In this document: positions 1 through 64,000 of the stretch, piece by piece
Numbering within the stretch: the first letter of the stretch is position 1
How the letters are laid out: every line of letters begins with the position of its first letter
Source: Nitrospina sp. LS_NOB
GTDB lineage: Bacteria > Nitrospinota > Nitrospinia > Nitrospinales > VA-1
DNA: 64,000 bases
NCBI GenBank assembly: GCA_001542995.1
Contig: LFLA01000014.1
Span: forward strand, 96,556-160,555
Reading direction: 5' to 3'
Made by a program: the position numbers and the translations under genes
The notes under the pieces: model-generated
Told to the model about the DNA's origin: nothing
What the model saw: the letters and a program-made list of their open reading frames with translations, nothing else
Databases searched by the model: none

Positions 1-305
1 TCGAGCAGAATCCCACCAAAGCCTTTATTGTTAAAGTTTTAATTGATTTCAGCCGTTATGAGCATTAGACTCTTTTCGTCAGGAGCACCCGTTTCCGGTT
101 CCGGAAAAAGAGCGGAGAACCTCCGCAGGCGCGATGTTTTTCCTAACCTTCGTGCCCAGAGGGGGTGCAACTGGCTATAGCTTTTTACTGCTAACGCCCG
201 TTTTTCTCGGCTTAACGAGTCCTTGCTCATTGCTTCCCACGCGGGTGGGCCTGTACACCCATTGAGCCTATAACAAAAATATTGCACGCCCAGTAGAGGA
301 AAGCT

Positions 306-2071
306 ATGAAAGTAGCCGTTTGCAATTCTGTTGGAATTGACGCCGACGGGTATGCCATGATCCACTCCCCCAGCCGTTGGACCAACAGCACCAAAGACCA
401 CAACATTTTTACGTATTATCCCTGGCAATTGGCTTGTTGTTCCTCGATCCTGAAGCGGGACACCGACCACGAAGTCAAATTTTTTGATGGCTGCCTGGAA
501 AAATGGGATCACGATACGTTTGTTGAAAAAATCTCTGAATTCGGCCCGGATTATCTGGTCATGGACTGCGCCACACGCACCATCGACGCCGACAGCCGAT
601 TCGGCATAGAAGTTAAAAAACGGTTTGGGACAAAACTGATTTTCTGCGGACCCCATCCCACTACTTTCCCCGAAGAAGTGAGCGAATATGCCGACCCTGT
701 CGTCCTTAGGGAATATGAAATGGTCGTGCTTGACATCCTCCAGGGCAAAGCTCTTGCGGATATCATGGGACTCTGGCCCAACACCAACATCAGGCCTCCG
801 CTTGATGTGAACAATTTACCGCTTCCGGAAGATGATGACGTCTCCCGCCTGCATTACGGAATGCCGGGTGAGCCTTCCAGCGAATATCTGGAAATTCAGG
901 CCTATGCCTCAAGAGGCTGTCCCTTGTCCTGCACCTTCTGCGTATGCGGAAATATTTCCTACCAACGTCCTAACTGGCGGCCAAGAAATGTTGCCAGCGT
1001 TGTTGAAGAGATCCGCACCCTGCACGAAAAATATCCGGAAATGGAAGGCGTGTTCTTTGATGAAGAAGTCCACAACATTAAGAGAAGCTTCAATATCTCC
1101 CTGGCCAAAGCCATTCGCTCAGCCGGACTGGATCACCTCAAATACCAAGCCATGTGCGAATACGCTTCCCTGGATGAAGAAGCTCTGGAAGAAATGCGCG
1201 CGGCCGGGTATTACAAAATCCGTTTCGGCATTGAAACCGGCAGTGACAAAGTCGCTGAAAAAATGACTCCGGGCAAAAAACACGACCTGCAAAAACTTCG
1301 TGCCATGGTTAAATTTGGGAAAAGTCTGGGCATGCTGTTTTATGGAACCATCAGTATCGGCGGACTCGGCTCCAGCCAGGAAGAAGACCAGAAAACAGTG
1401 GATCTGGTTTATGAGATGGCTTCTAAAGGATGGCTCGATGAAATCCAGGTTTCTATCAACACGCCCCAGCCGGGAACAGATTTTTATAATTCCTGCATGG
1501 AGGAATCGCTACTGCCCGCCTCAACAAGCTGGGAAGGGTTCGATGGCAACGGCCAGGTTGTGTCCACTATCCGCATTATCCTGCTGAGGAAATCCAGGCC
1601 AACTTTAACAAAGCCCTGTCTGCTTTTGATCTGGGAAAAGAGCAGGTTCAATCGCAGACTTTTTCAAACAATGCCAAATCTTCTTTCAAAACAATTCCTG
1701 ATGGAGCTCATATCCTAGTACTCAGAAATGTCAGAAACTGGATGATCCGTCTGATCCTTGAGAATTTGAATGGGAGGGCACAGGTCGATCTACTGGGACA
1801 AGATGTTTCCGCCAAAGATATGGAGGATATGGACCGACTGAATCAAGTCTATTCTTACGGTACGGGATTCTTTTCAGCCGAATCAATTTCCGCCGACTTG
1901 ATAGAAAAACTCAGGGGCGAACACTACAATTTCATTCTGGTCCCAGTTGCCAACAACCACCTGCAAGGCTATCAGAATGTTCTGGAAGTTGCGCAAATGA
2001 TTCTGCCCGAAGAAATTTTATATATCTATCCCGAAGGCCACCTGCAACCTGTCTCGCCTGTAGCAATTTAA
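306..2071 (+). pseudogene. B12-binding radical SAM protein, frameshifted near 1560
   Basis: CPLSCTFC (CxxxCxxC) after a B12-binding-like N-terminus. The 306 frame drifts at GQVV, while the -1 frame from 1562 reads VHYPHYPAEEIQANF... with no stop into ORF 1742..2071. Confidence 0.8.
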
Positions 2072-2162
2072 CATCCACTCGGCGTGGGGCCAGTGACCCG
2101 CCACCCCATCGGAATCACAGATTAATACCAACGCACAAAGATAAGGGCTCCTTCAAACACCC

Positions 2163-2262
2163 GTCATTGCGAGGAGCAAAGTGACGCGGCAATCCACAGG
2201 TCCTGATCCGCGCAAAACAAACACCTGGATCGCCGCGCTCCTTACAGTCGCTCGCGAAGACG
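2163..2262. repeat. Inverted pair of REP/RPE-like palindromes (GTCATTGCGAGGAGC...GCAATCC type)
   Basis: gtcattgcgaggagcaaagtgacgcggcaatcca at 2163-2196 and the imperfect inverted copy tggatcgccgcgctcc...ctcgcgaagacg at 2226-2262, in a convergent intergenic region. Confidence 0.7.
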
Positions 2263-2353
2263 AGTCGTGAGGTTTTTAATATTCAGGCGAGTGGAGTTTG
2301 CTCGGCTATTGCATGAGTAAATAAGCAGGGAATCGATTCCATCTATATTGAGC

Positions 2354-2395
2354 CCCCCTCATCCTAACCTTCTCCCTCCCCAGGAGAGAAGGAAC
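2354..2395. repeat. REP-like palindrome of the CCCCTCAYCCTAACCYTCTCCC...GGAGAG class
   Basis: ccccctcatcctaaccttctccctcccaggagagaaggaac, with a ccttctc/gagaagg stem. Confidence 0.5.
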
Positions 2396-2421
2396 TTTTA
2401 GCTTCCTCTCCCTTGAAGGCT

Positions 2422-2518
2422 GAGCTTTGCATAACCCCGAGATTCTTCACTACGTTCAGAATGACAAGAAACGTCAGCTTGTCATCCTCGAGGAGCCGAA
2501 GGCGACGAAGGATCTCGC
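2422..2518. mobile_element. Partial copy of the composite MITE family (one TIR plus palindrome pair)
   Basis: gagctttgcataaccccgagattcttcactacgttcagaatgac...gtcatcctcgaggagccgaaggcgacgaaggatctc shares modules with 51145-51271 and 58237-58519. Confidence 0.7.
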
Positions 2519-2551
2519 TTTATCCCTGCGGTTTTAGCAGACACCCCAATA

Positions 2552-3724
2552 TCAAGACGATTTGGATTCCGCCCGTGGAAGGTTGGGTTTGGGATTGATC
2601 ATATCTTTCTTACTGAGAATGTCGATGAGGTTTTTGTCCCGGCAGGCGACGGCAATATCGAGCAATCCATCGCCATTAAAATCCGCCACCGCCATGCCCT
2701 GGGGATGCTCATCGACCCGATGGTAAATAGGGGGATAAGTGAAGGTTCCGTTTCCCTTGCCAAGAGAAACACTGATCATGTCATCGGTGGCATTGGAGAC
2801 GGCTATATCCTCAAAACCATCACCGGTAAAATCGGCAGCCACGACATATTTCGGAAAATTCCCCGAAGCAAAATCCTTCAATGAATCGAAAGTCTTATCA
2901 CCTTTGTTTATAAGCGTGGTCAGAGCATGCAGAGAGTTGCTGGAAGTCACAAATTCCTTCAACCCGTCATTGTTCACATCCAAGCTGACAATGGTGAGGG
3001 GCTGTTTCCCACCTTTAAAGACATCTGAGCTTTCGAATTTTCCATCGCCCTTGCCCCAGAGAATTTGAACGCCGGTAAACCCATTACCCGCTAGAGCTAC
3101 CGCGACATCTACCTTTCCATCCTGATTGTAATCGTCGACAACAACCCCTGTTGGCTGCCCCTTGACAGGCATGGAATCCGGATCAGAAAAAAACCCATTG
3201 CCTTTCCCCAGCATCACAACCACATTCGAAAAGCGCATGGTGATCACCAGGTCAATTTTCCCGTCAGAATTAAAATCGCCAGATGACATGTTGAGGGGAA
3301 TTTTTCCTGGCTTAAGCACTTGGCTTGTTTTTTGGAAACTTCCCAACCGCGTGTTCAAAAATATCTGGATGGTCTGGTCAGCATAATTGAGCACTGCAAT
3401 ATCTGTGTAACCGTCTTCATTGAAATCTCCCGAAACCAGACAAATCGGGTCTCTGCCGGTTCTATAAACAAGCTGATCCCTAAAAGTTCCATCACCCATT
3501 CCCTTAAAAAATGAAAAAGAATCCCCGCCAGTATTGGTCACAACCAAATCCGGAACTTTGTCACGGTTAAAATCATCGGTAATGAGAAAAGAAGGTTCTT
3601 TTCCCGTATCCATGGAATAGCTCAAGGCAAAAATGCGGGGCATTTTTTTCCGGGCCTTGGGGGGCGGGCACCCCAGCAGGACAAAAACCATCAGGAACGC
3701 AATTATTGAATAATGTTTTTTCAT
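2552..3724 (-). CDS. FG-GAP/VCBS repeat lipoprotein
   Basis: Repeated DFNxDGxxD motifs. MKKHYS... start at 3724 gives a signal peptide with LLGC lipobox. Confidence 0.85.
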   Translation of the reverse strand: MKKHYSIIAFLMVFVLLGCPPPKARKKMPRIFALSYSMDTGKEPSFLITDDFNRDKVPDLVVTNTGGDSFSFFKGMGDGTFRDQLVYRTGRDPICLVSGDFNEDGYTDIAVLNYADQTIQIFLNTRLGSFQKTSQVLKPGKIPLNMSSGDFNSDGKIDLVITMRFSNVVVMLGKGNGFFSDPDSMPVKGQPTGVVVDDYNQDGKVDVAVALAGNGFTGVQILWGKGDGKFESSDVFKGGKQPLTIVSLDVNNDGLKEFVTSSNSLHALTTLINKGDKTFDSLKDFASGNFPKYVVAADFTGDGFEDIAVSNATDDMISVSLGKGNGTFTYPPIYHRVDEHPQGMAVADFNGDGLLDIAVACRDKNLIDILSKKDMINPKPNLPRAESKSS

Positions 3725-3776
3725 GAAGCTCCGTTGAAAAAAAGGAGAGTACCACAGGAACCTTGGGGAAACAATG

Positions 3777-5063
3777 TTACACAGCCGGGCTGGCACTTTT
3801 TGCGGGGAGATGAGCCTGTTGACGCAATACAAAATGCCCCAGAATCTTTTGCGCAAAGGTAAAAGCCAACGACAGGCCCGCCGTTTCCATTATGATTTTT
3901 TTATACGGGTCGTGTCCGGAAACACTGCTGAACATGGCTTTCATAAAGTCGGATCTTTCTGCGGCCACTGCAATCATATGATCCATGAACTTGAATCGTG
4001 TCGCCAGATTGGTCAAAACCCGTACGGCGCGCCCATAGGGGAGGTCTGCGGTCAGTTCATGGCAGTCCTGGTAAAAGTTTTCAGCGAAGGCATTTTTGGA
4101 GACTCCATGCCTCATGATGGAACGAGCTGCATAAATGCCGGTAATGATGGCTGAGTTAATGCCCTTGCCCTTGAAAGGCCGCATGAGTCCTGCCGAGTCA
4201 CCTATCGTGACGTAACGGTCGCCGAATAAATTTTGGGCCGGAGCAATGGGAAACCTGCCTTTAAAATAGTTGAGCGGCTTTTCGCGCCTTTGATGGGGAG
4301 GAAGAAAACGTTGCACCGGAGCCGAACGCAGAAACTCCATCATGATATTTGATGAAACCTTGCGACCCGCAATATTAATGGAAATATGGTCCCCCTTCGG
4401 GGTGACCGCTCCAAATTCCAGGCCAGGATGGGAAAGCAGAAAAGCATGGATCGTGAGACCCATGCTTTGCATGAACTCCTCTCCAGGATAAAGACGCGTG
4501 ATCACCGTATTTAAAAAGTCCGGTTGCCGGTATGGGGTGCCCTGCTCAAAGATCCCGCAACTTCCATCATCAAGGCCAAAAGCCCCTACCACAACCGCGC
4601 TCTTGATGTTTTCGCCCTCACTGTAAATAAGCACTCCGTCAGGGTTGACTTCGATCGCCGTTACGCGGTTATGAACCACTTGGGCGCCAGCCTTCTGAGC
4701 CTCTTCGAGCATGAAGGCATCAAATTTGGAACGATTGACAGAAGCCGATCGGCCATGCTCTTCTCCAACCAAATCCAGGCTCAACAAATCAGAATGCAGG
4801 CGATAACCCGCAATTTCATTGAGCACCAGACTTTCCGGTAAAGTCAGATCCAATTCATTTTTAAGGATTTCCTCGAAAGGCGGAGAGAGCACGCCAATAC
4901 ACTGATTATAGTGACGCTGTTCTGCGAATTTTTTATGCTCAAGCAACACCACATTTATCTTCCTGCCCAACCGTTTGGCTTCTCTTAAGAGAGTCATAGC
5001 ACAGGCTGATCCGCCGGGGCCTCCTCCAACAATACAAACTGTATCGCCATCATTAATGAGCAT
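3777..5063 (-). CDS. FAD-dependent oxidoreductase, geranylgeranyl reductase family
   Basis: IVGGGPGG FAD motif, RSKFD, and IGDSAG...PFKGKGI. Start placed at MLINDG. Confidence 0.8.
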   Translation of the reverse strand: MLINDGDTVCIVGGGPGGSACAMTLLREAKRLGRKINVVLLEHKKFAEQRHYNQCIGVLSPPFEEILKNELDLTLPESLVLNEIAGYRLHSDLLSLDLVGEEHGRSASVNRSKFDAFMLEEAQKAGAQVVHNRVTAIEVNPDGVLIYSEGENIKSAVVVGAFGLDDGSCGIFEQGTPYRQPDFLNTVITRLYPGEEFMQSMGLTIHAFLLSHPGLEFGAVTPKGDHISINIAGRKVSSNIMMEFLRSAPVQRFLPPHQRREKPLNYFKGRFPIAPAQNLFGDRYVTIGDSAGLMRPFKGKGINSAIITGIYAARSIMRHGVSKNAFAENFYQDCHELTADLPYGRAVRVLTNLATRFKFMDHMIAVAAERSDFMKAMFSSVSGHDPYKKIIMETAGLSLAFTFAQKILGHFVLRQQAHLPAKSASPAV

Positions 5064-5080
5064 TTGGTCTTTATCCTGTT

Positions 5081-6613
5081 TTAATTCGCGGGCGTTTGCA
5101 GACTTTTTTTTCTGAAAAACTCCAGCATTCCCTTGAAAATATAGGAGTGGAAGGTTGACATAGCCACCCAGTAAAGTTTTCCCCAAAAAGGTTTGGGAAT
5201 AAAATGCGCCTTCAAAGTCAAACGAGTTCCCCCGTTCTGATCCGGATTGAGCTGGAACTCGAGCCAGGACAGGCCTGGAGTGATCATTTCTGCTCTCAGC
5301 AGCAGTTCGCGGTTGGGTTCCAGCTTTTCCACCCTCCAGAAATCTACCGAATCCCCAACGCGAAGATTGGCCGGATCGCGTCGGCCTCGTTGCAATCCCA
5401 CTCCCCCCATGAGTCGGTCAATGAGACCGCGAATTTCCCAAAGGATGTTGGCGTGGTTCCAGCCATGCTTGCCCCCGATCTGGCAGATCACCGGGAATAC
5501 CTGCTCCGGCGTCGCCGGAATATCTATTCCATGTTCGTCAATGACGAACTCGGAAGCCTCAAACTGGCACAGAGGCAAAAGGTCACTCATATTTTCGGGG
5601 GGAACATCACTCCAATGCGAAAATACCCTCGAGCTTTTTTCTTTCTCCTGAGCCCATTTTACGGCTGTTACAAAGTCCAGCGGTTCGAAGGGAAGAATTT
5701 TTGAGATTTCGTTATCCACACACACCACGTCAGTTTTAAGGCTGCTCAGTAAAAGCGAAGTAATATTTACCGGAATGGAAATAAAACAATGAAGCCAGTA
5801 AGCATAAAGTCGGCACATCCAGTCAACAGGAATGGGCACCCATGAAACATCAATGAAACGGATCCGGCGATTCAAGATTTTGGCAAAGCCTAAAATCATT
5901 TCCTTATAGGGCAATACATCCTTGCCGCCGATCTGGAAAACACGAGACTCCAGGCCCGGAGTTTCCATAATACCGACCAGGTATTTGACGACATCCCGGA
6001 TCGCGACAGGCTGGCAGATGGAATTGAACTCCGGTAAAAAAGGAATGAAACGGTTGTTCAAAGTCAGCGATTTCATCAATTCATAAGACGCGCTTCCAGC
6101 ACCAACGATAATGGCTGCCCGAACCTGGATGGTTGGAACACTGCCCTGTGACAATATATTCCCGACCTCCATTCTGCTTCTAAGGTGCGGCGACATACGA
6201 TCATCTTTTTCTCCAAGCCCGCCCAGGTAGATGACCCGTTTCACGCCATGGTGTTCAGCCGATTCCCGGAAGTTTTTTGCAGCCTTCTGGTCGTTTATTA
6301 TAAACTCTTCCTTTTTCAACCTCATGCTGTGAATTAAATAATAAGCGTAGTCAACATCCTTCAAGGCGGGGAGCAACTCTTCCCTGTTCAGGCAATCGGC
6401 ATAAACATGTTCGACGCGAGGATGCGTCAATAGTGCCGGGCAACTGATATTCCTATACATACACCGGACAATATAGCCCCTTGATACCAATTCGGGAATT
6501 AACCTGTGTGCCACATACCCGGTTGCACCAGTGATAAGAATCCGTGTTCCTTCCGGCCAGGGGCAGGTGTTAAGATCATCGCAATAGTGGTAATTGACTT
6601 TTTCAGGATCCAT
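5081..6613 (-). CDS. YbjT-like NAD(P)-binding SDR with C-terminal DUF2867-like domain
   Basis: TGATGYV, AYYLIHSM, HLRSR.EVG, and C-terminal GDSVDFWRV...LRAEM. Confidence 0.8.
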   Translation of the reverse strand: MDPEKVNYHYCDDLNTCPWPEGTRILITGATGYVAHRLIPELVSRGYIVRCMYRNISCPALLTHPRVEHVYADCLNREELLPALKDVDYAYYLIHSMRLKKEEFIINDQKAAKNFRESAEHHGVKRVIYLGGLGEKDDRMSPHLRSRMEVGNILSQGSVPTIQVRAAIIVGAGSASYELMKSLTLNNRFIPFLPEFNSICQPVAIRDVVKYLVGIMETPGLESRVFQIGGKDVLPYKEMILGFAKILNRRIRFIDVSWVPIPVDWMCRLYAYWLHCFISIPVNITSLLLSSLKTDVVCVDNEISKILPFEPLDFVTAVKWAQEKEKSSRVFSHWSDVPPENMSDLLPLCQFEASEFVIDEHGIDIPATPEQVFPVICQIGGKHGWNHANILWEIRGLIDRLMGGVGLQRGRRDPANLRVGDSVDFWRVEKLEPNRELLLRAEMITPGLSWLEFQLNPDQNGGTRLTLKAHFIPKPFWGKLYWVAMSTFHSYIFKGMLEFFRKKSLQTPAN

Positions 6614-6719
6614 ACCTGAAATATACCCCCAACCCCCCAATCCGCAAGCCCCGACCAGCGGCCGGTAGCAAATAGCAATGTCTTTATTTTGCCACCAATC
6701 GGTCTCTAGGCTTTATGGG

Positions 6720-7574
6720 CTATTGCTCATTGCCACCGGCCGCTTGGCCGGAGAAAAAGGGGTTGTGGCGTTTTTCTTCGCCAACGGTGGTCGCAGGGCC
6801 ATGTCCGGGGAAAAGGCGCGTGTGGTCTGGCAGGGTCAAAAGTCTTTGGGTGATGGAATCGTAGAGCCCAGACCAGGAGGAATTGGCACGTCCCATGGAA
6901 CCGGCGAAGATGGCATCACCGGAGAAAACCGTGTCATGGATTTTATAAGACACTCCGCCGGAGGTGTGACCGGGCGTGAAAAGAACCTCTATATTTAAAT
7001 TTCCTAGTTTTATTATTGCCCCGTCCTTCAAAAACTTAAAGTCACGGCTGCCTGAGGGGCGGGGCTCTTTTGTATCGATCCAGGTGGGACAGTTATAGGT
7101 TGTATCCAGGAGTTCCAGTCCCCCGGCGTGATCAAAGTGGGCATGAGTTAAAAGGATTTTTTCCGGTTGAAGTTTCAACTCTTTGGCTTTCTTAATGATC
7201 GCCTCCGGATTTCCTCCTGTATCAATCACCGCAGAGGTTTGTGTAGCCTTGCAAATTACCAGATAACATTTAACGGGATAGGTTCCGACAAACACATCCA
7301 GGCAGACCGTATCGAAAGGAGCGGGATCCGGCTCAATAGGTTTGGGAGCCCAGGTCGCATTCGCGACCGCGATCAACGATGGAGCATGAAGGTCCAGAAC
7401 TTCAGCAAGATTTTTTAAGACACTCTCATCCGGAACAAACTCATAGCGTTCCATCCGGGAAATATCACCCACACTGATTCCCGAAGCATGAGCCAAGTCA
7501 GACTGGCGCCAGCTTTTGCCATCTCTGGCCTTTTCCAGTACATCTCCCAATTCATCTTCCAAAGGTCCTGACAT
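6720..7574 (-). CDS. XRE-type HTH fused to MBL-fold (glyoxalase II-like) hydrolase
   Basis: N-terminal HTH (LEKARDGKSWRQSDLA...ISRMER), then THAHFDH, PGHT, SGDAIF and PGHG. Confidence 0.85.
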   Translation of the reverse strand: MSGPLEDELGDVLEKARDGKSWRQSDLAHASGISVGDISRMERYEFVPDESVLKNLAEVLDLHAPSLIAVANATWAPKPIEPDPAPFDTVCLDVFVGTYPVKCYLVICKATQTSAVIDTGGNPEAIIKKAKELKLQPEKILLTHAHFDHAGGLELLDTTYNCPTWIDTKEPRPSGSRDFKFLKDGAIIKLGNLNIEVLFTPGHTSGGVSYKIHDTVFSGDAIFAGSMGRANSSWSGLYDSITQRLLTLPDHTRLFPGHGPATTVGEEKRHNPFFSGQAAGGNEQ

Positions 7575-7630
7575 AAAACCTCCTATTGGGAAATTATACT
7601 AGAAATTTTGCCAAATCAAACAAGCTTCCA

Positions 7631-8461
7631 TCAACCTTCTTTCTGTTCAGCTGGCTTCAGTTCTTCCCACTGGGTATCCTCACTTGAGGAAGTTGGCCCG
7701 GCAGAGGAAAATACATAAACCATCCCCACCATGACTCCCCCACCCACCATATTTCCGAGTGTCACAAACACCTGATTGTGAAAGAAACCTGCAAGTGATA
7801 CTTCCGCTCCATGCGGCAGCAACAATGCCAAGCTCATCAGCGACTGGTTGGCGATACTGTGTTCGTATCCACTACCAATAAAAGCAAACAGGCACCAGAA
7901 TATCATGATCAGTTTGGCAGTCTCGTCCCCGTTTCGGTTGGCGATCCAGACCGCCAGACACACCAGCCAGTTACACAAAATACCCCTGAAAAAAGCTTCT
8001 TGCGCACCGAGGGCCATTTTCGCTCCTGCTACTTTGACAATCAGGGCCTGAGCTTCGGCAGACAGGCTTCCCCCCTGCACCACCAGCCACGCAAAAAATA
8101 CAGAACCAAGAAGGTTACCGATAAAACATAGCGCGAACAATTTGAACATGACGCCGAAGCCCACCCGGTTTTTCAGTTTGCCCACGGCAAAAACCATGTT
8201 ATTGCCAGTGAATAGTTCCGAACCGGAAAAGACAACCAGGCTCAAAGCAATACCAAAACTGGCCCCCATGATCAGTTTCATGAAGGGTGCAAACTGTGTT
8301 CCCGCCAAGGGAGCACCTACCGAGAAAATCAAAACAATGCCAAAACCCAGATAAGCCCCAGCCAGGGCAGATAGAGCCAGATATCCTAGAGGGAAACGGT
8401 TCATGGCCTTGATTTTCTTTTCTGCAGCAAAGGCCAGTTTTCCTAAATCATTTTCGAACAT
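7631..8461 (-). CDS. nirC: Formate/nitrite transporter (nitrite channel)
   Basis: GSELFTGN, GILCNWLVCLA and YEHSIAN motifs; directly downstream of nirA. Confidence 0.88.
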   Translation of the reverse strand: MFENDLGKLAFAAEKKIKAMNRFPLGYLALSALAGAYLGFGIVLIFSVGAPLAGTQFAPFMKLIMGASFGIALSLVVFSGSELFTGNNMVFAVGKLKNRVGFGVMFKLFALCFIGNLLGSVFFAWLVVQGGSLSAEAQALIVKVAGAKMALGAQEAFFRGILCNWLVCLAVWIANRNGDETAKLIMIFWCLFAFIGSGYEHSIANQSLMSLALLLPHGAEVSLAGFFHNQVFVTLGNMVGGGVMVGMVYVFSSAGPTSSSEDTQWEELKPAEQKEG

Positions 8462-8489
8462 TTCAAGCTTCCTTTCTTTCAGTTAATTC

Positions 8490-10082
8490 CTAATGCGTGG
8501 TTTCTATTTCTTCCAACACCATAGTTTCTGTTTGCTTTTGCGGTTTCGTTAGCAAAGGCGTGTCACGTCTTCTGGCATATTTTTTCCCCTTGATCGGGTA
8601 CATTTTTTCGCGAGTGTGGTAGGGAATCACGAATTCCAGAACCTGTGCCAACTGATCACAGGGAACATCTTCCATGACCTTTACGGCCAGCTTGGGATCG
8701 ATTCCCGTTCGGCCGCCCATAAAAATATCCACCCCCTCAATCACTTCATTGCCACGGCGCATCTTTTTACCGAGCAGTCCAATATCCGCCACCAGATGGT
8801 TGCCGCATCCCGCCGGGCATCCCGACCAATGCATATTGATCGGCGCGGTACCCGGGAGCTTGCCTTCTAACTGCGCGGCAACCTTCAAAGCCATCGACTT
8901 GGTTTCAATCGCCGCCAGGTTGCAATAATCGCTTCCCACACAACTCACCAATCCCTTAAGAATACTGGAAGGGTGATAAGTGAACTCTTTGACCAACGCC
9001 TCTTCAAGTATGTCCCCCAATTTCTGATCAGAAATATTGGGAATGATCAGGGAATTGGAATGGGAAAATCGTATTTCTCCGTTTCCATATTTTTCCGCAA
9101 GTCGGGCCAGCCCCTGCAACTTGTCAGCCTGAATACGCCCGACGGGAACCTTCAGCCCAACATAGTTCATCAATGTTTGCTTCTGCCGGTAGGCACCGAT
9201 ATGGTCCGATTTTTCGTTGCCTCTCAAATCCACGCCAGCGGAGGTCAGCGGCCTTCCCAGTCTCTCTTCCAACGCCAAACGGAATTTCTCCTCCCCCCAG
9301 TCTTCTATCAGAAAGGCCAGACGGTTTTTACTTCTCACATCCCGACTGCCGTGGTCGCGGTACAAAAGGATCAGCGCCGAACACACTTCGACCACTTCTT
9401 CGGGACGGAGGAAAACATCTAAAGGAGTGGCAATGCGATAGCCCCCCGACCCCAACTTTCCACCCACCAGAACATTGAAACCATAAACCGGGCCGTTTTC
9501 CTCAACGGCTGGTACCAGCGCCAGGTCCTGGGTTTCTGCATGCACACAGTCATCCGGGCAACCACTCAATGTTATATTGAACTTTCTTGGCAGATTGGAA
9601 AACTCCGAGTTGCCAACGATATGGTCGTTCAATGCCTTGACCAGCGAATAGGCATCGACCTTCTCTTTCGGATTCAAACCGGCTACCGGACATCCCATGA
9701 TGTTGCGGACATTGTCCATTCCGGTTTGGGACGAGGTCAGTCCTACCTCTTCTAGCAAGTCGAAAACCTTGGGAATACTTTCAATTTTTAAATGCCGTAA
9801 TTGCACCTGCTGGCGAGTGGTGATGTCGATCACCCCATTGCCGAAGGTGGCGGCTATAAACGAAAGAGCTCTAACCTGATGAGAAAAAGAAAGCCCATTA
9901 GGAATCCTCACCCGCAACATAAAAAATCCTGGAGTGGGATTGCGCAAAAACAGTCCATACCATTTGAGACGCTGGATGTCCTCTTCGCTGATAGACTCCC
10001 AGCCTTCTTTCGCAAAACGATGGAGTTCGCTTTTGATTTTCAAACCGTCTCTTTCAGATTTTATCAGTTCTATTTTGTTCAT
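8490..10082 (-). CDS. nirA: Ferredoxin-nitrite reductase (assimilatory)
   Basis: TTRQQVQ, NLPRKFN, and siroheme/4Fe-4S ligands SCVGSDYC and SGCPAGC. Confidence 0.92.
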   Translation of the reverse strand: MNKIELIKSERDGLKIKSELHRFAKEGWESISEEDIQRLKWYGLFLRNPTPGFFMLRVRIPNGLSFSHQVRALSFIAATFGNGVIDITTRQQVQLRHLKIESIPKVFDLLEEVGLTSSQTGMDNVRNIMGCPVAGLNPKEKVDAYSLVKALNDHIVGNSEFSNLPRKFNITLSGCPDDCVHAETQDLALVPAVEENGPVYGFNVLVGGKLGSGGYRIATPLDVFLRPEEVVEVCSALILLYRDHGSRDVRSKNRLAFLIEDWGEEKFRLALEERLGRPLTSAGVDLRGNEKSDHIGAYRQKQTLMNYVGLKVPVGRIQADKLQGLARLAEKYGNGEIRFSHSNSLIIPNISDQKLGDILEEALVKEFTYHPSSILKGLVSCVGSDYCNLAAIETKSMALKVAAQLEGKLPGTAPINMHWSGCPAGCGNHLVADIGLLGKKMRRGNEVIEGVDIFMGGRTGIDPKLAVKVMEDVPCDQLAQVLEFVIPYHTREKMYPIKGKKYARRRDTPLLTKPQKQTETMVLEEIETTH

Positions 10083-10241
10083 AGTTCCTCAAACCGGCGG
10101 GCCGCCGGTGGCAGTGAACAATAACCTTATTTGACCAGCAAAGAGTTATTTCACTGGATAGGCCATCATCGCTGTTTAGGTTATGCAAAGGTCTCAAAAT
10201 TAAGAAGAGCTAGACCTTTCACACTAAAGAGAGGGGAGATC

Positions 10242-10256
10242 GCAAGTAACGTGCCA
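10242..10256 (-). promoter_or_regulatory. Sigma54 (-24/-12) promoter of nirA-nirC
   Basis: Minus strand reads TGGCAC-GTTAC-TTGC, matching TGGCAC-N5-TTGC, 160 nt upstream of nirA. Confidence 0.85.
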
Positions 10257-10333
10257 TTTAGCAAAAAGTATCGTTATGGCTTTATTAGTAAAGGGTTATG
10301 TCGAGGGAGACAGTAATTTGTGATAAGATAAAT

Positions 10334-10381
10334 TGCTCAAAAAATAATCAAAGCAATTTTCTCCTGCCATATAATGCGTCA
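10334..10381. promoter_or_regulatory. Putative tandem NtrC-like enhancer sites
   Basis: Two 17-bp TGC-N11-TCA sites (10334-10350, 10365-10381) 31 bp apart, about 80-125 bp upstream of the sigma54 site. Confidence 0.5.
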
Positions 10382-10408
10382 TCTGCGAAGGCTTGAAAAT
10401 GCCGTTTA

Positions 10409-12229
10409 TTACGGCAATTGCAGAATGGGGGTGTAGGGGCGCAGAAGTTTTCGAGTCCACCAGGAACCGTCCCGGTTCCGGGTCTCAAAATCTGAAAACC
10501 TGTAATCGTAGACCACCGCCTGCATATATTTTGGGGGACTATCGGGAAACGGGTTTTTCTCCAGCAAGCCAATCACGACAGGTGAGCCTTGCAAAAGGCG
10601 GATCATGAACTGGGTCAACCAGGGATTTCTTTCATAATTGCTGAGCGCGGCGAACCACATTTGCCAATCCAGTCGGGGCTGGTGCGGGGCGACAAATTCC
10701 GGTTTTTTTGCCACATCACCCGGCTTCCATTTGAATTCATAAGGAAACCAGTTCTCGCGGTCATCACTTCCCAGAATAATAATTTCCGGCCTCGATGTAG
10801 TCATCACTGCAAACAGGCCGTAGGAGTTGAACAGGTGAAGAGGACGAATCGCATTGGCGATGGAAATATAAATGGCAGGGTAATTGCCGGAAGTAACGAG
10901 TAAGGGAACTGTATAAAGCATGATGGAGATCGCCAGCGCTGCTGCTCCCGCCCCTGCAAAAAATCTTTTCTTCCACACAGAAACCGACATCGTGTCTTTC
11001 GACTTCGAAGATTTCATCGGGAGCCATCTTGAGAGAATCGTATCATCCAGCAGAAGCAGGCACATGGCCAGAGTCAATAAGTTAAAGAAACAATAATTGC
11101 CGGTCAGGAAAATCAATATCTGATGAAAAACCAGTACGGCACAACCTGTGTAGCGAATGCGTCGGGGACCAAAAATCAAAAATACTGCCCCAAGCTGAAT
11201 GATGAAAGTGCTGACGACCGAAAACTCCTGGAACCCATGAGGCAACTGATGCACATACCAACCGATCCAGGTTGGAAGCGGTTGGGTTTCATAATGGTAA
11301 TAGAGTGCGGTGAAATCTCTCCAGGTGGGATCCTGACTAATTATTTTGACCAACCCGGAAGAAAAAACAACGCGAAACAACAGAAACCGAAAGAGAAAAA
11401 GAACTATCGCGGAGGGCGGGGATGCCCCTCTAACCCAAGGAACCAGGAAGAGTGCCAGAAATCCCATTTCAAGAAGCAGAGTGTCCCATTGGAATCCTAA
11501 AAAGGGTTGCGCTACATGGAAAAGGGAAAGATAAAATCCCCACGCCGCCAGTAAGGCCCGGCCCATTTGGCGGTTGGCCATGATCAACATGGAGGCTCCC
11601 ACGCCGAACAAACAGACCGCCTGCAAAAATCCATCGCCAGCATGAAACCAGAACAAGGTGGGCACTTTCCAAAAACGTTCCGGCCCCCAATGTGCTGCTG
11701 CATCTTTTAAATGCGTCTCAACCGGATGAATGCCTTCGTGTCCAATCAGTCCTTCAACTTGAGTCCAAAGAGATAAAAAGGCCAGCAAATAAACCAGGCC
11801 GAGAAGAAAGAGAAACACCCGCCGGGCCAGAAACCAGGTGGGAGCTTCCGTGGAGCCTCCCCAAATCCAGCGAGTGAGAGCGCTGAAGAAACTTCGATTT
11901 TCGGCAACCTGTCTGTAACCCCACTCTGAAACCGGGGCAAATCCCGGAATACTTTCATAAGCCCTGAGAAGCCACTTCCCGTTAGGGGCATAAGCCAGGG
12001 TCTTGAAAACCGCCTTCGCTCCTGAGCAAAAACTTCCATCAGGATCGACGAAATAGACAGAGAATGCAAAATGCTCGGGAGAAATCTGCGGGTAAGATTC
12101 GCCAGCCTCCTGAGAAGAACGGTAAACCACCGCGCCTTTCGTAAGAGGGCTCCAGCGCGCTACCCATAAACGACAAAATCCGCAATCGCCGTCATAGATC
12201 AAAACCGGTTTATCGTTTGTACTTTCCAT
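10409..12229 (-). CDS. Lipase maturation factor family membrane protein with N-terminal DCC-type thiol-disulfide domain
   Basis: YDGDCGFC at the N-terminus; FQWDTLLLE, HYETQPLP and HQPRLDWQMWFAAL. Confidence 0.88.
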   Translation of the reverse strand: MESTNDKPVLIYDGDCGFCRLWVARWSPLTKGAVVYRSSQEAGESYPQISPEHFAFSVYFVDPDGSFCSGAKAVFKTLAYAPNGKWLLRAYESIPGFAPVSEWGYRQVAENRSFFSALTRWIWGGSTEAPTWFLARRVFLFLLGLVYLLAFLSLWTQVEGLIGHEGIHPVETHLKDAAAHWGPERFWKVPTLFWFHAGDGFLQAVCLFGVGASMLIMANRQMGRALLAAWGFYLSLFHVAQPFLGFQWDTLLLEMGFLALFLVPWVRGASPPSAIVLFLFRFLLFRVVFSSGLVKIISQDPTWRDFTALYYHYETQPLPTWIGWYVHQLPHGFQEFSVVSTFIIQLGAVFLIFGPRRIRYTGCAVLVFHQILIFLTGNYCFFNLLTLAMCLLLLDDTILSRWLPMKSSKSKDTMSVSVWKKRFFAGAGAAALAISIMLYTVPLLVTSGNYPAIYISIANAIRPLHLFNSYGLFAVMTTSRPEIIILGSDDRENWFPYEFKWKPGDVAKKPEFVAPHQPRLDWQMWFAALSNYERNPWLTQFMIRLLQGSPVVIGLLEKNPFPDSPPKYMQAVVYDYRFSDFETRNRDGSWWTRKLLRPYTPILQLP

Positions 12230-12523
12230 AAGTGCTTCCAGAAACGAGCCCTGCTTTCGGACTGGCGACTCCTAAAATTTTTCATTGTCAAAGAGTCTCC
12301 TTAATATTATAGCCTTTATCCCAAGCCCATTTTCTCTACAAAACAGTCCATGAACCCGGCAGCCCCCTATTTCTCTGAAAGAATTTTCACAAATAGGCGG
12401 TTCTGGCTTGCGTTCCGGGCCAAGCTGAGATAGCTTCTCTACTTTACCCATTGCTAAAATGTAAGATATCGAATTATTAGAGGCACCCTTTAAAGCATCT
12501 TTGATCGTTTCAGGAAGGATTCA

Positions 12524-14077
12524 ATGGCTGATTTCACACGCGAAGAAGTTGAAGAGAAGTTGGAAGAATACTCCGAACTGCTTGCATCCCGAGAAGAGGA
12601 AGACGAGTTCATAGATGATGAACCCGATGAAGAAAATGAAGAAGCTGTTAGTGAGGAAGAGGAAGGTTCTGACCAAGAGGAAGGTTCTGACCAAGAGGAA
12701 GGTTCTGACCAAGAGGAAGATCCCGACTCAGATGATAATCAGGAAGATGAAGTCATCAAGGAAGAAGAACCAGGTTTGGAAACTATTTTTGAGGAAAAGG
12801 ACCTGTCCGGACTGGATCTCTCGGGACTTAATTTCCTCGGCATCAGTCTGAAAAAAGCCAATTTAAAAAATACCAATTTATCCGAATGTACGCTCGCAGA
12901 ATCGAATTTGGACCAGGCTAATCTGGATCAGGCCAACCTCAGCGACGCAGATTTGGAAAATATAAGTTGCCTGGAAGGCGTGATGACCCGTGCCAATATG
13001 GAAGCTGCAAACTTTCAAGGCGCCAAACTTCTGGGAACCGATTTTACCAAATCCAATCTGGAAAGGGCAAATTTCAGAAGGTCCAAATCCATGGAAACCA
13101 AGCTGGTCCAATGCAATCTTCATGATACCGATTTCAGCAACTCTGATTTCTCGCGGGCAAACCTGAAGGAAGCTAAAATAACAGATAGCGACCTGAGCCG
13201 GGCCCGGTTCAATGGTGCTGACTTTGAGGGAACCGATTTCACCGATTCCAGGCTGAGTATGGGAGTCTTTTTTGAGGCAAACTTTAAAACCGCAAACCTC
13301 AATCGAGCCTTGATAAAAGGAGCGAAACTCGCGGGAGGAAATTTTTTCGGTGCCCAACTCACCCGCGCGGATATCACCGGAGCAGATCTCACCGGTGCCA
13401 GCTTTCACAACGCAGATTTGAGCCGCGCTAAACTAAATGGTGCCATACTAAGAAGAACGGACCTTAAAGATTCGGATTTATCCGAAGCGGATTTAAATAT
13501 CGCAGACCTGACAGGCGCTAACCTGGTTGGGACAAAATTGTCCGGTGCCAATTTAGACCGCATTAAATTGAACCAAGCCAAATTAAATGGCGCGCAATTG
13601 AGTGGAGCACGGATGACCAAGGCCAAATTAACGCAAGTTGATTTGACCGGGGCAGATTTGAGTGGGGCCAACTTGACCGGGGCAGAATTAAATGAAGGTG
13701 TTCTGGAGGGGGCTGATCTCAGCAGGGCAAACCTGACGGAAGCGATTTTGATAAATGCCAACTTGAAAAATGCTTTCCTGACCGGAGCTAATCTTCAAAA
13801 AGCAAATCTGGAAGGAGTCAATCTGGAAGGCGCAGACATGGCTGGAACTAAATTGAGAAAAGCCAATTTACAGAACGCAAACTTGAAGCAGGTAGATTTA
13901 CGGCGGGCTGATTTGGAATTCGCCGACTTCTCCAAAGCAAAGCTAAACTCGGCAAATTTTACAGGGGCTAAAATGAGCGAAGGCCTGTTCATAGGAGCCG
14001 ACCTGACAGGAACTAAAATGGACTCTGCCGATACCACGGACACCCAGTTTCAGGGAGCGATCGGATTAAAAATTTAA
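12524..14077 (+). CDS. Pentapeptide-repeat protein with highly acidic N-terminal region
   Basis: About 420 aa of A(D/N)LxxA repeats after roughly 90 aa rich in E/D. Confidence 0.9.
   Translation: MADFTREEVEEKLEEYSELLASREEEDEFIDDEPDEENEEAVSEEEEGSDQEEGSDQEEGSDQEEDPDSDDNQEDEVIKEEEPGLETIFEEKDLSGLDLSGLNFLGISLKKANLKNTNLSECTLAESNLDQANLDQANLSDADLENISCLEGVMTRANMEAANFQGAKLLGTDFTKSNLERANFRRSKSMETKLVQCNLHDTDFSNSDFSRANLKEAKITDSDLSRARFNGADFEGTDFTDSRLSMGVFFEANFKTANLNRALIKGAKLAGGNFFGAQLTRADITGADLTGASFHNADLSRAKLNGAILRRTDLKDSDLSEADLNIADLTGANLVGTKLSGANLDRIKLNQAKLNGAQLSGARMTKAKLTQVDLTGADLSGANLTGAELNEGVLEGADLSRANLTEAILINANLKNAFLTGANLQKANLEGVNLEGADMAGTKLRKANLQNANLKQVDLRRADLEFADFSKAKLNSANFTGAKMSEGLFIGADLTGTKMDSADTTDTQFQGAIGLKI
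12657..12719 (+). repeat. 18-bp in-frame tandem repeat, 3.5 copies
   Basis: aagaggaaggttctgacc repeated exactly; encodes EEGSDQ. Confidence 0.95.
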
Positions 14078-14281
14078 CCCCCGACCCCAAAATATTCCCA
14101 CCCTTATCGGTTATCCTAAATAAATAATCCTGCAGCGCAAATATTTCACTCAAAAATAATTCCAGAATTTTGTCAAAAATTTATATCTGAAATTAGCACA
14201 ATTAGCTTTGACTCTTGGTCGAAAATCGTTTATTTCTAGGCTGTACCTTTCGTTAGTTTTAAACAAACCCTACAAAAAGAT

Positions 14282-14668
14282 ATGTTCAAATCCATCCTGT
14301 TAGCCAGTTTATTCCTCTCAATGTCTCTAAGTTTTGCTTCTGCAAATTCCCTGGAAAGATCCATGATTGAGGGAGTGGAATTTCTGGATGATGTCCCTGA
14401 AGTAGAATGGTACCGGGTGGATGGAAGGACCTTGATTATAGGGTGGAAAGGCATCCCTCACCTTTTTCCGCACACAAACCGGAAAGCTGCGGGACGAGCG
14501 GCCATAGCTACCGGAAAGGAAATCCATGTCTGGGCCGTCCGTCATAATCAGAAAAAATGGACGGTGGGCAGCGGAAAATCTCATATCTGCTCTGTTTTAG
14601 CGAAAAATGGGCGGGTGAAAACCGATACCTGCCCTTTTTCACAAAAAACCCCCTCCTCTTCCAATTAA
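14282..14668 (+). CDS. Hypothetical secreted protein
   Basis: Signal-peptide-like N-terminus ending ASA; 128 aa. Confidence 0.65.
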   Translation: MFKSILLASLFLSMSLSFASANSLERSMIEGVEFLDDVPEVEWYRVDGRTLIIGWKGIPHLFPHTNRKAAGRAAIATGKEIHVWAVRHNQKKWTVGSGKSHICSVLAKNGRVKTDTCPFSQKTPSSSN

Positions 14669-14778
14669 CCTCCTTAATTTTTTATAATTATTTTATTATT
14701 CTTCCCTGATTTTTTAAGACTTCGGGAGATATTTTGCATCTAAAATAGGGTATCTATAAATAATGGATCACAAAAAAA

Positions 14779-14946
14779 ATGAAAACCCACTCCTTTTACC
14801 ATGATGGACGTTCCAGAATGAGAGCCCGGCCCCTCACTCTTAAAGAGGTGCTCCGTTTAAGAGACGGAATAGAAATCCCCAGAACCCTGCCCTACCAGAT
14901 ACTAAAAACTGCCAACAATGAAAAAATTCTACTCGCCTTAAACTAA
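14779..14946 (+). CDS. Possible small protein (55 aa, MKTHSFYHDGRSRMRARPL...)
   Basis: Open ATG..TAA frame below the ORF-track cutoff in an otherwise empty spacer; no family recognised. Confidence 0.3.
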   Translation: MKTHSFYHDGRSRMRARPLTLKEVLRLRDGIEIPRTLPYQILKTANNEKILLALN

Positions 14947-15007
14947 AGCTCTATTCCCTTGAATACCCACAAACCAAATGCTCACTGACATCTGAAAACC
15001 CCGACCC

Positions 15008-15214
15008 ATGGAAAAACTGGAAGCTGTGCAGAAAGTGTTGCGATTCAGCAATTCCATAAGGGAATGGTGTGAAGGTGACCATGCCGTCTATTTTGATGAT
15101 TTTGACGAACAAAACGTAGACGACTATGACCCGGGAGGATATGGGGATATCGCCGATGAAATTATAGAACGTGGAATCGCAGAAAACCTTCTAGAAGAAG
15201 ATGAGGTGGATTGA
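15008..15214 (+). CDS. Small acidic hypothetical protein
   Basis: 68-aa ORF with protein-like composition. Confidence 0.6.
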   Translation: MEKLEAVQKVLRFSNSIREWCEGDHAVYFDDFDEQNVDDYDPGGYGDIADEIIERGIAENLLEEDEVD

Positions 15215-15456
15215 CCGCCGGCGGATAAGTGCGCACTTCTTTTTTCTGCATTTCCGGCACAGCAGAATTTAATGCCCGCAAATCGAAGACCGGAAAAGCC
15301 CGCATTGGCTTTTTCCGCCTACCCAAAAATCTTCAGCCATTAAAAAAATTTTCCGCAAAAATTATCTCTCCATCCTACGCAAAACTTAACAGAATTGTAA
15401 CAGTTGAAGTGGAATAACGAATGACCTTTAATCCATCTTCGACTACAATTATTAGC

Positions 15457-16467
15457 ATGAATGTATCTTTTCAAAGCAAGAAAGCATTGGTTGTTGATAA
15501 CTCGTCAATCATCACCAAGATCATCAAAAATTTCCCGACCCAGTCTGGTTTTGAAAAGAGCAATATTTTTGTCGCCCATGACAGGAATCAGGCCCTGATG
15601 ATGTTCAAACTGGAGAAGTTTGACCTGATCACTTCAGGCATACACCTCAAAGGCTCCACCGGAATTGACCTGCTCAAGGAAATTCGCGAAAAAAATAATG
15701 CCACGCAAAAGAGAATTCCTTTTTTAATTATCAGTTCCGAAAAACAGGAAACATATCAGGAAAAAATGGACGAGCACCAGGCCACTGATTATTTAAGAAA
15801 ACCTTTCAACCAGGACCAGTTCGAACAAGCGGTTCTCAGCATTTTGAACTTAACCGGTCAACCAGAACCTGCGACCACTGGGTCTTCAGAGCCGCCCCCA
15901 ACTCAAAACTCTCAATGGGAAGAGTCCCCTGTTGAAATTCCCTCATCAATTATTGAAGCATTTACCACCAGCACGATTGAAGCCATGGAACAGTATATGG
16001 CTGAAGCGACTCCAGATAGTTCAATAAGCCCTGTTGAGTTAAAAGGGTATTTCAGTGCATAGGTGGATCTTGTGGATTCTGAAAAACGAATCAAAATAAC
16101 TATGATTCTGAATTTCCCCAAAAAGGCAGCTTGCGATATTTATGAAGGAATATTTGGGGAAGTTGATATAGAACAAGTTTGTGGCGTGGTTCAAGAATTA
16201 GCAAACATTATTGGCGGCATAGTCAAACCCGAAATTTCGCCATTTTCCAGGGAAATCGCGCAGTTAATCCCTGAGGCAAAAGATCTACCGGGAGAAATCA
16301 ATCTGACATGGGATCTTGGTCTTCCAGAATCCAAGATGGGGGAAGACCATTCTATAGATATAGAAGTCAATGGAATGCCTAAGTTTCACGTTCCATTTCA
16401 AATCAAGGACGAAACCTTTCATCTGGTTGTATTGATACAAATGGTTGTATTGATACAAAAGTTTTGA
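15457..16467 (+). pseudogene. Response regulator receiver plus CheX-like phosphatase domain, split by an in-frame TAG at 16060-16062
   Basis: Receiver (ALVVD...FDLI...YLRKPF) then CheX-like (AFTTSTIEAM...VQELANIIGG). The two ORFs are in the same frame, separated only by TAG. Confidence 0.75.
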
Positions 16468-16767
16468 TGCTGCTTGTGGCAAAATATAAGGCCCGAGTAG
16501 CTTTGGCAAGCTTCGCACATCCATGCTCCCATTTAAAAATCCGCTGCAATGGGCATTCAGAACAAGTTATCAAGCAAAATCTTTTATATCAATGTGTTAT
16601 GCAACCATCTCTCTTAAAAAAGCCCGAATCTGTGTAAGGGTTTTCCATGAAATCCGAAAAAAATTTTAATATATAAAAGATTTTATATAGAATAGTTCAA
16701 CAAAGATGGATTCAAAATAGCATGCCCCGGCAAGGACTGCTGCATAGTAATTCTCAGGAGATAGATA

Positions 16768-17826
16768 GTGAATAACCGCTCCAAAATTCTTCAAGACGTT
16801 CAAAACTATTACGGAAAAATTCTTAAAACCAAAAATGACCTTCAGACCAGCGCCTGTTGTGCGGCAGACACAATGCCTGCCTACCTGCGTCCTTACTTGA
16901 AAAATATACATGAGGAAGTGCAATCCAGATTTTATGGTTGCGCTTCCACGTTCCCTTTAAGCCTTCGTGGAAAAACCGTAGTAGATCTCGGTTGCGGTTC
17001 CGGACGCGATTGCTACCTGCTGGCTCAGTTAGTAGGCCCTGATGGCATGGTCATCGGCATCGACATGACCGATGAACAACTGGCGGTTGCAAGAAAACAT
17101 ATTGATTTTCATACGCAAAACTTTAACATGGAAAAACCTAACGTCGATTTTCGCAAAGGCTGGATTGAAGACCTCACTTCGGCAAACTTGGAGGACAATT
17201 CCGTAGATGTAATTATCTCCAACTGCGTGATCAACCTGTCTCCCGATAAGGAAAGTGTATTTCGTGAAATTTTCCGGGTTCTCAAACCCGGCGGAGAGCT
17301 GTATCTTTCAGACATTTTTTCCGGACGACGGGTGCCGGAACCCTTGACCACGGACCCGATTTTACTCGGCGAATGCCTGGGCGGTGCCCTATACATGGAA
17401 GACTTCAGGCGTATGTTGAGAAACGCAGGTTCTCTCGATTACCGGGTGGTTTCCAAAAATCCGCTCACTCTCAACAACGAGGACATCCAGCGCAAGGTCG
17501 GCATGATCGATTTTTTTTCCATGACCGTGCGTAGCTTTAAATGCGAGTTCGAAGACATTTGCGAAAACTTCGGCCATGTCGCCTACTATAAAGGCAGCAT
17601 TCCCGAATTCCCGCACGGGTTCACCCTTGATGACCATCATTATTTTCAGACCGGAATTCCCGTACCGGTTTGCGGCAATACCAGCAAGATGCTGAGTGAA
17701 ACCCGGTTCGGCGAGCATTTTAATGTCGTTGGAGATTTCTCCACCCACTACGGACCTTTTGACTGCAATACACCCCAGCCTCAAGAAGGCATCTCCTCCG
17801 CCAACGGCAACGGTGCCTGCTGCTAA
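16768..17826 (+). CDS. arsM: Arsenite S-adenosylmethionine methyltransferase
   Basis: YYG...TSACC, FYGC, VVDLGCGSGRD, ISNCVINL, GECLGGA and C-terminal CC. Confidence 0.85.
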   Translation: MNNRSKILQDVQNYYGKILKTKNDLQTSACCAADTMPAYLRPYLKNIHEEVQSRFYGCASTFPLSLRGKTVVDLGCGSGRDCYLLAQLVGPDGMVIGIDMTDEQLAVARKHIDFHTQNFNMEKPNVDFRKGWIEDLTSANLEDNSVDVIISNCVINLSPDKESVFREIFRVLKPGGELYLSDIFSGRRVPEPLTTDPILLGECLGGALYMEDFRRMLRNAGSLDYRVVSKNPLTLNNEDIQRKVGMIDFFSMTVRSFKCEFEDICENFGHVAYYKGSIPEFPHGFTLDDHHYFQTGIPVPVCGNTSKMLSETRFGEHFNVVGDFSTHYGPFDCNTPQPQEGISSANGNGACC

Positions 17827-17940
17827 CCCGGCGAGCCGCCGGTGGCTGTAATAATTCCATCATCGACTTCATGCCCCGTAGGGGTAAAATAGCAATAACT
17901 CTCTCTGGCTGATAAAAAATTTTCTCGGCTTATTAAAGAG

Positions 17941-18216
17941 TTATCGGGGTATGTCACATTCCTGCGGATTTAAGTCGTAGTTTTTATAAAGCTCACGCAA
18001 GCGCTTGCGAACCGTGATGCTGTTTTCAGAATCCTTTTTCTCCTCCCAAATCTGTTGCGCCTTGCGGGCCGCCAGAATCGCCTTGCGCCCTTCATTCAAA
18101 CCGTCAAAAGCCTTGCTCATATTGAAATAGGCGTTGGCATCCTGCGGATTTTTTTTCACCGCTTTCTTATATTCCACCAGGCCTTTCTCATAGATCGCTT
18201 TCACCACAACCCCCAA
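17941..18216 (-). pseudogene. TPR protein fragment, probably 5'-truncated
   Basis: EYKKAVKKNPQDANAYFNM TPR signature; no good start or RBS. Confidence 0.5.
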
Positions 18217-18365
18217 ACAGACGATTAATCTCCACTACAAAATAAAACTCCCCATCTTTCCTGTCAACCCCGGCAGAGAGGTGAAAATTTCATCAGGCTT
18301 TACGTCAACATATCGCGCATGTATCCTGGTTTATATTTTTCTAAGAAATTAAAGAGGATGGGGAA

Positions 18366-18632
18366 ATGGCAAGCCAGATCATCGATATTCTATGCGGTCA
18401 GTGCGGGACTTTTATGCTTCGATACCAGAAAAAAGGATCGGGACAGTTGATAAAAATTTATATCGACCGGATCGTCGAACCGGATTCTCTTGCGCGGTTA
18501 AAATCCATCACCAGCAAATCAAATCTCCCTCCATTAGCCTGCATAGAATGTGGCAACCGGATAGGACTGGCCCAGGAAGGAGGAACTTACCGAATGATAA
18601 AAGGATCGTTCAGAAGAAAAGGCGTGAAATAA
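18366..18632 (+). CDS. Small zinc-ribbon protein
   Basis: CGQC and CIEC pairs; RBS-like gaggatgggg upstream. Confidence 0.7.
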   Translation: MASQIIDILCGQCGTFMLRYQKKGSGQLIKIYIDRIVEPDSLARLKSITSKSNLPPLACIECGNRIGLAQEGGTYRMIKGSFRRKGVK

Positions 18633-18657
18633 ACGGGCAACCTGCACTTTTTAAAAT

Positions 18658-19503
18658 TCAAATTCTTCGGACAAAATAATGGTGCGCCATTAAAGTTAAA
18701 AAATATTGAACAGCCATAACCCAGGCAAAAGAGACCAAACTGGTTGAAAGGATTCCAAGAACAGCGAACAGGGCAAGCAGAAAAAGTGGGAGGTCAAGCC
18801 CATTCCAACGCCAAAGCAGCAGCAGGATTTTTATTTTCTCGTAGCAGGCTTGGCGTTGCTCAAAGGTCAAGTCCAGTTGCAGGTCTTGATCCCGAGCTTC
18901 CACAAGACGCAAAAAACTCCATTGGCCCCGAAAAAATAATTGCTGCGCCTGCATATAATAAAAATAAAGCACCAGCACCCCCGACATTTTAGTCCGAAGC
19001 TTTTGGCGGGTATTTTGAATTTCTCGTTCCATACCATCATAGCCATGTAATAGTAAAGTGACCAGACTCTGCTTGCAATAATCGTAAGAAATGGCCCGCA
19101 CAATAATCAGTCCCGCAATGATTTTCAGGACTTGTCCGTGTTCTGGAAAACCTTTGATGAGCCCAACCATCACCGCAAGGTAGGCAAAATAACCGGCGAT
19201 GCCATCAATCAACCTGCCCCATTCGCTGGCCATGCCCTTGGCCCTGGCCAACTGCCCGTCTACGCAATCCAGCACCAAAGTGACTTCCAGTAAAATTCCT
19301 CCCAGAATCATGGATGCCGGACTGGCAAAGCTGAATGCGTAACCGGAAGCAAACCCCACCAGAACAGAAAAATAAGTCACCTGATTTGGGGTCACTGGAG
19401 TGTCCTTCAAAAAAGCCACAATCTGCTTCGCAATCGGATCTTGAATATAACGATTGACCGGCTCCACCAGATCTATGGGTGCGCGGCCCGATGTATCACT
19501 CAT
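18658..19503 (-). CDS. CDP-alcohol phosphatidyltransferase family protein
   Basis: TPNQVT and LDCVDGQLAR...GRLIDG (DxxDGxxAR...GxxxD). Confidence 0.9.
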   Translation of the reverse strand: MSDTSGRAPIDLVEPVNRYIQDPIAKQIVAFLKDTPVTPNQVTYFSVLVGFASGYAFSFASPASMILGGILLEVTLVLDCVDGQLARAKGMASEWGRLIDGIAGYFAYLAVMVGLIKGFPEHGQVLKIIAGLIIVRAISYDYCKQSLVTLLLHGYDGMEREIQNTRQKLRTKMSGVLVLYFYYMQAQQLFFRGQWSFLRLVEARDQDLQLDLTFEQRQACYEKIKILLLLWRWNGLDLPLFLLALFAVLGILSTSLVSFAWVMAVQYFLTLMAHHYFVRRI

Positions 19504-19506
19504 ATC

Positions 19507-20514
19507 CTATAACCATTTTTCCTGTTGATACCAGTTGATCGTCTCGGTCAGTCCTCGGTTCAATTCATACTGAGGTTCAAAGTCAAACGCTTTAAAAAAC
19601 TTTGCCGGTGACGCAGACCATGAACTTTGCCGGATATCAATCATCCTCTGCCGATCAAACAACGCGGGCTTGGAACTGAAGCAAGCCAAAACCTCAAAGA
19701 ACAAAGCTACCGGAATCAACATCCCTTCAGGAACTTTCAGGATTTTCATCCTAACATTCATTATACGTGCACACTCTTTTGCGACCTGCTCCCAGGCGTG
19801 AACATGGCCGTCTGTAACAAAATAGCTACGGCCTTCCTGTTTGGAGGGGTGGCAAGCTTGGAGCATTGCCTGAACCAGATCGGCAACATAAATCAGAGAA
19901 AGTTCTTTGCCCGCCCGGCCAATCTGCAGCCCCCATCCTTTCTGGATCAATTTGATGAAAGTAAAAAAGTTTTCTTCCCGGGGACCATACACCACCGGAG
20001 GGCGTATAACGGTAACAGGCAGTGACCCCGAGTACTGCAAAGCAATTTCTTCCCCCGCAAGTTTTGATTGCCCGTAAAAAGTCACAGGCTTGCAAGGGGT
20101 GGTTTCATCAACGAGATTGCCCTGGGGGCTGGGGCCGGTTGCCGCCAGACTGCTAAGATGAATAATGCTTTTGATCCGGCCTCCACGCTTCTGGCATTGC
20201 TCATACAAGTTTGAGCAGGCAGTGGCATTAACTTGAAAATAGCCGGAACGGGATTTTGCCTTGGTCAGTCCTGCACAGTGGAAAATGTAGTCCAACTCCT
20301 CCAAAGGGGGGATTACAAAATCCGGTCGCGCCAGATCCACCCTGTGAAGATGAACCCTCGAAGCATCCAGCCATTTGAGGTCAGAGGATTCCCTCACCAG
20401 TCCATGAACCGTGCAACCAGAGGCCAAAAGCTGGTCTACCAGATGACTGCCGATGAAACCATTCGCGCCCGTAACCAGAGCCGTGGCCCCTTTAAGATGT
20501 GATGAGGCGTTCAT
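19507..20514 (-). CDS. NAD-dependent epimerase/dehydratase, candidate 3-keto-ceramide reductase
   Basis: TGANGFIG and YGQSK; located in the spt operon. Confidence 0.8.
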   Translation of the reverse strand: MNASSHLKGATALVTGANGFIGSHLVDQLLASGCTVHGLVRESSDLKWLDASRVHLHRVDLARPDFVIPPLEELDYIFHCAGLTKAKSRSGYFQVNATACSNLYEQCQKRGGRIKSIIHLSSLAATGPSPQGNLVDETTPCKPVTFYGQSKLAGEEIALQYSGSLPVTVIRPPVVYGPREENFFTFIKLIQKGWGLQIGRAGKELSLIYVADLVQAMLQACHPSKQEGRSYFVTDGHVHAWEQVAKECARIMNVRMKILKVPEGMLIPVALFFEVLACFSSKPALFDRQRMIDIRQSSWSASPAKFFKAFDFEPQYELNRGLTETINWYQQEKWL

Positions 20515-21613
20515 AGATGCGATGTCTTTTATAAATAGTTCCCCCTATCCGGTACATCGGTTCGAGAATGCCTTTGTTATCCTCCAGCAACCAGGATATC
20601 TCACACCATTTAATCTTTTTTTCCAGAGACAACCTGTAGATTTCGTAATAAAGCCAAGCATCAATTCCCAGCCTGCGGTATTTTTTCTTCACACCCAGCG
20701 TCAGCACCCGAAAAACATCAATTTTATTTTTCTTCCATAAGAACCAAGCCCAGCCAAAGGGAAACAGGCTTCCATCCATTCCCTTAAGCACTTGATTGAC
20801 ATCGGGAAGGGCCAGGGAAAAACCCGCCGGTTCGCCCTTTACTTCGGCAATCAAGCAAAATTCAGGATGTATGAAGGATTTCATTTCCCTTGCAGAAAAT
20901 TCAAATTCTTTTTGAGTCATAGGAACGAATCCCCAATTCAGACCCCACGCCGAGTTGTAGATATCCCAAAGAATGGAAATTTCTTTATCAAATCGGCTGA
21001 GATCCAAACATCTGACGGTGAAGCGATTCCTTTGTTTCAACTTTTTCGCGGCGCGCTCCAGATAATCCGGAACCTTAACAAAGTCCAGCCGTAACGCTAA
21101 AAGATCTTTGGCCTTTTGCAAACCCCACGCCTCAAAATGTTTCCCATAATATTCTGGGTTATAGGGGATGCCAAACATGGTGGGAGAGTCAAACCCCTCT
21201 ATCAGCAAGCCGCACTCATGGTTCGTCGACAAGTTCATCGGCCCCATAAGACGGGCATGTCCTCTTTCCTGACACCATTGATAAGCCTTGTCCAGTAAAA
21301 GCCGGGAGAGACTCGGGTCATCCCCCGACTCAAACATGCCAAACATGCCGACAGACTCTGAGTGAAGATCCTGATAGTTCCGATCATGAACCAGAGCGAT
21401 CCTCCCTACCGGTGACCGGTTGTCATCCACCGCCAGAAAAAGATCGGCTTCCGCATGTTCAAAAAACGGGTTGATGTCGGGATTCAGGAATGTTTTACGT
21501 TCCCGGATAAGAGGAGGAGTCCAGCATGGCTGGTCTTTATAAATTTTCCAGGGAAGGCGGACGAACCGATCCAAGTCCTGTCGGGTTTCAACCTTTACGA
21601 GTTTAAAACCCAT
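20492..21613 (-). CDS. GNAT-fold acyltransferase, bacterial ceramide synthase (bCerS)-like
   Basis: NPFFEHA, GRIA, FGMFE, GPMN, GLLIEGF, YNPEYY, NWGFVP, ALPDVN and SWLLEDN; adjacent to spt. Confidence 0.75.
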   Translation of the reverse strand: MGFKLVKVETRQDLDRFVRLPWKIYKDQPCWTPPLIRERKTFLNPDINPFFEHAEADLFLAVDDNRSPVGRIALVHDRNYQDLHSESVGMFGMFESGDDPSLSRLLLDKAYQWCQERGHARLMGPMNLSTNHECGLLIEGFDSPTMFGIPYNPEYYGKHFEAWGLQKAKDLLALRLDFVKVPDYLERAAKKLKQRNRFTVRCLDLSRFDKEISILWDIYNSAWGLNWGFVPMTQKEFEFSAREMKSFIHPEFCLIAEVKGEPAGFSLALPDVNQVLKGMDGSLFPFGWAWFLWKKNKIDVFRVLTLGVKKKYRRLGIDAWLYYEIYRLSLEKKIKWCEISWLLEDNKGILEPMYRIGGTIYKRHRIYERLITS

Positions 21614-21615
21614 TA

Positions 21616-22947
21616 TTACCTGGGGATGATGCCGAGCTTTGTCCCCAGTTTCCTGAATGAACCAAGGACTTTGTCAAGATCCGTTTGGTCATGGGCAGAG
21701 GTATAGCTGGTCCGGATCATGGCATTGAGGGGTGGCACGACCGGCGACACCGCGACTCCGGCAAAAACACCGTCATCAAAAAGGAGCCTGTTCAAATAAA
21801 GTGTGAGGGCCTCTTCTCCTATTTTTATGGGGACTATAGGAATAGAATTGTTATTCACCTGAAAACCCATATCAAAAAAACCTCTTTTTATATAAGCGGT
21901 ATTTTTCTGCAACTTTTCGATGCGTTCCGGCTCATTGATCATGATATCCAGACCCACAATGACCCCAGCAACCGATGCAGGCGGCAGGGCCGCAGTAAAA
22001 ATAAACGCCGAGGCTTTATGGCGAATGAACTCGGTGATCTTGGACTTTGCGGAAATAAATCCACCGATGGACCCCAGGCTTTTGGAAAACGTTCCCATAT
22101 AAATATCTATTTCGTCTTCCAGATTGTAGTAGTTGGCGACACCCCTGCCACTTTCACCCATGACACCCAGGCCGTGAGCTTCATCAACCATGACGTTGGC
22201 CCCGTAGTCTTTTGCGAGTTTCACAATAGCTGGAAGGTTGGCAATATCACCGCTCATACTGAATATACTGTCGGTAATAATTATCTTGCCTTCAACATCC
22301 GAATATTTTTTTAAATAATATTCCAGATGATCCATATCATTATGCTGATAGCGGACTGTCTTTCCCGGTGCCACCCCACACCCTTCATAGATACTGGCAT
22401 GGTTTTCCCGATCCGAAAAAGCTACATCCTTTCTCCCCAGGAGACAAGCAATAGTTCCCTGATTTGCCTGGAATCCCGTGGACATGACAATGGTATCTTC
22501 TCGGCTCAAGAAAGAGGAAAGCTTCTTTTCCAGGGTCTTATGCAGATTGAAAGTACCATTGAGAAAACGGCTACCAGTACAACCGATGCCAAATTTTTCC
22601 AATGCCTCCCGAGCCGCTGAAATCACGCGAGGTTCCTGGGCCAGCCCGAGATAATTATTGGTAGAAACGGAAATGACTTGCTTCCCGTCAATGACAACAT
22701 GGCATCCATCAATTTCCTGGATTTCCCTGAAATACGGATAAATCCCCAGCTCCTTGGCCTGCTCCGGGGCAAAGTAGCCAAAGCATTTTGCCAGAATCCC
22801 TTTTTCTTTACTGTTGGGAGGGCGCAGGTGGGAATTTTTAAAATCAAACTTCTTTTTCAATAAAGAGGTGATTTTACTCTTCTTTAAATGAGCAGGTTCT
22901 TCGTCGTCACTTTCAAGTTCATTGAGCAGGGTAAAAGGTTTTGTCAT
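21616..22947 (-). CDS. spt: Serine palmitoyltransferase (PLP-dependent alpha-oxoamine synthase)
   Basis: GIYPYFREI, NNYLGL, GCTGSRFLNGT, NHAS, DEAH and GTFSKS. Confidence 0.8.
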   Translation of the reverse strand: MTKPFTLLNELESDDEEPAHLKKSKITSLLKKKFDFKNSHLRPPNSKEKGILAKCFGYFAPEQAKELGIYPYFREIQEIDGCHVVIDGKQVISVSTNNYLGLAQEPRVISAAREALEKFGIGCTGSRFLNGTFNLHKTLEKKLSSFLSREDTIVMSTGFQANQGTIACLLGRKDVAFSDRENHASIYEGCGVAPGKTVRYQHNDMDHLEYYLKKYSDVEGKIIITDSIFSMSGDIANLPAIVKLAKDYGANVMVDEAHGLGVMGESGRGVANYYNLEDEIDIYMGTFSKSLGSIGGFISAKSKITEFIRHKASAFIFTAALPPASVAGVIVGLDIMINEPERIEKLQKNTAYIKRGFFDMGFQVNNNSIPIVPIKIGEEALTLYLNRLLFDDGVFAGVAVSPVVPPLNAMIRTSYTSAHDQTDLDKVLGSFRKLGTKLGIIPR

Positions 22948-22997
22948 AAGTTTCTCACCCGAAATTTATAAAAAAATTCAAACCATGATCTATAGTT

Positions 22998-24053
22998 TCA
23001 GCAGGCGGCATGCTTCCACAACTGATTCAGTGCAGGAAGTAATCCCGAGCAAACGGTTTGACCATATAAGGAGTTCTCTCCCTGATCCCGAATCAGTCGG
23101 CGATGCGCCTCTCCTAATGCGTGATAAGGCAGGTCGGGAAACAGGTGATGCGTCGCATGAAAGCGAAGACCCACCGGCGCCCATAAAGGAGTCATCCATC
23201 TATTCCCGGGGATATTGACCGAGTCCAGCATTTGGCTTGGGTAGCTCATCGCATTTTCCTTGGGGTTTTGATAGCGGTGAGCCCCCAGGGTTCTAATGGA
23301 ATTAACCATAAAAATCAATGCTCCAACACAGTACCACAGGAACAGGGATATCGCGGGAATAATTTTCAGGAGGACGGCCCCCAGAAATGCCCAGGCAAAA
23401 AGGCATGCCAAAAACTCCTGAATTTTCCAATCTTCAATATTCTTCCAGGAAGACTCCGGTCTTTGATAATCTAGATCAATGATCAGCGCCGACATCCTGG
23501 CCATCATGAATGATCTCAACTTTTTATTGACCAGAGATAATGGAGTTAATACTGAAAAGCGCGCTAAAAATATAATCGGAACCAGAAAAGAAAAAAGAAC
23601 ATGAATGACAATCCACTTCCTCCCCTTTAAAGCGAAGGGGAAATATTCCCCATCTTTTTCGGTTCCATAAAAATTCTGTTTATGGTGATCTAGATGAACG
23701 AACTGATAAAGAAAAACGGGAACCATAAGAGGGAAACCACAAAGTATATTCCAGACCCAACGGAACACCTTGAAGGCGCCCTTTTTGAAATGGACAATTT
23801 CATGGATGAATAAAACTGCCCGATACAAAGCCATGCAGGAGAGAGTCACAAAAAGGATTTGCCGGGAAGAAAGAACCGGAGACATGAGGGCAAGAACAAA
23901 AGCACCCCACCCGAGAATGGCGCTAAATAAAAAATCCAACCAGTAAATAATGGGATTAGGCCGAAAGAGATCTTTCACCAGTTCTCTTGCCCTGCCCATC
24001 GGAAAACTTTCTCGCTCCTTCTGTAAATTTTCATGGGCCTGTTGAGTCAACAC
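22998..24053 (-). CDS. Membrane-bound fatty acid/sphingolipid desaturase
   Basis: His boxes HEIVH, HLDHH and FHATHH with TM segments. Confidence 0.88.
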   Translation of the reverse strand: MLTQQAHENLQKERESFPMGRARELVKDLFRPNPIIYWLDFLFSAILGWGAFVLALMSPVLSSRQILFVTLSCMALYRAVLFIHEIVHFKKGAFKVFRWVWNILCGFPLMVPVFLYQFVHLDHHKQNFYGTEKDGEYFPFALKGRKWIVIHVLFSFLVPIIFLARFSVLTPLSLVNKKLRSFMMARMSALIIDLDYQRPESSWKNIEDWKIQEFLACLFAWAFLGAVLLKIIPAISLFLWYCVGALIFMVNSIRTLGAHRYQNPKENAMSYPSQMLDSVNIPGNRWMTPLWAPVGLRFHATHHLFPDLPYHALGEAHRRLIRDQGENSLYGQTVCSGLLPALNQLWKHAAC

Positions 24054-24080
24054 AGTGATCCTGTTCGTAATGACGGGTTG

Positions 24081-24419
24081 CTAATTTTTTTCCGCGCAGG
24101 ATACGCACAGAACATTTTCCGGCATGAGCATAATGCGGCCTTCTGGAATCGGGTTGGCGCAACGGGCGCAGATTCCAAAATCCGGCAAGTCCACCTTGCT
24201 CAAGGCTTTTTCAAGCTTAAGCAGTTTAGCCTTTGACGAGTTCAACGAAGCCTCGCTTATACCCTGACTGCCGAGCGCCTCCATTCGAGTGAGACGGCCT
24301 ATAGCGTTGTCCGGAGCAACTGGCTTGGAGGTTATGGTGAAAGTTTCTATCAGGTGCTTTTGCACCTCGATCTCTTCAACGATTTTCTTTTTAAGTTCCG
24401 CTCTACCTTCATCATCCAT
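24081..24419 (-). CDS. TraR/DksA C4-type zinc finger protein
   Basis: FGICARC...IPEGR...LCVSC and DNAIGRLTRM. Confidence 0.85.
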   Translation of the reverse strand: MDDEGRAELKKKIVEEIEVQKHLIETFTITSKPVAPDNAIGRLTRMEALGSQGISEASLNSSKAKLLKLEKALSKVDLPDFGICARCANPIPEGRIMLMPENVLCVSCAEKN

Positions 24420-24452
24420 ACACGATCCTACCATTAATGCGTAAAATTCGGG

Positions 24453-25241
24453 CTATTTTGAGGCAGGAACAAATCCGGACATCGCGCATCTCTGAGCCAA
24501 CAGTGGAGTGAAACGGTCAGTATCCTGGGAGAGTTCTTCCATAAACTCATTGGCCAGATTCTGGTCTTCAAAGCATTCGTAAATATCATCCAGAAATCCG
24601 CCGCGCAAAAGCGGATGCTCAAGGAAATCACGCCCCGAGCGGGTAAAAATTTCCAGCGGCCATTCGGTCACCTCGACCTGCTCCAGACCCAGTTCCTCCA
24701 GCCATTGTTTTGCCTGGTTGGCGGAAGGACGTTCCTCTATATACTCGGCCAAGGCCTTTCGTTCCTTGACCAGGTTTCTCTGTTTCATCTCCTCGTCCAC
24801 GAGGTTCCATAAAGAGTCAAACGTTCCCAGCGAGGGAAACGTCAGCACAATTTGCCCACCCGGTTTTAAGAATCGGACCAGATTGCTGAGCGCCTCAAAA
24901 CGATTCGGGCGAAAAAACATGAAAGAGAGGTTGCCGGTGATGCGGTTAAAACTGGGAAGTGTCGGGGGCAAAAAACGCATGTCCCCCACCTCAAACTGCA
25001 ACCAAGGCAAATGCTGGCCCTGAATTGACCGGGAACGAAGCACCTGAGACTGGTGGATGTCAATAGCCAGAACGCTTCCTTGAGGTCCTACCTGTTCCGC
25101 CAAATGAAACGCCGGGATCCCTCCCCCGGCGGCGATGTCCAGCACCGAGTCGCCCGGTTGCAGCTGTAGTTTATGCATCAACAGTTTTGCAAAAGGGGTG
25201 GACCAAGGGTCGTTTTCAGGCAAAGGCCAGGATGGGGTCAT
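24453..25241 (-). CDS. Class I SAM-dependent methyltransferase
   Basis: VLDIAAGGG, GDM and LKPGG. Confidence 0.85.
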   Translation of the reverse strand: MTPSWPLPENDPWSTPFAKLLMHKLQLQPGDSVLDIAAGGGIPAFHLAEQVGPQGSVLAIDIHQSQVLRSRSIQGQHLPWLQFEVGDMRFLPPTLPSFNRITGNLSFMFFRPNRFEALSNLVRFLKPGGQIVLTFPSLGTFDSLWNLVDEEMKQRNLVKERKALAEYIEERPSANQAKQWLEELGLEQVEVTEWPLEIFTRSGRDFLEHPLLRGGFLDDIYECFEDQNLANEFMEELSQDTDRFTPLLAQRCAMSGFVPASK

Positions 25242-25321
25242 AACTTTCCTTTAACTTTTTATTAATTGACCAATACGGTTATTATAAAGAGACCATCATT
25301 CTACCGGATATTAAATCTAAC

Positions 25322-26113
25322 ATGGATATTTTCACGGATGACAGACTCCCCGACTCATACGCCCTCTGCCTTCTTGGCCACGGGAGTCGGGATCCCGAAG
25401 GCAATGAGGAATTCATGGTCCTGTGGCAAAAATTACGCGAAAGAAACTTTTGTCAGATCACCGAAGCCGGATTTCTGGAGTTTGCCAAGCCTACTGTCGC
25501 CGAAGCTTTATCCACATGCCAGAGTAACGGCATTAAAAATATTATTATATTGCCGAGTATTTTATTCTCCGGCGAACACACGCAAAGGGATATCCCGGAT
25601 ACAATCCGCGAAGTATTCCGAGACCACCCTGAAATCAATCTAATTTTTTCAGAGCCACTGGGCACACAACCTGAGATTATGGAAGTCTGCCAGGCACGCA
25701 TCAAGGAAGGCGAAAAACTTTCCCAAAAATCCATTCTCCGGTCAGAAACATTGCTCATGATCGTGGGCCATGGAAGCCGCGACACAGATTTTAACTCTCA
25801 AGTCGACAAAAACCTGTTCCAGTTGGGGAAAAAACTGGGCTTCGGCAAAACCATTATCTGCTTTGCAGGAACCTCTCAACATTCTCTGGAAGACATGCAA
25901 GAAAAATTTGACCCGCAAGGATTTCACCGTGTCATTCTATTGCCCTTTTTTTTGTTCACTGGCGTCTGGGTCAAACGCGTACATGGCCTTGCCGACACTT
26001 TTCAGAAAAAATACCCGGATATCGAATTTCTCAAAGCCCCCTGCCTCAAGCATCATGATATAATTGTAAATACATTGATTCAACGTGCAAGGAAAAGTGT
26101 TTTTAACAAGTAA
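25322..26113 (+). CDS. cbiX: Sirohydrochlorin chelatase (CbiX/SirB family)
   Basis: Two GHGSRD repeats, GFLEFAKP and GEHTQRDIP. Confidence 0.82.
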   Translation: MDIFTDDRLPDSYALCLLGHGSRDPEGNEEFMVLWQKLRERNFCQITEAGFLEFAKPTVAEALSTCQSNGIKNIIILPSILFSGEHTQRDIPDTIREVFRDHPEINLIFSEPLGTQPEIMEVCQARIKEGEKLSQKSILRSETLLMIVGHGSRDTDFNSQVDKNLFQLGKKLGFGKTIICFAGTSQHSLEDMQEKFDPQGFHRVILLPFFLFTGVWVKRVHGLADTFQKKYPDIEFLKAPCLKHHDIIVNTLIQRARKSVFNK

Positions 26114-26130
26114 GTCTGAATTGAAAGGTA

Positions 26131-26754
26131 ATGTTTTTTATGATCAAAGAAATCCTACCTAATTTATATAACTGGAGCGAATACTCCGAAGAAAAAAAAC
26201 TGGACTTTAATGGTTACCTGATAATTGGAAAGGACGAGTCCGTTATTATAGATCCTCCTGATTTAGGAAAGGATGATAAGGAAGAATTAGACAACCTTAT
26301 AAATAGTCATTCATCCTGCCCGTTAAGGGGAATATTGTTGACCAATGTTCACCATGAAAGAGCCAGCAGTTTATTAAAAAATCGATTTTCTGTCCCGGTT
26401 TGGGTGAATGCGCTGGACAAGGAAGCGTTGGAAGTGCCCACCGATAAAACCTTTAAGGGAGGAGACAATTTGTTTTGCGGTATCCAGGCGATTCAATTGG
26501 GCCATCAAAAGTCACCGGGTGAAACGGCTTTTTATATGACGGACCAAAATATCATGCTAGTGGGAGATGCTTTGATCGGCAAAGTTCCTGGTCAGGTAAA
26601 TATGTTACCCTCAGACAAATACCAAGACCCTGTAAAAGCCAAGGCTGGTTTGAATCGACTGATGGATTTTGAATTTGAAACATTATTAGTTGGAGATGGG
26701 GTGTCAATATTAAAGGCTGCTAAAGAAGCTGTGAAGACTTTTCTTGCTAACTGA
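26131..26754 (+). CDS. MBL-fold hydrolase-like protein
   Basis: IIDPP, LLTNVHHER, SPGE, VGDALIG and LLVGDG. Confidence 0.75.
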   Translation: MFFMIKEILPNLYNWSEYSEEKKLDFNGYLIIGKDESVIIDPPDLGKDDKEELDNLINSHSSCPLRGILLTNVHHERASSLLKNRFSVPVWVNALDKEALEVPTDKTFKGGDNLFCGIQAIQLGHQKSPGETAFYMTDQNIMLVGDALIGKVPGQVNMLPSDKYQDPVKAKAGLNRLMDFEFETLLVGDGVSILKAAKEAVKTFLAN

Positions 26755-26830
26755 CTTATAAAGCCAATATCAGTTTAGTTTTTTTTGGGCTAACAGGAAA
26801 TGCGGGTCGTCAGGTTTAGGAAGAAACATT

Positions 26831-27596
26831 ATGATCTGGGTTTTGTCGCAAAATCATATCTTGGAAAATTGCATGGGCGGGTTAGCCGTTTTATTCTTCC
26901 TTGCCGTTTCGCCCCCGGCTCAATCGCAAACCTCAATATTCCCAGACATGGTACGGATCGAAGCAGACTGTTTCATCATGGGAAGCGAGGAGTTCATCGT
27001 CGAGGAACCGGAGCACAAGGTTTGCCTCAATGCCTATTACCTTGAAGTTCACGAAGTCACCCAGAAAAAATTTGAGAGCGTCCTGGGCTACAACCCGTCC
27101 CATTTCAAAGGGCCGGACCTGCCGGTGGAAAACATTTCATGGCCTGAAGCCGACAATTATTGCCGAACCTTCGCGGGTCGGCTCCCGACCGAAGCAGAGT
27201 GGGAATATGCTGCGCGGGCAGGCTCTACTGCCGCTTTTTCCTGGGGATGGGACATGGACGACGCCTCCGCCTGGCATCGGGGCAATTCGCAAAACGGCAC
27301 ACACCCGATAGGACAAAAAAAGGCTAATCCCTTAGGCTTTCACGATATGAACGGCAATGTCTGGGAATGGGTCGGCGACTGGTACCGCGAAGATTATTAT
27401 GAGGTGAGCGCCCTGTCGGAACCGGCGGACAATCCACTGGGATCCACCACCGGACAGTTTGTCATCCTTCGCGGCGGTTCGTTTGAGGATGAAGCTTATT
27501 TTCTAAGATCGGCCTCACTGGTATCCACCCACTCTGAAACACCACAACCTGGGGTTTAGATGCGCCCTCAATCCGCCACAGGAGAATCCACAATGA
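26831..27596 (+). pseudogene. Formylglycine-generating enzyme (SUMF1/FGE-sulfatase) family protein with C-terminal frameshift
   Basis: RLPTEAEWEYAAR, DMNGNVWEW and RGGSF. The conserved NLGFRC tail is in another frame after about 27515, ending TGA at 27596. Confidence 0.8.
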
Positions 27597-27968
27597 GAAA
27601 GATTGTTCCTCACCAGCATTCTTTTATCCCTTCTTCTCAGCCCACAGGAAGGCTGGGCGGAAACGGTGGAGGTAGAAATCATCAAATCGGTGTTCATTCC
27701 CACAGTCATTAAAGTCAAGAAAGGCGATACGATTCGGTGGGTCAATACGGAAGAGCTTTTGCACACAGTAACGAGCGGAAAGGCACCCCAGTCTGACGGC
27801 AAATTCAACGCCGCCTACGTTAAAAAAGAGTTTGAGGTCACCCTCGATAATGCAGGGTTCTTCGATTATTACTGCGAACTGCACCCGGCCATCATGCGTG
27901 GGGTGGTTATCGTCGACCAGGCATCGCCCGGTGGAAATGAGAAACCCACTAGCGGTGGCAGCAGATAA
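27593..27968 (+). CDS. Cupredoxin (plastocyanin/azurin family), probable +1 frameshift just after ATG 27593
   Basis: HTVT...YYCELHPAIMRG type-1 copper ligands. The RBS ggag precedes ATG 27593, which is one base out of frame with the signal peptide. Confidence 0.8.
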
Positions 27969-27981
27969 CACCGTTGCACAT

Positions 27982-29595
27982 TCAGGTATTGCTCACACCT
28001 CCATAAGAAATTCCCGACAGGTTCGCCATATTCTGGTCCCAAGTTGTCAAGTCATTGAGTTGGAATTCATTGACATGTCTGTGACCACAAGCTCTTGCCA
28101 TTACGTTTATCAACTCAACGGATGCCTGAAAAAAGTTTTTGAGACGGTTGGCAGATTCTTCAACGATCAACCTTTGCCTCAGGTGATCTTTCTGAGTAGC
28201 AATGCCAACGGGACAATTGTTGGTGTGGCAGGCTCGCATTCCTATACAACCGATGGCCTGTATGGCCGAGTTGGAAAGGGCAATCGCATCCGCCCCTAAA
28301 GCAAGAGCCTTGGCAAAGTCGGCGGGGATTCTTAATCCGCCCGTGATGATTAACGTCACATCTTTTTTCCACAGATTGTCTAGGTGGCGCCTTGCTCTGG
28401 CTAGAGCCGGAATGGTGGGAACAGAAATGTTGTCGCGAAAAAGAAGCGGTGCCGCTCCCGTTCCACCACCACGTCCATCAAGGATAATGTAATCGACGCC
28501 AACTTCTATAGCAGCATCAATATCCTTTTCAATATGCTGTGCCGAGAGCTTATATCCAATAGGAATACCTCCGGTTGCCTCTCGAACTTGGGCCGCAAAC
28601 TCCTTGATCGGTTTGATATCTGTCCAATCAGGAAAACGCGGTGGAGAAATTGCGGCCTCCCCTTCTTTTAATCCTCGCACCTCAGCGATTTTCCCCGTAA
28701 CTTTATGTCCAGGCAAGTGACCACCAGTGCCGGTCTTAGCGCCCTGCCCCCCTTTAAAATGAAACGCCTGACATTGTTTAACTTTATCCATCGAATACCC
28801 GAATCGGCCGGAGGCAAGTTCGTAGAAATATCTGCTGTTGGCACCCTGCTCTTCAGGAAGCATTCCGCCCTCCCCGCTACAGATACCGGTCCCTGCCATT
28901 TCCGCACCCATCGCCAATGCGATTTTGGCTTCTTCAGAGAGCGCTCCGAAACTCATATCAGAAACAAATAAAGGAATGTCCAACTTAAGGGGTTTACGCG
29001 CTCTGGGACCTATAACAACTTCTGTGCCGACCGGCTCATCATCCAACAAAGGCATGGTCGCTAATTGCGCCGTGACAAATTGGATATCTTCCCATTTTGG
29101 AAGCTCCTGCCGAGGCACACCCATCGCCGCAACGCGACCATGGTGCCCCAGTTTGGATAAACCATCTTTGGCCAGTTTCTGAATAAAACCCGTATGCGGT
29201 TCTGCATCTGTCCCGTGAATGTCCGCATAGAGCCCCAGGTATTCGTCTCGATTGTAAGGCTGTGGATTTTCTTTCTCCCATTCGAATATTTCTGTTTCAT
29301 CCACCAGAACATGGCCATCCTCGACCCAGGCAGAGAATTTTTGCAATCTTTCGTCATTGTCATATTCGCTGATGCCGGTTTCATATTTAAAATCCCATTG
29401 ATGAACGCCGCAAATGAGATTTTGGCCTTGGATATGTCCATCCGCCAGTAGCGCACCGCGGTGAAGACATCGTCCGTATAAAACAGAAACCTCGTTATCA
29501 TAACGAACAACGACCAAGTCCACGTTCGCCACCAAAGCATAGGAAGGTTCACGATCTTTCAAGCCACTCCAGTCAGCAATCACTACCTTTTTCAT
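27982..29595 (-). CDS. Rieske [2Fe-2S] domain fused to FMN-binding glutamate synthase-like domain
   Basis: CLHRG...CGVH Rieske ligands; MSFGALS, GQGAK, DGRGGGTG and CIGMRACHTNNCP. Confidence 0.88.
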   Translation of the reverse strand: MKKVVIADWSGLKDREPSYALVANVDLVVVRYDNEVSVLYGRCLHRGALLADGHIQGQNLICGVHQWDFKYETGISEYDNDERLQKFSAWVEDGHVLVDETEIFEWEKENPQPYNRDEYLGLYADIHGTDAEPHTGFIQKLAKDGLSKLGHHGRVAAMGVPRQELPKWEDIQFVTAQLATMPLLDDEPVGTEVVIGPRARKPLKLDIPLFVSDMSFGALSEEAKIALAMGAEMAGTGICSGEGGMLPEEQGANSRYFYELASGRFGYSMDKVKQCQAFHFKGGQGAKTGTGGHLPGHKVTGKIAEVRGLKEGEAAISPPRFPDWTDIKPIKEFAAQVREATGGIPIGYKLSAQHIEKDIDAAIEVGVDYIILDGRGGGTGAAPLLFRDNISVPTIPALARARRHLDNLWKKDVTLIITGGLRIPADFAKALALGADAIALSNSAIQAIGCIGMRACHTNNCPVGIATQKDHLRQRLIVEESANRLKNFFQASVELINVMARACGHRHVNEFQLNDLTTWDQNMANLSGISYGGVSNT

Positions 29596-29794
29596 TTAGT
29601 TTTCCTCATATTTGAGTTACTCCGGAAAGTAAGCTGTCATCATTTCTGTCTATATTCCAAATTAGGTAAGTTTTGAACATATCAATTCTCAAAGTTTGTC
29701 GAAAAAGCGAAAAGATTCTTACATTGATTTCATCAATAAAAATTGCGATTATTGGCCTAATTTAAATCATCCGCGCTAAAACTGAGGAACGATT

Positions 29795-30359
29795 ATGAGT
29801 GAGGAACTGATAGCAAACCTTGGGCCCTTGGCCCCACTGGCAAGGCACCCGGGAAGGCAATAAGGGAGACGATATTGCCCCCGACGAAAACCCCAGGGAA
29901 ATAGAGAACAATAAATATCGCGAGCGATTAGTGCTGGAGCCTTTCGATCCGGTCGATAACCACGCGCAGACTCTTTACGGATTGAGGTATTCGACCACAG
30001 CATGGCGGTTGGACAAAGACAAACCCTTTCATGAAGAATTGGGGTACTGGCTTTGGGATCCCGCAGAAAAACAGGTGCTTCGATGTTTCATCGTACCCCG
30101 TGGCGTGACGGTGATCGCAGGCGGCACGGTGGAACCGGATGCACGGGAATTCAAATTAGCCGCCGATGCGGGATCGGAAACTTACGGCATCTGCTCCAAC
30201 CAGTTCCTCGATCGGGAATTCAAAACAATTCGCTATGATCTGAAGGTTACCATCCACGATGAAAACAGCTTCAGTTATGAAGAAGACACTCAACTCCAGA
30301 TCAAAGGCCAGAGCGAACCGTTTCACCACACCGACAAAAACACCCTGAAACGGGTCTGA
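29795..30359 (+). pseudogene. Nitrobindin/FABP-like heme-binding beta-barrel, frameshift near 29843
   Basis: ATG 29795 with RBS gives MSEELIANLGPLAPLA. The family continuation GTxEGNKG...FHEELGYWLW...HTDKNTL lies in the +1 frame. Confidence 0.75.
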
Positions 30360-30483
30360 ATATCAACAGATATGGCCTTAGTTTATTGGAATATATCGGC
30401 AGAAGGGAATATATTAATTATAGGAATTGTTTCCTTAATATAGAGGAGCCTATTTCTTCTAAAACCCGATACCAAAAAGAGCC

Positions 30484-30963
30484 ATGCTGATTTCGCCAAT
30501 AGACCGTAATAAAGAACCGGATCCGGAGAAACATATAGGCCGGATCAATTCTCCTTACTGGACCCTGCCCAGCTATGGCAGATTGGGTGCTCCTCAAAAC
30601 TTCAATCCATCCCATTCCGGTGAAGGCATCATATTAAGGGTGAGGGATACCCGCCTGAATGAGCGGCGCAAACATCTTTCCCCACATGAATCACCGGAAC
30701 AGGAACGGCGCCAAAGAAATAACCGTACGCACAATGCCCACCCTTCCAACCATCACGTTCTGGTTATCGCTCTCGAACGCAAAGCCGGAGAGCCCGACCC
30801 CTGGAAAGCCGGAGACCGCGTGTCCGTCGTTTCCAAATCCCAAACCACGGCTCCGAATCCTCAAAGTAATGCACAACCCGACACCCCAAAACCTCCTTTA
30901 CTGACCAAAGATGAGGGAGACTATGTTTTACACCTCAGCAAAGATCATCCCCCTGAAGTTTAG
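30484..30963 (+). CDS. Hypothetical protein
   Basis: 159-aa ORF, low complexity, no motif recognised. Confidence 0.45.
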   Translation: MLISPIDRNKEPDPEKHIGRINSPYWTLPSYGRLGAPQNFNPSHSGEGIILRVRDTRLNERRKHLSPHESPEQERRQRNNRTHNAHPSNHHVLVIALERKAGEPDPWKAGDRVSVVSKSQTTAPNPQSNAQPDTPKPPLLTKDEGDYVLHLSKDHPPEV

Positions 30964-31228
30964 CGTTTCTGTTTTATTGAAAACCAAGAACAGCGGCCAT
31001 TCCCCTCCTCTGCATCCTGCGCACAAGGCATGTTCCATAAAAAATTGAAATTTCCCTGGCCAAGATTCGCGCCTGAAAAACAATTGGCTCGGTCAAAAAT
31101 TTCTTTGATCCTTCACTTATTTGTAATGTTTTGGTACCTTCATACGACTGTATGTGAACTGATATTCATCAAGTGGCTTTGTCTAACCATTAGCTGGCTT
31201 CAGAAAAAAATTAGCCGAGGAAAAGGAT

Positions 31229-33364
31229 ATGAAAAAAATAATTATACTAGGGCTCATTGGCGGTTTATTTTGGGCTTTTTCCTACTTTGATCTCGGTCAT
31301 TACTTAACCCTTGAATATATAAAAGAGCAGCAAATCAATTTCTCAGCTTTTTATAAGGAAAACACTTTATTTGCGATTAGTGCCTATTGCGCAGTTTATA
31401 TTGTGACGACGGCTCTTTCCCTTCCAGGAGCCGCCCTCATGACATTGCTTGGCGGCGCTTTGTTCGGGTTGGTGACCGGAACGATTCTGGTTTCATTTTC
31501 CAGCACCATCGGCGCGACTCTCGCTTTTCTGGTCTCACGTTTACTACTCCGAGACTGGGTTCAAGGTAAGTTTGGCAGTCACCTGAAATCATTCAATGAC
31601 GGTATCCTAAAGGACGGAGCTTTTTATCTGTTCACACTCCGATTGATTCCTGCCGTTCCCTTCTTCATCATTAATCTGGTCATGGGTCTGACCCCCATGA
31701 AGACGTTATCATTTTTTCTGGTGAGCCAGGTCGGAATGCTGGCAGGCACCCTTGTTTTTGTAAACGCTGGGACACAACTCGCTCAAATCGAATCTATCGG
31801 GGGCATTCTTTCCGCAGAAATTATCTTTTCATTTGTCTTGTTAGGGATTTTCCCGTTGCTGGCCAAAAAACTTATAAGTTTCTATAAAGGAAGAAAAGTT
31901 ATGAGTAAGTTTAAAAAACCAAAATCCTTCGATTACAACATGGTGGTGATCGGGGCTGGGTCCGCTGGCTTGGTCACCAGCTATATCGGGGCAGCAACCA
32001 AGGGAAAAGTTGCATTAATAGAAAAACACAAAATGGGTGGGGACTGCCTGAATACGGGGTGCGTCCCCAGTAAAGCTCTCATCCGGTCAGCCAAATTCAT
32101 GGCCGATGCCAGGAAATGCCAAAAACTCGGATTCAAAAGCGCCCAGATTGAATTTGATTTTGCCGATGTGATGGAGCGGGTCCAACGGGTCATCAGAACC
32201 ATTGAGCCGCATGACTCCATCGAGCGATACACCTCTTTGGGAGTCGAATGCCACACCGGCGAAGCCAAAATTTTGTCTCCTTACGAAGTCTCGGTGAATG
32301 GGAAAACTCTCACCACAAGGAATATTGTCGTTGGAACCGGAGCTCGCCCTGCCATTCCCGCGATTGAGGGCATTGAAGATGTCGCCTACCTGACCTCAGA
32401 TACCGTTTGGGATATTCGCGAAAAACCGGAAAAGCTGCTGGTGCTGGGTGGTGGACCTATTGGTTCTGAACTGACCCAGGCGTTTGCCCGGCTGGGATGT
32501 TCCGTGACCCAGGTTCAGCGTAACAAGCGGCTGATTCCAAAAGAAGACCCTGAAATATCACAAATGGTTTTAGAAAGTTTCCAAAGCGAAGGAATCAATG
32601 TATTGACAGCACACACTCCCAAAAAATTCTTCAAACGCGATGGAAAAGATTTTCTGCAATGTGAGAATAATGGCAACTCTGTGGAAGTCGAGTTTGACAC
32701 CCTCCTGATCGCACTGGGAAGAAAAGCCAACACATCAGGATTTGGGTTGGAAGAACTAGACATTGAGTTGACCCCCCAGAAAACAATAAAAGTTGATGCA
32801 TACATGAAAACCAACATCCCAAATATTTATGCCTGTGGGGATGTTGCCGGACCCTACCAGTTCACCCATATAGCGGCCCACCAGGCATGGTATTGCGCGG
32901 TCAATTCGATGATAAGCCCCTTCTATAGTTTTAAAGTCGACTACAGCACCGTTCCATGGTCAACTTTTACCGACCCGGAGGTGGCTCGGTCCGGACTGAA
33001 TGAGCTGGAAGCCAAGGAACAGGGAATCCCCTATGAGGTCACCACTTATGGAATTGATGATCTGGACCGTGCTATTGCAGATGAAGCGGCGCATGGAATT
33101 GTTAAAGTGTTGACGGTTCCCGGAAAAGACAAAATCATCGGTGTCACCATTGCGGGACTACATGCCGGCGATATCATTTCAGAGTATGTCGCCGCAATGA
33201 AAAATGGATTTGGCATGAACAAAATCCTCGGTACGATTCACATCTACCCCACCCTGGCAGAAGCCAATAAATTTGCCGCCGGTAATTGGAAAAAGAATCA
33301 GGTTTCAGAAAGCACTTTGGCCTGGGGGGAGAGAATCAACCGCTGGCGGAGAGATTATTTTTAG
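31229..33364 (+). CDS. TVP38/VTT membrane domain fused to pyridine nucleotide-disulfide oxidoreductase (DLD/MerA-like)
   Basis: LSLPGA...LRLIP (VTT); GAGSAG, GGDCLNTGCVPSK, GGGPIG and HIYPT. Confidence 0.9.
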   Translation: MKKIIILGLIGGLFWAFSYFDLGHYLTLEYIKEQQINFSAFYKENTLFAISAYCAVYIVTTALSLPGAALMTLLGGALFGLVTGTILVSFSSTIGATLAFLVSRLLLRDWVQGKFGSHLKSFNDGILKDGAFYLFTLRLIPAVPFFIINLVMGLTPMKTLSFFLVSQVGMLAGTLVFVNAGTQLAQIESIGGILSAEIIFSFVLLGIFPLLAKKLISFYKGRKVMSKFKKPKSFDYNMVVIGAGSAGLVTSYIGAATKGKVALIEKHKMGGDCLNTGCVPSKALIRSAKFMADARKCQKLGFKSAQIEFDFADVMERVQRVIRTIEPHDSIERYTSLGVECHTGEAKILSPYEVSVNGKTLTTRNIVVGTGARPAIPAIEGIEDVAYLTSDTVWDIREKPEKLLVLGGGPIGSELTQAFARLGCSVTQVQRNKRLIPKEDPEISQMVLESFQSEGINVLTAHTPKKFFKRDGKDFLQCENNGNSVEVEFDTLLIALGRKANTSGFGLEELDIELTPQKTIKVDAYMKTNIPNIYACGDVAGPYQFTHIAAHQAWYCAVNSMISPFYSFKVDYSTVPWSTFTDPEVARSGLNELEAKEQGIPYEVTTYGIDDLDRAIADEAAHGIVKVLTVPGKDKIIGVTIAGLHAGDIISEYVAAMKNGFGMNKILGTIHIYPTLAEANKFAAGNWKKNQVSESTLAWGERINRWRRDYF

Positions 33365-33382
33365 GAGGGTGAAAGCCAAACT

Positions 33383-34105
33383 CTAAACGAAAAGGCCATG
33401 GGTAACACTGGTCTCATACATAATGCCCACCCCAAGAAACAGCGTTGCCAATCCGATGAAAACCTGTAATCCCTGATAAGTATTGTTTGCGGTAAATTCA
33501 GAGTACCGCAGAGGGACCACCATCATGATGGAAAGCAGAGCCATACCAACTATTGATCCGACTCCAAACAACAATATGTAAACAAGCCCCGTTCCAATGG
33601 ATGAAACGGAATTGAGGCTTAATAATATCAAGGCGGCGGAGCCTGCCATTCCATGCATCATCCCTACCATTAAAGCCCGCATGGAGAACTGTTGTGAGTG
33701 GGTGTGCTGATGAGGGCTGCCTTGATGATCGACTTTATCCTGCGCATGGGAGTGAAAATGCAGATGAATGATTCCATCTGCATGGCGATGCGCATGAAGA
33801 TGGATTCGCTTCTTGATGATTTCCTTTATGACTGCTCCGCCCATGAACACCAGCATGCACCCGACAAAAAACTCCAAGGTAAGGGCCAACTGCTCGGGAA
33901 TCATCGTGTCAACCATCAAGACGACCGACCCGAAAACAAATAATGTGATCGTGTGCCCCAGGCCCCATGTAGCTCCCAGCGCAAGGCCCTCCCTGAGGGA
34001 TGTCGCCTTCGAAGCCAAAGAAGCAACAGCGGCAACATGATCGGCTTCCAAAGCATGCTTCAGACCCATCAGGAATCCAAGCAATAATATATTTATAAGT
34101 GTCAT
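33383..34105 (-). CDS. UreH/HupN-like nickel/cobalt transport membrane protein
   Basis: HALEADH, WGLGH, His-rich loop and HGMAGS. Confidence 0.85.
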   Translation of the reverse strand: MTLINILLLGFLMGLKHALEADHVAAVASLASKATSLREGLALGATWGLGHTITLFVFGSVVLMVDTMIPEQLALTLEFFVGCMLVFMGGAVIKEIIKKRIHLHAHRHADGIIHLHFHSHAQDKVDHQGSPHQHTHSQQFSMRALMVGMMHGMAGSAALILLSLNSVSSIGTGLVYILLFGVGSIVGMALLSIMMVVPLRYSEFTANNTYQGLQVFIGLATLFLGVGIMYETSVTHGLFV

Positions 34106-34274
34106 TAACTATTCTGTTTCAGGGGCAAGCTTTTCAGGTTTAATTCCTGACTTTATCTGGTTATAGCAGGTATTACAAGCAGAGTAATAGGGGATGTTCC
34201 TTAAATATAAATGCCTCGGTGGATTGAACCTATCAACTTAGAAAAGTAGTCTTCGTTGCCCCTCTGACAAGAAG

Positions 34275-34321
34275 TGGTGAGCCGTCTCGGGATCGAACCG
34301 AGGACCTACTGATTAAGAGTC
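34275..34321 (-). repeat. att-site direct repeat: 47-bp copy of the 3' part of tRNA-Lys
   Basis: tggtgagccgtctcgggatcgaaccgaggacctactgattaagagtc is identical to 37044-37090. Confidence 0.95.
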
Positions 34322-34702
34322 CGTAGCCGTTAACAATCAACAACTTACTACAACTAACAACAATAAAAGATTCAGTGTGTTAACACCCCTACCCTTGTTG
34401 TCACCAGTTGTGGAAAACTGCCATTATTTGCTGACAAGTGGCCCTTTTTTGGCCCATAGAATTGGCCTAACTTTTGAGACAGCGGGGTGGGAAAGAACCT
34501 TCTCCCACTTACTCTTTAACTGTTCCAAAAAAATGAAGAAAATTATTAGAGAAATTTAAAACTGATTCAAGAACACCATCAAATTAGAGAAAACAGCTAG
34601 CGGTTTAAATTGATATATACTCGTTATTTGCTATGGTAAAAGTAGCATGATAGAATCGTCAATTAGATGCTTGTTTATAATAAACACTTGGGAGCTTTAT
34701 CT

Positions 34703-35075
34703 ATGCAGAATATGGTCAAATTTTTGGTTCTTTTAATTTTTCTTATGCTTATTGGGTGCGCAGGTGGGCGGCCCACCAAAGAGCAGATCGCCAACGCAGA
34801 TTTTGGGAGCCCCCCCTCCTGAAAACACTGGCCAACTGATAGAGAGTTATATGAGTCAGAGATTAAAGGATCCGGACTCTGCTAAATATGAATTACTTAA
34901 CCAGACCATAAAATATTATCAACATTTTGGGGACAAGTTAATTTTTGGAATCGGTGTGTGCATATGTAAATTCTAAGAATAGTTATGGAGGTTACACTGG
35001 CGGGAAGTTATACCTTTTCATGTTTAAAAATGGAGAAATCATTTTTTCTAAAGGTGGCTACAAAAATGGCACTCA
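34703..35075 (+). pseudogene. Lipoprotein pseudogene (KDPDSA...VNSKNSYGGYTG type), two frameshifts
   Basis: MQNMVKFLVLLIFLMLIGC lipobox. Frame changes near the C-run at about 34810 and near 34950 are needed to join LKDPDSAKY and VNSKNSYGGYTG. Confidence 0.65.
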
Positions 35076-36950
35076 AGTTTTAGCTGTCCGATTTATAGGG
35101 GAAAGGTCATGATCTACCTGCTTCAATCGGAGAAGAAACTCAGTCTCTCTATGACTGGTAAGCAGCAGTTTTTCTGTGGAACGCGTCATCGCAACATACA
35201 GCAGTTTGGCCTCTAAGACTAGATCCTCTCCGTCAACAGGCATACTCCCTATTCCTGATACCGCAACAATGGGGAATTCTAAACCCTTACTGCTGTGCAT
35301 TGTCATTAACTTCACGCTGTCAGCAGAGGGCTTAAACCGCTTTTTCGCCTCTGAATCCCCGAGCCATTGACAGGAAACACCTATGGACATTAATTGGGTA
35401 TGCAGTTTTTTCCCCATCCAGTTATTCCGATATGTTACGCACATATCGGACCAGGGAATCCCCTGTTCGTCATGCATTCGCTTGAAGGTATGAGCGATAT
35501 AGCCTACTTCCTCTTCATAAGAGTTAAAAGTCTTTACTACGGGTGCAGGTCCATGACGCCCCGCCGCCTCAGGCTCAACCAACGGCACATGATCCTCGTC
35601 CTTAGCATCTGGATTAAGGTATCTGCGGACAAATTGGTAAGCGAAACCAAGAATTTCATTGGTATTCCGATAATTTAATTTTAGTACGGTTGTCCGGCCC
35701 CTTGCCTGGACTCCGACACTAGATAGGCTGAAGTCGAGCTGGTTCTTCCTGCTATAGATCGACTGTGCATCGTCATAAAGCAACAGTAGGGAATTGGTCT
35801 TGGGATCAACCATGCTTACCACAAGCTCCAGCCATTCAGGCTTAAAGTCATGGCCTTCGTCGATCATTACTGCACCATACTGACATTTTGGTATCGTACC
35901 CTTCTCCGCTTCAGCAATGACCGCCTCAACAAGCCGGTCAACATACCCGTCGCCCGACTGTGGTCGATCAATATGGTAGGTGCGTAGCTGTTCACCGCAC
36001 CAGTCGTGAAAGTGATAGACACTGACCTTATCACCAAGACCCCGCCCAGCAATCAGTTCGCGCAACCTAGCGGCCAGTGTTATGTTGAAGCAGAGGACAA
36101 GAATTGGTTTGTTTAACAGCTTGGCGAGGTAGAGACAGCGATAAACCAGGATCAAGGTTTTGCCAGAACCGGCCACTCCATGGATGACCCGGTGCCCTTC
36201 CCCAAGACTGCGTGCCAGCATTTCTTGCTGCATATCCATGACCTTTATAATGTCAGGTAGCGGCTTTTCTATATCCTCCTCTTCTGGACCCCCTGGAAAA
36301 AGATTGCCCTGATCGTCTGTATTGATTCTAACTTCGGGAAACATGTGCCAACGGATATGATCGATCTGCGGTAGGGTAAGAGGATGCGAGAACTGGTGGA
36401 CGTTGAACATGTTCCATAAGCGCTCTTGAAAAGTCTCTGGCTCCACGCTTTCAACCATTTCATCCTTACAGATGACTTGGTGCTCAGGTAACACTTCTCC
36501 CAGGTCAACAGATTCAAACTGCTTACGGGTAATATTGCTCAATACCACCCCATAACCGTATGGAAAAACTATGTTGCCCTTATAACGTCCTGTTTGGTGG
36601 ACCAATTGGGGGTCCTTCTCCAGCCGTTGTATCAGTTGATAGGTGCATTGACGCGCCTGTACCAGAGGGTTGCTTACGATTTTGACGCCCCGCAGGGTGA
36701 TGATAGTTGCAGTCGCCTTATCTATCTTCTGGATAGTCTCCAGCTTCCAGTCCTTCACCTCCAGCAACAACAGACCGCGTGCCGGATGCAGGATAATGAA
36801 GTCGGAATATCGCTGTCTTTTGCCGACAGGCAACTCGTACCAGCAGAGGTAGTCGTCCTCCAAATGGCTCCCTATGCGCCAAGCGAAACGCTTCTCGCCC
36901 GATTGCATTCGATTAACGCAACTGTTAAGAGAGGGAATTAGACTTGCCAT
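35073..36950 (-). CDS. NERD nuclease domain plus superfamily I (UvrD-like) helicase
   Basis: SDFIILHP..GLLLLEVKDW (NERD); GVAGSGKT, IDEGHD, DDAQSIY, NYRNT, TMHSSKGLEF and YVAMTR. Confidence 0.9.
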   Translation of the reverse strand: MASLIPSLNSCVNRMQSGEKRFAWRIGSHLEDDYLCWYELPVGKRQRYSDFIILHPARGLLLLEVKDWKLETIQKIDKATATIITLRGVKIVSNPLVQARQCTYQLIQRLEKDPQLVHQTGRYKGNIVFPYGYGVVLSNITRKQFESVDLGEVLPEHQVICKDEMVESVEPETFQERLWNMFNVHQFSHPLTLPQIDHIRWHMFPEVRINTDDQGNLFPGGPEEEDIEKPLPDIIKVMDMQQEMLARSLGEGHRVIHGVAGSGKTLILVYRCLYLAKLLNKPILVLCFNITLAARLRELIAGRGLGDKVSVYHFHDWCGEQLRTYHIDRPQSGDGYVDRLVEAVIAEAEKGTIPKCQYGAVMIDEGHDFKPEWLELVVSMVDPKTNSLLLLYDDAQSIYSRKNQLDFSLSSVGVQARGRTTVLKLNYRNTNEILGFAYQFVRRYLNPDAKDEDHVPLVEPEAAGRHGPAPVVKTFNSYEEEVGYIAHTFKRMHDEQGIPWSDMCVTYRNNWMGKKLHTQLMSIGVSCQWLGDSEAKKRFKPSADSVKLMTMHSSKGLEFPIVAVSGIGSMPVDGEDLVLEAKLLYVAMTRSTEKLLLTSHRETEFLLRLKQVDHDLSPINRTAKT

Positions 36951-37043
36951 GTCAGTTGAGTCGGTCCAAAAATCGTACAGTTAAGCTTTGAAAGAAGCGG
37001 TAGCCAGCTTAGCACCATCTCAGTAAACCCATTGTTTTAAATA

Positions 37044-37119
<76 letters not shown>

Positions 37120-37186
37120 TCACTATTCGTCTGGATGGAAATACCGGGCCATTCTACCTAATCTGTGCCAGGCTGGCAAGCTGTGG

Positions 37187-37522
37187 TTAACCCCCTCCAA
37201 ATACCCGTGCCAACACATTATATTGCGCCGCGCTGATCGTTGCCGACAGTCCACCCGCTATCAACGACAAAAATAAGAATTGATAGGCCTTGTCTTTATT
37301 TTCACGCATTTCCACGATATCGATCAGGAACGATATGAAGAGCAGCCCCAAAAATATCACCTTGGCCACATCCGGAAGAATGGATTCTGCCGCTTGCGCC
37401 GTCCCAGCCTGGAGGACCACCGCGCGCTCCTGAAAAATCCCGATGCCATAGAGCCCCATCAGCATAAATGCCCAGACCTGCCGCAGGAGTATTTTTGTCT
37501 CATCCAGGTTGATGCCAGCCAC
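37187..37522 (-). CDS. Hypothetical membrane protein
   Basis: 111 aa with three hydrophobic segments; GTG start after agagg. Confidence 0.6.
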   Translation of the reverse strand: MAGINLDETKILLRQVWAFMLMGLYGIGIFQERAVVLQAGTAQAAESILPDVAKVIFLGLLFISFLIDIVEMRENKDKAYQFLFLSLIAGGLSATISAAQYNVLARVFGGG

Positions 37523-37787
37523 AAAACCTCTTAGAAATCAGTGTTAAAAATGTTTGCATCTTCTGTCAGCAGGGATCATCTAATAAGGTACCTTAATAGA
37601 CATAGCCAATAAAGGGTGACTTCCAACGGGTTTGCGGTCGTTTTCCCCAGCTTCGGCTATGCTATAATTGCACCCGTTTCCAACGTCTTTTAAAAAACAT
37701 TTTCACGGCCCCCGCTTTTGGGGTTGTTCGGGTAGTATAGGAAAGCACTTTCATTAATTATAATCTTTTTTGAGAAGGAAGCAGATT

Positions 37788-38423
37788 ATGGCTATAAGAT
37801 TAGGAGATACCGCACCGGATTTCACAGCAGAAACCACCGAGGGCACCATTGAGCTGCATAAATACCTGGGCGACGGCTGGGGGGTTTTGTTTTCCCATCC
37901 CAAAGACTACACCCCGGTTTGTACTACGGAACTGGGCCGGGTGGCCAATCTGAAAAGTGAATTCGATAAACGTAACGTCAAGGTTCTTGCCTTGAGCGTA
38001 GACCCTGTGGATTCGCACAAGGGATGGATCAATGACATTAACGAGACACAAAATTGCACAGTGAATTACCCCATCATTGCCGACCCGGATAAAAAAATCG
38101 CTGAACTGTATGACATGATTCATCCGAATGCGCTGAACAACCTGACCGTTCGATCTGTATTCATCATCGGGCCCGACAAAAAAGTCAAATTGACGATCAC
38201 CTATCCCGCTTCAACGGGTAGAAACTTTGCTGAGATCCTGCGTGTTATCGATTCACTGCAACTCACCGCCAATTATCAGGTCGCCACACCGGTTGACTGG
38301 AAACATGGCGATGACTGCGTGGTCGTCCCCGCAATCAAGACGGAAGATATTCCCGCAAAGTTCCCCAAGGGACACAAAGTGATCAAACCCTATTTGCGCA
38401 CCACACCGCAACCTGACCTGTAG
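37788..38423 (+). CDS. 1-Cys peroxiredoxin (Prx6 family)
   Basis: FSHPKDYTPVCTTE, YPASTGRN and ATPVDW. Confidence 0.92.
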   Translation: MAIRLGDTAPDFTAETTEGTIELHKYLGDGWGVLFSHPKDYTPVCTTELGRVANLKSEFDKRNVKVLALSVDPVDSHKGWINDINETQNCTVNYPIIADPDKKIAELYDMIHPNALNNLTVRSVFIIGPDKKVKLTITYPASTGRNFAEILRVIDSLQLTANYQVATPVDWKHGDDCVVVPAIKTEDIPAKFPKGHKVIKPYLRTTPQPDL

Positions 38424-38479
38424 ACGGTTTTGATTTCCAGCATGGCCGGGCAGAAATGCCCGGCTTTGTTTTTTATGCC

Positions 38480-39373
38480 ATGAGCAATCAAAAGGCCTTG
38501 GGCCAAATTTCACACTTGATCCAATTGTTGACCGACCGGGACGAATTCGTCCGGGAAAAGGTTCACCTACAGTTGATCGAACTGGGGGAAGACGCCTTGC
38601 CATTTCTGGAAATGGCGGTCCGCAGCGAAGATGCCCCTCTCCGAGTTCAGGCGCAGGAAGTGATCCGCGCGATTTTTCCAAAAAAGCTGGGGGGGGGAAA
38701 GTTCCGGCAATTGGCACAAAAAGGACTGGGCCGGGATGTCAACCTGGAAACAGGAATGCTGTTGATCATGGAATTTGGTTATCCTGACTTTGATCCTGAA
38801 ACCTGCCGGGAGAACCTTGATTCCCTGGCCCACCGGCTGGAGCAGAACCTCGCTCCAGATACTAATCCTTCCCAAACCGTTTCCGCATTGACCCGCCTAC
38901 TTTTCCAACAGGAAAATTTCAGGGGCAACCAGAAAAATTATCTGGATCCGGACAACAGTTATCTCAACAAGGTTCTGGAACATAAAACTGGTTTACCCAT
39001 TACCCTTTCAGCCCTCTGTGTACTGGTTGCGGGCCGACTGGGTTTGCCAATCGTTGGCGTGGGCCTGCCGGGCCATTACATTGCAAAATACAATCTTCCG
39101 CAAAACGCGATTTATTTCGACCCGTTCCATCAGGGCCGCCTGCTGACCCGCGCGGACTGTATTCAAATTGTTGAACAGTTTGGCCAATCTTTTGAAGAAC
39201 ATTTCCTGTCCCAGTCCACGCACCGGGAAACGCTGATCCGAATGATGAATAATCTGGTTCAGGTGTACCAGAGTTCCAATAAGCCGGAAAAAGCCGCGAC
39301 CTTATCGGGGTATATCAAGATTCTGTTGAATCCTTCTAAAAATCCCTTTTCAGAAAACACCCAGGGAATATAA
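38480..39373 (+). CDS. SirB1/transglutaminase-like (Transglut_core2) protein with HEAT-like N-terminus
   Basis: FRGNQKNY.DPDNSYL..VL...TGLPITL, GLPGH, YFDPF and RMMNNL. Confidence 0.82.
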   Translation: MSNQKALGQISHLIQLLTDRDEFVREKVHLQLIELGEDALPFLEMAVRSEDAPLRVQAQEVIRAIFPKKLGGGKFRQLAQKGLGRDVNLETGMLLIMEFGYPDFDPETCRENLDSLAHRLEQNLAPDTNPSQTVSALTRLLFQQENFRGNQKNYLDPDNSYLNKVLEHKTGLPITLSALCVLVAGRLGLPIVGVGLPGHYIAKYNLPQNAIYFDPFHQGRLLTRADCIQIVEQFGQSFEEHFLSQSTHRETLIRMMNNLVQVYQSSNKPEKAATLSGYIKILLNPSKNPFSENTQGI

Positions 39374-40120
39374 ATGCATATTGTTATAACAGGAGCCGGT
39401 TCGGGGATCGGCAGAAGTATTGCTGAAACTCTGGCAGAGCGTGGATACTCTCTTATTCTGTTAGGACGCAATCTGGAAAACCTGGAAACAACAAAAAGTT
39501 TATTGAAAAACTCCGGACAGCACCAATGCCACACCTGCGATATCAGAAACTCCGGAGAAATCAGAAAGGCACTGGCAAATGTTTCTTCTCTATATGCACT
39601 CGTCGCCAACGCCGGACTCGGAGGTGAAAACCAATATGGAGATCAGGATCGCTGGCGAGAAATTATTGACACCAACCTGACCGGAACTTATCAGACCATT
39701 CAGGAATGCCTTCCCTTTATTAAAAAGGATTCCGCACCGTTCAAAAAAATTATCATCATCTCATCCATTCTGGCAAGGTTAGGGGTTCCGGGCTATTCCG
39801 CCTATTGCGCATCTAAAGCGGGGTTGCTGGGGCTCACCCGATCTCTGGCAGCAGAGTACAGCGGCGATGGAATTCTGGTGAATGCCTTGTGTCCCGGTTG
39901 GGTCGATACCGAAATGGCGCAGGAAGGCTTAGAGGGATTTGCCGACGCATTGAAGGTTTCTAAAGACGAGGCCTATAAAGAAGCGATGAAGCAGGTGCCA
40001 TTGGGCAAGATGTCCAAACCCGAAGAAGTCGCCCAACTGGTTGCCTATCTGGTTTCTGCAGAACAAACTTCCTTCACCGGACAAACTCTAGACATAAACA
40101 ACGGCGCACTCATGCCCTAA
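39374..40120 (+). CDS. SDR family oxidoreductase
   Basis: TGAGSGIG, NAG, YCASK and PGWVDT. Confidence 0.9.
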   Translation: MHIVITGAGSGIGRSIAETLAERGYSLILLGRNLENLETTKSLLKNSGQHQCHTCDIRNSGEIRKALANVSSLYALVANAGLGGENQYGDQDRWREIIDTNLTGTYQTIQECLPFIKKDSAPFKKIIIISSILARLGVPGYSAYCASKAGLLGLTRSLAAEYSGDGILVNALCPGWVDTEMAQEGLEGFADALKVSKDEAYKEAMKQVPLGKMSKPEEVAQLVAYLVSAEQTSFTGQTLDINNGALMP

Positions 40121-40183
40121 ATACCTCAAAGCCAAATAACCCCTCCCCTAAGAAAACAATTTCTTACCAATCTTCCTTAAACG

Positions 40184-40711
40184 CTACAGGCTCCTCAAGC
40201 GGGGGTTATCTTTATCCTTTTCAGAGAGAACGGGATCTGATATCGGCCAGTCAATCCCGATATCTGGATCGTTCCAGATAATTCCTTTTTCTTTTTCTGC
40301 TGAATAGTATTCAGAAACTTTATACAAAAACTCCGCCGTATCACTGAGCACACAAAACCCATGGGCAAAGCCTGCCGGAATATAAAGCTGAAGATAGTTG
40401 GCATCCGACAAAATAAAACCCTGCCATTTTCCAAAAGTGGCAGAGCTTTTTCTGATATCCACGACCACATCAAACACTTCACCTTTGACCACTCTGATCA
40501 ATTTTGCCTGTTCAGGGTCAACCCGATAGTGGAGCCCTCTTAAAACATTTTTATTCGAGAGGGATTGATTATCTTGAATGAATTCTTCCTGGATTCCCAA
40601 CGCACGGTATTTTTCCTTTTCATAACTCTCAAAAAACCGTCCCCGGGAATCAAGGTGAACAGTGGGCTCAATGAGCAAAACCCCTTCAAGTTCGGTTTGG
40701 CGGGCTTTCAA
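40184..40711 (-). CDS. rmlC: dTDP-4-dehydrorhamnose 3,5-epimerase
   Basis: DSRGRFFE, QDNQS, LRGLH, GFAHGF and WNDPDIGIDWP. TTG start at 40711 after GGAGA. Confidence 0.92.
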   Translation of the reverse strand: MKARQTELEGVLLIEPTVHLDSRGRFFESYEKEKYRALGIQEEFIQDNQSLSNKNVLRGLHYRVDPEQAKLIRVVKGEVFDVVVDIRKSSATFGKWQGFILSDANYLQLYIPAGFAHGFCVLSDTAEFLYKVSEYYSAEKEKGIIWNDPDIGIDWPISDPVLSEKDKDNPRLRSL

Positions 40712-40723
40712 AATTTCTCCTGT

Positions 40724-40925
40724 AAAAAAAGCAGGGAAGACCGATAGCAAGAGATCATCAAGCCGAGACAAGTCTTTGCCAGCCCAATAAAACCATTGCT
40801 CATTTCCACCGGGCATTGCCCGGCGCCGAGTGGCCCCTTAGCAGGGGAAGCAAAAAGAACTTGCCTCATCAGCCGTCAATAATTCCCGCCTGCCAGCAAA
40901 CTTTATTGCACGCTGGCCCCACGCC
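40724..40925 (-). ncRNA. Candidate structured RNA or leader upstream of rmlC
   Basis: Lies between a sigma70-like promoter and a T7 run; nested complementary segments and internal hairpins. Confidence 0.45.
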
Positions 40926-40931
40926 TAGTGG

Positions 40932-40960
40932 ATTATATAATGCAATTCAGAGCTTAGCAA
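40932..40960 (-). promoter_or_regulatory. Sigma70-type promoter
   Basis: Minus strand TTGCTA-N17-TATAAT. Confidence 0.65.
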
Positions 40961-41032
40961 ACAACATTGAAGATGGGAAACTCCTCTGTTAATATCAGGT
41001 TTTACCTTGAAACCTTTTGAGCAAAGCTTCGA

Positions 41033-41761
41033 ATGAGAATAATACCAGCAGTAGATATAAAAGAAGGAAGGTGTGTGCGCCTTGCCCAGGGAAAAGCGGA
41101 CCAGGAAACCGTTTATTCTAATGATCCCGTCTCGATGGCCAATCATTGGGATGAAGAAGGGGCGCAGACTATTCACGTTGTCGACCTTGATGGCGCCTTC
41201 CAGGGCTCACCCATCAACGCCGAAATTGTAAAAAACATTATCTACAGCAGCTCTGTAGATATACAAGTCGGAGGGGGAATCCGAACTCTTGAAACCATCG
41301 AAGCGTATGTTAAAGCTGGCGCATACCGGATTATTTTGGGTACCGTTGCTCAGAAGGAACCGGAGTTTGTGGAAGAAGCTTGTCGACGTTTCCCCGATAA
41401 AATTATTGTCGGCATTGATGCCCGGGACGGTTTAGTGGCTGTGAAAGGGTGGGTGGAAGTTTCAGAACAAAAAGCTATCGACCTCGCCCGGAAAATGAAG
41501 GGATATGGAATTGCCGGGTTTATCTTCACTGATATCAGCCGCGACGGCATGCTTCAGGGTCCTAATCTGGAAAGCATCAAGGAGTTTGCCGAGTCCGCGC
41601 AATTACCCGTGATCGCGTCAGGGGGGGTGAGCCGTCTGGAAGACATCACAAACCTGGCCAAGCTGGAGTCCTATGGTGTTGAAGGCGTGATCATCGGCAA
41701 AGCTCTATACGACAAAACCCTTTCCTTCAAGGAGGCGCGAGACGTTCTTCATGCTGGCTAA
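41033..41761 (+). CDS. hisA: ProFAR isomerase
   Basis: [25 protein letters not shown] and TDISRDG. Confidence 0.96.
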
Positions 41762-42590
41762 ACGCATCATACCCTGTCTGGATGTCAAAGATGGCCGCGT
41801 GGTCAAGGGGGTTAACTTTGTCAATCTCCGCGATGCCGGCGACCCGGTTGAAATCGCTTCTGCCTACGAACTGGAAGGTGCCGACGAACTCACCTTTTTA
41901 GACATCACCGCTTCACACGAAAAACGCGATATTATTCTGGATGTGGTGGCCCGCACTGCCGAAAAAGTGTTCATGCCTTTGACGGTTGGCGGAGGTGTAC
42001 GCACTCTGGATGATATTCGAAGTCTTTTGAAAGCCGGCGCTGATAAAGTCGCCATCAACACTGCCGCCGTCAAGGACCCGGATTTCGTACAACGCGCGGC
42101 AAAACGTTTTGGCAGTCAGTGCATTGTTGTCGCCATTGATGCCAAAGAGGTGCAATCTTCCCGGTCTCAACCCATACATCCCGAATGGGCTTCAGAGCAT
42201 CCGGAACTGCTACTGGAGCAATCCGATTCACCTCCCGCCTGGGAAGTCTACACGCATGGAGGAAGAAACCCGACCGGAATTCATGTTCAAAGATGGGCCC
42301 GAAAAATGGACGCTTATGGAGCGGGAGAAATTTTGCTCACCAGCATGGATCGCGATGGCACCAAAGTCGGATACGACATCGAACTCAACAAAACGGTTTC
42401 TGAATCGGTCACCATTCCCGTTATCGCCTCAGGAGGAGCGGGAACCCTTGAGCACTTATATGAAGGTATTGTAAAAGGAAAAGCCTCCGCCGTGCTGGCC
42501 GCTTCCATTTTTCACTTTAAAGAATTCACCATTCAGGAAACCAAGGCTTACCTGCAATCCAAAGGTGTGACGGTTAGACCCGCTATTTGA
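41751..42590 (+). CDS. hisF: Imidazole glycerol phosphate synthase cyclase subunit
   Basis: [26 protein letters not shown] and ASIFH. Confidence 0.96.
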
Positions 42591-43521
42591 CCCCACAGTG
42601 TTTCAGCTCCAGGGTTTTGGATTTGCTGTCCAGAGTCGCAGATGTCTCTAAAGGAAGGGTCCAGACCTCTTTGCCGTGACCTATCGGACAGTGAGTCAAA
42701 ATCGGGAATCCCGGTTTTGGGAAAAGGTCCGCGAGAATATCTTCAATTGTCCCGTCACCTTTGTGTTGCGGCCGGCAGTTGACCATTTCCCCGAAAATTA
42801 ACCCGCGCACTCCTTTGAACATCCCCGCATTTTTTAACTGCCACAGCATTCCATCAATCCGGTACAAAGGCTCATTGACATCTTCTATCAATAAAATCCT
42901 GTTCCGGGTGTTAATTTCATAGGGGGTGTTTAACGAACGGCACAACAATGTCAAACAGCCTCCCGCAATTTTACCTTGAGCCACTCCTTTGGAAAACACC
43001 TTTGCCTTGGGAGAATGAAATACCTGGCTCTTGGCATCGCCGGTCAACAATGCCTTAAATTGCCGACGTGACTTTTTCATTTCAGCCCGGCCAAAACTCC
43101 CGGCAACCATCGGGCCGTGAAATGCGACCAGCCCGCATTCTTGCACCAGAAAATGGAGTAGCAGGGTTATATCGCTGGACCCCACCACGACTTTGGCATG
43201 AGCTCTTATCTCAGCAGGCTTAAGATAAGGAAGAACACGATTAGCGCCATAGCCCCCGCGAGCGCAAAAAATTGCCCGGACCTCGCGGTTCCTGAACATA
43301 TCCATGATATCCTGAGCTCGATCCTTATCGGGACCTGCCATAAAACGGGAACGGGCATGAACATGTCGGCCCAACAAGGGCTCAAACCCCATGCCACGGA
43401 TCACTTCCAACCCGGTTTCCAACTGTCCCCTGTCAACCGGACCCGCTGGAGCCACCACACCGACAACATCTCCCTCTCTCAATGAGGGCGGACGGATCAG
43501 GGAACGAATCGAATTCGACAT
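42583..43521 (-). CDS. ldcA: LD-carboxypeptidase (S66 family)
   Basis: RGGYG, GSSDIT, HGPM, IEDVNE and PIGHG. Confidence 0.85.
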
Positions 43522-43582
43522 TACAAATTACCTTTGAAGGATTACAATACCGACTTCAATGAACCTTATCCTTTATTGAAAA

Positions 43583-43945
43583 ATGATTTCTGTTGCCGCT
43601 ATCATTCAAGCCGGAATGGGGCCTGCCCGGTTTCCCGGTAAAAGCCTGCGCCCGATTGCGGGCCTACCCCTGCCGGAGCATATCATTATTCGTTTAAAAC
43701 AGGTGCCGGAAATTGCCGGATTCATTGCACAAGTCTTTGCCGCCATCCCCTGGCATAGAAATGCAGCCGGACTCCAGTTTGTTTACTCTAGACATTTTCA
43801 GGGACAGGTAAAAAACACCGGGAATACCTGTTGTCCGCAATGTCGGAAACTTCTGCTCGAAAGAATCGGGTTTCAGGTCTTAAGCCTTCATTTAAAAGGG
43901 TACCGTTGCCCCTTCTGTAATGTTATGGTACCTTGTCGGCGGGTT
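43583..43945 (+). pseudogene. Chimeric remnant: SpsF-like cytidylyltransferase N-terminus joined to a radical-SAM (AmmeMemoRadiSam-like) C-terminal Zn-ribbon
   Basis: IIQAGMGPARFPGKSL (cf. IIQARMGSxRxPGK) followed by AGLQFVY...NTCCPQCRKLLLERIGF...CPFC. Confidence 0.55.
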
Positions 43946-44080
43946 ATAATTTTGTTCATAAAACACCACCCCGATCATGGCCGTTGGTATAAAAGCAGCC
44001 TTCGGTACTATTTCTCGCAAAATTAACATTCCTGAATAGTATTTTAGCAAACCCCGATTTAAGCATTAAAAGAATCACTT

Positions 44081-45661
44081 ATGACTGAAGACCAAAAGAA
44101 AAAACTGGAACGACAGCTTTGGAATATCGCCAATGAATTACGCGGGAAAATGGCAGCCGATGAATTTCGCGACTATATTCTTGGATTCATTTTCTACAAA
44201 TACCTGTCTGAAAAGCAACATCTTTATGCCAACGAGTTACTCGAAACCGAAAACGTCAAAAATTATACTGATGTAGCCGACGAGGACGATATCGAAGCGA
44301 TCAAAGAAGAGTCTTTGATCAAGCTCGGGTATTTTTTGCGCCCTGGCGAGTTGTTCGCCGCACTCACCCAAAAGGGCAATGCGGATGTTGAGGAGGAAAG
44401 CAATTTCATCCTCGAAGACCTGCAAGGCATTCTTAATTCGATTGAGCAAAGCACGATGGGCACGGAGAGCGAGGACGATTTTAACCAGCTTTTCGAAGAT
44501 ATGGATCTGAGCAGCACCAAGCTGGGCCGCAGTGTCGAGGCCAGAAATACGCTGATTGCCAAGGTTCTTTCCCACCTGAATAAAATCGACTTCGCGCTCG
44601 AAGATTCTGAATCCGATATTCTGGGCGATGCCTATGAATACCTGATTGCACAATTTGCATCCGGTGCCGGTAAAAAAGCCGGTGAATTCTACACCCCGCA
44701 GCAGGTTTCCAAAATCCTCGCCAAAATTGTGACGCTCGATAAAACACGGATTAAATCGGCCTATGACCCCGCATGTGGCTCCGGCTCTCTATTGTTGCGC
44801 ATTGCCCGCGAGGCCGATGTCGGGGAATTCTTCGGGCAGGAGCTGAACCGCACCACCTACAACCTCGCCCGCATGAACATGATTTTGCACGATGTGCATT
44901 TCAGCAAGTTTGATATCCGCCAGGAAGACACGCTGGAACACCCGCAACATCTGGACGAGCGGTTTGACGTGGTGGTGGCCAATCCGCCGTTTTCTGCCCG
45001 GTGGAAGGGCAAGGATAATCCTCTCAATGAAACCGACGACCGGTTCAGCCAGTATGGCGCCCTGGCACCGACCACCAAGGCGGATTTCGCCTTTGTGCAG
45101 CATATGATCCACCAGTTGAACGACAGCGGCACCATGGCCGTGGTTTTACCGCATGGCGTATTATTCCGTGGCGCGGCTGAGGGCAAAATCCGCCAATACA
45201 TCATTCAAGAGCAAAATTATCTGGATGCGGTGATCGGCCTGCCTGCCAACCTGTTTTACGGCACCAGCATTCCGGCCTGTATTCTGGTGTTCAAGAAATG
45301 CCGTGTGCATGACGACGATATTCTATTCATTGACGCCAGCCAACATTTCGAGAAGGTCGGCAACCAGAACGCGCTGACCGATGAGCACGTTGCCAGGATT
45401 GTCGAGACCTATCAGAACCGCGAGAATATAGACAAATACGCCTATGCCGCGCCGCTGAGCGAGATTGCCGAGAACGACTATAACCTCAACATTCCACGCT
45501 ATGTGGATACCTTTGAGGAGGAAGCACCGGTGGATGTCGAAGCGGTCGCGGCGGAGCTACAAGCACTGAAAAGCGATATGCAGGCCACCGATGCCACTAT
45601 CGCCGGATTTTGTAAGGAGCTGGGAATATCCAGCCCGTTTCAGGTATCGGTGAGCGAATGA
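44081..45661 (+). CDS. hsdM: Type I R-M methyltransferase subunit
   Basis: LWNIANELRG, GEFYTP, DPACGSG, NPPF and PHGVLFRG. Confidence 0.96.
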   Translation: MTEDQKKKLERQLWNIANELRGKMAADEFRDYILGFIFYKYLSEKQHLYANELLETENVKNYTDVADEDDIEAIKEESLIKLGYFLRPGELFAALTQKGNADVEEESNFILEDLQGILNSIEQSTMGTESEDDFNQLFEDMDLSSTKLGRSVEARNTLIAKVLSHLNKIDFALEDSESDILGDAYEYLIAQFASGAGKKAGEFYTPQQVSKILAKIVTLDKTRIKSAYDPACGSGSLLLRIAREADVGEFFGQELNRTTYNLARMNMILHDVHFSKFDIRQEDTLEHPQHLDERFDVVVANPPFSARWKGKDNPLNETDDRFSQYGALAPTTKADFAFVQHMIHQLNDSGTMAVVLPHGVLFRGAAEGKIRQYIIQEQNYLDAVIGLPANLFYGTSIPACILVFKKCRVHDDDILFIDASQHFEKVGNQNALTDEHVARIVETYQNRENIDKYAYAAPLSEIAENDYNLNIPRYVDTFEEEAPVDVEAVAAELQALKSDMQATDATIAGFCKELGISSPFQVSVSE

Positions 45662-46869
45662 CACAGACACAAGAACATAACGTGCCTGCCTTGCGGTTTC
45701 CTGAGTTTAGCGGGGAGTGGGAAAGCAATACTATTGCCGATGTGGCTGAAGTAAAAGGAGGCAAACGATTACCTCTGGGAAATTCACTATCTGATATAGA
45801 TACAGGCTTCCCGTATATTACTGTTTCGGATTTTGAAAACGGTTCCGTAAGTCTCGAAAAAATTAAGTTTGTTCCGAAAAGCGTGCAACCATCAATTGCA
45901 CGATACACGATTTCATCGGACGACATTTATATTTCGGTTGCTGGCACTCTTGGATTGGTTGGAATAATCCCACAAAAACTGGGTGGAGCAAACCTAACAG
46001 AGAATGCGGATAAGCTTACTAAAATCACCTTAAATCGTGATTTTCTACTCCAATTTCTAAAATCAGAACGATTGAAAAAACTGATAAAATCTGTGCAAAC
46101 CAACAATGCACAACCCAAACTTTCTATTGCTGCAATTAAAAAGATGAAAGTTGGTTTCCCAGACGCCCCCGAGCAACAAAAAATCGCCGATTTCCTATCC
46201 TCGGTCGATAGCAAAATCGAACAACTCAGCAAGAAAAAAGCCCTTTTGGAGCAGTACAAAAAAGGCGTGATGCAAAAGCTCTTTTCGAGGGAGCTGCGCT
46301 TCAAAGACGCGAACGGCAATGATTTTCCTGAGTGGGTGGAGAAGCGGCTCTGTAAAATGGCAATAATTGTTATGGGAACTTCTCCTAAATCTGAATCCTA
46401 CAATAATCATTCTGAAGGGTTGCCCCTTATTCAAGGAAACGCAGATATCAGGGATAGAAAATCAGCACCTAGGGTTTTTACATCTGTTGTTACAAAAGAG
46501 TGTCTACCTGCGGACATTCTGTTGAGTGTGAGAGCACCGGTTGGTGAAGTTTCAATTTCAACTCGCCATGCTTGCATTGGGAGAGGTATATCTGCTGTTC
46601 GAGCTACCCAGAGCAATGTTCAAGAATTTTTGTATCAATTTCTTCTTTGGTATGAGCCGCGTTGGAGACGAATTTCTCAAGGTAGCACTTTTGAATCTGT
46701 AAATTCAGATGACATTAAGCAATTAAAATGCCCAAACCCAAGCCAATTAGAACAACAAAAAATTGCTGATTTCCTCTCAAGTATTGACGATAAAATCGAC
46801 CTTATTACCACCGAGCTCACCCAAGCGCAAGTTTTCAAAAAAGGCTTGCTGCAACAGATGTTTGTTTAA
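45658..46869 (+). CDS. hsdS: Type I R-M specificity subunit
   Basis: PALRFPEF, two TRDs each followed by EQQKIADFL, terminal KKGLLQQMFV; ATGA overlap with hsdM. Confidence 0.95.
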   Translation: MTQTQEHNVPALRFPEFSGEWESNTIADVAEVKGGKRLPLGNSLSDIDTGFPYITVSDFENGSVSLEKIKFVPKSVQPSIARYTISSDDIYISVAGTLGLVGIIPQKLGGANLTENADKLTKITLNRDFLLQFLKSERLKKLIKSVQTNNAQPKLSIAAIKKMKVGFPDAPEQQKIADFLSSVDSKIEQLSKKKALLEQYKKGVMQKLFSRELRFKDANGNDFPEWVEKRLCKMAIIVMGTSPKSESYNNHSEGLPLIQGNADIRDRKSAPRVFTSVVTKECLPADILLSVRAPVGEVSISTRHACIGRGISAVRATQSNVQEFLYQFLLWYEPRWRRISQGSTFESVNSDDIKQLKCPNPSQLEQQKIADFLSSIDDKIDLITTELTQAQVFKKGLLQQMFV

Positions 46870-46878
46870 TGGTGGACT

Positions 46879-47499
46879 ATGGAGAAATTAAAAAAAGAAA
46901 TACATAGGGTAAAGCGGCATAATCTGGAATATTACCAAAGCCACCTCACATTGATTGAGGGTTACATCGTAGAAAAACCTGATATATCCATTGAAACATG
47001 CAAAGCATTGATTGAGGGAATATCAAAGCTTGCCCTTCATTTACTCGCACAAGAACCCATAGATTCACATAATAATGCAGATCTTTCTGACCTCTTTAAA
47101 AGATCGCTTTCTGAATTACAAAAAGGGCGCGGCTACTCAGATGTTTTTTTGGTGAAAAGATTAGGGTCAGTTGTACAGTATATTGGTGAAATCCGAAACT
47201 ATCACAGCGACATTAGTCATGGGCGCGCTTCTCTTAAAGATCAAGTAAGTGACGCTGATTTTGCAGAATTAATCATAGGGGTGACTGATAATCTTTGCAC
47301 CTATATGCTTCGCCGATTAGATATGCTGAGCGAGCAAGAACTCCTCTATGAAGACAATCCAGAATTTAACGATTCTCTCGACGAACAACACCCTTTAGAG
47401 GGCCGTGTTCTCTATAGCAAGGCTCTTTTTGACCAAGAATTTGAAACATACGAATTAGAGTTAGGTGATTATATAATGGAAAGTGATACAGAAGAGTAA
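46879..47499 (+). CDS. Abortive-infection Abi_C-like protein (HEPN-like RN...H motif)
   Basis: SIETCKALIE...IGEIRNYHSDISHGR; inserted between hsdS and hsdR. Confidence 0.65.
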   Translation: MEKLKKEIHRVKRHNLEYYQSHLTLIEGYIVEKPDISIETCKALIEGISKLALHLLAQEPIDSHNNADLSDLFKRSLSELQKGRGYSDVFLVKRLGSVVQYIGEIRNYHSDISHGRASLKDQVSDADFAELIIGVTDNLCTYMLRRLDMLSEQELLYEDNPEFNDSLDEQHPLEGRVLYSKALFDQEFETYELELGDYIMESDTEE

Positions 47500-47563
47500 T
47501 TGCCACCGAACTGCGCCAAGCGCAAGCTTTCGATAAGGCTTGCTACAACAAATCTTTATATAA
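47499..47563 (+). pseudogene. Relic 3' end of a second hsdS
   Basis: attgccaccgaactgcgccaagcgcaagctttcgataaggcttgctacaacaaatctttatataa aligns codon-for-codon (1-bp gap) with hsdS 46804-46869. Confidence 0.85.
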
Positions 47564-47587
47564 TACTTGAGGGAAACGGAGTATAAA

Positions 47588-47992
47588 ATGACGGATCAGG
47601 ACATTAGATGGCAACAACGTTTTTCAAATTATAAGCGGGCCTTGGGACAACTTTCCAAGTTCATGCAAACGGAGGAGCTTAACGACTTGGAGAAGCAGGG
47701 GCTTATTCAGGCTTTTGAATATACGCATGAACTGGCTTGGAAAACTTTGAGCGACTTTTTAAAATATAAGGGTAATGCCGAAATTTACGGCTCTAAAGAT
47801 ACAACACGAGGGGCCTTCGCTCTTGACCTCATCGAAAATGGCAATGTCTGGATGGATATGATTGATAGTCGCAATATGACGTCTCACACCTACAATGAAT
47901 CCGTCACAGAAGAAATCATTGAAAGCATCACCTATGATTACTATCCCGCTTTTGGCGCGTTAGAAACAAAACTGGAAGATCTCATCACATGA
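47588..47992 (+). CDS. HEPN toxin, HI0074 (nucleotidyltransferase substrate-binding) family
   Basis: RWQQRFSNY, GLIQAFEYTHELAWK and RNMTSHTY (RX4HXY). Confidence 0.9.
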   Translation: MTDQDIRWQQRFSNYKRALGQLSKFMQTEELNDLEKQGLIQAFEYTHELAWKTLSDFLKYKGNAEIYGSKDTTRGAFALDLIENGNVWMDMIDSRNMTSHTYNESVTEEIIESITYDYYPAFGALETKLEDLIT

Positions 47993-50900
47993 ATTCGGGT
48001 TTAAGCGCCAGTAATACTCAAAAAATCTACGGAGTTTTTCAAAACTTTGGTCAAATAGATTCATGTCTATTATATGGCTCACGCGCAATGGGAACTTATA
48101 AGGATGGCTCAGATATTGATCTAACCTTAAAGGGAGCAAACCTTGATTTGAATATCTTGAAGCGGGTTACTAATGCGCTTGATGATTTACTGTTACCCTA
48201 TCATTTTGATTTGTCTATTTATGCGAAATTGCAAAATCAGGATATTATCGACCATATAAATCGCGTTGGCGTACCATTTTATCAAAAAGAAAAGCCAGTA
48301 AAAAGCAAGGCTACACAATCAGAATTAGAGCTAGAAAATAACCTAATCGCTCAACTGCAAACATTGGGCTATGAAAAAGTACCTATTGAAGATGAAGATG
48401 CACTTTTAATCAATCTTAAAAAGCAACTCGAAAAACATAACAGGACTCTTCTCTCAGATCTAGAATTCCGCCAAATCCTCAATAAACTGGCGAAGGGAAA
48501 CATCTTTGAAAAAGCCAAAATCCTGCGTGATAGGGTCGATTATATCAAAGACGATGGTGAGACCGGCTATATTGAGCTGATCGATCAAATCCACTGGTGC
48601 AAAAACCAATACCAGGTGACGCATCAGGTCACGATGAAAGGCAAATACGCCAACCGCTATGACGTGACGATTCTGGTCAACGGCCTGCCCCTGGTGCAGA
48701 TTGAGCTAAAGCGCCGTGGTCTGGAAATGAAAGAAGCGTTCAACCAGACCAACCGATACCACCGGCATTCGTTTTCGGCAGGCTATGGGCTGTTTGGCTA
48801 TATCCAGCTTTTTGTGATCAGCAACGGGGTCAACACCAGGTATTACGCCAACAATCCGGTCAACAAACGCGATTTCAAGCAGACGTTTTTCTGGTCAGAC
48901 AAGGACAACAGGAAAATTACTCAGCTTAGCGAATTTGCCGAAGCGTTTTTGGAGAAATGCCAGCTTTCAAAAATGATCACTAAATATGTGGTGCTGAACG
49001 AAAGTTCCACCACCTTGATGGTGTTGCGCCCGTATCAATATTATACGGTTGAAGCCATTGTTGAACAGGTGCGCAATACCGGGAAACACGGCTATATCTG
49101 GCACACGACCGGATCAGGCAAAACCCTCACCTCTTTCAAGGCCGCACAGATTCTCACGCAATCGCCCCAGGTGCATAAGGTGGTGTTTGTGGTCGATAGA
49201 AAAGACCTCGATTACCAGACCATCAAAGAGTTCAACAGCTTTTCCGCAGGTTCAGTGGACGCCACCAACAACACCCGGAAACTGGTGGAACAGTTCGCCG
49301 ATGATACAAAGCTTATTGTAACCACCCTGCAAAAGCTCAACACCGCAATCAGCAAGACCGTGTATCTTGCCGGCATGTCAAGGCTGCAAGACAAGCGCAT
49401 GGTATTCATCTTTGACGAATGCCACCGCAGCCAGTTTGGAGACACCCACAAACGCATCAAGGCGTTTTTTCATAACGTGCAGATGTTCGGCTTTACCGGC
49501 ACGCCGATTTTTCCTGCCAATGCCGCCAGGAATGCGCTTGGAAAACGCACGACCAAAGACCTGTTTGGCGAATGTCTGCATAAGTATGTGATTACGGATG
49601 CTATCCGCGATGAAAACGTGCTGAAGTTTTCAGTCGAGTATATCCGCACAGTGAAACAAAAGGACAGTGTGGCCGATATTGAAGTCGAGGCGATTGATAC
49701 GGCGGAAGTGATGGAAGCCCCGGAGCGGCTCAACAACATCACCGACTACATCATTGCCAACCATAGCCGGAAAACCCACTCACGAGAATTTAATGCTATT
49801 TTTTGTGTTTCAAACATCAAAACTCTGATGGCCTATTATGAGTTGCTGAAACAGAAAAAAGATGCTGAAAAGCACAACCTGCGGATCGGGGCGATTTTCT
49901 CCTACCAGGCAAACGAAGAAGACAGGGACGCGGACGGAACCGACAGCGATGATATGCCCGATGACAGCAAGCCGATCAACACGCACAGCCGCGAGAAGCT
50001 CGATGAGTATATCGACGACTACAACGCGATGTTTGGCACCAATTATTCGACCGATAATTTCTATGGCTATTACAAGGATATCGGCAAGCGTGTGAAGACG
50101 CGTCAGGTTGATATTCTGCTGGTCGTGAATATGTTTTTAACTGGGTTTGATAGCAAAGCTCTCAATACCATTTATGTGGACAAGAACCTCAAATATCACG
50201 GGCTGATACAGGCTTATTCCCGCACCAACCGGATCATGGGACAAAGGAAGTCCCAAGGGAATGTCGTGTGTTTTCGTAACCTGAAACCGGCCACCGATGA
50301 GGCGATTGAATTATTTGCCAATAAGGATGCCATCGAAGAGATCATTCTGGCACCCTACGAAACCTACCTGAAACGCTTTGCCGATGCCGTTGTGAACCTG
50401 CAAACGATCACACCCACCGTGGACAGTGTTGATGGCCTGCCCACCGAAGACGATGAAGCAAAATTCATTCAGGCTTTCCGCGAGATTATCCGCCTGAAAA
50501 ACGTACTCGACTGCTTCACCGAGTTCAGCTTTGACGATCTCCCTATGGATGAACAGCTTTTTGCTGACTACCGCAGCAAATACCTGGACCTCTACGACAA
50601 GGTTCGAAGCGAAAACGAGAAAGAAAAGGTTTCAATCCTCGATGACATTGATTTTGAGCTTGAGCTGATCCGCAGAGATAAAATCAATGTGAGCTACATC
50701 ATTGCGTTGCTGCAAAACCTGCAAGATACGACACCCGCCAATCTGGAAAAACAACATAAAATAATTTTGGCAATGCTTGATACTGAAACGCAACTTAGAA
50801 GTAAAAAGGAATTAATTGAGAAGTTCATAGCTCACCATTTTCCCAACATACCCAAAGGAGGGGATATTGGCGAAGAATTCGAAAGCTACTGGAATGCGGA

Positions 50901-51126
50901 AAAACGACAAGCCATCGAAGAGCTGAGTACCGCCGAAGGCCTGGACCTGGAAGGGTTGCAAAAGGTCATAGACGACTATTTGTTCACTGATAAATCCCCC
51001 ATGCGGGATGATGTGATCGGAATCATGAGCAAGCGTCCTGCCCTCAAAGAACGCCGCACGGTTTCTGAACGCATTATCGACAAAATAAAATCCTTCGTGG
51101 AAACATTTATTGATGGTATTGATTAA
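47989..51126 (+). CDS. hsdR: MNT nucleotidyltransferase fused to type I restriction endonuclease subunit R
   Basis: First ~98 aa carry GSRAMGTYKDGSDID (GSX10DXD) and end GVPFY. Then QSELELE, RYDVTILVNGLPLVQIELK, HTTGSGKT, DECHR and FTGTP, with no intervening stop. Confidence 0.92.
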   Translation: MNSGLSASNTQKIYGVFQNFGQIDSCLLYGSRAMGTYKDGSDIDLTLKGANLDLNILKRVTNALDDLLLPYHFDLSIYAKLQNQDIIDHINRVGVPFYQKEKPVKSKATQSELELENNLIAQLQTLGYEKVPIEDEDALLINLKKQLEKHNRTLLSDLEFRQILNKLAKGNIFEKAKILRDRVDYIKDDGETGYIELIDQIHWCKNQYQVTHQVTMKGKYANRYDVTILVNGLPLVQIELKRRGLEMKEAFNQTNRYHRHSFSAGYGLFGYIQLFVISNGVNTRYYANNPVNKRDFKQTFFWSDKDNRKITQLSEFAEAFLEKCQLSKMITKYVVLNESSTTLMVLRPYQYYTVEAIVEQVRNTGKHGYIWHTTGSGKTLTSFKAAQILTQSPQVHKVVFVVDRKDLDYQTIKEFNSFSAGSVDATNNTRKLVEQFADDTKLIVTTLQKLNTAISKTVYLAGMSRLQDKRMVFIFDECHRSQFGDTHKRIKAFFHNVQMFGFTGTPIFPANAARNALGKRTTKDLFGECLHKYVITDAIRDENVLKFSVEYIRTVKQKDSVADIEVEAIDTAEVMEAPERLNNITDYIIANHSRKTHSREFNAIFCVSNIKTLMAYYELLKQKKDAEKHNLRIGAIFSYQANEEDRDADGTDSDDMPDDSKPINTHSREKLDEYIDDYNAMFGTNYSTDNFYGYYKDIGKRVKTRQVDILLVVNMFLTGFDSKALNTIYVDKNLKYHGLIQAYSRTNRIMGQRKSQGNVVCFRNLKPATDEAIELFANKDAIEEIILAPYETYLKRFADAVVNLQTITPTVDSVDGLPTEDDEAKFIQAFREIIRLKNVLDCFTEFSFDDLPMDEQLFADYRSKYLDLYDKVRSENEKEKVSILDDIDFELELIRRDKINVSYIIALLQNLQDTTPANLEKQHKIILAMLDTETQLRSKKELIEKFIAHHFPNIPKGGDIGEEFESYWNAEKRQAIEELSTAEGLDLEGLQKVIDDYLFTDKSPMRDDVIGIMSKRPALKERRTVSERIIDKIKSFVETFIDGID

Positions 51127-51144
51127 GGGGTTTATCCCAAGACA

Positions 51145-51271
51145 GAGACCTTTCATAACCCGAGATTCTTCGTCACCTTGTTCCTCAGAATGACAAAATG
51201 GCCCAGTATTGTCATTCTGAACGCAGTGAAGAATCTCGCTTTTCTGTTTTATCGACTTATGCAAAGGTCTC
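51145..51271. mobile_element. Composite MITE (127 bp) with 6-bp flanking duplication AAGACA
   Basis: Ends gagacctttcataa and ttatgcaaaggtctc; aagaca at 51139-51144 and 51272-51277; internal inverted GTCATTCTGA...GAAGAATCTC pair. Confidence 0.85.
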
Positions 51272-51318
51272 AAGACAGGCACAAACCCGTTTATCTGTGT
51301 CTTTTTCTAAAAATTTTT

Positions 51319-51628
51319 CGGGGTTGCCCTTGGATAATGCCTGAAAAGTGCTGTCACGGGAGGCACACGAAAGAGTCGTCCAGGCAGTTATAAGCAGGCC
51401 CGTCTGGTCGAGCATTTTGTCGCAGGAACAACCGCACGAACAGCAACCGGTTTTTGCGGGGTGAACCGCAAAACGCTGGCGCGTAAATTCAATGGTGTCC
51501 CAAAAGCCCGATTCGGGCTATATTTGAAGAAATGTGAGCGGCGTTTTAATAACAGTGACCTGCCAAGCTAATTATCGTAATTAAAACAATTGGTAGATAG
51601 TATTTGATCTGTTTTGCCGGGTCAGTCC
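51319..51628 (+). mobile_element. Internally deleted IS1595-family (IS1016-like) element
   Basis: Remnants SYKQARLVEHFVAGTTART and RKFNGVPKARFGLYLKKCERRFN; degenerate IRs; aaattttt duplicated at 51311-51318 and 51629-51636. Confidence 0.75.
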
Positions 51629-51768
51629 AAATTTTTAATTGCAAGCCATGAATACCCTGTGATAGTTTTTCCGTACGTAAATTTCCTGCATGATGGTTCA
51701 CTTCAAGTTTTCTGCTTTACCAAAGTTAAAGACCCCTTGGAAAGATTACAGTCATATGGAGAATCGGG

Positions 51769-52704
51769 ATGATTGAGGTTGAGAATCTTACCAAGTACTA
51801 TGGGCCAAGAAGAGCCATCAACAATTTAACGTTTCAAATTGCACAGGGGGAAGTCGTTGGTTTTCTAGGCCCCAACGGGGCGGGTAAAAGCACGACCATG
51901 GACATCCTGTCATGCATTCTTCCTGCATCCAGCGGAACGGCCCGGATTCAGGGGTACGACATCTTTGAGCAATCTCTTGAAATCCGAAAAATAATCGGTT
52001 ACCTGCCAGAGACCCCGCCTCTCTATCCGGACATGAGCGTTCGCGATTACCTGATGTTCGCGGCACAAGTCCGGGGACTTGCAGGCAAGCAAACCGGGAC
52101 CGCCGTGGAAAGAGTGATAGAAAAATGTTCCTTAAAAGATGTTGGTCATCGTATCATCGGGCGACTCTCTAAAGGATATCAGCAGCGCGTTGGATTGGCA
52201 CAGGCCATGGTACACGACCCTGACATTCTTATTCTCGACGAACCAACCATTGGCCTGGATCCCATTCAAATTATAGAAATCCGCAAACTGATTCAAGAGT
52301 TGGCCTCTTCGCATACCATCATCCTCAGTTCACACATTCTTCCTGAAATCACACAAATATGCCAGAGAGTCATTATCATTAATGAAGGAGAAATCGCGGC
52401 GGTGGACTCCTTGGAAGGTTTGACCGCCTCACTGAGAAAAAGCGAACGCCTTTCCCTGACCGTAAGGAATAGAGACGATGGAATAGAGGAAAAATTAAAT
52501 TCTTTGAGTCAGGTGCTTTCCGTTTTACCTGGTGAGAAAAACCAGTTTCTGGTTGAATGCGAATTAAACTCCAACCTTCAGGATGAATTCGCGCGTCTGG
52601 CGTTGGAAAACCAATGGGGCCTTGTTGAAATCACACCTATCTCCATGACTCTGGAAGATGTGTTCCTCAAACTGACCATTGAAGAAAAGGATGTGAAGGC
52701 ATGA
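51769..52704 (+). CDS. ABC transporter ATP-binding protein (GldA-like)
   Basis: GPNGAGKS, LSKGYQQR, LDEPT and SSH. Confidence 0.92.
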   Translation: MIEVENLTKYYGPRRAINNLTFQIAQGEVVGFLGPNGAGKSTTMDILSCILPASSGTARIQGYDIFEQSLEIRKIIGYLPETPPLYPDMSVRDYLMFAAQVRGLAGKQTGTAVERVIEKCSLKDVGHRIIGRLSKGYQQRVGLAQAMVHDPDILILDEPTIGLDPIQIIEIRKLIQELASSHTIILSSHILPEITQICQRVIIINEGEIAAVDSLEGLTASLRKSERLSLTVRNRDDGIEEKLNSLSQVLSVLPGEKNQFLVECELNSNLQDEFARLALENQWGLVEITPISMTLEDVFLKLTIEEKDVKA

Positions 52705-53468
52705 GAAACGCATGGATCATTGCAAAGAGGGATTTGGGGTCCTTTTTCAACTCACCCATTTTTTACGTGGTCACCACGGTATTTCTAATCCTATACAGTT
52801 TTATATTTTTTAATATCCTGAATTTTTTTAGCTTCCAGAGTTTGCAGGCAGGACAACTCCAATCCATGGGAATGAACATGAATCTGAACGAAATGGTTAT
52901 TGAGCCCAGCCTCCAAAACATGTCGGTGGTTCTACTGATGATCATCCCCGTTATCACCATGCGCAGCTTTGCTGATGAGAAAAAAATGAAAACTTTCCGC
53001 CTCCTGCTTTCTTCTCCGGTTCCTCTCAGGGAAATAGTTTTTGGGAAGTTCCTAGCCTGTATGATTGTGGTGACAGTGATGATTTTGATCTCCTCTTATT
53101 CTGTGGGCTCCCTGTTTCTGCTCGGAGAACCCGAGCCCGGCCCTATTTTCACAGGCTATTTAGGGGTTTTATTGATGGCAGGTTGTTATGTGTCAGTGGG
53201 GGTCTTCGCTTCATCCTTAACAGACAATCAAATTGTCGCCGCTGTTTTGACTTTCGGATTCTCCCTGTTCATGTGGGTCATCGGCTGGGGAGCTCAGGCT
53301 GTAGGAGCCACTACCGGGCAGATACTGCAATTTCTTTCCATCGTTGACCATTTGGATCGTTTCTTAAAAGGCATGATCGATACCAGCGACCTGGTTTATT
53401 ACCTGAGCTTTATCTTGCTCAGCCTTTTCCTCTGTCACCGCGTGCTGGATTCCAATCGATGGAGATGA
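52701..53468 (+). CDS. ABC-2 permease (GldF-like)
   Basis: TMRSFADEK, GKFLA and SSLTDNQIVA. Confidence 0.88.
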   Translation: MRNAWIIAKRDLGSFFNSPIFYVVTTVFLILYSFIFFNILNFFSFQSLQAGQLQSMGMNMNLNEMVIEPSLQNMSVVLLMIIPVITMRSFADEKKMKTFRLLLSSPVPLREIVFGKFLACMIVVTVMILISSYSVGSLFLLGEPEPGPIFTGYLGVLLMAGCYVSVGVFASSLTDNQIVAAVLTFGFSLFMWVIGWGAQAVGATTGQILQFLSIVDHLDRFLKGMIDTSDLVYYLSFILLSLFLCHRVLDSNRWR

Positions 53469-53472
53469 GGAC

Positions 53473-55041
53473 ATGAAAAAACTTGGACCCATGGCAGGAT
53501 GGCTGGCTCTGACAACAGGTTTTATCGCCCTGTTTTTATATATCGTCCTTCCCGACCTCAAAACTTTGTCGGCTTCACTGGCAGTCGTCTGCCTGATCAA
53601 CACAATATATTTCGGTGTTGCTGAAGGCCCTCAATTAAAGCGAAGCCTTTCCTCGCATTCTGCACTATACGGCGCGAACACCCTGGCCTTGACGGCTATA
53701 TTCATGGGCATATTAATATTTGCGAACCTGCTTGCCTTCCGCCATAAACATCGTTTTGATTTTACGGAAGGAGGCTACTTCACCCTGGCACCGCAAACCA
53801 AAAAGCTTATCTCCAGTCTTCCGCGCGAGGTGAAGCTGACCGCTTTTTTTCAAACCGAATCTCCTGAAAAAATCGCTTTCACCAATTTAATTGCTGGATA
53901 TCTTGAGGAGACCGATAAAATCAAACTGCAATATGTTGACCCGGATAAAAACCCGGCGGTGACCAAACAATATGGCGTTACCACTTATGGAACTGTTGCC
54001 CTGGAAAGCGGCACCAAGGAAACCAAAATTCAAAATGCCAGCGAGGAAAGCATTACCAATGCGCTATTAAAGGTAACTCGCGACGAACAAAAATTAATCT
54101 ATTTTCTCGAAGGACATAACGAGAGCAATATAAACAGCGACGATAACCTGGGCTACTCCACAGCTAAAAAAAATCTTGAGCAGGACGGGTTTATCGTGAA
54201 GCCCCTACTCCTGCTCCAGTCAGGGGAAGTCCCCAAAGACGCTTCGGTACTGGTTATTCCCGGCCCCAAAAAACCGCTTCAGGATGAAGAAAAGGAAATC
54301 CTTGAAAACTATTTGAACTCCGGGGGCACAATTTTCATGCTTATTGATCCCAAGTCTTCATCCGGCATGGAAACTTTTCTCAAAAAATGGGGCATAGAAC
54401 TTGGAGATAATATCGTCATTGATCCTATGTCCAAACTTTTCGGGGGCGATTACGCGGCACCCGTGGTCAATCAATACACGGCCCATGAAATCACCAGCAA
54501 CTTTGTTCTGGCAACTATATTTCCGATTATAAGGTCGGTCCAAGGAGTTCCTGTAGCAGGCATCACCACCACCGAACTCCTGAAAACCAGCGCTAACAGC
54601 TGGGCGGAATCCGACTTCAATTCCGGAACTGTAAACTATGACGAGGATAAGGATATCAAAGGGCCGGTTTCCGTCTCGGTCATTGCCACAAAAATCCTGG
54701 GTGAAGCAAGCCCCGAAATTTCTGATACCCTTAAAAGCGATGCCGAGCCAGAGAAAAACAAACCTTCTTTAAAAGCTACACTTCTGGTGGTTGGGGATTC
54801 TGATTTCTCAAATAATCGCTACACCAACTTTTCAGGAAATGGCGATTTCTTTCTCAATGCCATTTCATGGCTGGCGGAGGAGGAACAACTGATTTCCATT
54901 CGCCCTAAAGAAAGGAAGAACACACCCATTCAAATAACCCAATCCATGGGGAACGCAATATTCATAATGGGTATCATTGTGTTTCCCGGCCTGATTGCCG
55001 CAATGGGAATTCGCATTTGGTGGAGGAGACGCCGATTATGA
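53473..55041 (+). CDS. GldG-like ABC auxiliary protein
   Basis: DFTEGGYFTL, YVDPD, YFLEGHNE, VVGDSDF and GNGDFFLN. Confidence 0.85.
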   Translation: MKKLGPMAGWLALTTGFIALFLYIVLPDLKTLSASLAVVCLINTIYFGVAEGPQLKRSLSSHSALYGANTLALTAIFMGILIFANLLAFRHKHRFDFTEGGYFTLAPQTKKLISSLPREVKLTAFFQTESPEKIAFTNLIAGYLEETDKIKLQYVDPDKNPAVTKQYGVTTYGTVALESGTKETKIQNASEESITNALLKVTRDEQKLIYFLEGHNESNINSDDNLGYSTAKKNLEQDGFIVKPLLLLQSGEVPKDASVLVIPGPKKPLQDEEKEILENYLNSGGTIFMLIDPKSSSGMETFLKKWGIELGDNIVIDPMSKLFGGDYAAPVVNQYTAHEITSNFVLATIFPIIRSVQGVPVAGITTTELLKTSANSWAESDFNSGTVNYDEDKDIKGPVSVSVIATKILGEASPEISDTLKSDAEPEKNKPSLKATLLVVGDSDFSNNRYTNFSGNGDFFLNAISWLAEEEQLISIRPKERKNTPIQITQSMGNAIFIMGIIVFPGLIAAMGIRIWWRRRRL

Positions 55042-56775
55042 AGTTTAAAGGAACGGCCCTGATGGCGGCTGTCTTCCTGAGTCTCGTTCTTTATTATTTT
55101 TTCGTTGACCTGCCCGCCGAACAAAAAGAAAAAATCGAAAAAGAGCACGCCGAAAAACTCCTTCCCATTGAAATGGAAAAAGTGGTTGAGTTTTCTCTGA
55201 CCGGCAATGGCGAACCCATAGCCTTAAAGCGCGTGGCTCCGTATAAATGGGATCTCATCCGCCCTCTCTCGGCAACCGGCGACTCTACAGAAGCAGAAGC
55301 CTTTATATCAGAAATCGAAAACCTTAAAAAAACCCGGGTGGTGGAAGAAAACCCTAAGGACCTTTCTATTTATGGTCTGAGTTCCCCAACTCTTAAAATC
55401 TATTTCAAATTTGAAAATAAAAATGAGGAGACTTTACTAATAGGGAACGAAAGCCCTCTAGGGGGCCATCTCTACTTCAAGCGAGAAAACCATCCTGCCG
55501 TGATGATGGCCGCTACATCCCGGTCCCGTTTTGAAAAATCCGTTTACAGTTTTCGCGACAAAACCCTGCTCAACTTCAATACGGGTTCCATCCAACGAAT
55601 ACAAATCCTCAGAGAGAAAAACCCCCTGGAATTCAAAAAAATGGGTGAAACCTGGGAAATATCAGGAGATATTCGTTTCCAGGGAGACAAGGATGCCATT
55701 ATGGATTTTCTCCAGGCCATTCAATTTTCCAGAGTCCGTGAGTTTGTCGATGAAAACCCGGACTCTCTTGAATACTATGGTCTGAATCCGCCGGCACTGA
55801 AACTCACTTTAGAAAATGAAAAAGGTGAATCCCAAACACTTTCTATGGGCAACCCCAAAGAAGGAAAAGGTTATTTCGGCAAAATCAATGGTTCTCAAAA
55901 TATCGTATTGGCAGACACCCGGCTTTTTGAAACACTCTCTCAAAAAACCGTGGAGTTTCTCGATAAAACATTGCTGGAGTTTGATGAAAAAGAAATTCTT
56001 GAGCTGTCACTGCACTCTGAAAATGAAACTATTCGCGTGGTTCGTGGCGAAAACGATGGTTGGAACATTCAAAGTCCAATAAAAACCGCCGCCGATCTGT
56101 CTACCGTTAACAGCCTGCTCTTTGATCTCAAAGAAGCCCGGATCAGCACATTCATAAAAATCTCTCTAGAGACCCCAGAATCGTTCGGCCTGGACACTTC
56201 CCAAAAATCTTTTAGCCTGAAAATGAAAGACTCAAAAATATGGACCCTGCAATTGGGCAATCAATCCACCAATGGTCGGCAGGTATTCGCCCAACGAACA
56301 GGGGAACCAACCGTATTTTCAATATCCAAAGAAGTGGTCGAAAAATTGTTTCGCAGTCTTCACGATTTAAGAAATAAAAAAACTACTGAAATTCGAAAGT
56401 ACTGAAGTGAATAAAATTTTGATCCAAACCCCTAAAAAACTCTTTGAGTTGAGGAAAAGTGGATCCCAATGGAGTCTCGAGAAACCCGAAAAAATCAAGG
56501 CCGAACATATCGGCAACGATCTGGTCTGGATCCTGAAAGGGTTGGAGTTTAGCTCTATTGTCACCCCACCCCTGCCCGCCAATCTCTCAGGGCTGGACTC
56601 TCCCTTATTCACCATCCGCCTTTTCAAGCAAAACGAGATTGCCGCCTTAAAGGTCGGCAATCTTTTTGAACCAGAGCAGGAATATCTCGTTGAAGTTGGA
56701 AACCAACAATATCGGGTTAAAAATAAATTTCTCGACACCATCCCCTTGAACTTGGACAAATTCAAGCTTAAATAG
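55038..56775 (+). CDS. DUF4340-repeat protein, frameshift at A7 run 56376-56382
   Basis: Repeated YGL..P motifs. Removing one A gives RNKKLLKFESTEVNKILIQ and joins ORF 56407..56775. Confidence 0.8.
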
Positions 56776-56968
56776 GCATTTTTTGAACATTGTGCATCAG
56801 AAAAGATCTGGTTTGTTGCCCCCACCCTATATTGTAATATTACTCTCTAAGCCACACATTATATGGTAGACAATGAACCAAACGCTCAAAAACTGGTTTT
56901 TTTAACCAAATAAACATATGTAAACAAATGACTTATGCGTTTTTTGGCAATTTTTTTCAAATTAATGC

Positions 56969-57022
56969 TTGACAGGTACTATATGTAGTGGTACTTTTTC
57001 GGAAGCATACAATATAAAGGAA
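56969..57022 (+). promoter_or_regulatory. Promoter (-35 TTGACA) overlapped by tandem NrdR-like boxes
   Basis: gtaCTATATGTAGtgg (56976-56991) and ataCAATATAAAGgaa (57007-57022), 31 bp apart, resemble acaCwAtATaTwGtgt. Confidence 0.7.
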
Positions 57023-57514
57023 CTGCTTATTAGGTTCTGGCACTGCAAAAGGTGCCTGATCGGGTTCCGAGTCCGGTTTTCCCGGAAGAAAGATGAATTA
57101 AGAGTTGTTACAGATCTTCCAACGGCGGGTTACTAGAAAAGCGAGTTCCATAGCAATGAATGAGACGCATCCCAAATTTGATTTTTTAAAAACAACCAGT
57201 GGGATGCGTGCCAGTCTCAAACCCCTTCCCAAACCCCCAAATGTATTGAGCGCCAGCCGAATCCTCCGTTCAGTCTCGGTAGATGAATTCCATCCAATTG
57301 GCGTAGTATGGAACCTCTTTTTAACGCTGGGTTTAGCCCGGAAAAATAGTAACCCGCCTCCTTTCTTTAAAAGGACGCGCCCCGCCTTTTCGTGAGTTTG
57401 CAGGTATTGATAGTATTTGCCTCCATGTCAAGGACGGTTGATTGAAGGATCTATTCTAAGGTTTAAGATTTCACTCGGGAAAGGCGGGGCGTTAACCCTC
57501 TTTCCCGTTTTTTT
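57005..57514 (+). ncRNA. Candidate large structured non-coding RNA or attenuated leader
   Basis: Several long-range perfect helices (57124-57135/57347-57358, 57165-57174/57200-57209, 57378-57392/57476-57491), ending in a hairpin plus T7. Confidence 0.55.
57476..57514 (+). terminator. Intrinsic terminator
   Basis: cgggaaag...ctttcccg followed by ttttttt. Confidence 0.7.
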
Positions 57515-57579
57515 GCCTTCGGTTAATTTTAATCGCTTTCCTCCCCCCGCTTGTTTATAATCCTTTCCGAAAACCAATT

Positions 57580-58044
57580 ATGGAAACCATTGTGAACAAA
57601 ACCGACCAAGTTCCCGTCCCCTGCAAGGGTGAACATCTTCCCCAATATGCGCACAAAGGCGATGCCGGTGCTGACTTGCAAGCTGTGGAAACCCGGATCA
57701 TTGCTCCCCGAGGTCGGGAGCTGATTGCTACGGGACTCCGACTGGAACTCCCGGAAGGTTATGTAGGTTTAATCTGGCCGCGCAGCGGACCTGCGGTTAA
57801 GCTGGGGCTTGATTGCGGTGCCGGAGTGATTGACTCACATTATCGAGGCGAGATAAAAGTTCTTCTCTTCAACCATTCCGATGATGAAATCCGTATCCAG
57901 TCGGGAGACCGCATCGCCCAGTTGATCATCCAAAAAGTAGAAACGGTTAAGTTCATACTGAGCGACCATTTGAGTGAAACGGCCCGCAACACCGCAGGTT
58001 TTGGATCAACGGGAGATCTGCCTGTTGCGAATTCCGGTCAATAA
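57580..58044 (+). CDS. dut: dUTP diphosphatase
   Basis: AGADL, PRSG, GVIDSHYRGE, GDRIAQ and RNTAGFGSTG. Confidence 0.93.
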   Translation: METIVNKTDQVPVPCKGEHLPQYAHKGDAGADLQAVETRIIAPRGRELIATGLRLELPEGYVGLIWPRSGPAVKLGLDCGAGVIDSHYRGEIKVLLFNHSDDEIRIQSGDRIAQLIIQKVETVKFILSDHLSETARNTAGFGSTGDLPVANSGQ

Positions 58045-58648
58045 TTCCATCCTTCAGCTTGAACAGGGGGATATCACCGAAAGCTCTGCCGATGCCATTG
58101 TTAATGCCGCAATCAAAAGTCCACATACGGCACGCATGGAAGAAAAAGAACTAAAGTCTATAGCCTCTTTCCTGCTATCAGCGCCGGCATATTCGGGTTT
58201 CCGCTTGAACTTGCGGCAGAGACCCTCCTCAAAACAGAGACCTTTGCGTAAGTCGAAAAAAACAGAAAAGCGAGATTCTTCACTGCGTTCAGAATGACAA
58301 TGCAATCTTGTTTAGAATGACAAGAAACGCCAGTTTGTCATCCTCGAGGAGCCGAAGGCGACGAAGGATCCCTCCCGGAATGACAGAAAAGCGAGATTCT
58401 TCACTGCGTTCAGAATGACAAGAAATGCCGGTTTGTCATTCTGAGGAACAACGTGACGAAGAATCTCGCCTTGCACTAACCTGGGGATTCTTCGATTTTT
58501 CGACTCATGCAAAGCTCTCCTCAAAACAGTCTGGCAATACCTTTCCCGGAAAACCGGAATTCAAACTGTGATATTTATCCTGTTCGACATAGAAACCTTC
58601 AACGTTTTCAAAGGCAGGCTGACTTTTCTTGAAAAAGGGGAAATCTGA
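58025..58648 (+). pseudogene. Macro-domain (ADP-ribose hydrolase) pseudogene, internally deleted and interrupted by a MITE
   Basis: QGDITESSADAIVNAA, then PAISAGIFGFP...ETLLKT|VWQYLS...VIFILFD once the MITE is removed; the GGGV segment is missing. Confidence 0.8.
58237..58519. mobile_element. Composite MITE (283 bp) with 24-bp TIRs and 9-bp TSD
   Basis: gagacctttgcgtaagtcgaaaaa / tttttcgactcatgcaaagctctc; ctcaaaaca at 58228-58236 and 58520-58528; internal palindrome modules. Confidence 0.92.
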
Positions 58649-58718
58649 TTAACCCCATGACCATAAAATCAGATATAATAAGGAATGTACGTCCAAACAT
58701 TATTTTTGTGAGCATCGC

Positions 58719-59399
58719 ATGGGATTACTAGCTTGGATACAAAAACAATTTGGCATTCCAATGAATGAAGAAAACGAAAGCATCCGGGAATCTACGCCTG
58801 CAAAAGAAGGGCAGTTCAGGGTGCTTCGCATACAGCCAACTCCCAACCCGGACGCCTTTCAGTTTATTATAAACGGCAAGGTCATTGAGGCTGGGACGAA
58901 AACTTTCGACTCTCCCGATGACGTCGGGGATGACCCGATGGCCAAAACCTTGTTTGATATTTTTGGAATACAAAGTATTTATATCAAAGAAAACTTTGTC
59001 ACCGTTACTAAGTCCAATGCCGTGGGGTGGCACACGATCATGGAAAAAATCGGCACCGCAATAGAAGCTCATTTGCACTATTACGAAAAAGGCAATGACG
59101 CAAAAGGGGATCAGGACGTCCATCCGGTATTGGAAGATTTCAACAAGGAAGAATTTTTCAATTACAGCGACGATCAAAAGGCCGAGGTGATCAACGCCCT
59201 GCTGGATATTGCCATTCGCCCTGCTCTGGCAAATGATGGTGGGGGCATCAATCTACTATCGGTGGAAGATAAGACTATTAAAGTTCACTATCAAGGAGCC
59301 TGCGGCAGTTGCCCCAGCTCAACCACCGGAACCCTGCAATACATCGAACAATTCCTGAAAGAGGCCATTCACCCTGATGTTGAGGTTCAGGCAAACTGA
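58719..59399 (+). CDS. Nfu/NifU-like Fe-S scaffold (Nfu_N plus NifU_C)
   Basis: QPTPNP, IRPALANDGG and YQGACGSCPSS. Confidence 0.88.
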   Translation: MGLLAWIQKQFGIPMNEENESIRESTPAKEGQFRVLRIQPTPNPDAFQFIINGKVIEAGTKTFDSPDDVGDDPMAKTLFDIFGIQSIYIKENFVTVTKSNAVGWHTIMEKIGTAIEAHLHYYEKGNDAKGDQDVHPVLEDFNKEEFFNYSDDQKAEVINALLDIAIRPALANDGGGINLLSVEDKTIKVHYQGACGSCPSSTTGTLQYIEQFLKEAIHPDVEVQAN

Positions 59400-59791
59400 C
59401 CGGCCTACCCGGCACTTCGGATTCCTTCGCGGCTCACTCTTCGCCAGAGAAGCAACCGCTGTATCTTTCAACCGCAGACAATATTCTTTGAGCGCAATCT
59501 GATTGGTTCGATTCCCTCACGGCTTGCCAGATATATCAAGGGGTCGTATCTTCAGGGCACGGTCTCTTTTTCTTTGCGCAGGCCCTATGCGGACAAATTA
59601 TTTAAAGCAGGTGAGAACTTGAAAACATCAAGGAAGTTACTCGCTCATCTTCATATTCATCCATTTTATCAAAGTCTCAATGCTCTTGCACTTTCCTCAT
59701 TAAACTAGTAAAACCCACAAGGGCGTGAGCTAAGAATTGTTAAAATGGTGTTCAAGTTTTACTAATCTTGTCATAACCTCAGGAGGCAAAG

Positions 59792-60682
59792 ATGCGGAAT
59801 AGAACAGGTCGGGGATGGGTATGTCTGATGGTTGGGATGGCCTTCCTGCTTATTGCCGGTCAAGCATCGGCCAAGGATGGGTGGTACATGGCGATGGATC
59901 TGGGCGTGGCTGTCGGGCCGGGTCTGGACACTCGCGGCTCTGATAATGATTTTCCGACCACATGTGATCGATTTATCGATCCAGCTACGACTTGCAATGA
60001 TCTTTCTAATGAGAAATGGACGAACAAGTTTGACGGGAGCACCGGGGTCCTGGCGGGGTTGGCTGTGGGATATCGCTGGCAGAACTTCAGAATCGAGGGG
60101 GAATATTTCTATCGCAACGCAACACACGATGACGCGAGCGAACCAAACTTCGGCGGGTTAAATCTAAAGACTTTAGAGGAAATTAGTGAATCCGAAGAGG
60201 TGATTGATGGCGTGTTATCGCACAACTTCTTCACCAACCTGTACTACGATTTTACTTCGGACTCAAAGTGGACACCGTATCTGGGGGTTGGTGTGGGCTT
60301 TGCGCAGGTCTCGCTTGATTACTTTAGCCGCTTTACACGGTCAAGTGACCCTGATGATATTAGTACCTTCCCCTCCGGAGACTCACGGAATACGCTCTTG
60401 GCCGGCACGACCACCATCGGCAGAAGTAAGCTCTCGGATACGTTGCTCGGCTATCAGGCGATTGCCGGCGTGGATTATCGGATCAGTGAACCGGTTACCA
60501 TCGGCCTCAAGTTCCGATGGGTGGATTTTGGAGAATTCAAGGATGACGATGAGTGGAGGCAGCTTCGCAGTCACGACGCCACTAACTCTCCCGCTCCTGG
60601 CAGTGCTCGTGTGCGATACCAGGTCGCGACGGACGACATCGAATTCTGGGGTTTGAGCCTCAACATGAAGTATCATTTCTAA
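59792..60682 (+). CDS. Outer-membrane beta-barrel protein (Opa/OmpA-like porin family)
   Basis: Signal peptide, GYRWQNFRIEGEY, NLYYDF, PYLGVGVG, GYQAIAG and C-terminal YHF. Confidence 0.85.
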   Translation: MRNRTGRGWVCLMVGMAFLLIAGQASAKDGWYMAMDLGVAVGPGLDTRGSDNDFPTTCDRFIDPATTCNDLSNEKWTNKFDGSTGVLAGLAVGYRWQNFRIEGEYFYRNATHDDASEPNFGGLNLKTLEEISESEEVIDGVLSHNFFTNLYYDFTSDSKWTPYLGVGVGFAQVSLDYFSRFTRSSDPDDISTFPSGDSRNTLLAGTTTIGRSKLSDTLLGYQAIAGVDYRISEPVTIGLKFRWVDFGEFKDDDEWRQLRSHDATNSPAPGSARVRYQVATDDIEFWGLSLNMKYHF

Positions 60683-60735
60683 GTCGGGTGGACCTCTGCG
60701 GCCCCCCCCTGCTATTTAAAAAGTATTTGATGCCG

Positions 60736-61559
60736 TTATCTTTGCATCTCTTTTAAATACCGTGAGTATTCATAGGGTGTATGGTTTGGGATCCACTGAA
60801 CCCTCCGGGCACTCAAAAAACTTAGAGCATTGTTTCCCAGATGGTAGATTTTATAAAACCGGTCTTGAGGGTGGAGGGGTTCTTCAAAAGGGTAAAGGGG
60901 ATAATAATGACCCAAATACCACACCTCGTCTTGCCCGGTTGATAGTTCCTTTAGCTTCGAAGCAATCCGGGAAGGAATTAAATTGCTGTAAAAACCACTC
61001 TTTAAAAATTGAATCTCCCCAACAGGTTCATAACAGGCCAGACAAGAAGTATGAAGTTTTTTCGGCAGGGATTTTTGCGGTAGCAGAAATAGGATCGCAT
61101 TGCCAGCACCAGCATCAGGGAACAGGGCAGATCCACCATCGGTTCAAAAGAATAAACCAGAAAACCAGGCTGGATCATCAGCAGCAAAGCCCCAAGGGCC
61201 GCCAACTCCCGATGCAATAAAGATTTCAGAAGCAGATAACTTGAGCCAATAAATACAAAAGAAATTATCAGGGCAATAAAATGCGCCGTTTTGATAACCG
61301 CCTGAGGAGAGACTCCCAAATATTGCAAAGCAGCTACGGGAGTTAACAAAAACGGGTATAAAGGAGGATGGGTATTTAATTCCGGCTCTTCATAATGGGA
61401 GAGGCCAGCATTATAATTGGCCATCCCCAGATAGGAATAACTATCGTAATTGCTGATTTCTAATTTCATGATGAAAGCCACCATGAACAGGAAAAGTCCC
61501 GCAAAAGCCAGCTTGAATAAAATCGAAACGGGTTTATCCTTCCAACGACTCAATTCCAT
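60736..61559 (-). pseudogene. Membrane glycosyltransferase (GT39/PMT-like) remnant, internally deleted
   Basis: DSYSY...HPPLYP and TM helices break off near 61040; another frame continues GEIQFLKSGFY... to stop 60736. Confidence 0.6.
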
Positions 61560-61791
61560 ATGGCAGCTACCCCATGCACTTATTTATAAATTCAACTTTC
61601 CCGCCAAAAAAATTTCCTTTATATTTTTATCATCAATTTCAACAAGGAGGGGAAGTAAAGAGGGGGTTCAAGCTTGTTTAAAACCTATAAGCTGGCAGGA
61701 AACCGTCAGGTTTCTATTTTAAAATCATGGACAGTCTGACTGAGGTGATCTTGGCTTGCAGGCCGCACGAGTGAATCAATTGACTTTTAGA

Positions 61792-62940
61792 TCAATCACC
61801 CCCATCTGCTGAATAAAGGTTTTTATGTTCGTTGATGGCATAGCGGTCCGTCATGCAGGAGACATAGTCGCAAATCCGGCGTTCCAGGGAACCCCATTGC
61901 GAATTTTTCTGGGCCGGTTCAGGGAGAAGCCCGGGCATTTTTGTATAGGCCTCAAAGATCCTCTCCAGCGTCAACTCGGCTTTAAACTCCATGCGTAAAA
62001 CTTTGCGATGGGAATACATATTTTTATGGAGGAATTGTTTTAACTCCTTATTTTTTTCAGCGACCTCTTCTCCAAACGCTGCAATACGAATGGGCGCATG
62101 ACGCACATCATCCACCTTGCCGATCTGGTACTGCTCAAGGTTCTTCGACGTAGCCTGGCGAAAGTCGCTGACGAGATCGTTGATAATGCTTCGAACCACC
62201 TGATATTTTTTCAGCCTGAAGTCCAGCCCCGTATATTTCTCGTCGAACCTTTCTTCATTCTCTTGCCAGAGTGCCACTTTCCTTAGTTGATCAAGATCAA
62301 ATAACTGGGAAGTGATCCCGTCATCCAGATCGTGAGCATTGTAGGCAATGCCATCGGCAAAGTCGGCAACCTGGGCTTCCAGGGAAGGAAAGCGCACCGC
62401 TTCATCAGAGGTGATCGGATTTTCTTCATCTCGAGCATGTTTGCTGATCCCCTCCATAACCTCCCAGGTCAGGTTGAGTCCATCGAACTCTGGATAACGT
62501 TTTTCAAGCAGTTTTACAATTCTCAAGCTCTGTTTGTTATGTTCAAAACCGCCATGCCCTTTCATCAACCGGTTCAATACATTTTGCCCTGTGTGTCCAA
62601 AAGGAGGATGGCCCAAGTCGTGAGACAGGGCAACCGCTTCCGCAAGGTCTTCATTAAGTTGCAAGGATTTACAAATGGAGCGCGCGATTTGCGCAACTTC
62701 AAGGGAATGGGTAAGCCGGGTCCGGTAATAGTCGCCTTCGTGGTAGACAAAAACCTGGGTTTTATATTCCAGCCTTCTGAATGCAGAGGTGTGGATGATG
62801 CGATCGCGGTCCCTTTGAAATCGGGTGCGGTAGAGGTGCTCCTCTTCCTGATGCTGACGTCCTTTACTTTCCCCGCTTTTCATTGCGTAGGGAGCCAGGG
62901 AACTGGTTTCAATTTTTTCCAGATCTTGCCGCTTGATCAA
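61792..62940 (-). CDS. dgt: Deoxyguanosinetriphosphate triphosphohydrolase
   Basis: FQRDRDRI, RRLEYKTQV, RTRLTHSLEV, HDLGHPPFGH, HDLDD and MTDRYA. Confidence 0.94.
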   Translation of the reverse strand: MIKRQDLEKIETSSLAPYAMKSGESKGRQHQEEEHLYRTRFQRDRDRIIHTSAFRRLEYKTQVFVYHEGDYYRTRLTHSLEVAQIARSICKSLQLNEDLAEAVALSHDLGHPPFGHTGQNVLNRLMKGHGGFEHNKQSLRIVKLLEKRYPEFDGLNLTWEVMEGISKHARDEENPITSDEAVRFPSLEAQVADFADGIAYNAHDLDDGITSQLFDLDQLRKVALWQENEERFDEKYTGLDFRLKKYQVVRSIINDLVSDFRQATSKNLEQYQIGKVDDVRHAPIRIAAFGEEVAEKNKELKQFLHKNMYSHRKVLRMEFKAELTLERIFEAYTKMPGLLPEPAQKNSQWGSLERRICDYVSCMTDRYAINEHKNLYSADGGD

Positions 62941-63102
62941 TATGTGACCTGAGTTCTAGCGGAGTACATCCGCAGGCCAGCGTGACGCTGGACAAAATGA
63001 AAATAGCTATCCGTGAGCAAAAGTGATCTCGGCGCAACGAGCCATTGCTCATTACCTCCCTCGCATGAAATTCTTCTTTAGCTTTCATGCCCCGCAGGGG
63101 TA

Positions 63103-63759
63103 TTACAGGGTCAAATCATCGGCAAGCTGATCCCAATCCGTTTCTTCGATTTCTTCTTGAGTGATGGGGCCCAAAACCTGGAACCTCTCCATTTCGTCGG
63201 GACTCAGGGCAAGTTCCTGGAAAGTAATTTCATCCCCCACCTTAAAACCGGCTTCAATCATGGCAAGCCTTTCCTGAACTTCTTGACCCATATCAACTTT
63301 TGCATCTCTGGAACCGCCATCTTGTTGGAGCTGCAATGCCTCAAACACCGGATCAAAGTTTTGAATGATGGTATCTTCCACCTCTCCAAACTCGCTGTTG
63401 ACCGACCTGAAATATTCCCGATAGAGGTCATAATGAATAAATCGGTACTGGCTGATCTTGTTCGCTTCCAGATAGTCTTCGGATGCCAGACGGTACTGGC
63501 CCTCCTTGATATAAATCCTGCCCCGGAAAACCCGGGCAAGGAAATGCTTGGGGTTTAAACTCAATACCATATTCAGGTTCAGCAAAGCTATGGCCCGTTT
63601 TTTTTCATTCATGCTGGAAAGCGCCTGCTTGAAATGCTGACGCACCTCCGGATCCTTATTTTCCAGCAAACGGAGCATGGGCTCAAACACGGGAAAGATG
63701 AATTCCCCGAGCTTGAATTGGGTAAGACTAATCAAATGGCTGATTTTTTTAAACTTCAC
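63103..63759 (-). CDS. TPR-containing hypothetical protein
   Basis: LSLNPKHFLARVFRGRIY TPR and acidic C-terminus. Confidence 0.7.
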   Translation of the reverse strand: MKFKKISHLISLTQFKLGEFIFPVFEPMLRLLENKDPEVRQHFKQALSSMNEKKRAIALLNLNMVLSLNPKHFLARVFRGRIYIKEGQYRLASEDYLEANKISQYRFIHYDLYREYFRSVNSEFGEVEDTIIQNFDPVFEALQLQQDGGSRDAKVDMGQEVQERLAMIEAGFKVGDEITFQELALSPDEMERFQVLGPITQEEIEETDWDQLADDLTL

Positions 63760-64000
63760 AAAAACCCCATACGTTGCAAAACCCTTGGGAACGTAAAAAC
63801 CCCTTGGTTGTTCTAAGCCTATCTTCTAATGGATGGCTGATTTTAACCAAAATCGCGGCAAGCGTCAACCTTCAAGAAAAACCACGCAAAGCCACCAACA
63901 TAATCACATAATAAACAATGACTTCAAGATCCAACTGGAGGTTTTTGGCTTTCCTGATGTTTCCCGAAACTCTCCTAAAAAGTAAAAAATGCGCTTTTAC

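Follow-up and report, generated by a model that had tools for sequence, protein, structure and literature searches.

Whether a relative of the marine nitrite oxidisers makes sphingolipids, and with which modifications, is the question raised by five packed minus-strand genes in the window (the whole 64,000-nucleotide stretch of Nitrospina sp. LS_NOB DNA analysed here). Judged by homology, this cluster very probably produces ceramide-type (sphingolipid) membrane lipids. The pathway itself is already known, and the novelty lies in its head-group variant; we consider it quite likely that the locus encodes the bacterial ceramide pathway in its Nitrospinales form, with lineage-specific tailoring genes added. 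No description of the cluster in Nitrospinota was found in the literature searched.

The gene boundaries given for the cluster in a first-pass annotation, made from the DNA alone, are identical to those in the open reading frame listing (Table 1). The desaturase-family gene and the alpha-oxoamine synthase (AOS) gene are 50 bp apart, the AOS and GNAT genes 2 bp and the SDR and CDP-alcohol phosphotransferase (CDP-OH) genes 3 bp, while the GNAT and SDR genes overlap by 23 bp. Because dN/dS against three Nitrospinaceae orthologue sets is 0.04–0.19 for all five, indicating purifying selection, these are true genes rather than chance reading frames.

Table 1 Predicted features of the ceramide cluster and its upstream neighbours, in window coordinates.
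Feature	Position	Strand	Length (aa)	Basis
Membrane FA_desaturase-family di-iron enzyme (desaturase or hydroxylase)	22998..24053	-	351	PF00487, His boxes
Spt-like alpha-oxoamine synthase (AOS), serine palmitoyltransferase candidate	21616..22947	-	443	NF047600, tree
bCerS-like N-acyltransferase (YghO / CC_1154 family)	20492..21613	-	373	YghO homology
CerR-like extended SDR, keto-reductase candidate	19507..20514	-	335	Pfam Epimerase, E. coli 'epi' homology
Divergent CDP-alcohol phosphotransferase family protein, candidate ceramide head-group transferase	18658..19503	-	281	PF01066
DksA/TraR-type C4 zinc-finger protein, possibly co-transcribed	24081..24434	-	117	PF01258 2.7e-9
Class I SAM-dependent methyltransferase, possibly co-transcribed	24453..25241	-	262	Methyltransf_25 5.6e-13

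The AOS, which belongs to Pfam Aminotran_1_2 (4e-52), contains all three motifs earlier listed for it (YPYFREI, GSRFLNGT and GTFSKS). Its top NCBIfam model is NF047600 (SerpalmtaseCFB), at 457 bits against an equivalog cut-off of 640 bits, compared with 378 for Kbl, 364 for BioF and 247 for HemA. Likewise, its top PDB sequence matches are the Sphingobacterium SPT structures 8guh/3a2b (371 bits), with BioF/Kbl (7poa) at 288 bits, and it shares 36% identity with the assayed E. coli BL21 Spt (E 5e-82). Phylogenetic analysis, with one assayed Spt among the references and HemA and cysteate acyltransferase left out, places the enzyme within an Spt-like clade of 66 rows (99% SH-aLRT), made up of 62 bCerS-adjacent AOS genes, E. 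coli Spt and three others. This clade is distinct from E. coli Kbl, E. coli BioF and the second AOS of the genome, and within it the Nitrospinota sequences sit on a long stem (1.19). The earlier assignment of the enzyme to the Spt type thus agrees with model scores and PDB matches and, for BioF and Kbl, with the tree, in which it groups with the assayed E. coli Spt.

If the AOS were instead a BioF or Kbl paralogue, the cluster would be unrelated to sphingolipids. BioF, Kbl and related models do reach 364–386 bits, and the Spt equivalog cut-off is missed; this reading is nevertheless scarcely credible and largely refuted by the position of the enzyme inside the Spt-like clade, by the flanking bCerS-like and CerR-like genes in 13/13 Nitrospinales loci examined, and by the separate second AOS (contig C26; 233 bits to the Spt model), whose branch falls in neither the Spt-like nor the Kbl clade and comes just after the BioF-type rows (L098 and E. 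coli BioF). We also hold it to be very unlikely that a different amino acid is used, yielding a sphingolipid-like lipid that the downstream genes would tailor; alanine, for example, would give a 1-deoxy long-chain base and cysteate a base of the sulfonolipid type. The substrate choice of an AOS is unreadable from sequence here, cysteate-C-fatty acyltransferase structures are detectable (28eh, 217 bits; 7u7h, 233 bits), and marine bacteria with abundant 1-deoxysphingolipids are described by Ding et al. (PMC11334938); but the Spt structures score far ahead of these, and the enzyme groups with bCerS-linked AOS genes as well as with the assayed Spt. An Spt-like identity, rather than BioF, Kbl or HemA, is supported by these comparisons.

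The two neighbouring genes complete a ceramide core that is well supported by homology. The GNAT protein matches Pfam Acetyltransf_1 weakly (3.5e-4) but aligns over its full length with E. coli BL21 YghO (37% identity, E 9e-81), described as a homologue of CC_1154 (PMC9386255), and is the sole match to YghO in this genome; a natural AOS–GNAT fusion was also found (P0147). The SDR (Pfam Epimerase, 8e-35) is 24% identical to the CerR homologue 'epi' of E. coli BL21 (ECD_02852; E 7e-28) and is the best match to that query at 97 bits, the next scoring 62 bits. Spt, YghO and 'epi' are all reciprocal best hits with the window proteins, so that the bCerS-type and CerR-type labels proposed for the GNAT protein and the NAD-dependent reductase can be retained. 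The same three families are clustered in Caulobacter crescentus and E. coli BL21(DE3), as Spt, bCerS (CC_1154, YghO) and CerR (CC_1164).

The window system nonetheless differs from the Caulobacter/E. coli pathway in several respects. Its Spt is nearest to the CFB/Sphingobacterium type, LptF2/G2 genes are unlinked to the cluster, and the head-group genes are different ones. Whereas Caulobacter CerR is described as periplasmic (PMC11087976), the window reductase opens with a Rossmann motif and a signal peptide is not evident. AcpR and AasR are also lacking: as noted at first pass, no dedicated ACP gene lies within the cluster, and E. coli AcpR and AasR as queries returned weak generic matches only, elsewhere in the genome. 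These two proteins are described as belonging with the Rhodobacteria group (PMC9386255), and their absence fits a non-Rhodobacteria Spt that is probably of the acyl-CoA type, in keeping with the CFB-type Spt as top model.

The first-pass annotation regarded such lipids as unexpected in a Nitrospina-like nitrifier. This view is weakened by the presence of a bCerS-like gene in 74/120 Nitrospinota genomes, which makes it common across the phylum. Core synteny was confirmed in Gemmatimonadota, Acidobacteriota and other phyla: among 76 bCerS-like loci outside Nitrospinota, 55 have an Spt-like gene within 3 kb, 39 a homologous SDR, 38 both and 20 neither, some of these last on short contigs.

The CDP-OH gene, on the other hand, is a fourth gene specific to Nitrospinales. 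Of 120 Nitrospinota genomes 63 have it, all of them together with a bCerS-like gene, and in 62 of the 63 it lies directly downstream of bCerS–SDR, on the same strand and 984–1134 bp downstream of the bCerS-like gene; this gene order persists across four families at identities as low as 41%. No orthologue was found in the 76 bCerS-like loci of other phyla, where any CDP-OH family gene occurs in only two, both PIP-synthase-like. The protein matches PF01066 (CDP-OH_P_transf; 46.9 bits, 5e-12) and, as top PDB match, AF2299 (4o6m; 48.7 bits), and scores far below the cut-offs of all curated subfamilies (best 60 bits versus 180). Like AF2299/IPCT-DIPPS, PIP synthase and insect ceramide phosphoethanolamine synthase (CPES), it has the common Pfam domain, the P-N-x-x-T nucleotide motif and seven of the eight signature residues. 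Unlike them, it has Gly at the fourth Asp, so that its signature reads D..DG..AR...G...D...G, and a C-terminal extension of ~130 residues, which carries conserved YDYCK and WNG motifs; a C-terminal His is likewise conserved. The fourth Asp is described as the catalytic base, and its D-to-N exchange in PIP synthase as nearly abolishing activity (PMC4634129, PMC6506517). With Gly in place of this presumed base, both the canonical reaction and the head group are putative only; the proposed head-group transferase keeps its family assignment but is weakened as an enzyme.

Could the protein then be a non-catalytic partner, such as a scaffold that binds lipid or CDP, or a helper resembling a flippase, that has lost its base while the ceramide core works? 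The end product would be free ceramide, or ceramide decorated by enzymes encoded elsewhere. The Gly is nearly fixed (119/120 close homologues and 8/9 orthologues from other Nitrospinales lineages), the PIP synthase D-to-N variant is reported to bind substrate unharmed (PMC4634129), and seven further CDP-OH_P_transf paralogues are present in the genome. Against this stand the retained signature residues and P-N-x-x-T motif, purifying selection on the gene (dN/dS 0.12–0.19), and the conserved YDYCK, WNG or C-terminal His, any of which could serve as a substitute base; moreover, Asp persists in one lineage (L117), so the fourth position is variable. We give this alternative a small but real chance, and prefer a divergent transferase.

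Comparable systems include precedents for such a transferase acting on sphingolipids. Insect CPES is described as carrying the same CDP-alcohol phosphotransferase motif and taking ceramide as acceptor (PMC9550178), and Caulobacter CC_1159 as a CDP-OH domain protein encoded among sphingolipid genes (PMC11324152). By description, a CDP-OH domain protein is common to the window cluster and the Caulobacter CpgABC/CpgD ceramide phosphoglycerate system, which differs in that no ceramide-kinase-type DAGK_cat domain scores above cut-off in the window genome (best 22 bits versus 23.6). In predicted 'Burkholderiales_CDP-OH' phosphonolipid clusters, the CDP-OH enzyme is described as the presumed phosphonate-to-lipid transferase (PMC8942020). 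As in these clusters and the Bacteriovorax stolpii sphingophosphonolipid system, phosphonate genes are present in the window genome: a PEP mutase–nucleotidyltransferase fusion that passes its NCBIfam cut-off, a pair of proteins resembling the two subunits of phosphonopyruvate/sulfopyruvate decarboxylase, and a borderline candidate for an AEP aminotransferase. Unlike in the Burkholderiales clusters, however, they are scattered and away from the ceramide genes, and of the 39 genomes of the order without the CDP-OH gene, 29 also have PEP mutase.

The desaturase-family protein matches PF00487 (FA_desaturase, 1e-28) and no further Pfam family even at E 10, Lipid_DES included, and has the His boxes HEIVH, HLDHH and HATHH. 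Its orthologue occurs in 41/120 Nitrospinota genomes, in only 3/30 genera, and 40 of the 41 also carry a bCerS-like gene; it was found in 2/50 bCerS-bearing genomes of other phyla, away from the cluster in both, and no linkage to ceramide genes was found outside Nitrospinaceae. The enzyme could equally be a hydroxylase, and its gene position is what suggests that it acts on the cluster lipid. Of the first-pass reading as a whole, the Spt/bCerS/CerR core is supported, 'unsaturated' is conjectural, and the head-group transferase and the unexpectedness are weakened.

Taken together, homology, phylogeny and gene linkage suggest a route in which the Spt-like enzyme would join serine and acyl-CoA to give 3-ketosphinganine, using no dedicated ACP or acyl-ACP synthetase. 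The YghO/bCerS-family acyltransferase would then add the amide-linked chain, and 3-keto reduction by the CerR-like SDR would give dihydroceramide; the order of these two steps is disputed in the literature. The divergent CDP-OH protein may use a CMP-activated donor to place a polar head group on the 1-hydroxyl of ceramide, the evidence being family membership and near-invariant gene order. In three genera, this one included, the upstream di-iron enzyme would, by position, desaturate or hydroxylate the lipid. In other Nitrospinales families, a downstream-encoded MMPL-type transporter probably exports the product, its gene lying directly 3' of the cluster in 7/7 sampled loci of other genera; this genus encodes that transporter at another place in its genome.

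Upstream of the desaturase-family gene, the DksA/TraR and methyltransferase genes follow on the same strand at gaps of 27 bp and 18 bp, so the transcription unit may comprise seven genes. The methyltransferase matched no specific NCBIfam family in the profile search. Among the Nitrospinales loci examined, the DksA-like gene keeps its synteny in L013–L016 and L123, whereas neither L124 nor the loci of other families have it, and the methyltransferase gene follows the same pattern.

The cluster consists of five minus-strand genes, encoding a desaturase, an AOS enzyme, a GNAT protein, an SDR and a CDP-alcohol phosphotransferase family protein (hereafter CDP-OH protein), and our ORF listing reproduces exactly the boundaries reported in the first-pass annotation (18658..24053). 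Taken in that order, neighbouring genes are separated by 50 bp and 2 bp, overlap by 23 bp and are separated by 3 bp, and their Pfam matches are to FA_desaturase, Aminotran_1_2, GNAT (weakly), the NAD-dependent epimerase family and CDP-OH_P_transf. All five are under purifying selection, with dN/dS of 0.04-0.19 relative to three Nitrospinaceae loci. Because two further genes on the same strand stand upstream at very short gaps, the transcription unit may comprise seven genes (18658-25241). Scans of positions 17500-25800 for promoters (12 sites, compared with 10.1 in shuffled sequences) and terminators (9 sites, compared with 11.2) gave no excess, and such numbers are therefore uninformative on the limits of the operon. 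Among the public sequencing runs, no RNA source was listed.

Features of the window and of the Nitrospina sp. LS_NOB genome (G000; contigs C) and of related loci (L). Bit scores are to the profiles named.
Feature	Location	Strand	Details
SAM methyltransferase gene	upstream of DksA/TraR gene, gap 18 bp	-	
DksA/TraR zinc-finger gene	upstream of desaturase gene, gap 27 bp	-	
Desaturase	window	-	351 aa
AOS enzyme	window	-	443 aa
GNAT protein	window	-	373 aa
SDR	window	-	335 aa
CDP-OH protein	window 18658-19503	-	281 aa
Arsenite-methyltransferase-like gene	window 16768-17826	+	192.6 bits to NF008823, under the cut-off of 263
Gene for a 517-aa protein	window 12524-14077	+	acidic N-terminus, then apparent pentapeptide repeats (translation)
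PEP mutase-nucleotidyltransferase fusion	G000:C5:100584-102314		TIGR02320, 357 bits (cut-off 319.55)
Two-subunit decarboxylase-like pair	C23:40823-41813		similar phosphonopyruvate and sulfopyruvate decarboxylase scores; neither cut-off reached per subunit
Aminotransferase	C21:5014-6066		356.5 bits, aminoethylphosphonate aminotransferase cut-off 360.8 (borderline)
Inositol-phosphate synthase locus L114	G000:C24:64637-70581		synthase 452.6 bits to TIGR03450
Inositol-phosphate synthase locus L115	G000:C16:118-2945		PF01658 match, 112.6 bits only
Short CDP-OH paralogues	C24:207469-208176 and C24:64637-65302		AK and AI in place of AR in the signature
MMPL orthologue	G000:C17:43869-46270 (L126, 5867-8262)		split into ORFs of 221 aa and 567 aa that differ in frame
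FA_hydroxylase gene beside cluster	L119:3035-3883		PF04116
Lipoprotein_16 genes upstream of cluster	L116:11004-11702 and L117:3870-5485		PF03923, one or two genes

The AOS enzyme is a candidate serine palmitoyltransferase, with more similarity to Spt than to the BioF, Kbl or HemA enzymes. The sphingolipid cluster of E. coli BL21(DE3) comprises yghO/ECD_02850 (the CC_1154 homologue), aasR, epi/ECD_02852 (the CC_1164 homologue), acpR and spt/ECD_02854, of which the last has been assayed for Spt activity (PMC9386255). The window AOS carries PF00155 (4e-52), shares 36% identity with E. coli Spt (E 5e-82), and aligns its GTFSKS motif, that of the PLP lysine, with the same motif of the E. coli enzyme; all three Spt-type motifs listed in the first-pass annotation are found in the translation. 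Against NCBIfam models, it scores 457 bits for the CFB-type Spt (NF047600), compared with 386 for a BioF/Kbl-related model, 378 for Kbl, 364 for BioF and 247 for HemA, while falling under the equivalog cut-off of NF047600 (640) and under those of the other two Spt models (363 against 500 and 300 against 670). Among PDB sequences, the Sphingobacterium SPT chains come first (371 bits), followed by a BioF/Kbl enzyme (288 bits).

The phylogenetic check proposed for this enzyme points the same way. In a quick maximum-likelihood tree of 73 rows (LG+G4, SH-aLRT support only), comprising the window AOS, the other of the exactly two AOS genes in the genome (on contig C26, 233 bits to the Spt model), the BioF, Kbl and Spt of E. 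coli, paralogues from four further genomes and the AOS of related loci, the window enzyme falls inside a clade with 99% SH-aLRT support that holds 62 bCerS-adjacent AOS, E. coli Spt and three others. This clade is apart from the Kbl clade, BioF and the genome's second AOS. Long branches call for caution: the stem leading to Nitrospinota measures 1.19, the E. coli Spt branch is long as well, and joins of this kind were flagged at several places. The rows include neither HemA nor cysteate acyltransferase.

The two remaining core genes are similarly identified by homology. The GNAT protein aligns with E. coli YghO over its full length (37% identity, 380 aligned columns, E 9e-81) and is the only match to YghO in the genome, which argues for membership of the bCerS family as originally proposed. 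The SDR shares just 24% identity with E. coli epi (E 7e-28), but is its best match in the genome (97 bits versus 62 for the next) and its reciprocal best hit, consistent with the proposed membership of the CerR family; of the three core genes it is the least securely assigned, owing to the low identity. E. coli Spt, YghO and epi thus each pick the cluster gene as their best match. The SDR matches PF01370 (8e-35) and retains GANGFIG (GxxGxxG) and YGQSK (YxxxK). Caulobacter CerR is reported to be periplasmic (PMC11087976). In the window SDR, with the N-terminus MNASSHLKGATALVTGANG, the Rossmann motif is reached near residue 15, and inspection of the translation shows no hydrophobic leader. Also as claimed, the cluster has no dedicated ACP gene, and the E. 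coli AcpR and AasR queries retrieved weak generic matches only from the genome. Taken together, the Spt, bCerS and CerR homologues add, with good support from sequence, a further example to a known ceramide pathway.

The bCerS-like family is large, with 5038 homologues of the GNAT protein at E <= 1e-5 from 7035 candidates in a word-indexed search; an exhaustive search with a limit of E <= 1e-3 gave 8227 cluster representatives. It includes natural fusions of an aminotransferase class I/II domain with a bCerS-like GNAT, in the proteins P0147 (780 aa) and P0167 (648 aa), the latter with an Aminotran_1_2 match spanning profile positions 130-361 only. Another member, 784 aa long, has two GNAT domains in tandem (protein set P0121, P0147 and P0167).

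What distinguishes the Nitrospinales cluster is the gene at its downstream end. From 600 pattern matches, 596 related loci were confirmed, and the best 80 of these comprise four from Nitrospinales, all with the same seven genes in the same order, and 76 from other phyla. Of these 76 loci, 55 carry an Spt-like gene within 3 kb of the bCerS-like gene and 39 a homologous SDR gene; the two occur together in 38 loci, and 20 lack both. None of the 76 carries an orthologue of the CDP-OH protein or of the desaturase. Ten regions were additionally taken from other genera; the nine that contain the cluster all have Spt, GNAT, SDR and CDP-OH, and the Spt-GNAT-SDR core is kept in 13 of 13 Nitrospinales loci examined. 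Across 120 Nitrospinota genomes, the bCerS-like gene is present in 74 (39 of the 57 high-quality genomes), the CDP-OH orthologue in 63 (34 of 57), and the desaturase orthologue in 41 (17 of 57), which represent three genera of one family among 30 Nitrospinota genera. Every one of the 63 CDP-OH-bearing genomes also has the bCerS-like gene, and in 62 of them the CDP-OH gene shares its contig and strand and follows 984-1134 bp downstream, an interval occupied by the SDR gene; one genome has the two genes on different contigs. Of the 11 bCerS-positive genomes lacking the CDP-OH gene, seven have a divergent bCerS-like copy only (35-39% identity) and the other four are 61-71% complete. Because the genomes share ancestry and are not independent, the counts are a description of conservation rather than a statistical test.

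The CDP-OH protein matches PF01066 with 46.9 bits (cut-off 22), while its best curated model, archaetidylinositol phosphate synthase, is matched with 60 bits against a cut-off of 180, and its best structure by sequence is AF2299 (48.7 bits). A word-indexed search found 442 homologues, the best 120 of which are at least 77% identical, with every taxon-named one from Nitrospina or Nitrospinota; an Atlas search returned generic clusters only. The signature of the family, D1xxD2GxxAR...GxxxD3xxxD4, has eight absolutely conserved residues, and D4 is taken as the catalytic base, with D93N nearly abolishing the activity of M. tuberculosis PIP synthase (PMC4634129, PMC6506517); insect CPE synthase has the same motif, the final aspartates of which are essential (PMC9550178). 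In the window protein (DCVDGQLARAKGMASEWGRLIDGIAG), with the D4 column fixed by HMMER alignment to AF2299, this position is Gly and the eight-residue signature is incomplete. The substitution is shared: D...G occurs in 119 of the best 120 of the 442 homologues, the remaining one lying outside the pattern used, and among nine orthologues from other genera the position is Gly in eight and Asp in one (locus L117).

The rest of the protein is maintained. The other seven signature residues are kept, and the first helix retains the P(D/N)xx(T/S) nucleotide-binding motif as TPNQVT, with P, Q and a final T or S in all ten rows formed by the window protein and the nine orthologues, and with N at the second position in nine and D in one (locus L120). 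In a C-terminal extension, YDYCK, WNG and a late His are likewise conserved, and dN/dS is 0.12-0.19. In our interpretation the protein is functional and its chemistry is altered, though loss of the presumed base would also fit a non-catalytic role, which we consider conceivable. A phosphotransferase lacking D4 and locked to ceramide genes is a new variant worth assaying: having kept everything but the presumed catalytic base under selection, it offers a natural test of whether that aspartate is necessary. It is also a candidate for the transferase, so far missing, that adds a head group to a bacterial ceramide; that head group may be a phosphonate.

The window corresponds to C3:96556-160555 of a genome of 2.65 Mb (98.8% complete), which contains eight CDP-OH_P_transf genes. 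One paralogue lies beside a CrtC-like lipocalin gene on contig C14 and another beside an LPG_synthase_TM gene on C13, and both were set aside as belonging to unrelated lipid or carotenoid contexts; two short paralogues on C24 have the signature Arg replaced. A Caulobacter-type route through CDP-ceramide was rejected: the Caulobacter CpgABC system has a ceramide kinase, whereas in this genome no lipid-kinase domain exceeds the cut-off (best PF00781 match 22 bits versus 23.6, in a search with the profile rather than the CpgB sequence, by which a divergent kinase could be missed). A CDP-inositol donor was also considered. The genome encodes two inositol-phosphate synthases, each adjoining a gene for an IPCT/DIPPS-like nucleotidyltransferase fused to a CDP-OH domain, which suggests CDP-inositol chemistry in this nitrite oxidiser. 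We nevertheless rank it below a phosphonate donor, because only 31 of the 63 transferase-bearing genomes have any IPCT-like match and, by our own reading of the matches, the full-length fusion is patchy (13 of 120 Nitrospinota genomes). Also encoded at the C24 locus are one of the short paralogues, a methyltransferase and a further nucleotidyltransferase, and the C16 synthase ORF matched no NCBIfam family.

The bold reading that we prefer, while regarding it as rather improbable, is that Nitrospinales make sphingophosphonolipids and that the D4-less protein acts as a CMP-aminoethylphosphonate:ceramide phosphonotransferase. A PEP mutase-cytidylyltransferase fusion would supply the donor, along with decarboxylase-like and aminotransferase-like genes that are scattered in the genome, and an aminoethylphosphonate pathway may thus be complete but dispersed over three contigs. 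The preference follows from this gene set and from published support for the general idea: CMP-aminoethylphosphonate is the product of nucleotidyltransferases of this type (PMC6697681), and another paper describes predicted phosphonolipid clusters named after a CDP-OH gene as well as a sphingophosphonolipid in Bacteriovorax stolpii (PMC8942020). The fusion is found in 60 of the 63 transferase-bearing genomes, and, as regards CDP-ethanolamine, CDP-choline or CDP-glycerol as donor, no ECT-, CCT- or TagD-type candidate was recognised in the LS_NOB genome, where the search at domain level gave three CTP_transf_like matches only. On the other hand, the fusion is nearly order-wide (90 of 120 Nitrospinota genomes, and, within the order, 29 of the 39 that lack the transferase), the phosphonate genes are not adjacent to the ceramide cluster, and the genomes compared, being related, are non-independent observations.

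The first-pass annotation further proposed that the lipid is unsaturated. An FA_desaturase-family gene with three His boxes is indeed present, and 40 of the 41 desaturase-positive genomes are also bCerS-positive, but DEGS features are lacking, and because hydroxylation of the ceramide acyl chain in Caulobacter is tentatively ascribed to an enzyme of the DesA family (PMC11324152), hydroxylation is here as likely as desaturation. Searches found no Pfam family beyond PF00487 at E 10, Lipid_DES (PF08557) included, and no PDB relative at E 1. Homologues with 50-54% identity come from records titled Methylomirabilales, Nitrosomonas, Rhodothermales and Alphaproteobacteria, and a homologue at 34-36% identity occurs in 2 of 50 bCerS-bearing genomes of other phyla (covering 50 of the 76 loci). 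Assignment as a DEGS-type sphingolipid delta-4 desaturase is not supported, with PF08557 absent and no cross-lineage association with ceramide genes (3 of 30 genera and 2 of 50 genomes). Atlas matches are to generic desaturase clusters only, one of them with PF08557 in 13% of its members, which we take as a lead only.

Much of the nitrite oxidation in the ocean is due to Nitrospinota, with Nitrospinales as the main marine nitrite oxidisers, and to our knowledge their membrane lipids have been little studied. The conserved ceramide cluster predicts base-stable sphingolipids that would belong to the outer-membrane biology of these organisms and are potential biomarkers for Nitrospinota. A phosphonate head group, if true, would tie nitrifiers to marine carbon-phosphorus cycling. 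Our literature search found no account of sphingolipids, ceramide or serine palmitoyltransferase in Nitrospina. Ding et al. inferred Spt-like genes in 38 Black Sea phyla; the string 'Nitrospin' is absent from the main text of that paper, supplements aside (PMC11334938).

The surroundings of the cluster vary across Nitrospinales. In other families, the desaturase is replaced at the flank by FA_hydroxylase (one locus) or Lipoprotein_16 genes (two loci, upstream). An MMPL-family gene of about 800 aa lies directly downstream of the cluster in all seven further-annotated loci of other genera, while in this genus the orthologue is elsewhere in the genome, away from the cluster. It is intact in four close genomes (816-838 aa), and its split in LS_NOB reflects either a mistake in the assembly or a genuine frameshift. 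The divergent bCerS-like gene (35-39% identity), with no CDP-OH orthologue, is the sole type in two genera (genomes G048-G054; G011, G046, G047 and G056 are also listed), and four Nitrospinota genomes have it together with the cluster type. Nitrospinota may have a second sphingolipid system, with a different decoration.

Follow-up and report, generated by a model that had tools for sequence, protein, structure and literature searches.

The locus considered here raises the question of whether the antitoxin of an RNase toxin can be built into a restriction enzyme and, if so, what such an arrangement would do. That restriction-modification (R-M) is coupled to suicide or dormancy nucleases has long been hypothesized, and PrrC is still the main worked example. 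In the 64,000-nucleotide stretch of Nitrospina sp. LS_NOB analyzed as a whole (the window), a sequence-only reading had proposed that a HEPN toxin gene overlaps a single open reading frame (ORF) in which an MNT antitoxin domain is joined by a short linker to a complete HsdR. The features of the locus are as follows.

44081..45661, + strand: hsdM, methyltransferase subunit, 526 aa (Pfam N6_Mtase, 1.3e-111; HsdM_N, 1.1e-18)
45658..46869, + strand: hsdS, specificity subunit, 403 aa (Pfam Methylase_S, 4.3e-40, two stretches)
46879..47499, + strand: Abi_C/AbiJ-like ORF, 206 aa (Pfam Abi_C, 3.8e-9; PADLOC AbiJ, 1.6e-5)
47588..47992, + strand: HEPN toxin gene, 134 aa (PF08780, 5.2e-43; TIGR01987, 6.7e-27)
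47989..48282, + strand: MNT antitoxin domain, aa 1 to 98 of the fusion (Polbeta PF18765, 1.2e-10)
48283..48312, + strand: linker QKEKPVKSKA, aa 99 to 108 of the fusion (variable among fusions; start-codon comparison)
48313..51126, + strand: complete HsdR, type IC, EcoR124-like (Pfam domain set; TIGR00348, 2.3e-151)

The locus is a single operon in the order hsdM, hsdS, Abi_C ORF, HEPN, and MNT::hsdR. The start of hsdS overlaps the stop of hsdM, and this hsdS has no fused MNT. A promoter and terminator scan of 43400-51800 gave 15 against 13.0 in shuffled sequence and 8 against 9.4, respectively, none standing above the shuffles. The system is a type I R-M system of family C (EcoR124-like), with hsdM, hsdS, and hsdR all having full domain sets. 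On the fusion protein, the HsdR domains are HSDR_N (aa 110 to 289), SWI2_SNF2 (349 to 569), T1R_D3 (600 to 764), and EcoR124_C (785 to 1040), representing the nuclease, the SF2 motor, and the helical C-terminal part; the TIGR00348 score is 505.6 bits (cutoff, 284.55), and PADLOC labels the protein as REase_I only (1057 bits). D225, E239, K241, GSGKT (375 to 379), and DECH (476 to 479) are invariant in 11 fusions (alignment A1); we take the first three to be the nuclease D...E-X-K residues and the latter two to be helicase motifs I and II. The interval between hsdS and hsdR collects variable cargo. The Abi_C ORF, placed after hsdS and before the HEPN gene, counts as accessory cargo; its orthologues lie directly before unfused hsdR genes in two other loci (L011 and L015), and it shows no mutual similarity with the HEPN protein (E 0.63).

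The HEPN ORF starts with ATG at 47588, with a further TTG upstream at 47567, and its product belongs to the HI0074/NTase_sub_bind family (TIGR01987, 94 bits; cutoff, 55.8). NTase_sub_bind is its only Pfam match, with no ATPase domain, and PADLOC returned no match for it. The RX4HXY motif is intact as proposed (RNMTSHTY, aa 95 to 102), and residues Q41, E44, R95, H100, and Y102, retained in the window, are also kept in 12/12 HEPN proteins adjoining fusions. The end of this gene and the start of the fusion ORF share the ATGA at 47989-47992, as the sequence-only reading had stated. The fusion ORF (47989-51126, 1045 aa) is free of stops throughout, and domain matches and motifs bear out its composition of MNT, 10-aa linker, and complete HsdR. 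Polbeta covers aa 11 to 101, and the PDB entry 8XEH_E, named "MNT," matches aa 6 to 101 (E 4.3e-24). The GSX10DXD motif is intact (G30-S31-X10-D42-I-D44) and is accompanied by D74; these five residues are invariant across the 11 MNT::HsdR fusions of alignment A1, and GS...DxD is invariant in both A1 and A2 and present in 108/108 long relatives. The genome encodes one close HEPN and a single MNT of the family. The structure model of the fusion is poor overall (mean pLDDT 50.9, pTM 0.31, 11-row alignment), so that nothing can be said on the packing of MNT against HsdR, and it is usable only for the MNT domain and the linker. The MNT domain is predicted with a pLDDT of about 77 to 86 over aa 10 to 100 and stops just after its last strand (95 to 99), with no α4 helix; aa 102 to 116 have a pLDDT below 50 and no secondary structure, indicating a disordered linker. 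Among fusions, the linker is variable in sequence and about 10 to 22 aa long. The tether is a simple peptide linker, so that fused and split forms can be cleanly compared.

The HsdR within the fusion no longer has its own start codon. Unfused HsdR orthologues begin M-[T/A/S]-T-[Q/E]-[S/P]-E, and the window reads K-A-T-Q-S-E, with AAG at the end of the linker where the unfused genes have ATG. Neither the window nor any of the other fusions has Met at the old start position; near the junction, the TTG of codon 126 is the sole in-frame ATG, GTG, or TTG, and it lies within the conserved HsdR N terminus. The absence of a separate HsdR start had been read correctly from the window. The window comes from a metagenome-type assembly in 26 contigs and was compared with contigs rather than raw reads, which leaves room for a missed stop, indel, or start that joins two separate genes. 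Several observations speak against such an artifact. A Logan contig of run X1 (14,125 bp) has 0 differences from window positions 47500-48900, although X1 is possibly the source sample itself and hence does not count as a second, independent one. Run X2, which belongs to another study, gave a 12,376-bp contig that covers 47500-48894 and differs by 128 substitutions but has 0 gaps, so the junction check called for on sequencing data found no indel in either. Runs X5 and X6 reach only portions of this stretch, chiefly HsdR, and were left out of the comparison; no RNA run was among those listed for the locus. Ten further MNT::HsdR proteins from NCBI, ENA, JGI, and Logan were found among 12 matches (92 to 45% identity over the first 125 aa), and three genome loci, from two phyla as recorded, have open frames of 1062 to 1072 aa. 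An assembly or sequencing artifact, to which we give practically no chance, is rejected on the identical second assembly, the gap-free relative, and the independent homologues. The MNT::HsdR fusion is a real form of toxin coupling to R-M, and one found repeatedly, in many bacteria.

The search for fusion homologues with an upstream HI0074-type HEPN gene succeeded: the gene lies directly upstream at 3/3 MNT::HsdR genome loci and at 11 of the 12 testable fused loci outside the window. One locus, L088, has MNT::HsdS and no upstream HEPN gene, indicating that the tether can persist without the toxin. The proposal of an MNT tethered to HsdR stands in that it recurs, but the arrangement is not unique to HsdR, since the same MNT is far commoner on HsdS. 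Among the best 120 long relatives of the short MNT, 96 have Methylase_S and 7 are HsdR fusions, with other partners being few; 37 of 46 long matches scanned combine Polbeta and Methylase_S. MNT is N-terminal in 91/91 proteins of at least 440 aa, and fusions are found with EcoR124-like, EcoEI-like, and HindI-like HsdR systems. L007, a 92% relative, has one module on HsdS and a second on HsdR. Two locus samples placed 13 fused modules, which are not independent events, and 1 unfused module within type I operons; in the latter (L153), 2 nt separate the stop of MNT from the ATG of hsdS. Standalone HEPN-MNT pairs lack a type I gene within about 7 kb in 71 of 72 cases. A minority of the family is fused, with 4 such copies among 80 MNT matches in one phylum (401 genomes).

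As judged from the sequence trees, the HsdR fusions arose at least twice. The HsdR-core tree requires at least three changes of the fused state, and an AU test rejects a single clade of HsdR fusions (p 0.0014) for a group chosen after the first tree had been inspected. The MNT tree points to many origins, but its resolution is poor (105 columns; 16 of 163 branches starred). A shared origin of the MNT domains of P0010 to P0012 and L009 with the window's MNT clade was also tried, and the MNT tree is too weak for it. A 200-aa query against PLSDB plasmids gave 149 partial matches, 0 of them covering at least 80%, and no MNT::HsdR; phages gave 3 partial matches; and ESM Atlas gave HSDR_N clusters only, at 0.83 (lead level). 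In a search of cluster representatives, the fusion was not among the best 150, its 50% cluster presumably being represented by an unfused HsdR.

What the module might do is best approached through its solved relative, the Legionella pneumophila pair lpg2920/lpg2921, a type VII toxin-antitoxin system (PDB 8XDJ, 8XEH, 8XEM, and 8XEO; Jin et al. 2024, PMC11586414, available text). By sequence match, the HEPN and MNT of the window are close relatives of this pair: 8XDJ, "HEPN toxin," matches the window HEPN with an E value of 3e-43, and 8XEH is also matched. In both, the HEPN gene comes first and overlaps a short MNT without α4, and GSX10DXD, RX4HXY with the acceptor Tyr, and a Q/E Mg2+ site are common to both. 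According to the available text of that paper, the Legionella RNase site is the Mg2+ site Q44/E47 and not R/H of RX4HXY, whose Tyr is the AMPylation acceptor, and the Legionella MNT, which lacks α4, is described as labile, with transient binding and inefficient modification. The proposed type VII AMPylation of the RX4HXY Tyr is hence well grounded by the Legionella match (3e-43 and 4e-24), with the correction that the RNase site there is the Q/E Mg2+ site. The Legionella MNT is a free 108-aa protein, whereas that of the window is the N-terminal domain of HsdR in a type I operon; the genes are adjacent as in type VII pairs, but the antitoxin is not free, being the first 98 aa of HsdR. "Restriction" and "phage" each occur 0 times in the main text of PMC11586414. 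The type VII pair HepT/MntA of Shewanella oneidensis (PMC7641770 and PMC4621449) resembles the scheme proposed here in its neutralization logic, adenylylation of the RX4HXY Tyr of a HEPN by an MNT (PMC11586414, available text), but HepT is of a different HEPN family (DUF86), and MntA has α4 and is free-standing; the NCBIfam HepT_toxin and MntA_antitoxin models reach 16.1 and 20.8 bits in the window proteins against a cutoff of 60.

Other systems share the operon setting or the principle of fusion. PrrC-EcoprrI and RloC are HEPN anticodon nucleases that a type I R-M complex keeps latent. As in the window, a HEPN RNase gene sits within a type I (IC) hsd operon, and the logic proposed here is shared, with countered restriction setting the RNase free (PMC3506569 and PMC3710099, available text). 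PrrC is silenced by direct noncovalent association and has an ABC-ATPase, whereas enzymatic silencing is proposed for the window, whose HEPN has no ATPase; the 134-aa HEPN does not have the PrrC/RloC architecture (N-terminal ABC-type ATPase and C-terminal HEPN), so the likeness is one of working logic and not of membership. HEPN domains such as DUF4145 have been described as fused to R-M R subunits or helicases (Makarova et al. 2012; Anantharaman et al. 2013; PMC3506569 and PMC3710099, available text). There, as in the window, part of a HEPN toxin system is joined covalently to a restriction subunit, but the fused component is the toxin domain, whereas in the window it is the antitoxin enzyme, and the toxin is free. 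The available text of PMC3506569 and PMC3710099 contains no mention of an MNT on either HsdR or HsdS, although their additional files might list such a fusion. FhepTA likewise has an MNT antitoxin domain in a fusion protein, and fusion alters MNT stability, but the partner is the toxin itself rather than an R-M subunit (PMC13000451, 2026, available text); restriction, HsdS, and HsdR occur 0 times in its main text. The view that the architecture is uncharacterized held up in a search of CC-licensed PMC papers and bioRxiv, which found no paper describing it.

From the Legionella homologue, the HEPN would be a Mg2+-dependent RNase that the MNT domain would silence by poly-AMPylating Tyr102 of RX4HXY. 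Through the tether, the antitoxin may track the R-M subunit in supply, stability, or activity; if this subunit were lost, degraded, or blocked, newly made HEPN would escape AMPylation. Candidate triggers are HsdR proteolysis in restriction alleviation, anti-restriction proteins, and gene deletion. Freed HEPN would then cleave RNA and arrest growth, and the outcome may be a PrrC-like second line of defense and/or protection of the R-M genes from loss. That the tethered MNT couples HEPN silencing to the R-M subunit in this way, as guard and/or addiction, is suggested by the sequences and by analogy, and we regard it as evenly balanced between right and wrong. Besides the tether without a toxin gene in L088 and the minority share of fused copies, two features speak against it. 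MNT is N-terminal, so hsdR nonsense or frameshift truncations would still yield an MNT-bearing fragment, and addiction to a working hsdR would therefore be weakly enforced; and because type VII neutralization is a covalent modification, the only HEPN set free if MNT were lost would be that newly made or de-AMPylated.

The fusion might also be read as without regulatory meaning: a mobile HEPN-MNT pair would have inserted just upstream of hsdR or hsdS, the stop and start would have been lost, and the joined proteins would work independently. The unfused layout of L153 would be the precursor, the HsdR start position of the window is read as Lys, disorder is predicted for the short, variable linker, variable cargo accumulates between hsdS and hsdR, and close HsdR orthologues, 80 to 85% identical, have no MNT. 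We nevertheless consider such hitchhiking unlikely, given the preponderance of fused over unfused modules inside type I operons (13 versus 1), the involvement of two different subunits and three HsdR families, the two or more origins of HsdR fusions, the uniform N-terminal orientation (91/91), and the conservation of the MNT catalytic motif (108/108) and the HEPN residues (12/12). In a further reading, a weak and labile α4-less MNT is mainly stabilized and fixed in dose by a large stable subunit, so that HEPN is reliably silent and the module endures, being at most an island addiction cassette and not an R-M sensor. The transient, inefficient, and labile Legionella MNT (PMC11586414, available text) fits this, as do the predicted end of the window MNT after its last strand, the rapid degradation of the isolated MNT domain of fused MNT-HEPN proteins and its stabilization by fusion (PMC13000451, available text), and the retention of MNT::HsdS without a HEPN gene in L088. 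Stabilization leaves unexplained why the partners are nearly always type I subunits (96 Methylase_S and 7 HsdR in the best 120 long relatives), and we think it rather improbable as the whole account.

A more distant reading makes HEPN no toxin but a substrate binder, as in the HI0073/HI0074 idea, with MNT as a repurposed nucleotidyltransferase that modifies HsdR, DNA ends, or a nucleotide. The curated family name is "nucleotidyltransferase substrate-binding subunit," and HEPN-MNT pairs have been domesticated into regulatory nucleotidyltransferases (Anantharaman et al., PMC3710099, available text). However, the nearest homologue with a solved structure has been demonstrated to be a toxin-antitoxin pair, and fused HEPNs that were domesticated have usually lost their catalytic residues (PMC3710099, available text), whereas the Mg2+-site residues and acceptor Tyr are kept in all 12 HEPNs adjoining fusions; we hold this reading to be very unlikely. 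The coupling of HEPN silencing to the R-M subunit can be extended, tentatively and with the balance leaning against it, to a general rule: short Legionella-type MNT domains in hsd operons would be tethered as a rule, mostly to HsdS and sometimes to HsdR, and HEPN would fire upon inhibition, degradation, or loss of the restriction complex. If true, this would be a widespread and overlooked "guarded restriction enzyme" form of abortive infection, with L007, the closest relative, guarding HsdS and HsdR by separate modules.

The finding also bears on annotation. Hundreds of entries named "restriction endonuclease subunit S" or "subunit R" conceal an antitoxin domain, and at least one pipeline gene call omits the MNT domain altogether (380 aa versus 478 aa in the same cluster). 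Finders of toxin-antitoxin and defense systems may miss such modules, as with PADLOC, which left the HEPN unmatched and saw only REase_I in the fusion. MNT::HsdR would be a second, mechanistically different, and directly testable case of coupling, in which the enzyme proposed to silence HEPN is physically within the restriction complex, and an RNA-cutting toxin may thereby be tied to the state of the cell's antivirus defense.

The type I restriction-modification operon in the window begins with hsdM and ends with a single ORF in which a minimal nucleotidyltransferase (MNT) antitoxin domain is joined by a linker to a type IC HsdR (MNT::HsdR). The gene of a 134-aa HEPN toxin precedes this ORF:

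44081-45661, + strand: hsdM, first gene of the operon
45658-46869, + strand: hsdS, second gene, plain, 403 aa
46879-47499, + strand: Abi_C-domain (AbiJ-like) ORF, 206 aa, between hsdS and the HEPN gene
47588-47992, + strand: HEPN gene (Pfam NTase_sub_bind, 5.2e-43; NCBIfam HI0074, 6.7e-27)
47989-51126, + strand: MNT::hsdR ORF, 1045 aa, last gene

The 1045-aa ORF matches TIGR00348 hsdR (2.3e-151) and has the following Pfam/NCBIfam domains:

aa 11-101: Polbeta/NTP_transf_2
aa 110-289: HSDR_N
aa 349-569: SWI2_SNF2
aa 600-764: T1R_D3-like
aa 785-1040: EcoR124_C

The HEPN stop and the start of the 1045-aa ORF share ATGA; RNMTSHTY occupies HEPN aa 95-102, the MNT domain has G30-S31-X10-D42-x-D44 and D74, and its linker to HsdR is QKEKPVKSKA (aa 99-108). 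The sequence-only reading had described these HEPN, MNT and HsdR domains, the overlap, both motifs, and the linker, and ORF, Pfam, and NCBIfam analysis bore it out in every particular. The genome, which is 98.8% complete, holds one MNT of the Legionella-type family (the fused copy) and one close HEPN; the fused MNT is therefore the sole candidate antitoxin if the HEPN protein is toxic.

Among PDB sequences, the HEPN protein matched 8XDJ, 8XEH, and 8XEM ("HEPN toxin," 3e-43), and the MNT domain matched 8XEH_E and 8XEO ("MNT," 4.3e-24). All of these represent the Legionella pneumophila lpg2920/lpg2921 pair, reported as a type VII toxin-antitoxin in which the HEPN gene comes first, with an 8-bp overlap (PMC11586414). 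According to the same report, L. pneumophila HEPN is an Mg2+-dependent RNase whose active site is Q44/E47 and not the R/H of RX4HXY, and its MNT, which is unusually short (about 108 aa) and without the alpha4 helix, poly-AMPylates Y105 of that motif, with transient binding to the HEPN tetramer and inefficient modification. The window HEPN is similar in that the equivalents Q41, E44, R95, H100, and Y102 are all kept, as they are in 12 of the 12 HEPNs adjoining fusions; across the HEPN family (n = 86), they are found in 77, 83, 85, 83, and 85 members, respectively.

The junction itself had been read as free of any stop, ATG, or RBS, and assembled contigs of two sequencing runs were compared with the window there. 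The Logan contig of X1, a sponge metagenome that may be the window's source sample, shows no difference from the window over 47500-48900. The X2 contig (12,376 bp), from a different study, spans the same stretch with 128 substitutions and no gaps; because it is diverged yet gap-free, the frame must run through the junction in a diverged relative. Unfused HsdR orthologues start with M-[T/A/S]-T-[Q/E]-[S/P]-E, and at this site the window reads K-A-T-Q-S-E, with AAG in place of ATG. A Met at the old HsdR start is absent from all other fusions too, so that full-length HsdR can be made only as the fusion. Averaged over the whole protein, the AlphaFold model scores poorly (mean pLDDT 50.9); within it, aa 10-100 adopt a confident minimal-nucleotidyltransferase fold (pLDDT about 77 to 86), and aa 100-111 are without secondary structure, with pLDDT below 50 over aa 102-116.

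Independent homologues of the fusion were found among 5.8 billion proteins, in a search that used words from aa 1-125 only and candidate lengths near the full protein. Twelve of 184 candidates matched, and 11 of these, the window's own included, have PF18765 together with the full HsdR domain set, the identity of matching fusions to the query part ranging from 92% down to 45%. MNT catalytic residues and HsdR nuclease and helicase motifs show no variation in the fusion alignment; the linker varies in sequence and is about 10 to 22 aa long. Stop-to-stop frames of 1062-1072 aa also carry MNT::HsdR in three genome records, a Nitrospinales MAG (L007), a Nitrospinaceae MAG (L008), and a Gammaproteobacteria MAG (L009).

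The same MNT is joined mostly to HsdS, a wider pattern than the sequence-only reading had noted. With aa 1-140 as the query, a full HMMER scan against 1.84 billion representatives returned 2726 matches; from the best 150, all 45 of at least 200 aa and one of 170 aa were examined, and 37 of these 46 combine Polbeta with Methylase_S (MNT::HsdS). A profile of 27 MNT domains, run against longer proteins only, returned 722 proteins at E <=1e-10 among 8000 candidates scored. The best 120 of the 722 comprise 96 with Methylase_S and 7 HsdR fusions (one being the window's own), and they include cultured Flavobacteriaceae proteins whose source name is just "restriction endonuclease subunit S"; the marine flavobacterium Maribacter dokdonensis is among the cultured carriers of MNT::HsdS. 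The MNT is N-terminal in 91/91 such proteins of at least 440 aa, and GSx(9-12)DxD is kept in 108/108 of such long MNT proteins. The window HsdR is EcoR124-like, MNT::HsdS operons are accompanied by an EcoEI-like HsdR at loci L101, L105, and L133, and that of L088 has a HindI-like HsdR. Two modules, HEPN2 with MNT2::HsdS (511 aa) and HEPN with MNT::HsdR, share one operon in L007, a relative with 92% identity to the window in the HsdR core. The second, divergent HEPN gene and its MNT::HsdS (L007 4904-6881) lie between hsdM and the Abi_C ORF, and the window has a plain hsdS; this difference indicates fast module turnover between close relatives.

Several further arrangements were seen. The hsdM of L007 (3375-4952) is in two frames, 3375-4241 and 4263-4952, through interruption or long-read sequencing error. 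A 1272-aa database protein (P0009) has an N-terminal MNT of the same family followed by leucyl-tRNA-synthetase Pfam domains and DUF559/MTES_1575, which could reflect a genuine fusion or read-through in gene calling. Other MNT partners (P0180, P0183, P0195, P0238, P0041, P0272) are Prok-JAB, DUF1016_N, and Mur-ligase domains, Prok-JAB (PF14464) occurring in four proteins of 253-256 aa; DUF1016/YhcG nuclease genes also adjoin MNT::HsdS in L087 and L088. In the P0048 cluster (90% identical), the NCBI S-subunit entry has 380 aa versus 478 aa in other sources; it starts past the MNT domain, and the fusion is therefore hidden by annotation.

Fused and unfused modules were counted in two samples. Sample A consisted of 80 loci found via fusion aa 1-204, mostly type I operons of the window's HsdR family; the HEPN/MNT module is fused to HsdR in three of them and to HsdS in another three (L007, L080, L086), and no unfused module lies inside an hsd operon in these 80 loci. 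Sample B, drawn with an MNT motif and limited to the best 80 of 589 loci, holds 8 HsdS-fused modules, 1 unfused module (L153), and 71 standalone pairs, around which no type I gene was detected within about 7 kb. The unfused MNT of L153 stands directly before hsdS: it ends in TAA, and after 2 nt hsdS begins with ATG in a different frame. Since L080 is common to both samples, the hsd operons contain 13 fused modules versus 1 unfused, a count of limited strength because the loci share descent. A HEPN gene is directly upstream in 11 of the 12 testable fused loci outside the window; L080 begins at a contig edge, and the exception is L088, where the tethered antitoxin either is an orphan or has swapped partners. 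A DUF1016/YhcG nuclease gene occupies the HEPN position upstream of MNT::HsdS there (L088 1923-4635). Fused copies are a minority of the MNT family: of the 80 MNT matches in 401 genomes of one phylum, 4 sit in frames of 492-542 aa, and in 120 genomes of the window's phylum the HsdR fusion makes up 3 of 6 MNT matches, in two genera.

At one end the island borders on hisA/hisF and an LD-carboxypeptidase gene, and at the other on an ABC-transporter operon. GC dips to 0.39-0.41 over 45500-49000 versus about 0.45-0.53 around, and for this reason hsdS, the Abi_C ORF, HEPN, and MNT would fit a horizontally exchanged variable core. The Abi_C ORF is a further candidate effector of the HEPN type, and no antitoxin is visible for it; its orthologues (72 to 89% identical) occupy the same place in L007 and immediately precede an unfused hsdR in L011 and L015, and more distant relatives (34 to 37%) occur in L026, L039, and L071. 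At the left edge, the match of a 147-aa ORF (43583-44026) to the cytidylyltransferase model CTP_transf_3 (2.5e-5) is confined to model positions 1-41, and the ORF is probably a gene remnant; L007 has an ORF of equal size (2877-3320). In type I operons of the window's HsdR family (L010-L086), the variable cargo between hsdS and hsdR ranges in size from 0 to about 5 kb; L086, for example, has DUF2971 and DUF3800 genes there, and L133 has a Fic gene.

In an HsdR-core tree (FastTree, 73 rows), the fused proteins fall at two distant places: ten share a 14-member clade with four unfused genes, and P0011 and P0012 adjoin an unfused Rhodopirellula gene, which forces at least three changes of fused state. 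With IQ-TREE (28 rows), placing all 12 fused rows in one group, which was named after the first tree was seen, costs 426 log-likelihood units (p-AU 0.0014). In the poorly resolved MNT-domain tree (166 rows, 105 columns), HsdS-fused copies are scattered among free ones, with 20 changes. The recurrence of the fusion favours selection for a physical link to the type I complex, as do the constant N-terminal orientation, the involvement of three HsdR families, the catalytic residues kept on both partners, and the near-absence of the unfused arrangement from hsd operons. A neutral read-through could account for any single case and fits poorly with this recurrence.

By homology with the characterised pair, HEPN would have RNase activity, and AMPylation of its Tyr102 by the MNT domain would silence it. 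With the antitoxin built into HsdR (or HsdS), its abundance, position, or stability would track that subunit, and any HEPN synthesised when the subunit is absent, degraded, or blocked would escape modification and cut RNA. Such guarding or addiction, the idea put forward in the sequence-only reading, would be one version of the coupling between immunity and suicide that has been proposed for PrrC and HEPN-R-subunit fusions (PMC3506569, PMC3710099). It is weakened because an N-terminal MNT survives on truncated HsdR, and because AMPylation is covalent, which would limit release to toxin that is newly made or de-AMPylated; L088, which retains the tether without the toxin gene, also speaks against it. 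Its serious competitor is that the antitoxin is weak and labile and that fusion does no more than stabilise it: MNT lability is reported for the L. pneumophila homologue (PMC11586414), and fusion stabilises MNT according to PMC13000451. However, stabilisation alone gives no reason for the partners being nearly always type I subunits.

HEPN-MNT type VII systems, type I systems with embedded cargo, and HEPN toxins linked or fused to restriction-modification subunits are already known. The present architecture, which the sequence-only reading did not know to have been characterised, was not found described in the full-text literature searched (CC-licensed PMC papers and bioRxiv); the architecture tables of Anantharaman 2013 may list it. 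As far as seen, what is new is that the fused part is the antitoxin enzyme and that the architecture is common, mostly on HsdS. MNT::HsdR is real and recurrent, and it may act as a guard or addiction element, making HEPN silencing depend on an intact restriction enzyme.

Follow-up and report, generated by a model that had tools for sequence, protein, structure and literature searches.

Two riboswitch candidates, each confined to one bacterial lineage, are among the closest described counterparts of the RNA reported here: the nadA motif of Acidobacteria (PMC6859854) and the Fibro-purF motif of Fibrobacter (PMC7668255), both found exclusively upstream of one gene. As to deoxynucleotide genes, tandem NrdR operators lie upstream of ribonucleotide reductase operons (PMC13584703, PMC9110341, PMC12051234), with a published linker of 15-16 bp between the boxes (PMC13584703) and with spacers of 14-17 bp published as needed for tight NrdR binding (PMC12051234). 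Furthermore, in Mesoplasma florum the genes of ribonucleotide reductase are preceded by 2'-deoxyguanosine riboswitches (Kim, Roth and Breaker 2007, via PMC7266159), and the raiA motif RNA is a large orphan structured non-coding RNA (PMC10861870).

The region studied here belongs to a 64,000-nucleotide stretch of the Nitrospina sp. LS_NOB genome (the window), and it encodes a highly structured RNA of about 500 nt that had not been described before and is restricted to the order Nitrospinales. As its promoter carries NrdR-type repressor sites and the dUTPase gene (dut) comes next, the RNA is a strong candidate for a new regulator in nucleotide metabolism. Like the nadA and Fibro-purF motifs, it is confined to one lineage, nearly always precedes one particular metabolic gene in the same orientation, and combines conserved junction nucleotides with covarying helices. 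Unlike them, it has a long 5' segment, a repressor operator and one genus that keeps the RNA without the gene next to it; it is also much larger (a 235-nt core in an RNA of about 500 nt) and shows no sequence or model similarity to them, as there is no Rfam match. With the nrd operators it shares two partially palindromic 16-bp boxes, a 15-bp linker and the overlap with a promoter, whereas the controlled unit is a non-coding RNA followed by dut and not an nrd operon. Similarly to the 2'-deoxyguanosine riboswitches, it would be a leader tying deoxynucleotide genes to a nucleotide-related signal; those riboswitches, however, are variants of the purine riboswitch of about 70 nt, while the Nitrospinales RNA is three times larger and without a match in Rfam. 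Like the raiA RNA, it is a large, highly conserved orphan RNA that is usually located beside a particular gene, but its sequence is unrelated, and its lineage and neighbour gene are different. Compared with the raiA RNA, an NrdR-controlled promoter would offer a direct physiological lead. A literature search at the level of titles and abstracts found NrdR boxes linked neither to dut nor to an RNA; it also brought up no structured leader or RNA sensor of dut, and no non-coding RNA under NrdR control.

The 5' part of the region, up to the beginning of the core, contains the following features:
56969-56974, plus strand: hexamer TTGACA, the -35 element of the RNA promoter, read from the sequence
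56976-56991, plus strand: NrdR box 1, between the -35 and -10 elements, from the box scan and kept across families in an alignment of 14 loci
56992-56997, plus strand: probable -10 element TACTTT after a 17-nt spacer, read by eye and from the spacing
57007-57022, plus strand: NrdR box 2, starting 31 bp after box 1 (15-bp linker), from the box scan
57023..57123, plus strand: 5' leader segment, kept within the genus only and containing a pair of local hairpins (57039-56, 57072-86)
57039-43 / 57052-56, plus strand: local hairpin GGCAC/GTGCC, read from the sequence, covarying within the genus
57072-76 / 57082-86, plus strand: local hairpin TCCGG/CCGGA, read from the sequence

Transcription would start at about 57003. 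The TTGACA hexamer is unchanged across families in the 14-locus alignment, and TTGAC directly precedes box 1 in 71 of the 98 box-bearing copies of the RNA. A simple consensus promoter scan of positions 56500-58300 returned 0 sites; since the -10 element TACTTT falls outside the criteria of that scan, the result was not taken as absence of a promoter. The two boxes have a summed score of 20.5, which is the joint best among 583 tandem pairs in the 2.65-Mb genome, and the site sharing the top rank lies upstream of the only ribonucleotide reductase gene of this genome (Ribonuc_red_lgC), where the boxes stand 32 bp apart after TTGACA, in the layout TTGACA-N17-TATTTT. The consensus letters used in scoring are reportedly those of Rodionov and Gelfand 2005; the comparison with the reductase site serves as an internal control. 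The genome also has a gene for NrdR itself (TIGR00244, 181.7 bits, at G000:C6). Tandem NrdR-type boxes were found 5' of 98 of 99 testable copies of the RNA, with start-to-start spacings of 31 bp in 62 and 32 bp in 32 of these 98. The distance from box 1 to the first core helix (P1) ranges from 116 to 319 nt, with a median of 152, and the 5' leader segment in between varies in both sequence and length outside the genus. An assignment of the boxes to NrdR had been made earlier from the sequence alone, and it is supported by the NrdR gene, the same box layout at the reductase gene and the near-constant presence of the boxes.

Downstream of the leader segment lies the core, which was delineated from a MAFFT alignment by means of RNAalifold and by counting pairs:
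57124..57358, plus strand: core closed by P1, the conserved functional module, 235 nt
57124-57135 / 57347-57358, plus strand: P1, a perfect 12-bp inverted repeat with 211 nt between its arms
57145-52 / 57307-14, plus strand: P2, GTTCCATA/TATGGAAC
57165-74 / 57200-09, plus strand: P3 hairpin, ACGCATCCCA/TGGGATGCGT, a repeat that also covers GAGAC/GTCTC
about 57217-57249, plus strand: C-rich conserved joining strand
57250-55 / 57299-304, plus strand: P4
57256-60 / 57276-80, plus strand: P4a
57282-85 / 57291-94, plus strand: P4b, a small extra hairpin from the mutual-information scan
57327-31 / 57337-41, plus strand: P5

The core folds with an energy of -77.8 kcal/mol (z = -6.0), a value equalled by 0 of 200 shuffled sequences, and the fold of this single sequence gives the same helices as the alignment-based model. 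In the MAFFT alignment, 98% of helix cells are paired, as compared with 28-47% in slid controls, and compensatory changes occur in 11 of the 32 core pairs, with 0 of 500 shuffles reaching the observed values. P3 and P5 keep their hairpin shape while their sequence and length differ between copies, a behaviour that is typical of aptamer domains. Some 50 conserved positions of the core are unpaired or located in junctions. Of the traits of a riboswitch, the conserved structured domain, its covarying helices and its conserved junctions are present. A mutual-information scan for pseudoknots and tertiary pairs gave only the known helices and P4b.

A covariance model (R1) of the 235-nt core was used to search for further copies. 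Exactly one copy was present in 90 of the 102 Nitrospinales genomes, including 50 of the 51 high-quality ones, and all genera (22/22) were represented. In the 18 genomes that belong to the phylum but not to this order, the same model gave 0 copies, and viral contigs yielded 0 matches to the RNA pattern. Metatranscriptome contigs from two libraries of different studies fall on the core, which is a weak indication of a transcript, as carry-over of DNA is possible. Four runs gave no contig over the 5' segment, the terminator or dut, and in run X1 no contig was placed on the region, gaps that carry no weight as absence. Ends of contigs from RNA libraries may mark the limits of conservation in a mixed community and are not readable as ends of the RNA. 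A literature search on Nitrospina transcriptomes or small RNAs returned nothing relevant.

The sequence downstream of the core contains a second structured domain, followed by the neighbouring gene:
57378..57491, plus strand: 3' domain, a long irregular hairpin, from the inverted-repeat search
57378-89 / 57480-91, plus strand: base of the 3' domain, a perfect 12-bp GC-rich stem
57429-35, plus strand: conserved motif CAAGGAC near the top of the 3' hairpin
57476..57507, plus strand: terminator-like hairpin (57476-83 / 57500-07, inner stem 57486-89 / 57496-99), read by eye
57508-14, plus strand: T7 run after the terminator-like hairpin, read from the sequence
57556-57561, plus strand: TATAAT, located 18 nt from the dut start; it may belong to a separate promoter of dut whose -35 is weak
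57580-58044, plus strand: dut, encoding dUTPase (Pfam PF00692, 120.5 bits)

The sequence-only reading had listed for this region TTGACA with two NrdR-like boxes 31 bp apart (found at 56969-57022), about 500 nt with no credible protein, nested helices with local hairpins, an intrinsic terminator at the end, and TATAAT near 57556. Every one of these elements was located; the terminator (a hairpin and T7), like the -10 element TACTTT, is a reading by eye, no gene was found in the stretch and the coding tests were negative.

The stretch from P1 to dut contains CAAGGAC in 95 of 103 loci. In a duplex test its flanks pair at a median of -40.4 kcal/mol, versus -24.1 for shuffled flanks, and they are better than shuffled by at least 5 kcal/mol in 93 of the 95 loci; this test was used instead of a minimum-energy-fold search, which produced spurious outer pairs in 61 of 103 loci. 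A simple consensus terminator scan (56500-58300) gave 0 sites, but it allowed loops of 3-8 nt only, and because the terminator-like hairpin has a 16-nt loop, this null result was not taken as absence. In the window this hairpin and the long stem are mutually exclusive, because the 5' arm of the former shares bases with the 3' arm of the latter. In other genera, a U-rich tract comes directly after the long stem itself. Counted over all 95 loci, 31 have a tail with at least 5 U in 8 positions after the stem; with a threshold of 4 U, the number is 56. The 3' strand of P1 is more complementary to the downstream region than to shuffled sequences (median -17.0 versus -11.8 kcal/mol; z <= -2 in 55 of 107), and it pairs there chiefly with the long stem's 3' arm. 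For the 5' strand of P1, complementarity to the downstream region does not exceed that to shuffled sequences (median z = -0.14). A search for an anti-terminator gave no convincing pairing scheme that would relieve termination, as either 5' partner of the stem's 3' arm still leaves a hairpin before the U-tract.

Three further ideas about this part of the RNA were dropped. Pairing of CAAGGAC with the C-rich junction, the pyrimidine tract after P1 or the P4a loop, checked by hand, amounted to 4-7 bp with no consistent covariation. A CsrA site at CAAGGAC was discarded, as the CsrA match in the genome is only partial (23 of 53 profile positions, 33.4 bits). A tRNA-like acceptor end (a 7-bp stem and N-C-C after P1) showed neither a conserved final A nor a T-arm.

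In 36 of 40 genome loci, the next gene after the RNA, in the same orientation, is dut. Among metagenome loci the number is 58 of 63, and of the five without the gene, four have just 0-273 nt of downstream sequence. This linkage is kept in 21 of the 22 genera. The block 57523-57579, which contains the TATAAT, is conserved in the genus, and several genera have the pattern TTGCNC-N17-TATAGT 16-31 nt before dut. This full promoter pattern occurs in 13 of 66 loci with a long gap, versus about 5 expected, and in 1 of 37 loci with a short gap, and TATA[AG]T precedes dut in 39 of the 66 long-gap loci. Such a promoter-like element means that dut may not depend on read-through in those genera. In all ten loci (10/10) of one family (f2), dut starts no more than about 25 nt past the 3' stem, which leaves no room for a promoter, so that dut can be transcribed only through the RNA, past the hairpin and the U-tract. 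Judged by this layout, the RNA in family f2 is the 5' UTR of dut.

The exception is one genus (g7), in which no gene lies downstream of the RNA and dut is found elsewhere, in an operon without the RNA. Among four species of this genus, the RNA with its NrdR promoter is 96-98% identical, compared with 49-88% for the flanks (100-nt bins) and about 70-85% for the flanking genes. Conservation of the RNA without a downstream dut suggests that the core has some function for which dut in cis is not needed, and this genus is a natural experiment separating a cis from a trans function.

The best reading of these data, to which we give a little less than even confidence, is that the RNA is a novel NrdR-driven leader of dut acting as a sensor or attenuator. 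A sigma-70 promoter would start the RNA, with the tandem NrdR operator covering the spacer and the start region, and the RNA would be made once NrdR leaves the DNA, i.e. at a low supply of deoxynucleotides, as expected from the known behaviour of NrdR. The transcript would consist of the variable 5' segment, the core of about 235 nt closed by an invariant helix, the long 3' hairpin with its GC-rich base and the U-rich tract. In it, the core may serve to sense either a small molecule or a protein, and the 3' hairpin with the terminator may be a gate on transcription running into dut; coupled to each other, they would form a riboswitch-like attenuator layered beneath NrdR control. Several observations, taken from sequence comparison, point in this direction: (i) one copy per genome across the order, covarying helices and boxes at nearly every copy, and (ii) the linkage to dut, the f2 layout without room for a promoter and the competing helices. 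However, genus g7 keeps the RNA without a downstream dut, and several genera have a promoter-like element before the gene, both of which would weaken a dependence of dut on the RNA. Moreover, the putative sensor begins 116-319 nt past box 1, unusually far from the transcription start for a riboswitch, no anti-terminator could be derived, and the longer U-tail is seen at only 31 of 95 loci.

The main rival is that the RNA is non-coding, stable and independent, having an NrdR-controlled promoter and a terminator of its own, and that it acts in trans, e.g. through contact with a protein or a metabolite, and is merely co-located (in some lineages co-transcribed) with dut, much as 6S RNA lies upstream of and is co-transcribed with ygfA in gamma-proteobacteria. 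We consider this a real possibility, although a doubtful one. It would explain the strong conservation in g7 with no gene downstream, and it agrees with the RNA's own promoter, with the hairpin and U-tract present in most lineages, and with the promoter-like element right before dut in several genera, including the TATAAT of the window. A single-copy, near-universal RNA resembles a housekeeping RNA in its distribution, its variable 5' segment could be a processed spacer, and contigs from RNA libraries lie on its core. Nevertheless, the same-strand linkage to dut speaks against it, as does family f2, where dut has no room for a promoter of its own and the RNA is its 5' UTR; furthermore, no trans target or partner is known, and the contig ends do not show a processed species. 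The sequence-only reading had offered both options, a nucleotide-pool-regulated standalone RNA or a cis-regulatory leader, and as an either/or this proposal is supported. The findings that it had named as contrary did not occur, since Rfam gave no family, conservation and covariation in relatives are strong across the whole order, some transcript signal exists, weak as it is, and the same RNA precedes dut rather than being left behind by an nrd gene.

The leader reading can be given a more specific and bolder form, which we put forward tentatively and regard as somewhat unlikely: the core would be the aptamer of a new riboswitch class for a deoxyuridine or thymidine nucleotide, or for another read-out of the dNTP pool, working in series with NrdR, and the g7 copy would have been freed from dut to become a ligand-responsive RNA in its own right. 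If true, one promoter-leader unit would set dUTPase levels by combining two read-outs of nucleotide status that are independent of each other. The RNA is large and very well conserved, with clear covariation, and is therefore ready for biochemical testing. Its promoter suggests when it is made (when dNTPs are scarce) and its neighbour suggests the topic (dUTP/dTTP supply), clues that make the search for a ligand far narrower than is the case with most orphan RNAs. As the ocean's main nitrite oxidisers are Nitrospinales, lineage-wide control of their DNA-precursor metabolism would be ecologically relevant.

It is very improbable that the RNA is a divergent copy of a known one (RNase P, tmRNA, 6S, SRP or a riboswitch) or a leader orphaned by the loss of its nrd gene, and this explanation is largely refuted. 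In its favour are the usual place of NrdR boxes before nrd genes and the universal presence of the RNA in the order as a single copy. Yet Rfam 15 at gathering scores gave no match on the window, a search at E <= 10 of positions 56700-57650 gave just three chance-level matches (13.8-17.9 bits), and 15 diverse homologous loci gave 0 matches at E <= 1. The tmRNA, RNase P, 6S and SRP RNAs were all found elsewhere in the genome, above their cut-offs. Against an orphaned leader, the RNA precedes dut, not nrd, throughout the order, and the reductase gene has its own boxes without a copy of the RNA.

A protein-coding gene, i.e. the 96-codon frame 57105-57395 that runs through the core and stays open through the entire core in 47 of 71 unique sequences, deserves hardly any credence, since (i) mean column entropies at codon positions 1/2/3 (0.82/0.86/0.89) and numbers of invariant columns (10/9/10) show no periodicity, (ii) the invariant 3' strand of P1 falls in different frames in different lineages, (iii) stops break the frame in members of g3, g7 and g19, (iv) the base pairs covary and (v) the start codon would be TTG, with no spacing from the sole purine-rich stretch.

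A second pair of NrdR-like boxes lies further upstream in the window:
56822-56837 + 56854-56869, plus strand: upstream NrdR-like box pair, 32 bp apart, from the genome box scan

No such pair was seen outside the genus; within it the pair is kept, and it ranks sixth among the tandem-box matches of the 2.65-Mb genome scan.

All elements that the sequence-only reading had described were found at their places in the sequence, including two small 5′ hairpins and the following features:

56969–74, plus strand: TTGACA (−35 element), read from the sequence
56976–91 and 57007–22, plus strand: 16-bp NrdR-type boxes, starts 31 bp apart
57124–35 / 57347–58, plus strand: perfect 12-bp inverted repeat (helix P1), 211 nt enclosed
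57145–52 / 57307–14 and 57165–74 / 57200–09, plus strand: inner helices, from the sequence
end at 57514, plus strand: hairpin followed by T7, read by eye
57556–61, plus strand: TATAAT, from the sequence
57580–58044, plus strand: dut, the dUTPase gene (Pfam, 120.5 bits)

A consensus scan of 56500–58300 called no promoter and no terminator. The rules of that scan cover neither the −10 hexamer TACTTT nor a terminator loop of 16 nt, so both features were read by eye. By analogy with the reductase promoter described below, TACTTT at 56992–97 would be the −10 element, with transcription probably starting near 57003.

Sequence comparison matched the 804-nt intergenic stretch in 31 of 41 relatives, at nearly full length and 69 to 96% identity within the genus; in other families of the order Nitrospinales the match consisted of two islands, one at the promoter with its boxes and one in the middle of the core (the ~235-nt module 57124–57358 closed by P1). 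In a cross-family alignment of 14 loci the closing helix was almost invariant, the C-rich junction was long and conserved, and the dut reading frame came next in each locus. A covariance model of the core (R1), built from 28 sequences, found exactly one copy in 90 of the 102 genomes of the order; a copy was present in 50 of the 51 genomes that are at least 90% complete and in all 22 genera, and none in 18 genomes of the phylum Nitrospinota from outside the order. Scanning a degenerate core pattern over 185,579 species (one genome each) gave 111 stretches, and among the 80 listed R1 confirmed 54 as true members; these 54 were all labeled Nitrospina, Nitrospinaceae, or Nitrospinota, with one exception (Nitrospirota). 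The other 26 listed stretches belonged to other phyla and were rejected as chance matches, scoring at most 14 bits with R1 or nothing. The pattern had no match in viral contigs, and metagenome contigs contained at least 63 true members among 80 loci examined.

The predicted folding energy of the 241-nt core was −77.8 kcal/mol, which corresponds to z = −6.0 relative to 200 dinucleotide shuffles. RNAalifold, applied to a MAFFT alignment that had not been fitted to any structure, predicted P1, P2, P4, and the P4a hairpin, and the minimum-energy fold of the single core gave the same helices. Compensatory changes were present in 11 of the 32 predicted pairs; 98.0% of cells were paired versus 28 to 47% when the 3′ partners were slid by 1 to 3 columns, and 38 cells were doubly changed versus 3 to 10 in these controls. 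None of 500 column shuffles equaled the observed value on any of five measures. P1 was nearly constant, with 5 of its 12 pairs unchanged throughout, and all six pairs of P2 covaried. The great majority of sequences also formed hairpins P3 (between P2 and the junction; 38–76 nt) and P5 (before the 3′ strand of P1; 31–51 nt), whose arms differ among genera; genera g5 and g7 lack P5. Scanning for mutual information revealed one additional small hairpin, P4b, and no pseudoknot. The conservation and covariation on which the sequence-only reading had staked its proposal of a structured non-coding region are present across the order. That reading had recognized no hallmarks of RNase P, tmRNA, SRP, or group II intron DV, and a search of the window with Rfam 15 indeed returned no family. 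Relaxing the threshold to E ≤ 10 for the region gave three chance-level hits of 13.8 to 17.9 bits, and 15 diverse homologous loci searched at E ≤ 1 gave none. These results firmly establish a real, structured RNA element without a counterpart in family libraries.

Genes for NrdR (181.7 bits) and for one ribonucleotide reductase large subunit are present in the genome, and upstream of the latter TTGACA and two boxes 32 bp apart are arranged as at the RNA. Every position of the genome was scored for boxes, using consensus letters reportedly those of Rodionov and Gelfand (2005), and 583 pairs 30 to 33 bp apart were kept; the dut-side site and the reductase site ranked joint first. Tandem boxes were found within 330 nt in 98 of the 99 unique copies with enough upstream sequence, spaced 31 bp apart in 62 unique copies and 32 bp in 32. 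The boxes noticed initially belong to a layout shared with the reductase gene, and it is firmly shown that the RNA lies under an NrdR-type operator. One study describes NrdR sites as two 16-bp boxes with a linker of 15 to 16 bp (PMC13584703), and another reports tight binding at spacers of 14 to 17 bp (PMC12051234). A second NrdR-like pair (56822–56869, 32 bp apart), the sixth-best tandem match in the genome and conserved within the genus, lies ~150 bp upstream of the main one and might serve as an auxiliary operator or mark a second promoter. Another high-scoring pair (G000:C7:4402, locus L321, about 1503–1550) is flanked on one side by a divergent Mrp/ApbC-like gene and on the other by a gene for a protein resembling the DNA gyrase/topoisomerase IV A subunit; it may belong to the NrdR regulon as well.

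Downstream of the RNA, dut lies in the same orientation in 36 of 40 genome loci and 58 of 63 metagenome loci, and four of the five metagenome loci without it have just 0 to 273 nt of downstream sequence. The tie between the RNA and dut across the whole order is thus firmly shown, and it takes three layouts. In family f2 (ten loci), dut starts within ~25 nt of the 3′ stem, leaving no room for a promoter before it; of 37 short-gap loci, one has the promoter-like pattern. Most other genera have a longer gap, in which a sigma-70-like element (TTGCNC, 17 nt, TATAGT) stands 16 to 31 nt before dut in 13 of 66 long-gap loci (about 5 expected) and TATA[AG]T precedes dut in 39 of 66; the TATAAT of the window falls in this group, with a weak −35. 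Genus g7 has the third layout: there the RNA with its boxes precedes a convergent ParB_N-domain gene and no gene lies downstream, and dut is on another contig within an operon that lacks both the RNA and strong boxes. The g7 core is 96 to 98% identical among four species whose neighboring genes are ~70 to 85% and other spacers 49 to 77% identical, which indicates purifying selection on the core without dut.

P1 is followed by a pyrimidine tract, after which comes a long irregular hairpin. In 95 of 103 loci the stretch from P1 to dut contains the motif CA[AG]GG[AG]C, and the flanks of the motif pair at a median of −40.4 kcal/mol versus −24.1 for shuffles, 93 of the 95 being at least 5 kcal/mol better. 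The GC-rich hairpin base is followed by a U-rich tract; four or more of eight positions are U in 56 of 95 loci, and five or more in 31. In the window's genus, the U tract lies 3′ of a second hairpin (57476–57507), whose 5′ arm shares bases with the long stem's 3′ arm (57480–91), so the two structures are mutually exclusive. The 3′ strand of P1 shows excess complementarity to the downstream region, mostly to that 3′ arm of the long stem; no pairing scheme relieving termination could be derived.

We file the region as a structured regulatory RNA or leader. As to mechanism, we tentatively favor a leader combining a sensor with an attenuator, because (i) dut of family f2 would be reachable solely through the RNA, (ii) the anatomy is aptamer-like with a variable downstream platform, and (iii) competing helices surround the U-tract. 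A serious though less probable alternative is a standalone NrdR-controlled RNA merely co-located with dut, for which the g7 copies without a downstream gene, the probable separate promoter of dut in many genera, and the length and variability of the 5′ segment argue; the two readings are not exclusive and can both hold. A protein-coding gene is very unlikely: 47 of 71 unique sequences keep the 96-codon frame 57105–57395 open throughout the core, but substitutions show no three-base periodicity (entropy 0.82, 0.86, and 0.89 at codon positions 1–3), stops interrupt the frame in several genera, and the invariant 3′ strand of P1 falls in different frames across lineages. A known RNA is likewise very unlikely, tmRNA, RNase P RNA, 6S RNA, and SRP RNA each being found elsewhere in the same genome above cut-off, as is a relic nrd leader.

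The nadA and Fibro-purF motifs are comparable as lineage-restricted, single-gene riboswitch candidates, whereas the Nitrospinales RNA shares no model with either, is much larger, and would stand under a protein repressor. The accessible literature on riboswitches or noncoding RNA in Nitrospina/Nitrospinae, on NrdR with dUTPase, and on dut/dUTPase riboswitches contained no description of it, and supplements of ncRNA surveys could hold an unnamed candidate; "dut" in PMC7266159 turned out to be an author's name.

Four sequencing runs were compared with the region. Two metatranscriptome libraries from different studies contained contigs wholly on the core (57132–57349 and 57129–57327), derived from relatives with 14 to 16 differences. 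This shows that the core sequence is present in RNA libraries, which may contain carried-over DNA; the ends of the contigs may just mark divergence of related strains and so carry no information on RNA ends. A groundwater metatranscriptome (run X4) gave four contigs of 35 to 82 nt on 57356–57416, minus strand, two of them at least 99% alike.

Several minor observations concern the gene context. In several genera a well-formed promoter-like element, TTGCNC-17 nt-TATAGT, lies between the predicted RNA terminator and dut, as in loci L016, L018, L068, L071, L072, L009, and L011. The upstream DUF4340 gene appears split into frames 55017–56405 and 56407–56775, in different reading frames, both matching DUF4340 (the latter below cut-off); either a frameshift or the presence of two genes could account for this. 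A search with the window's Dut found a homolog in one of five sister-order genomes (G103, G104, G106, G107, and G108), and these sister lineages of the class may use another dUTPase type. Directly 3′ of dut (58045–58420), a short frame starts like a Macro domain but ends early, and a ~35-nt repeat comes after it in two copies; the frame may be a remnant, and in genus g7 an intact Macro-domain gene comes next after dut.
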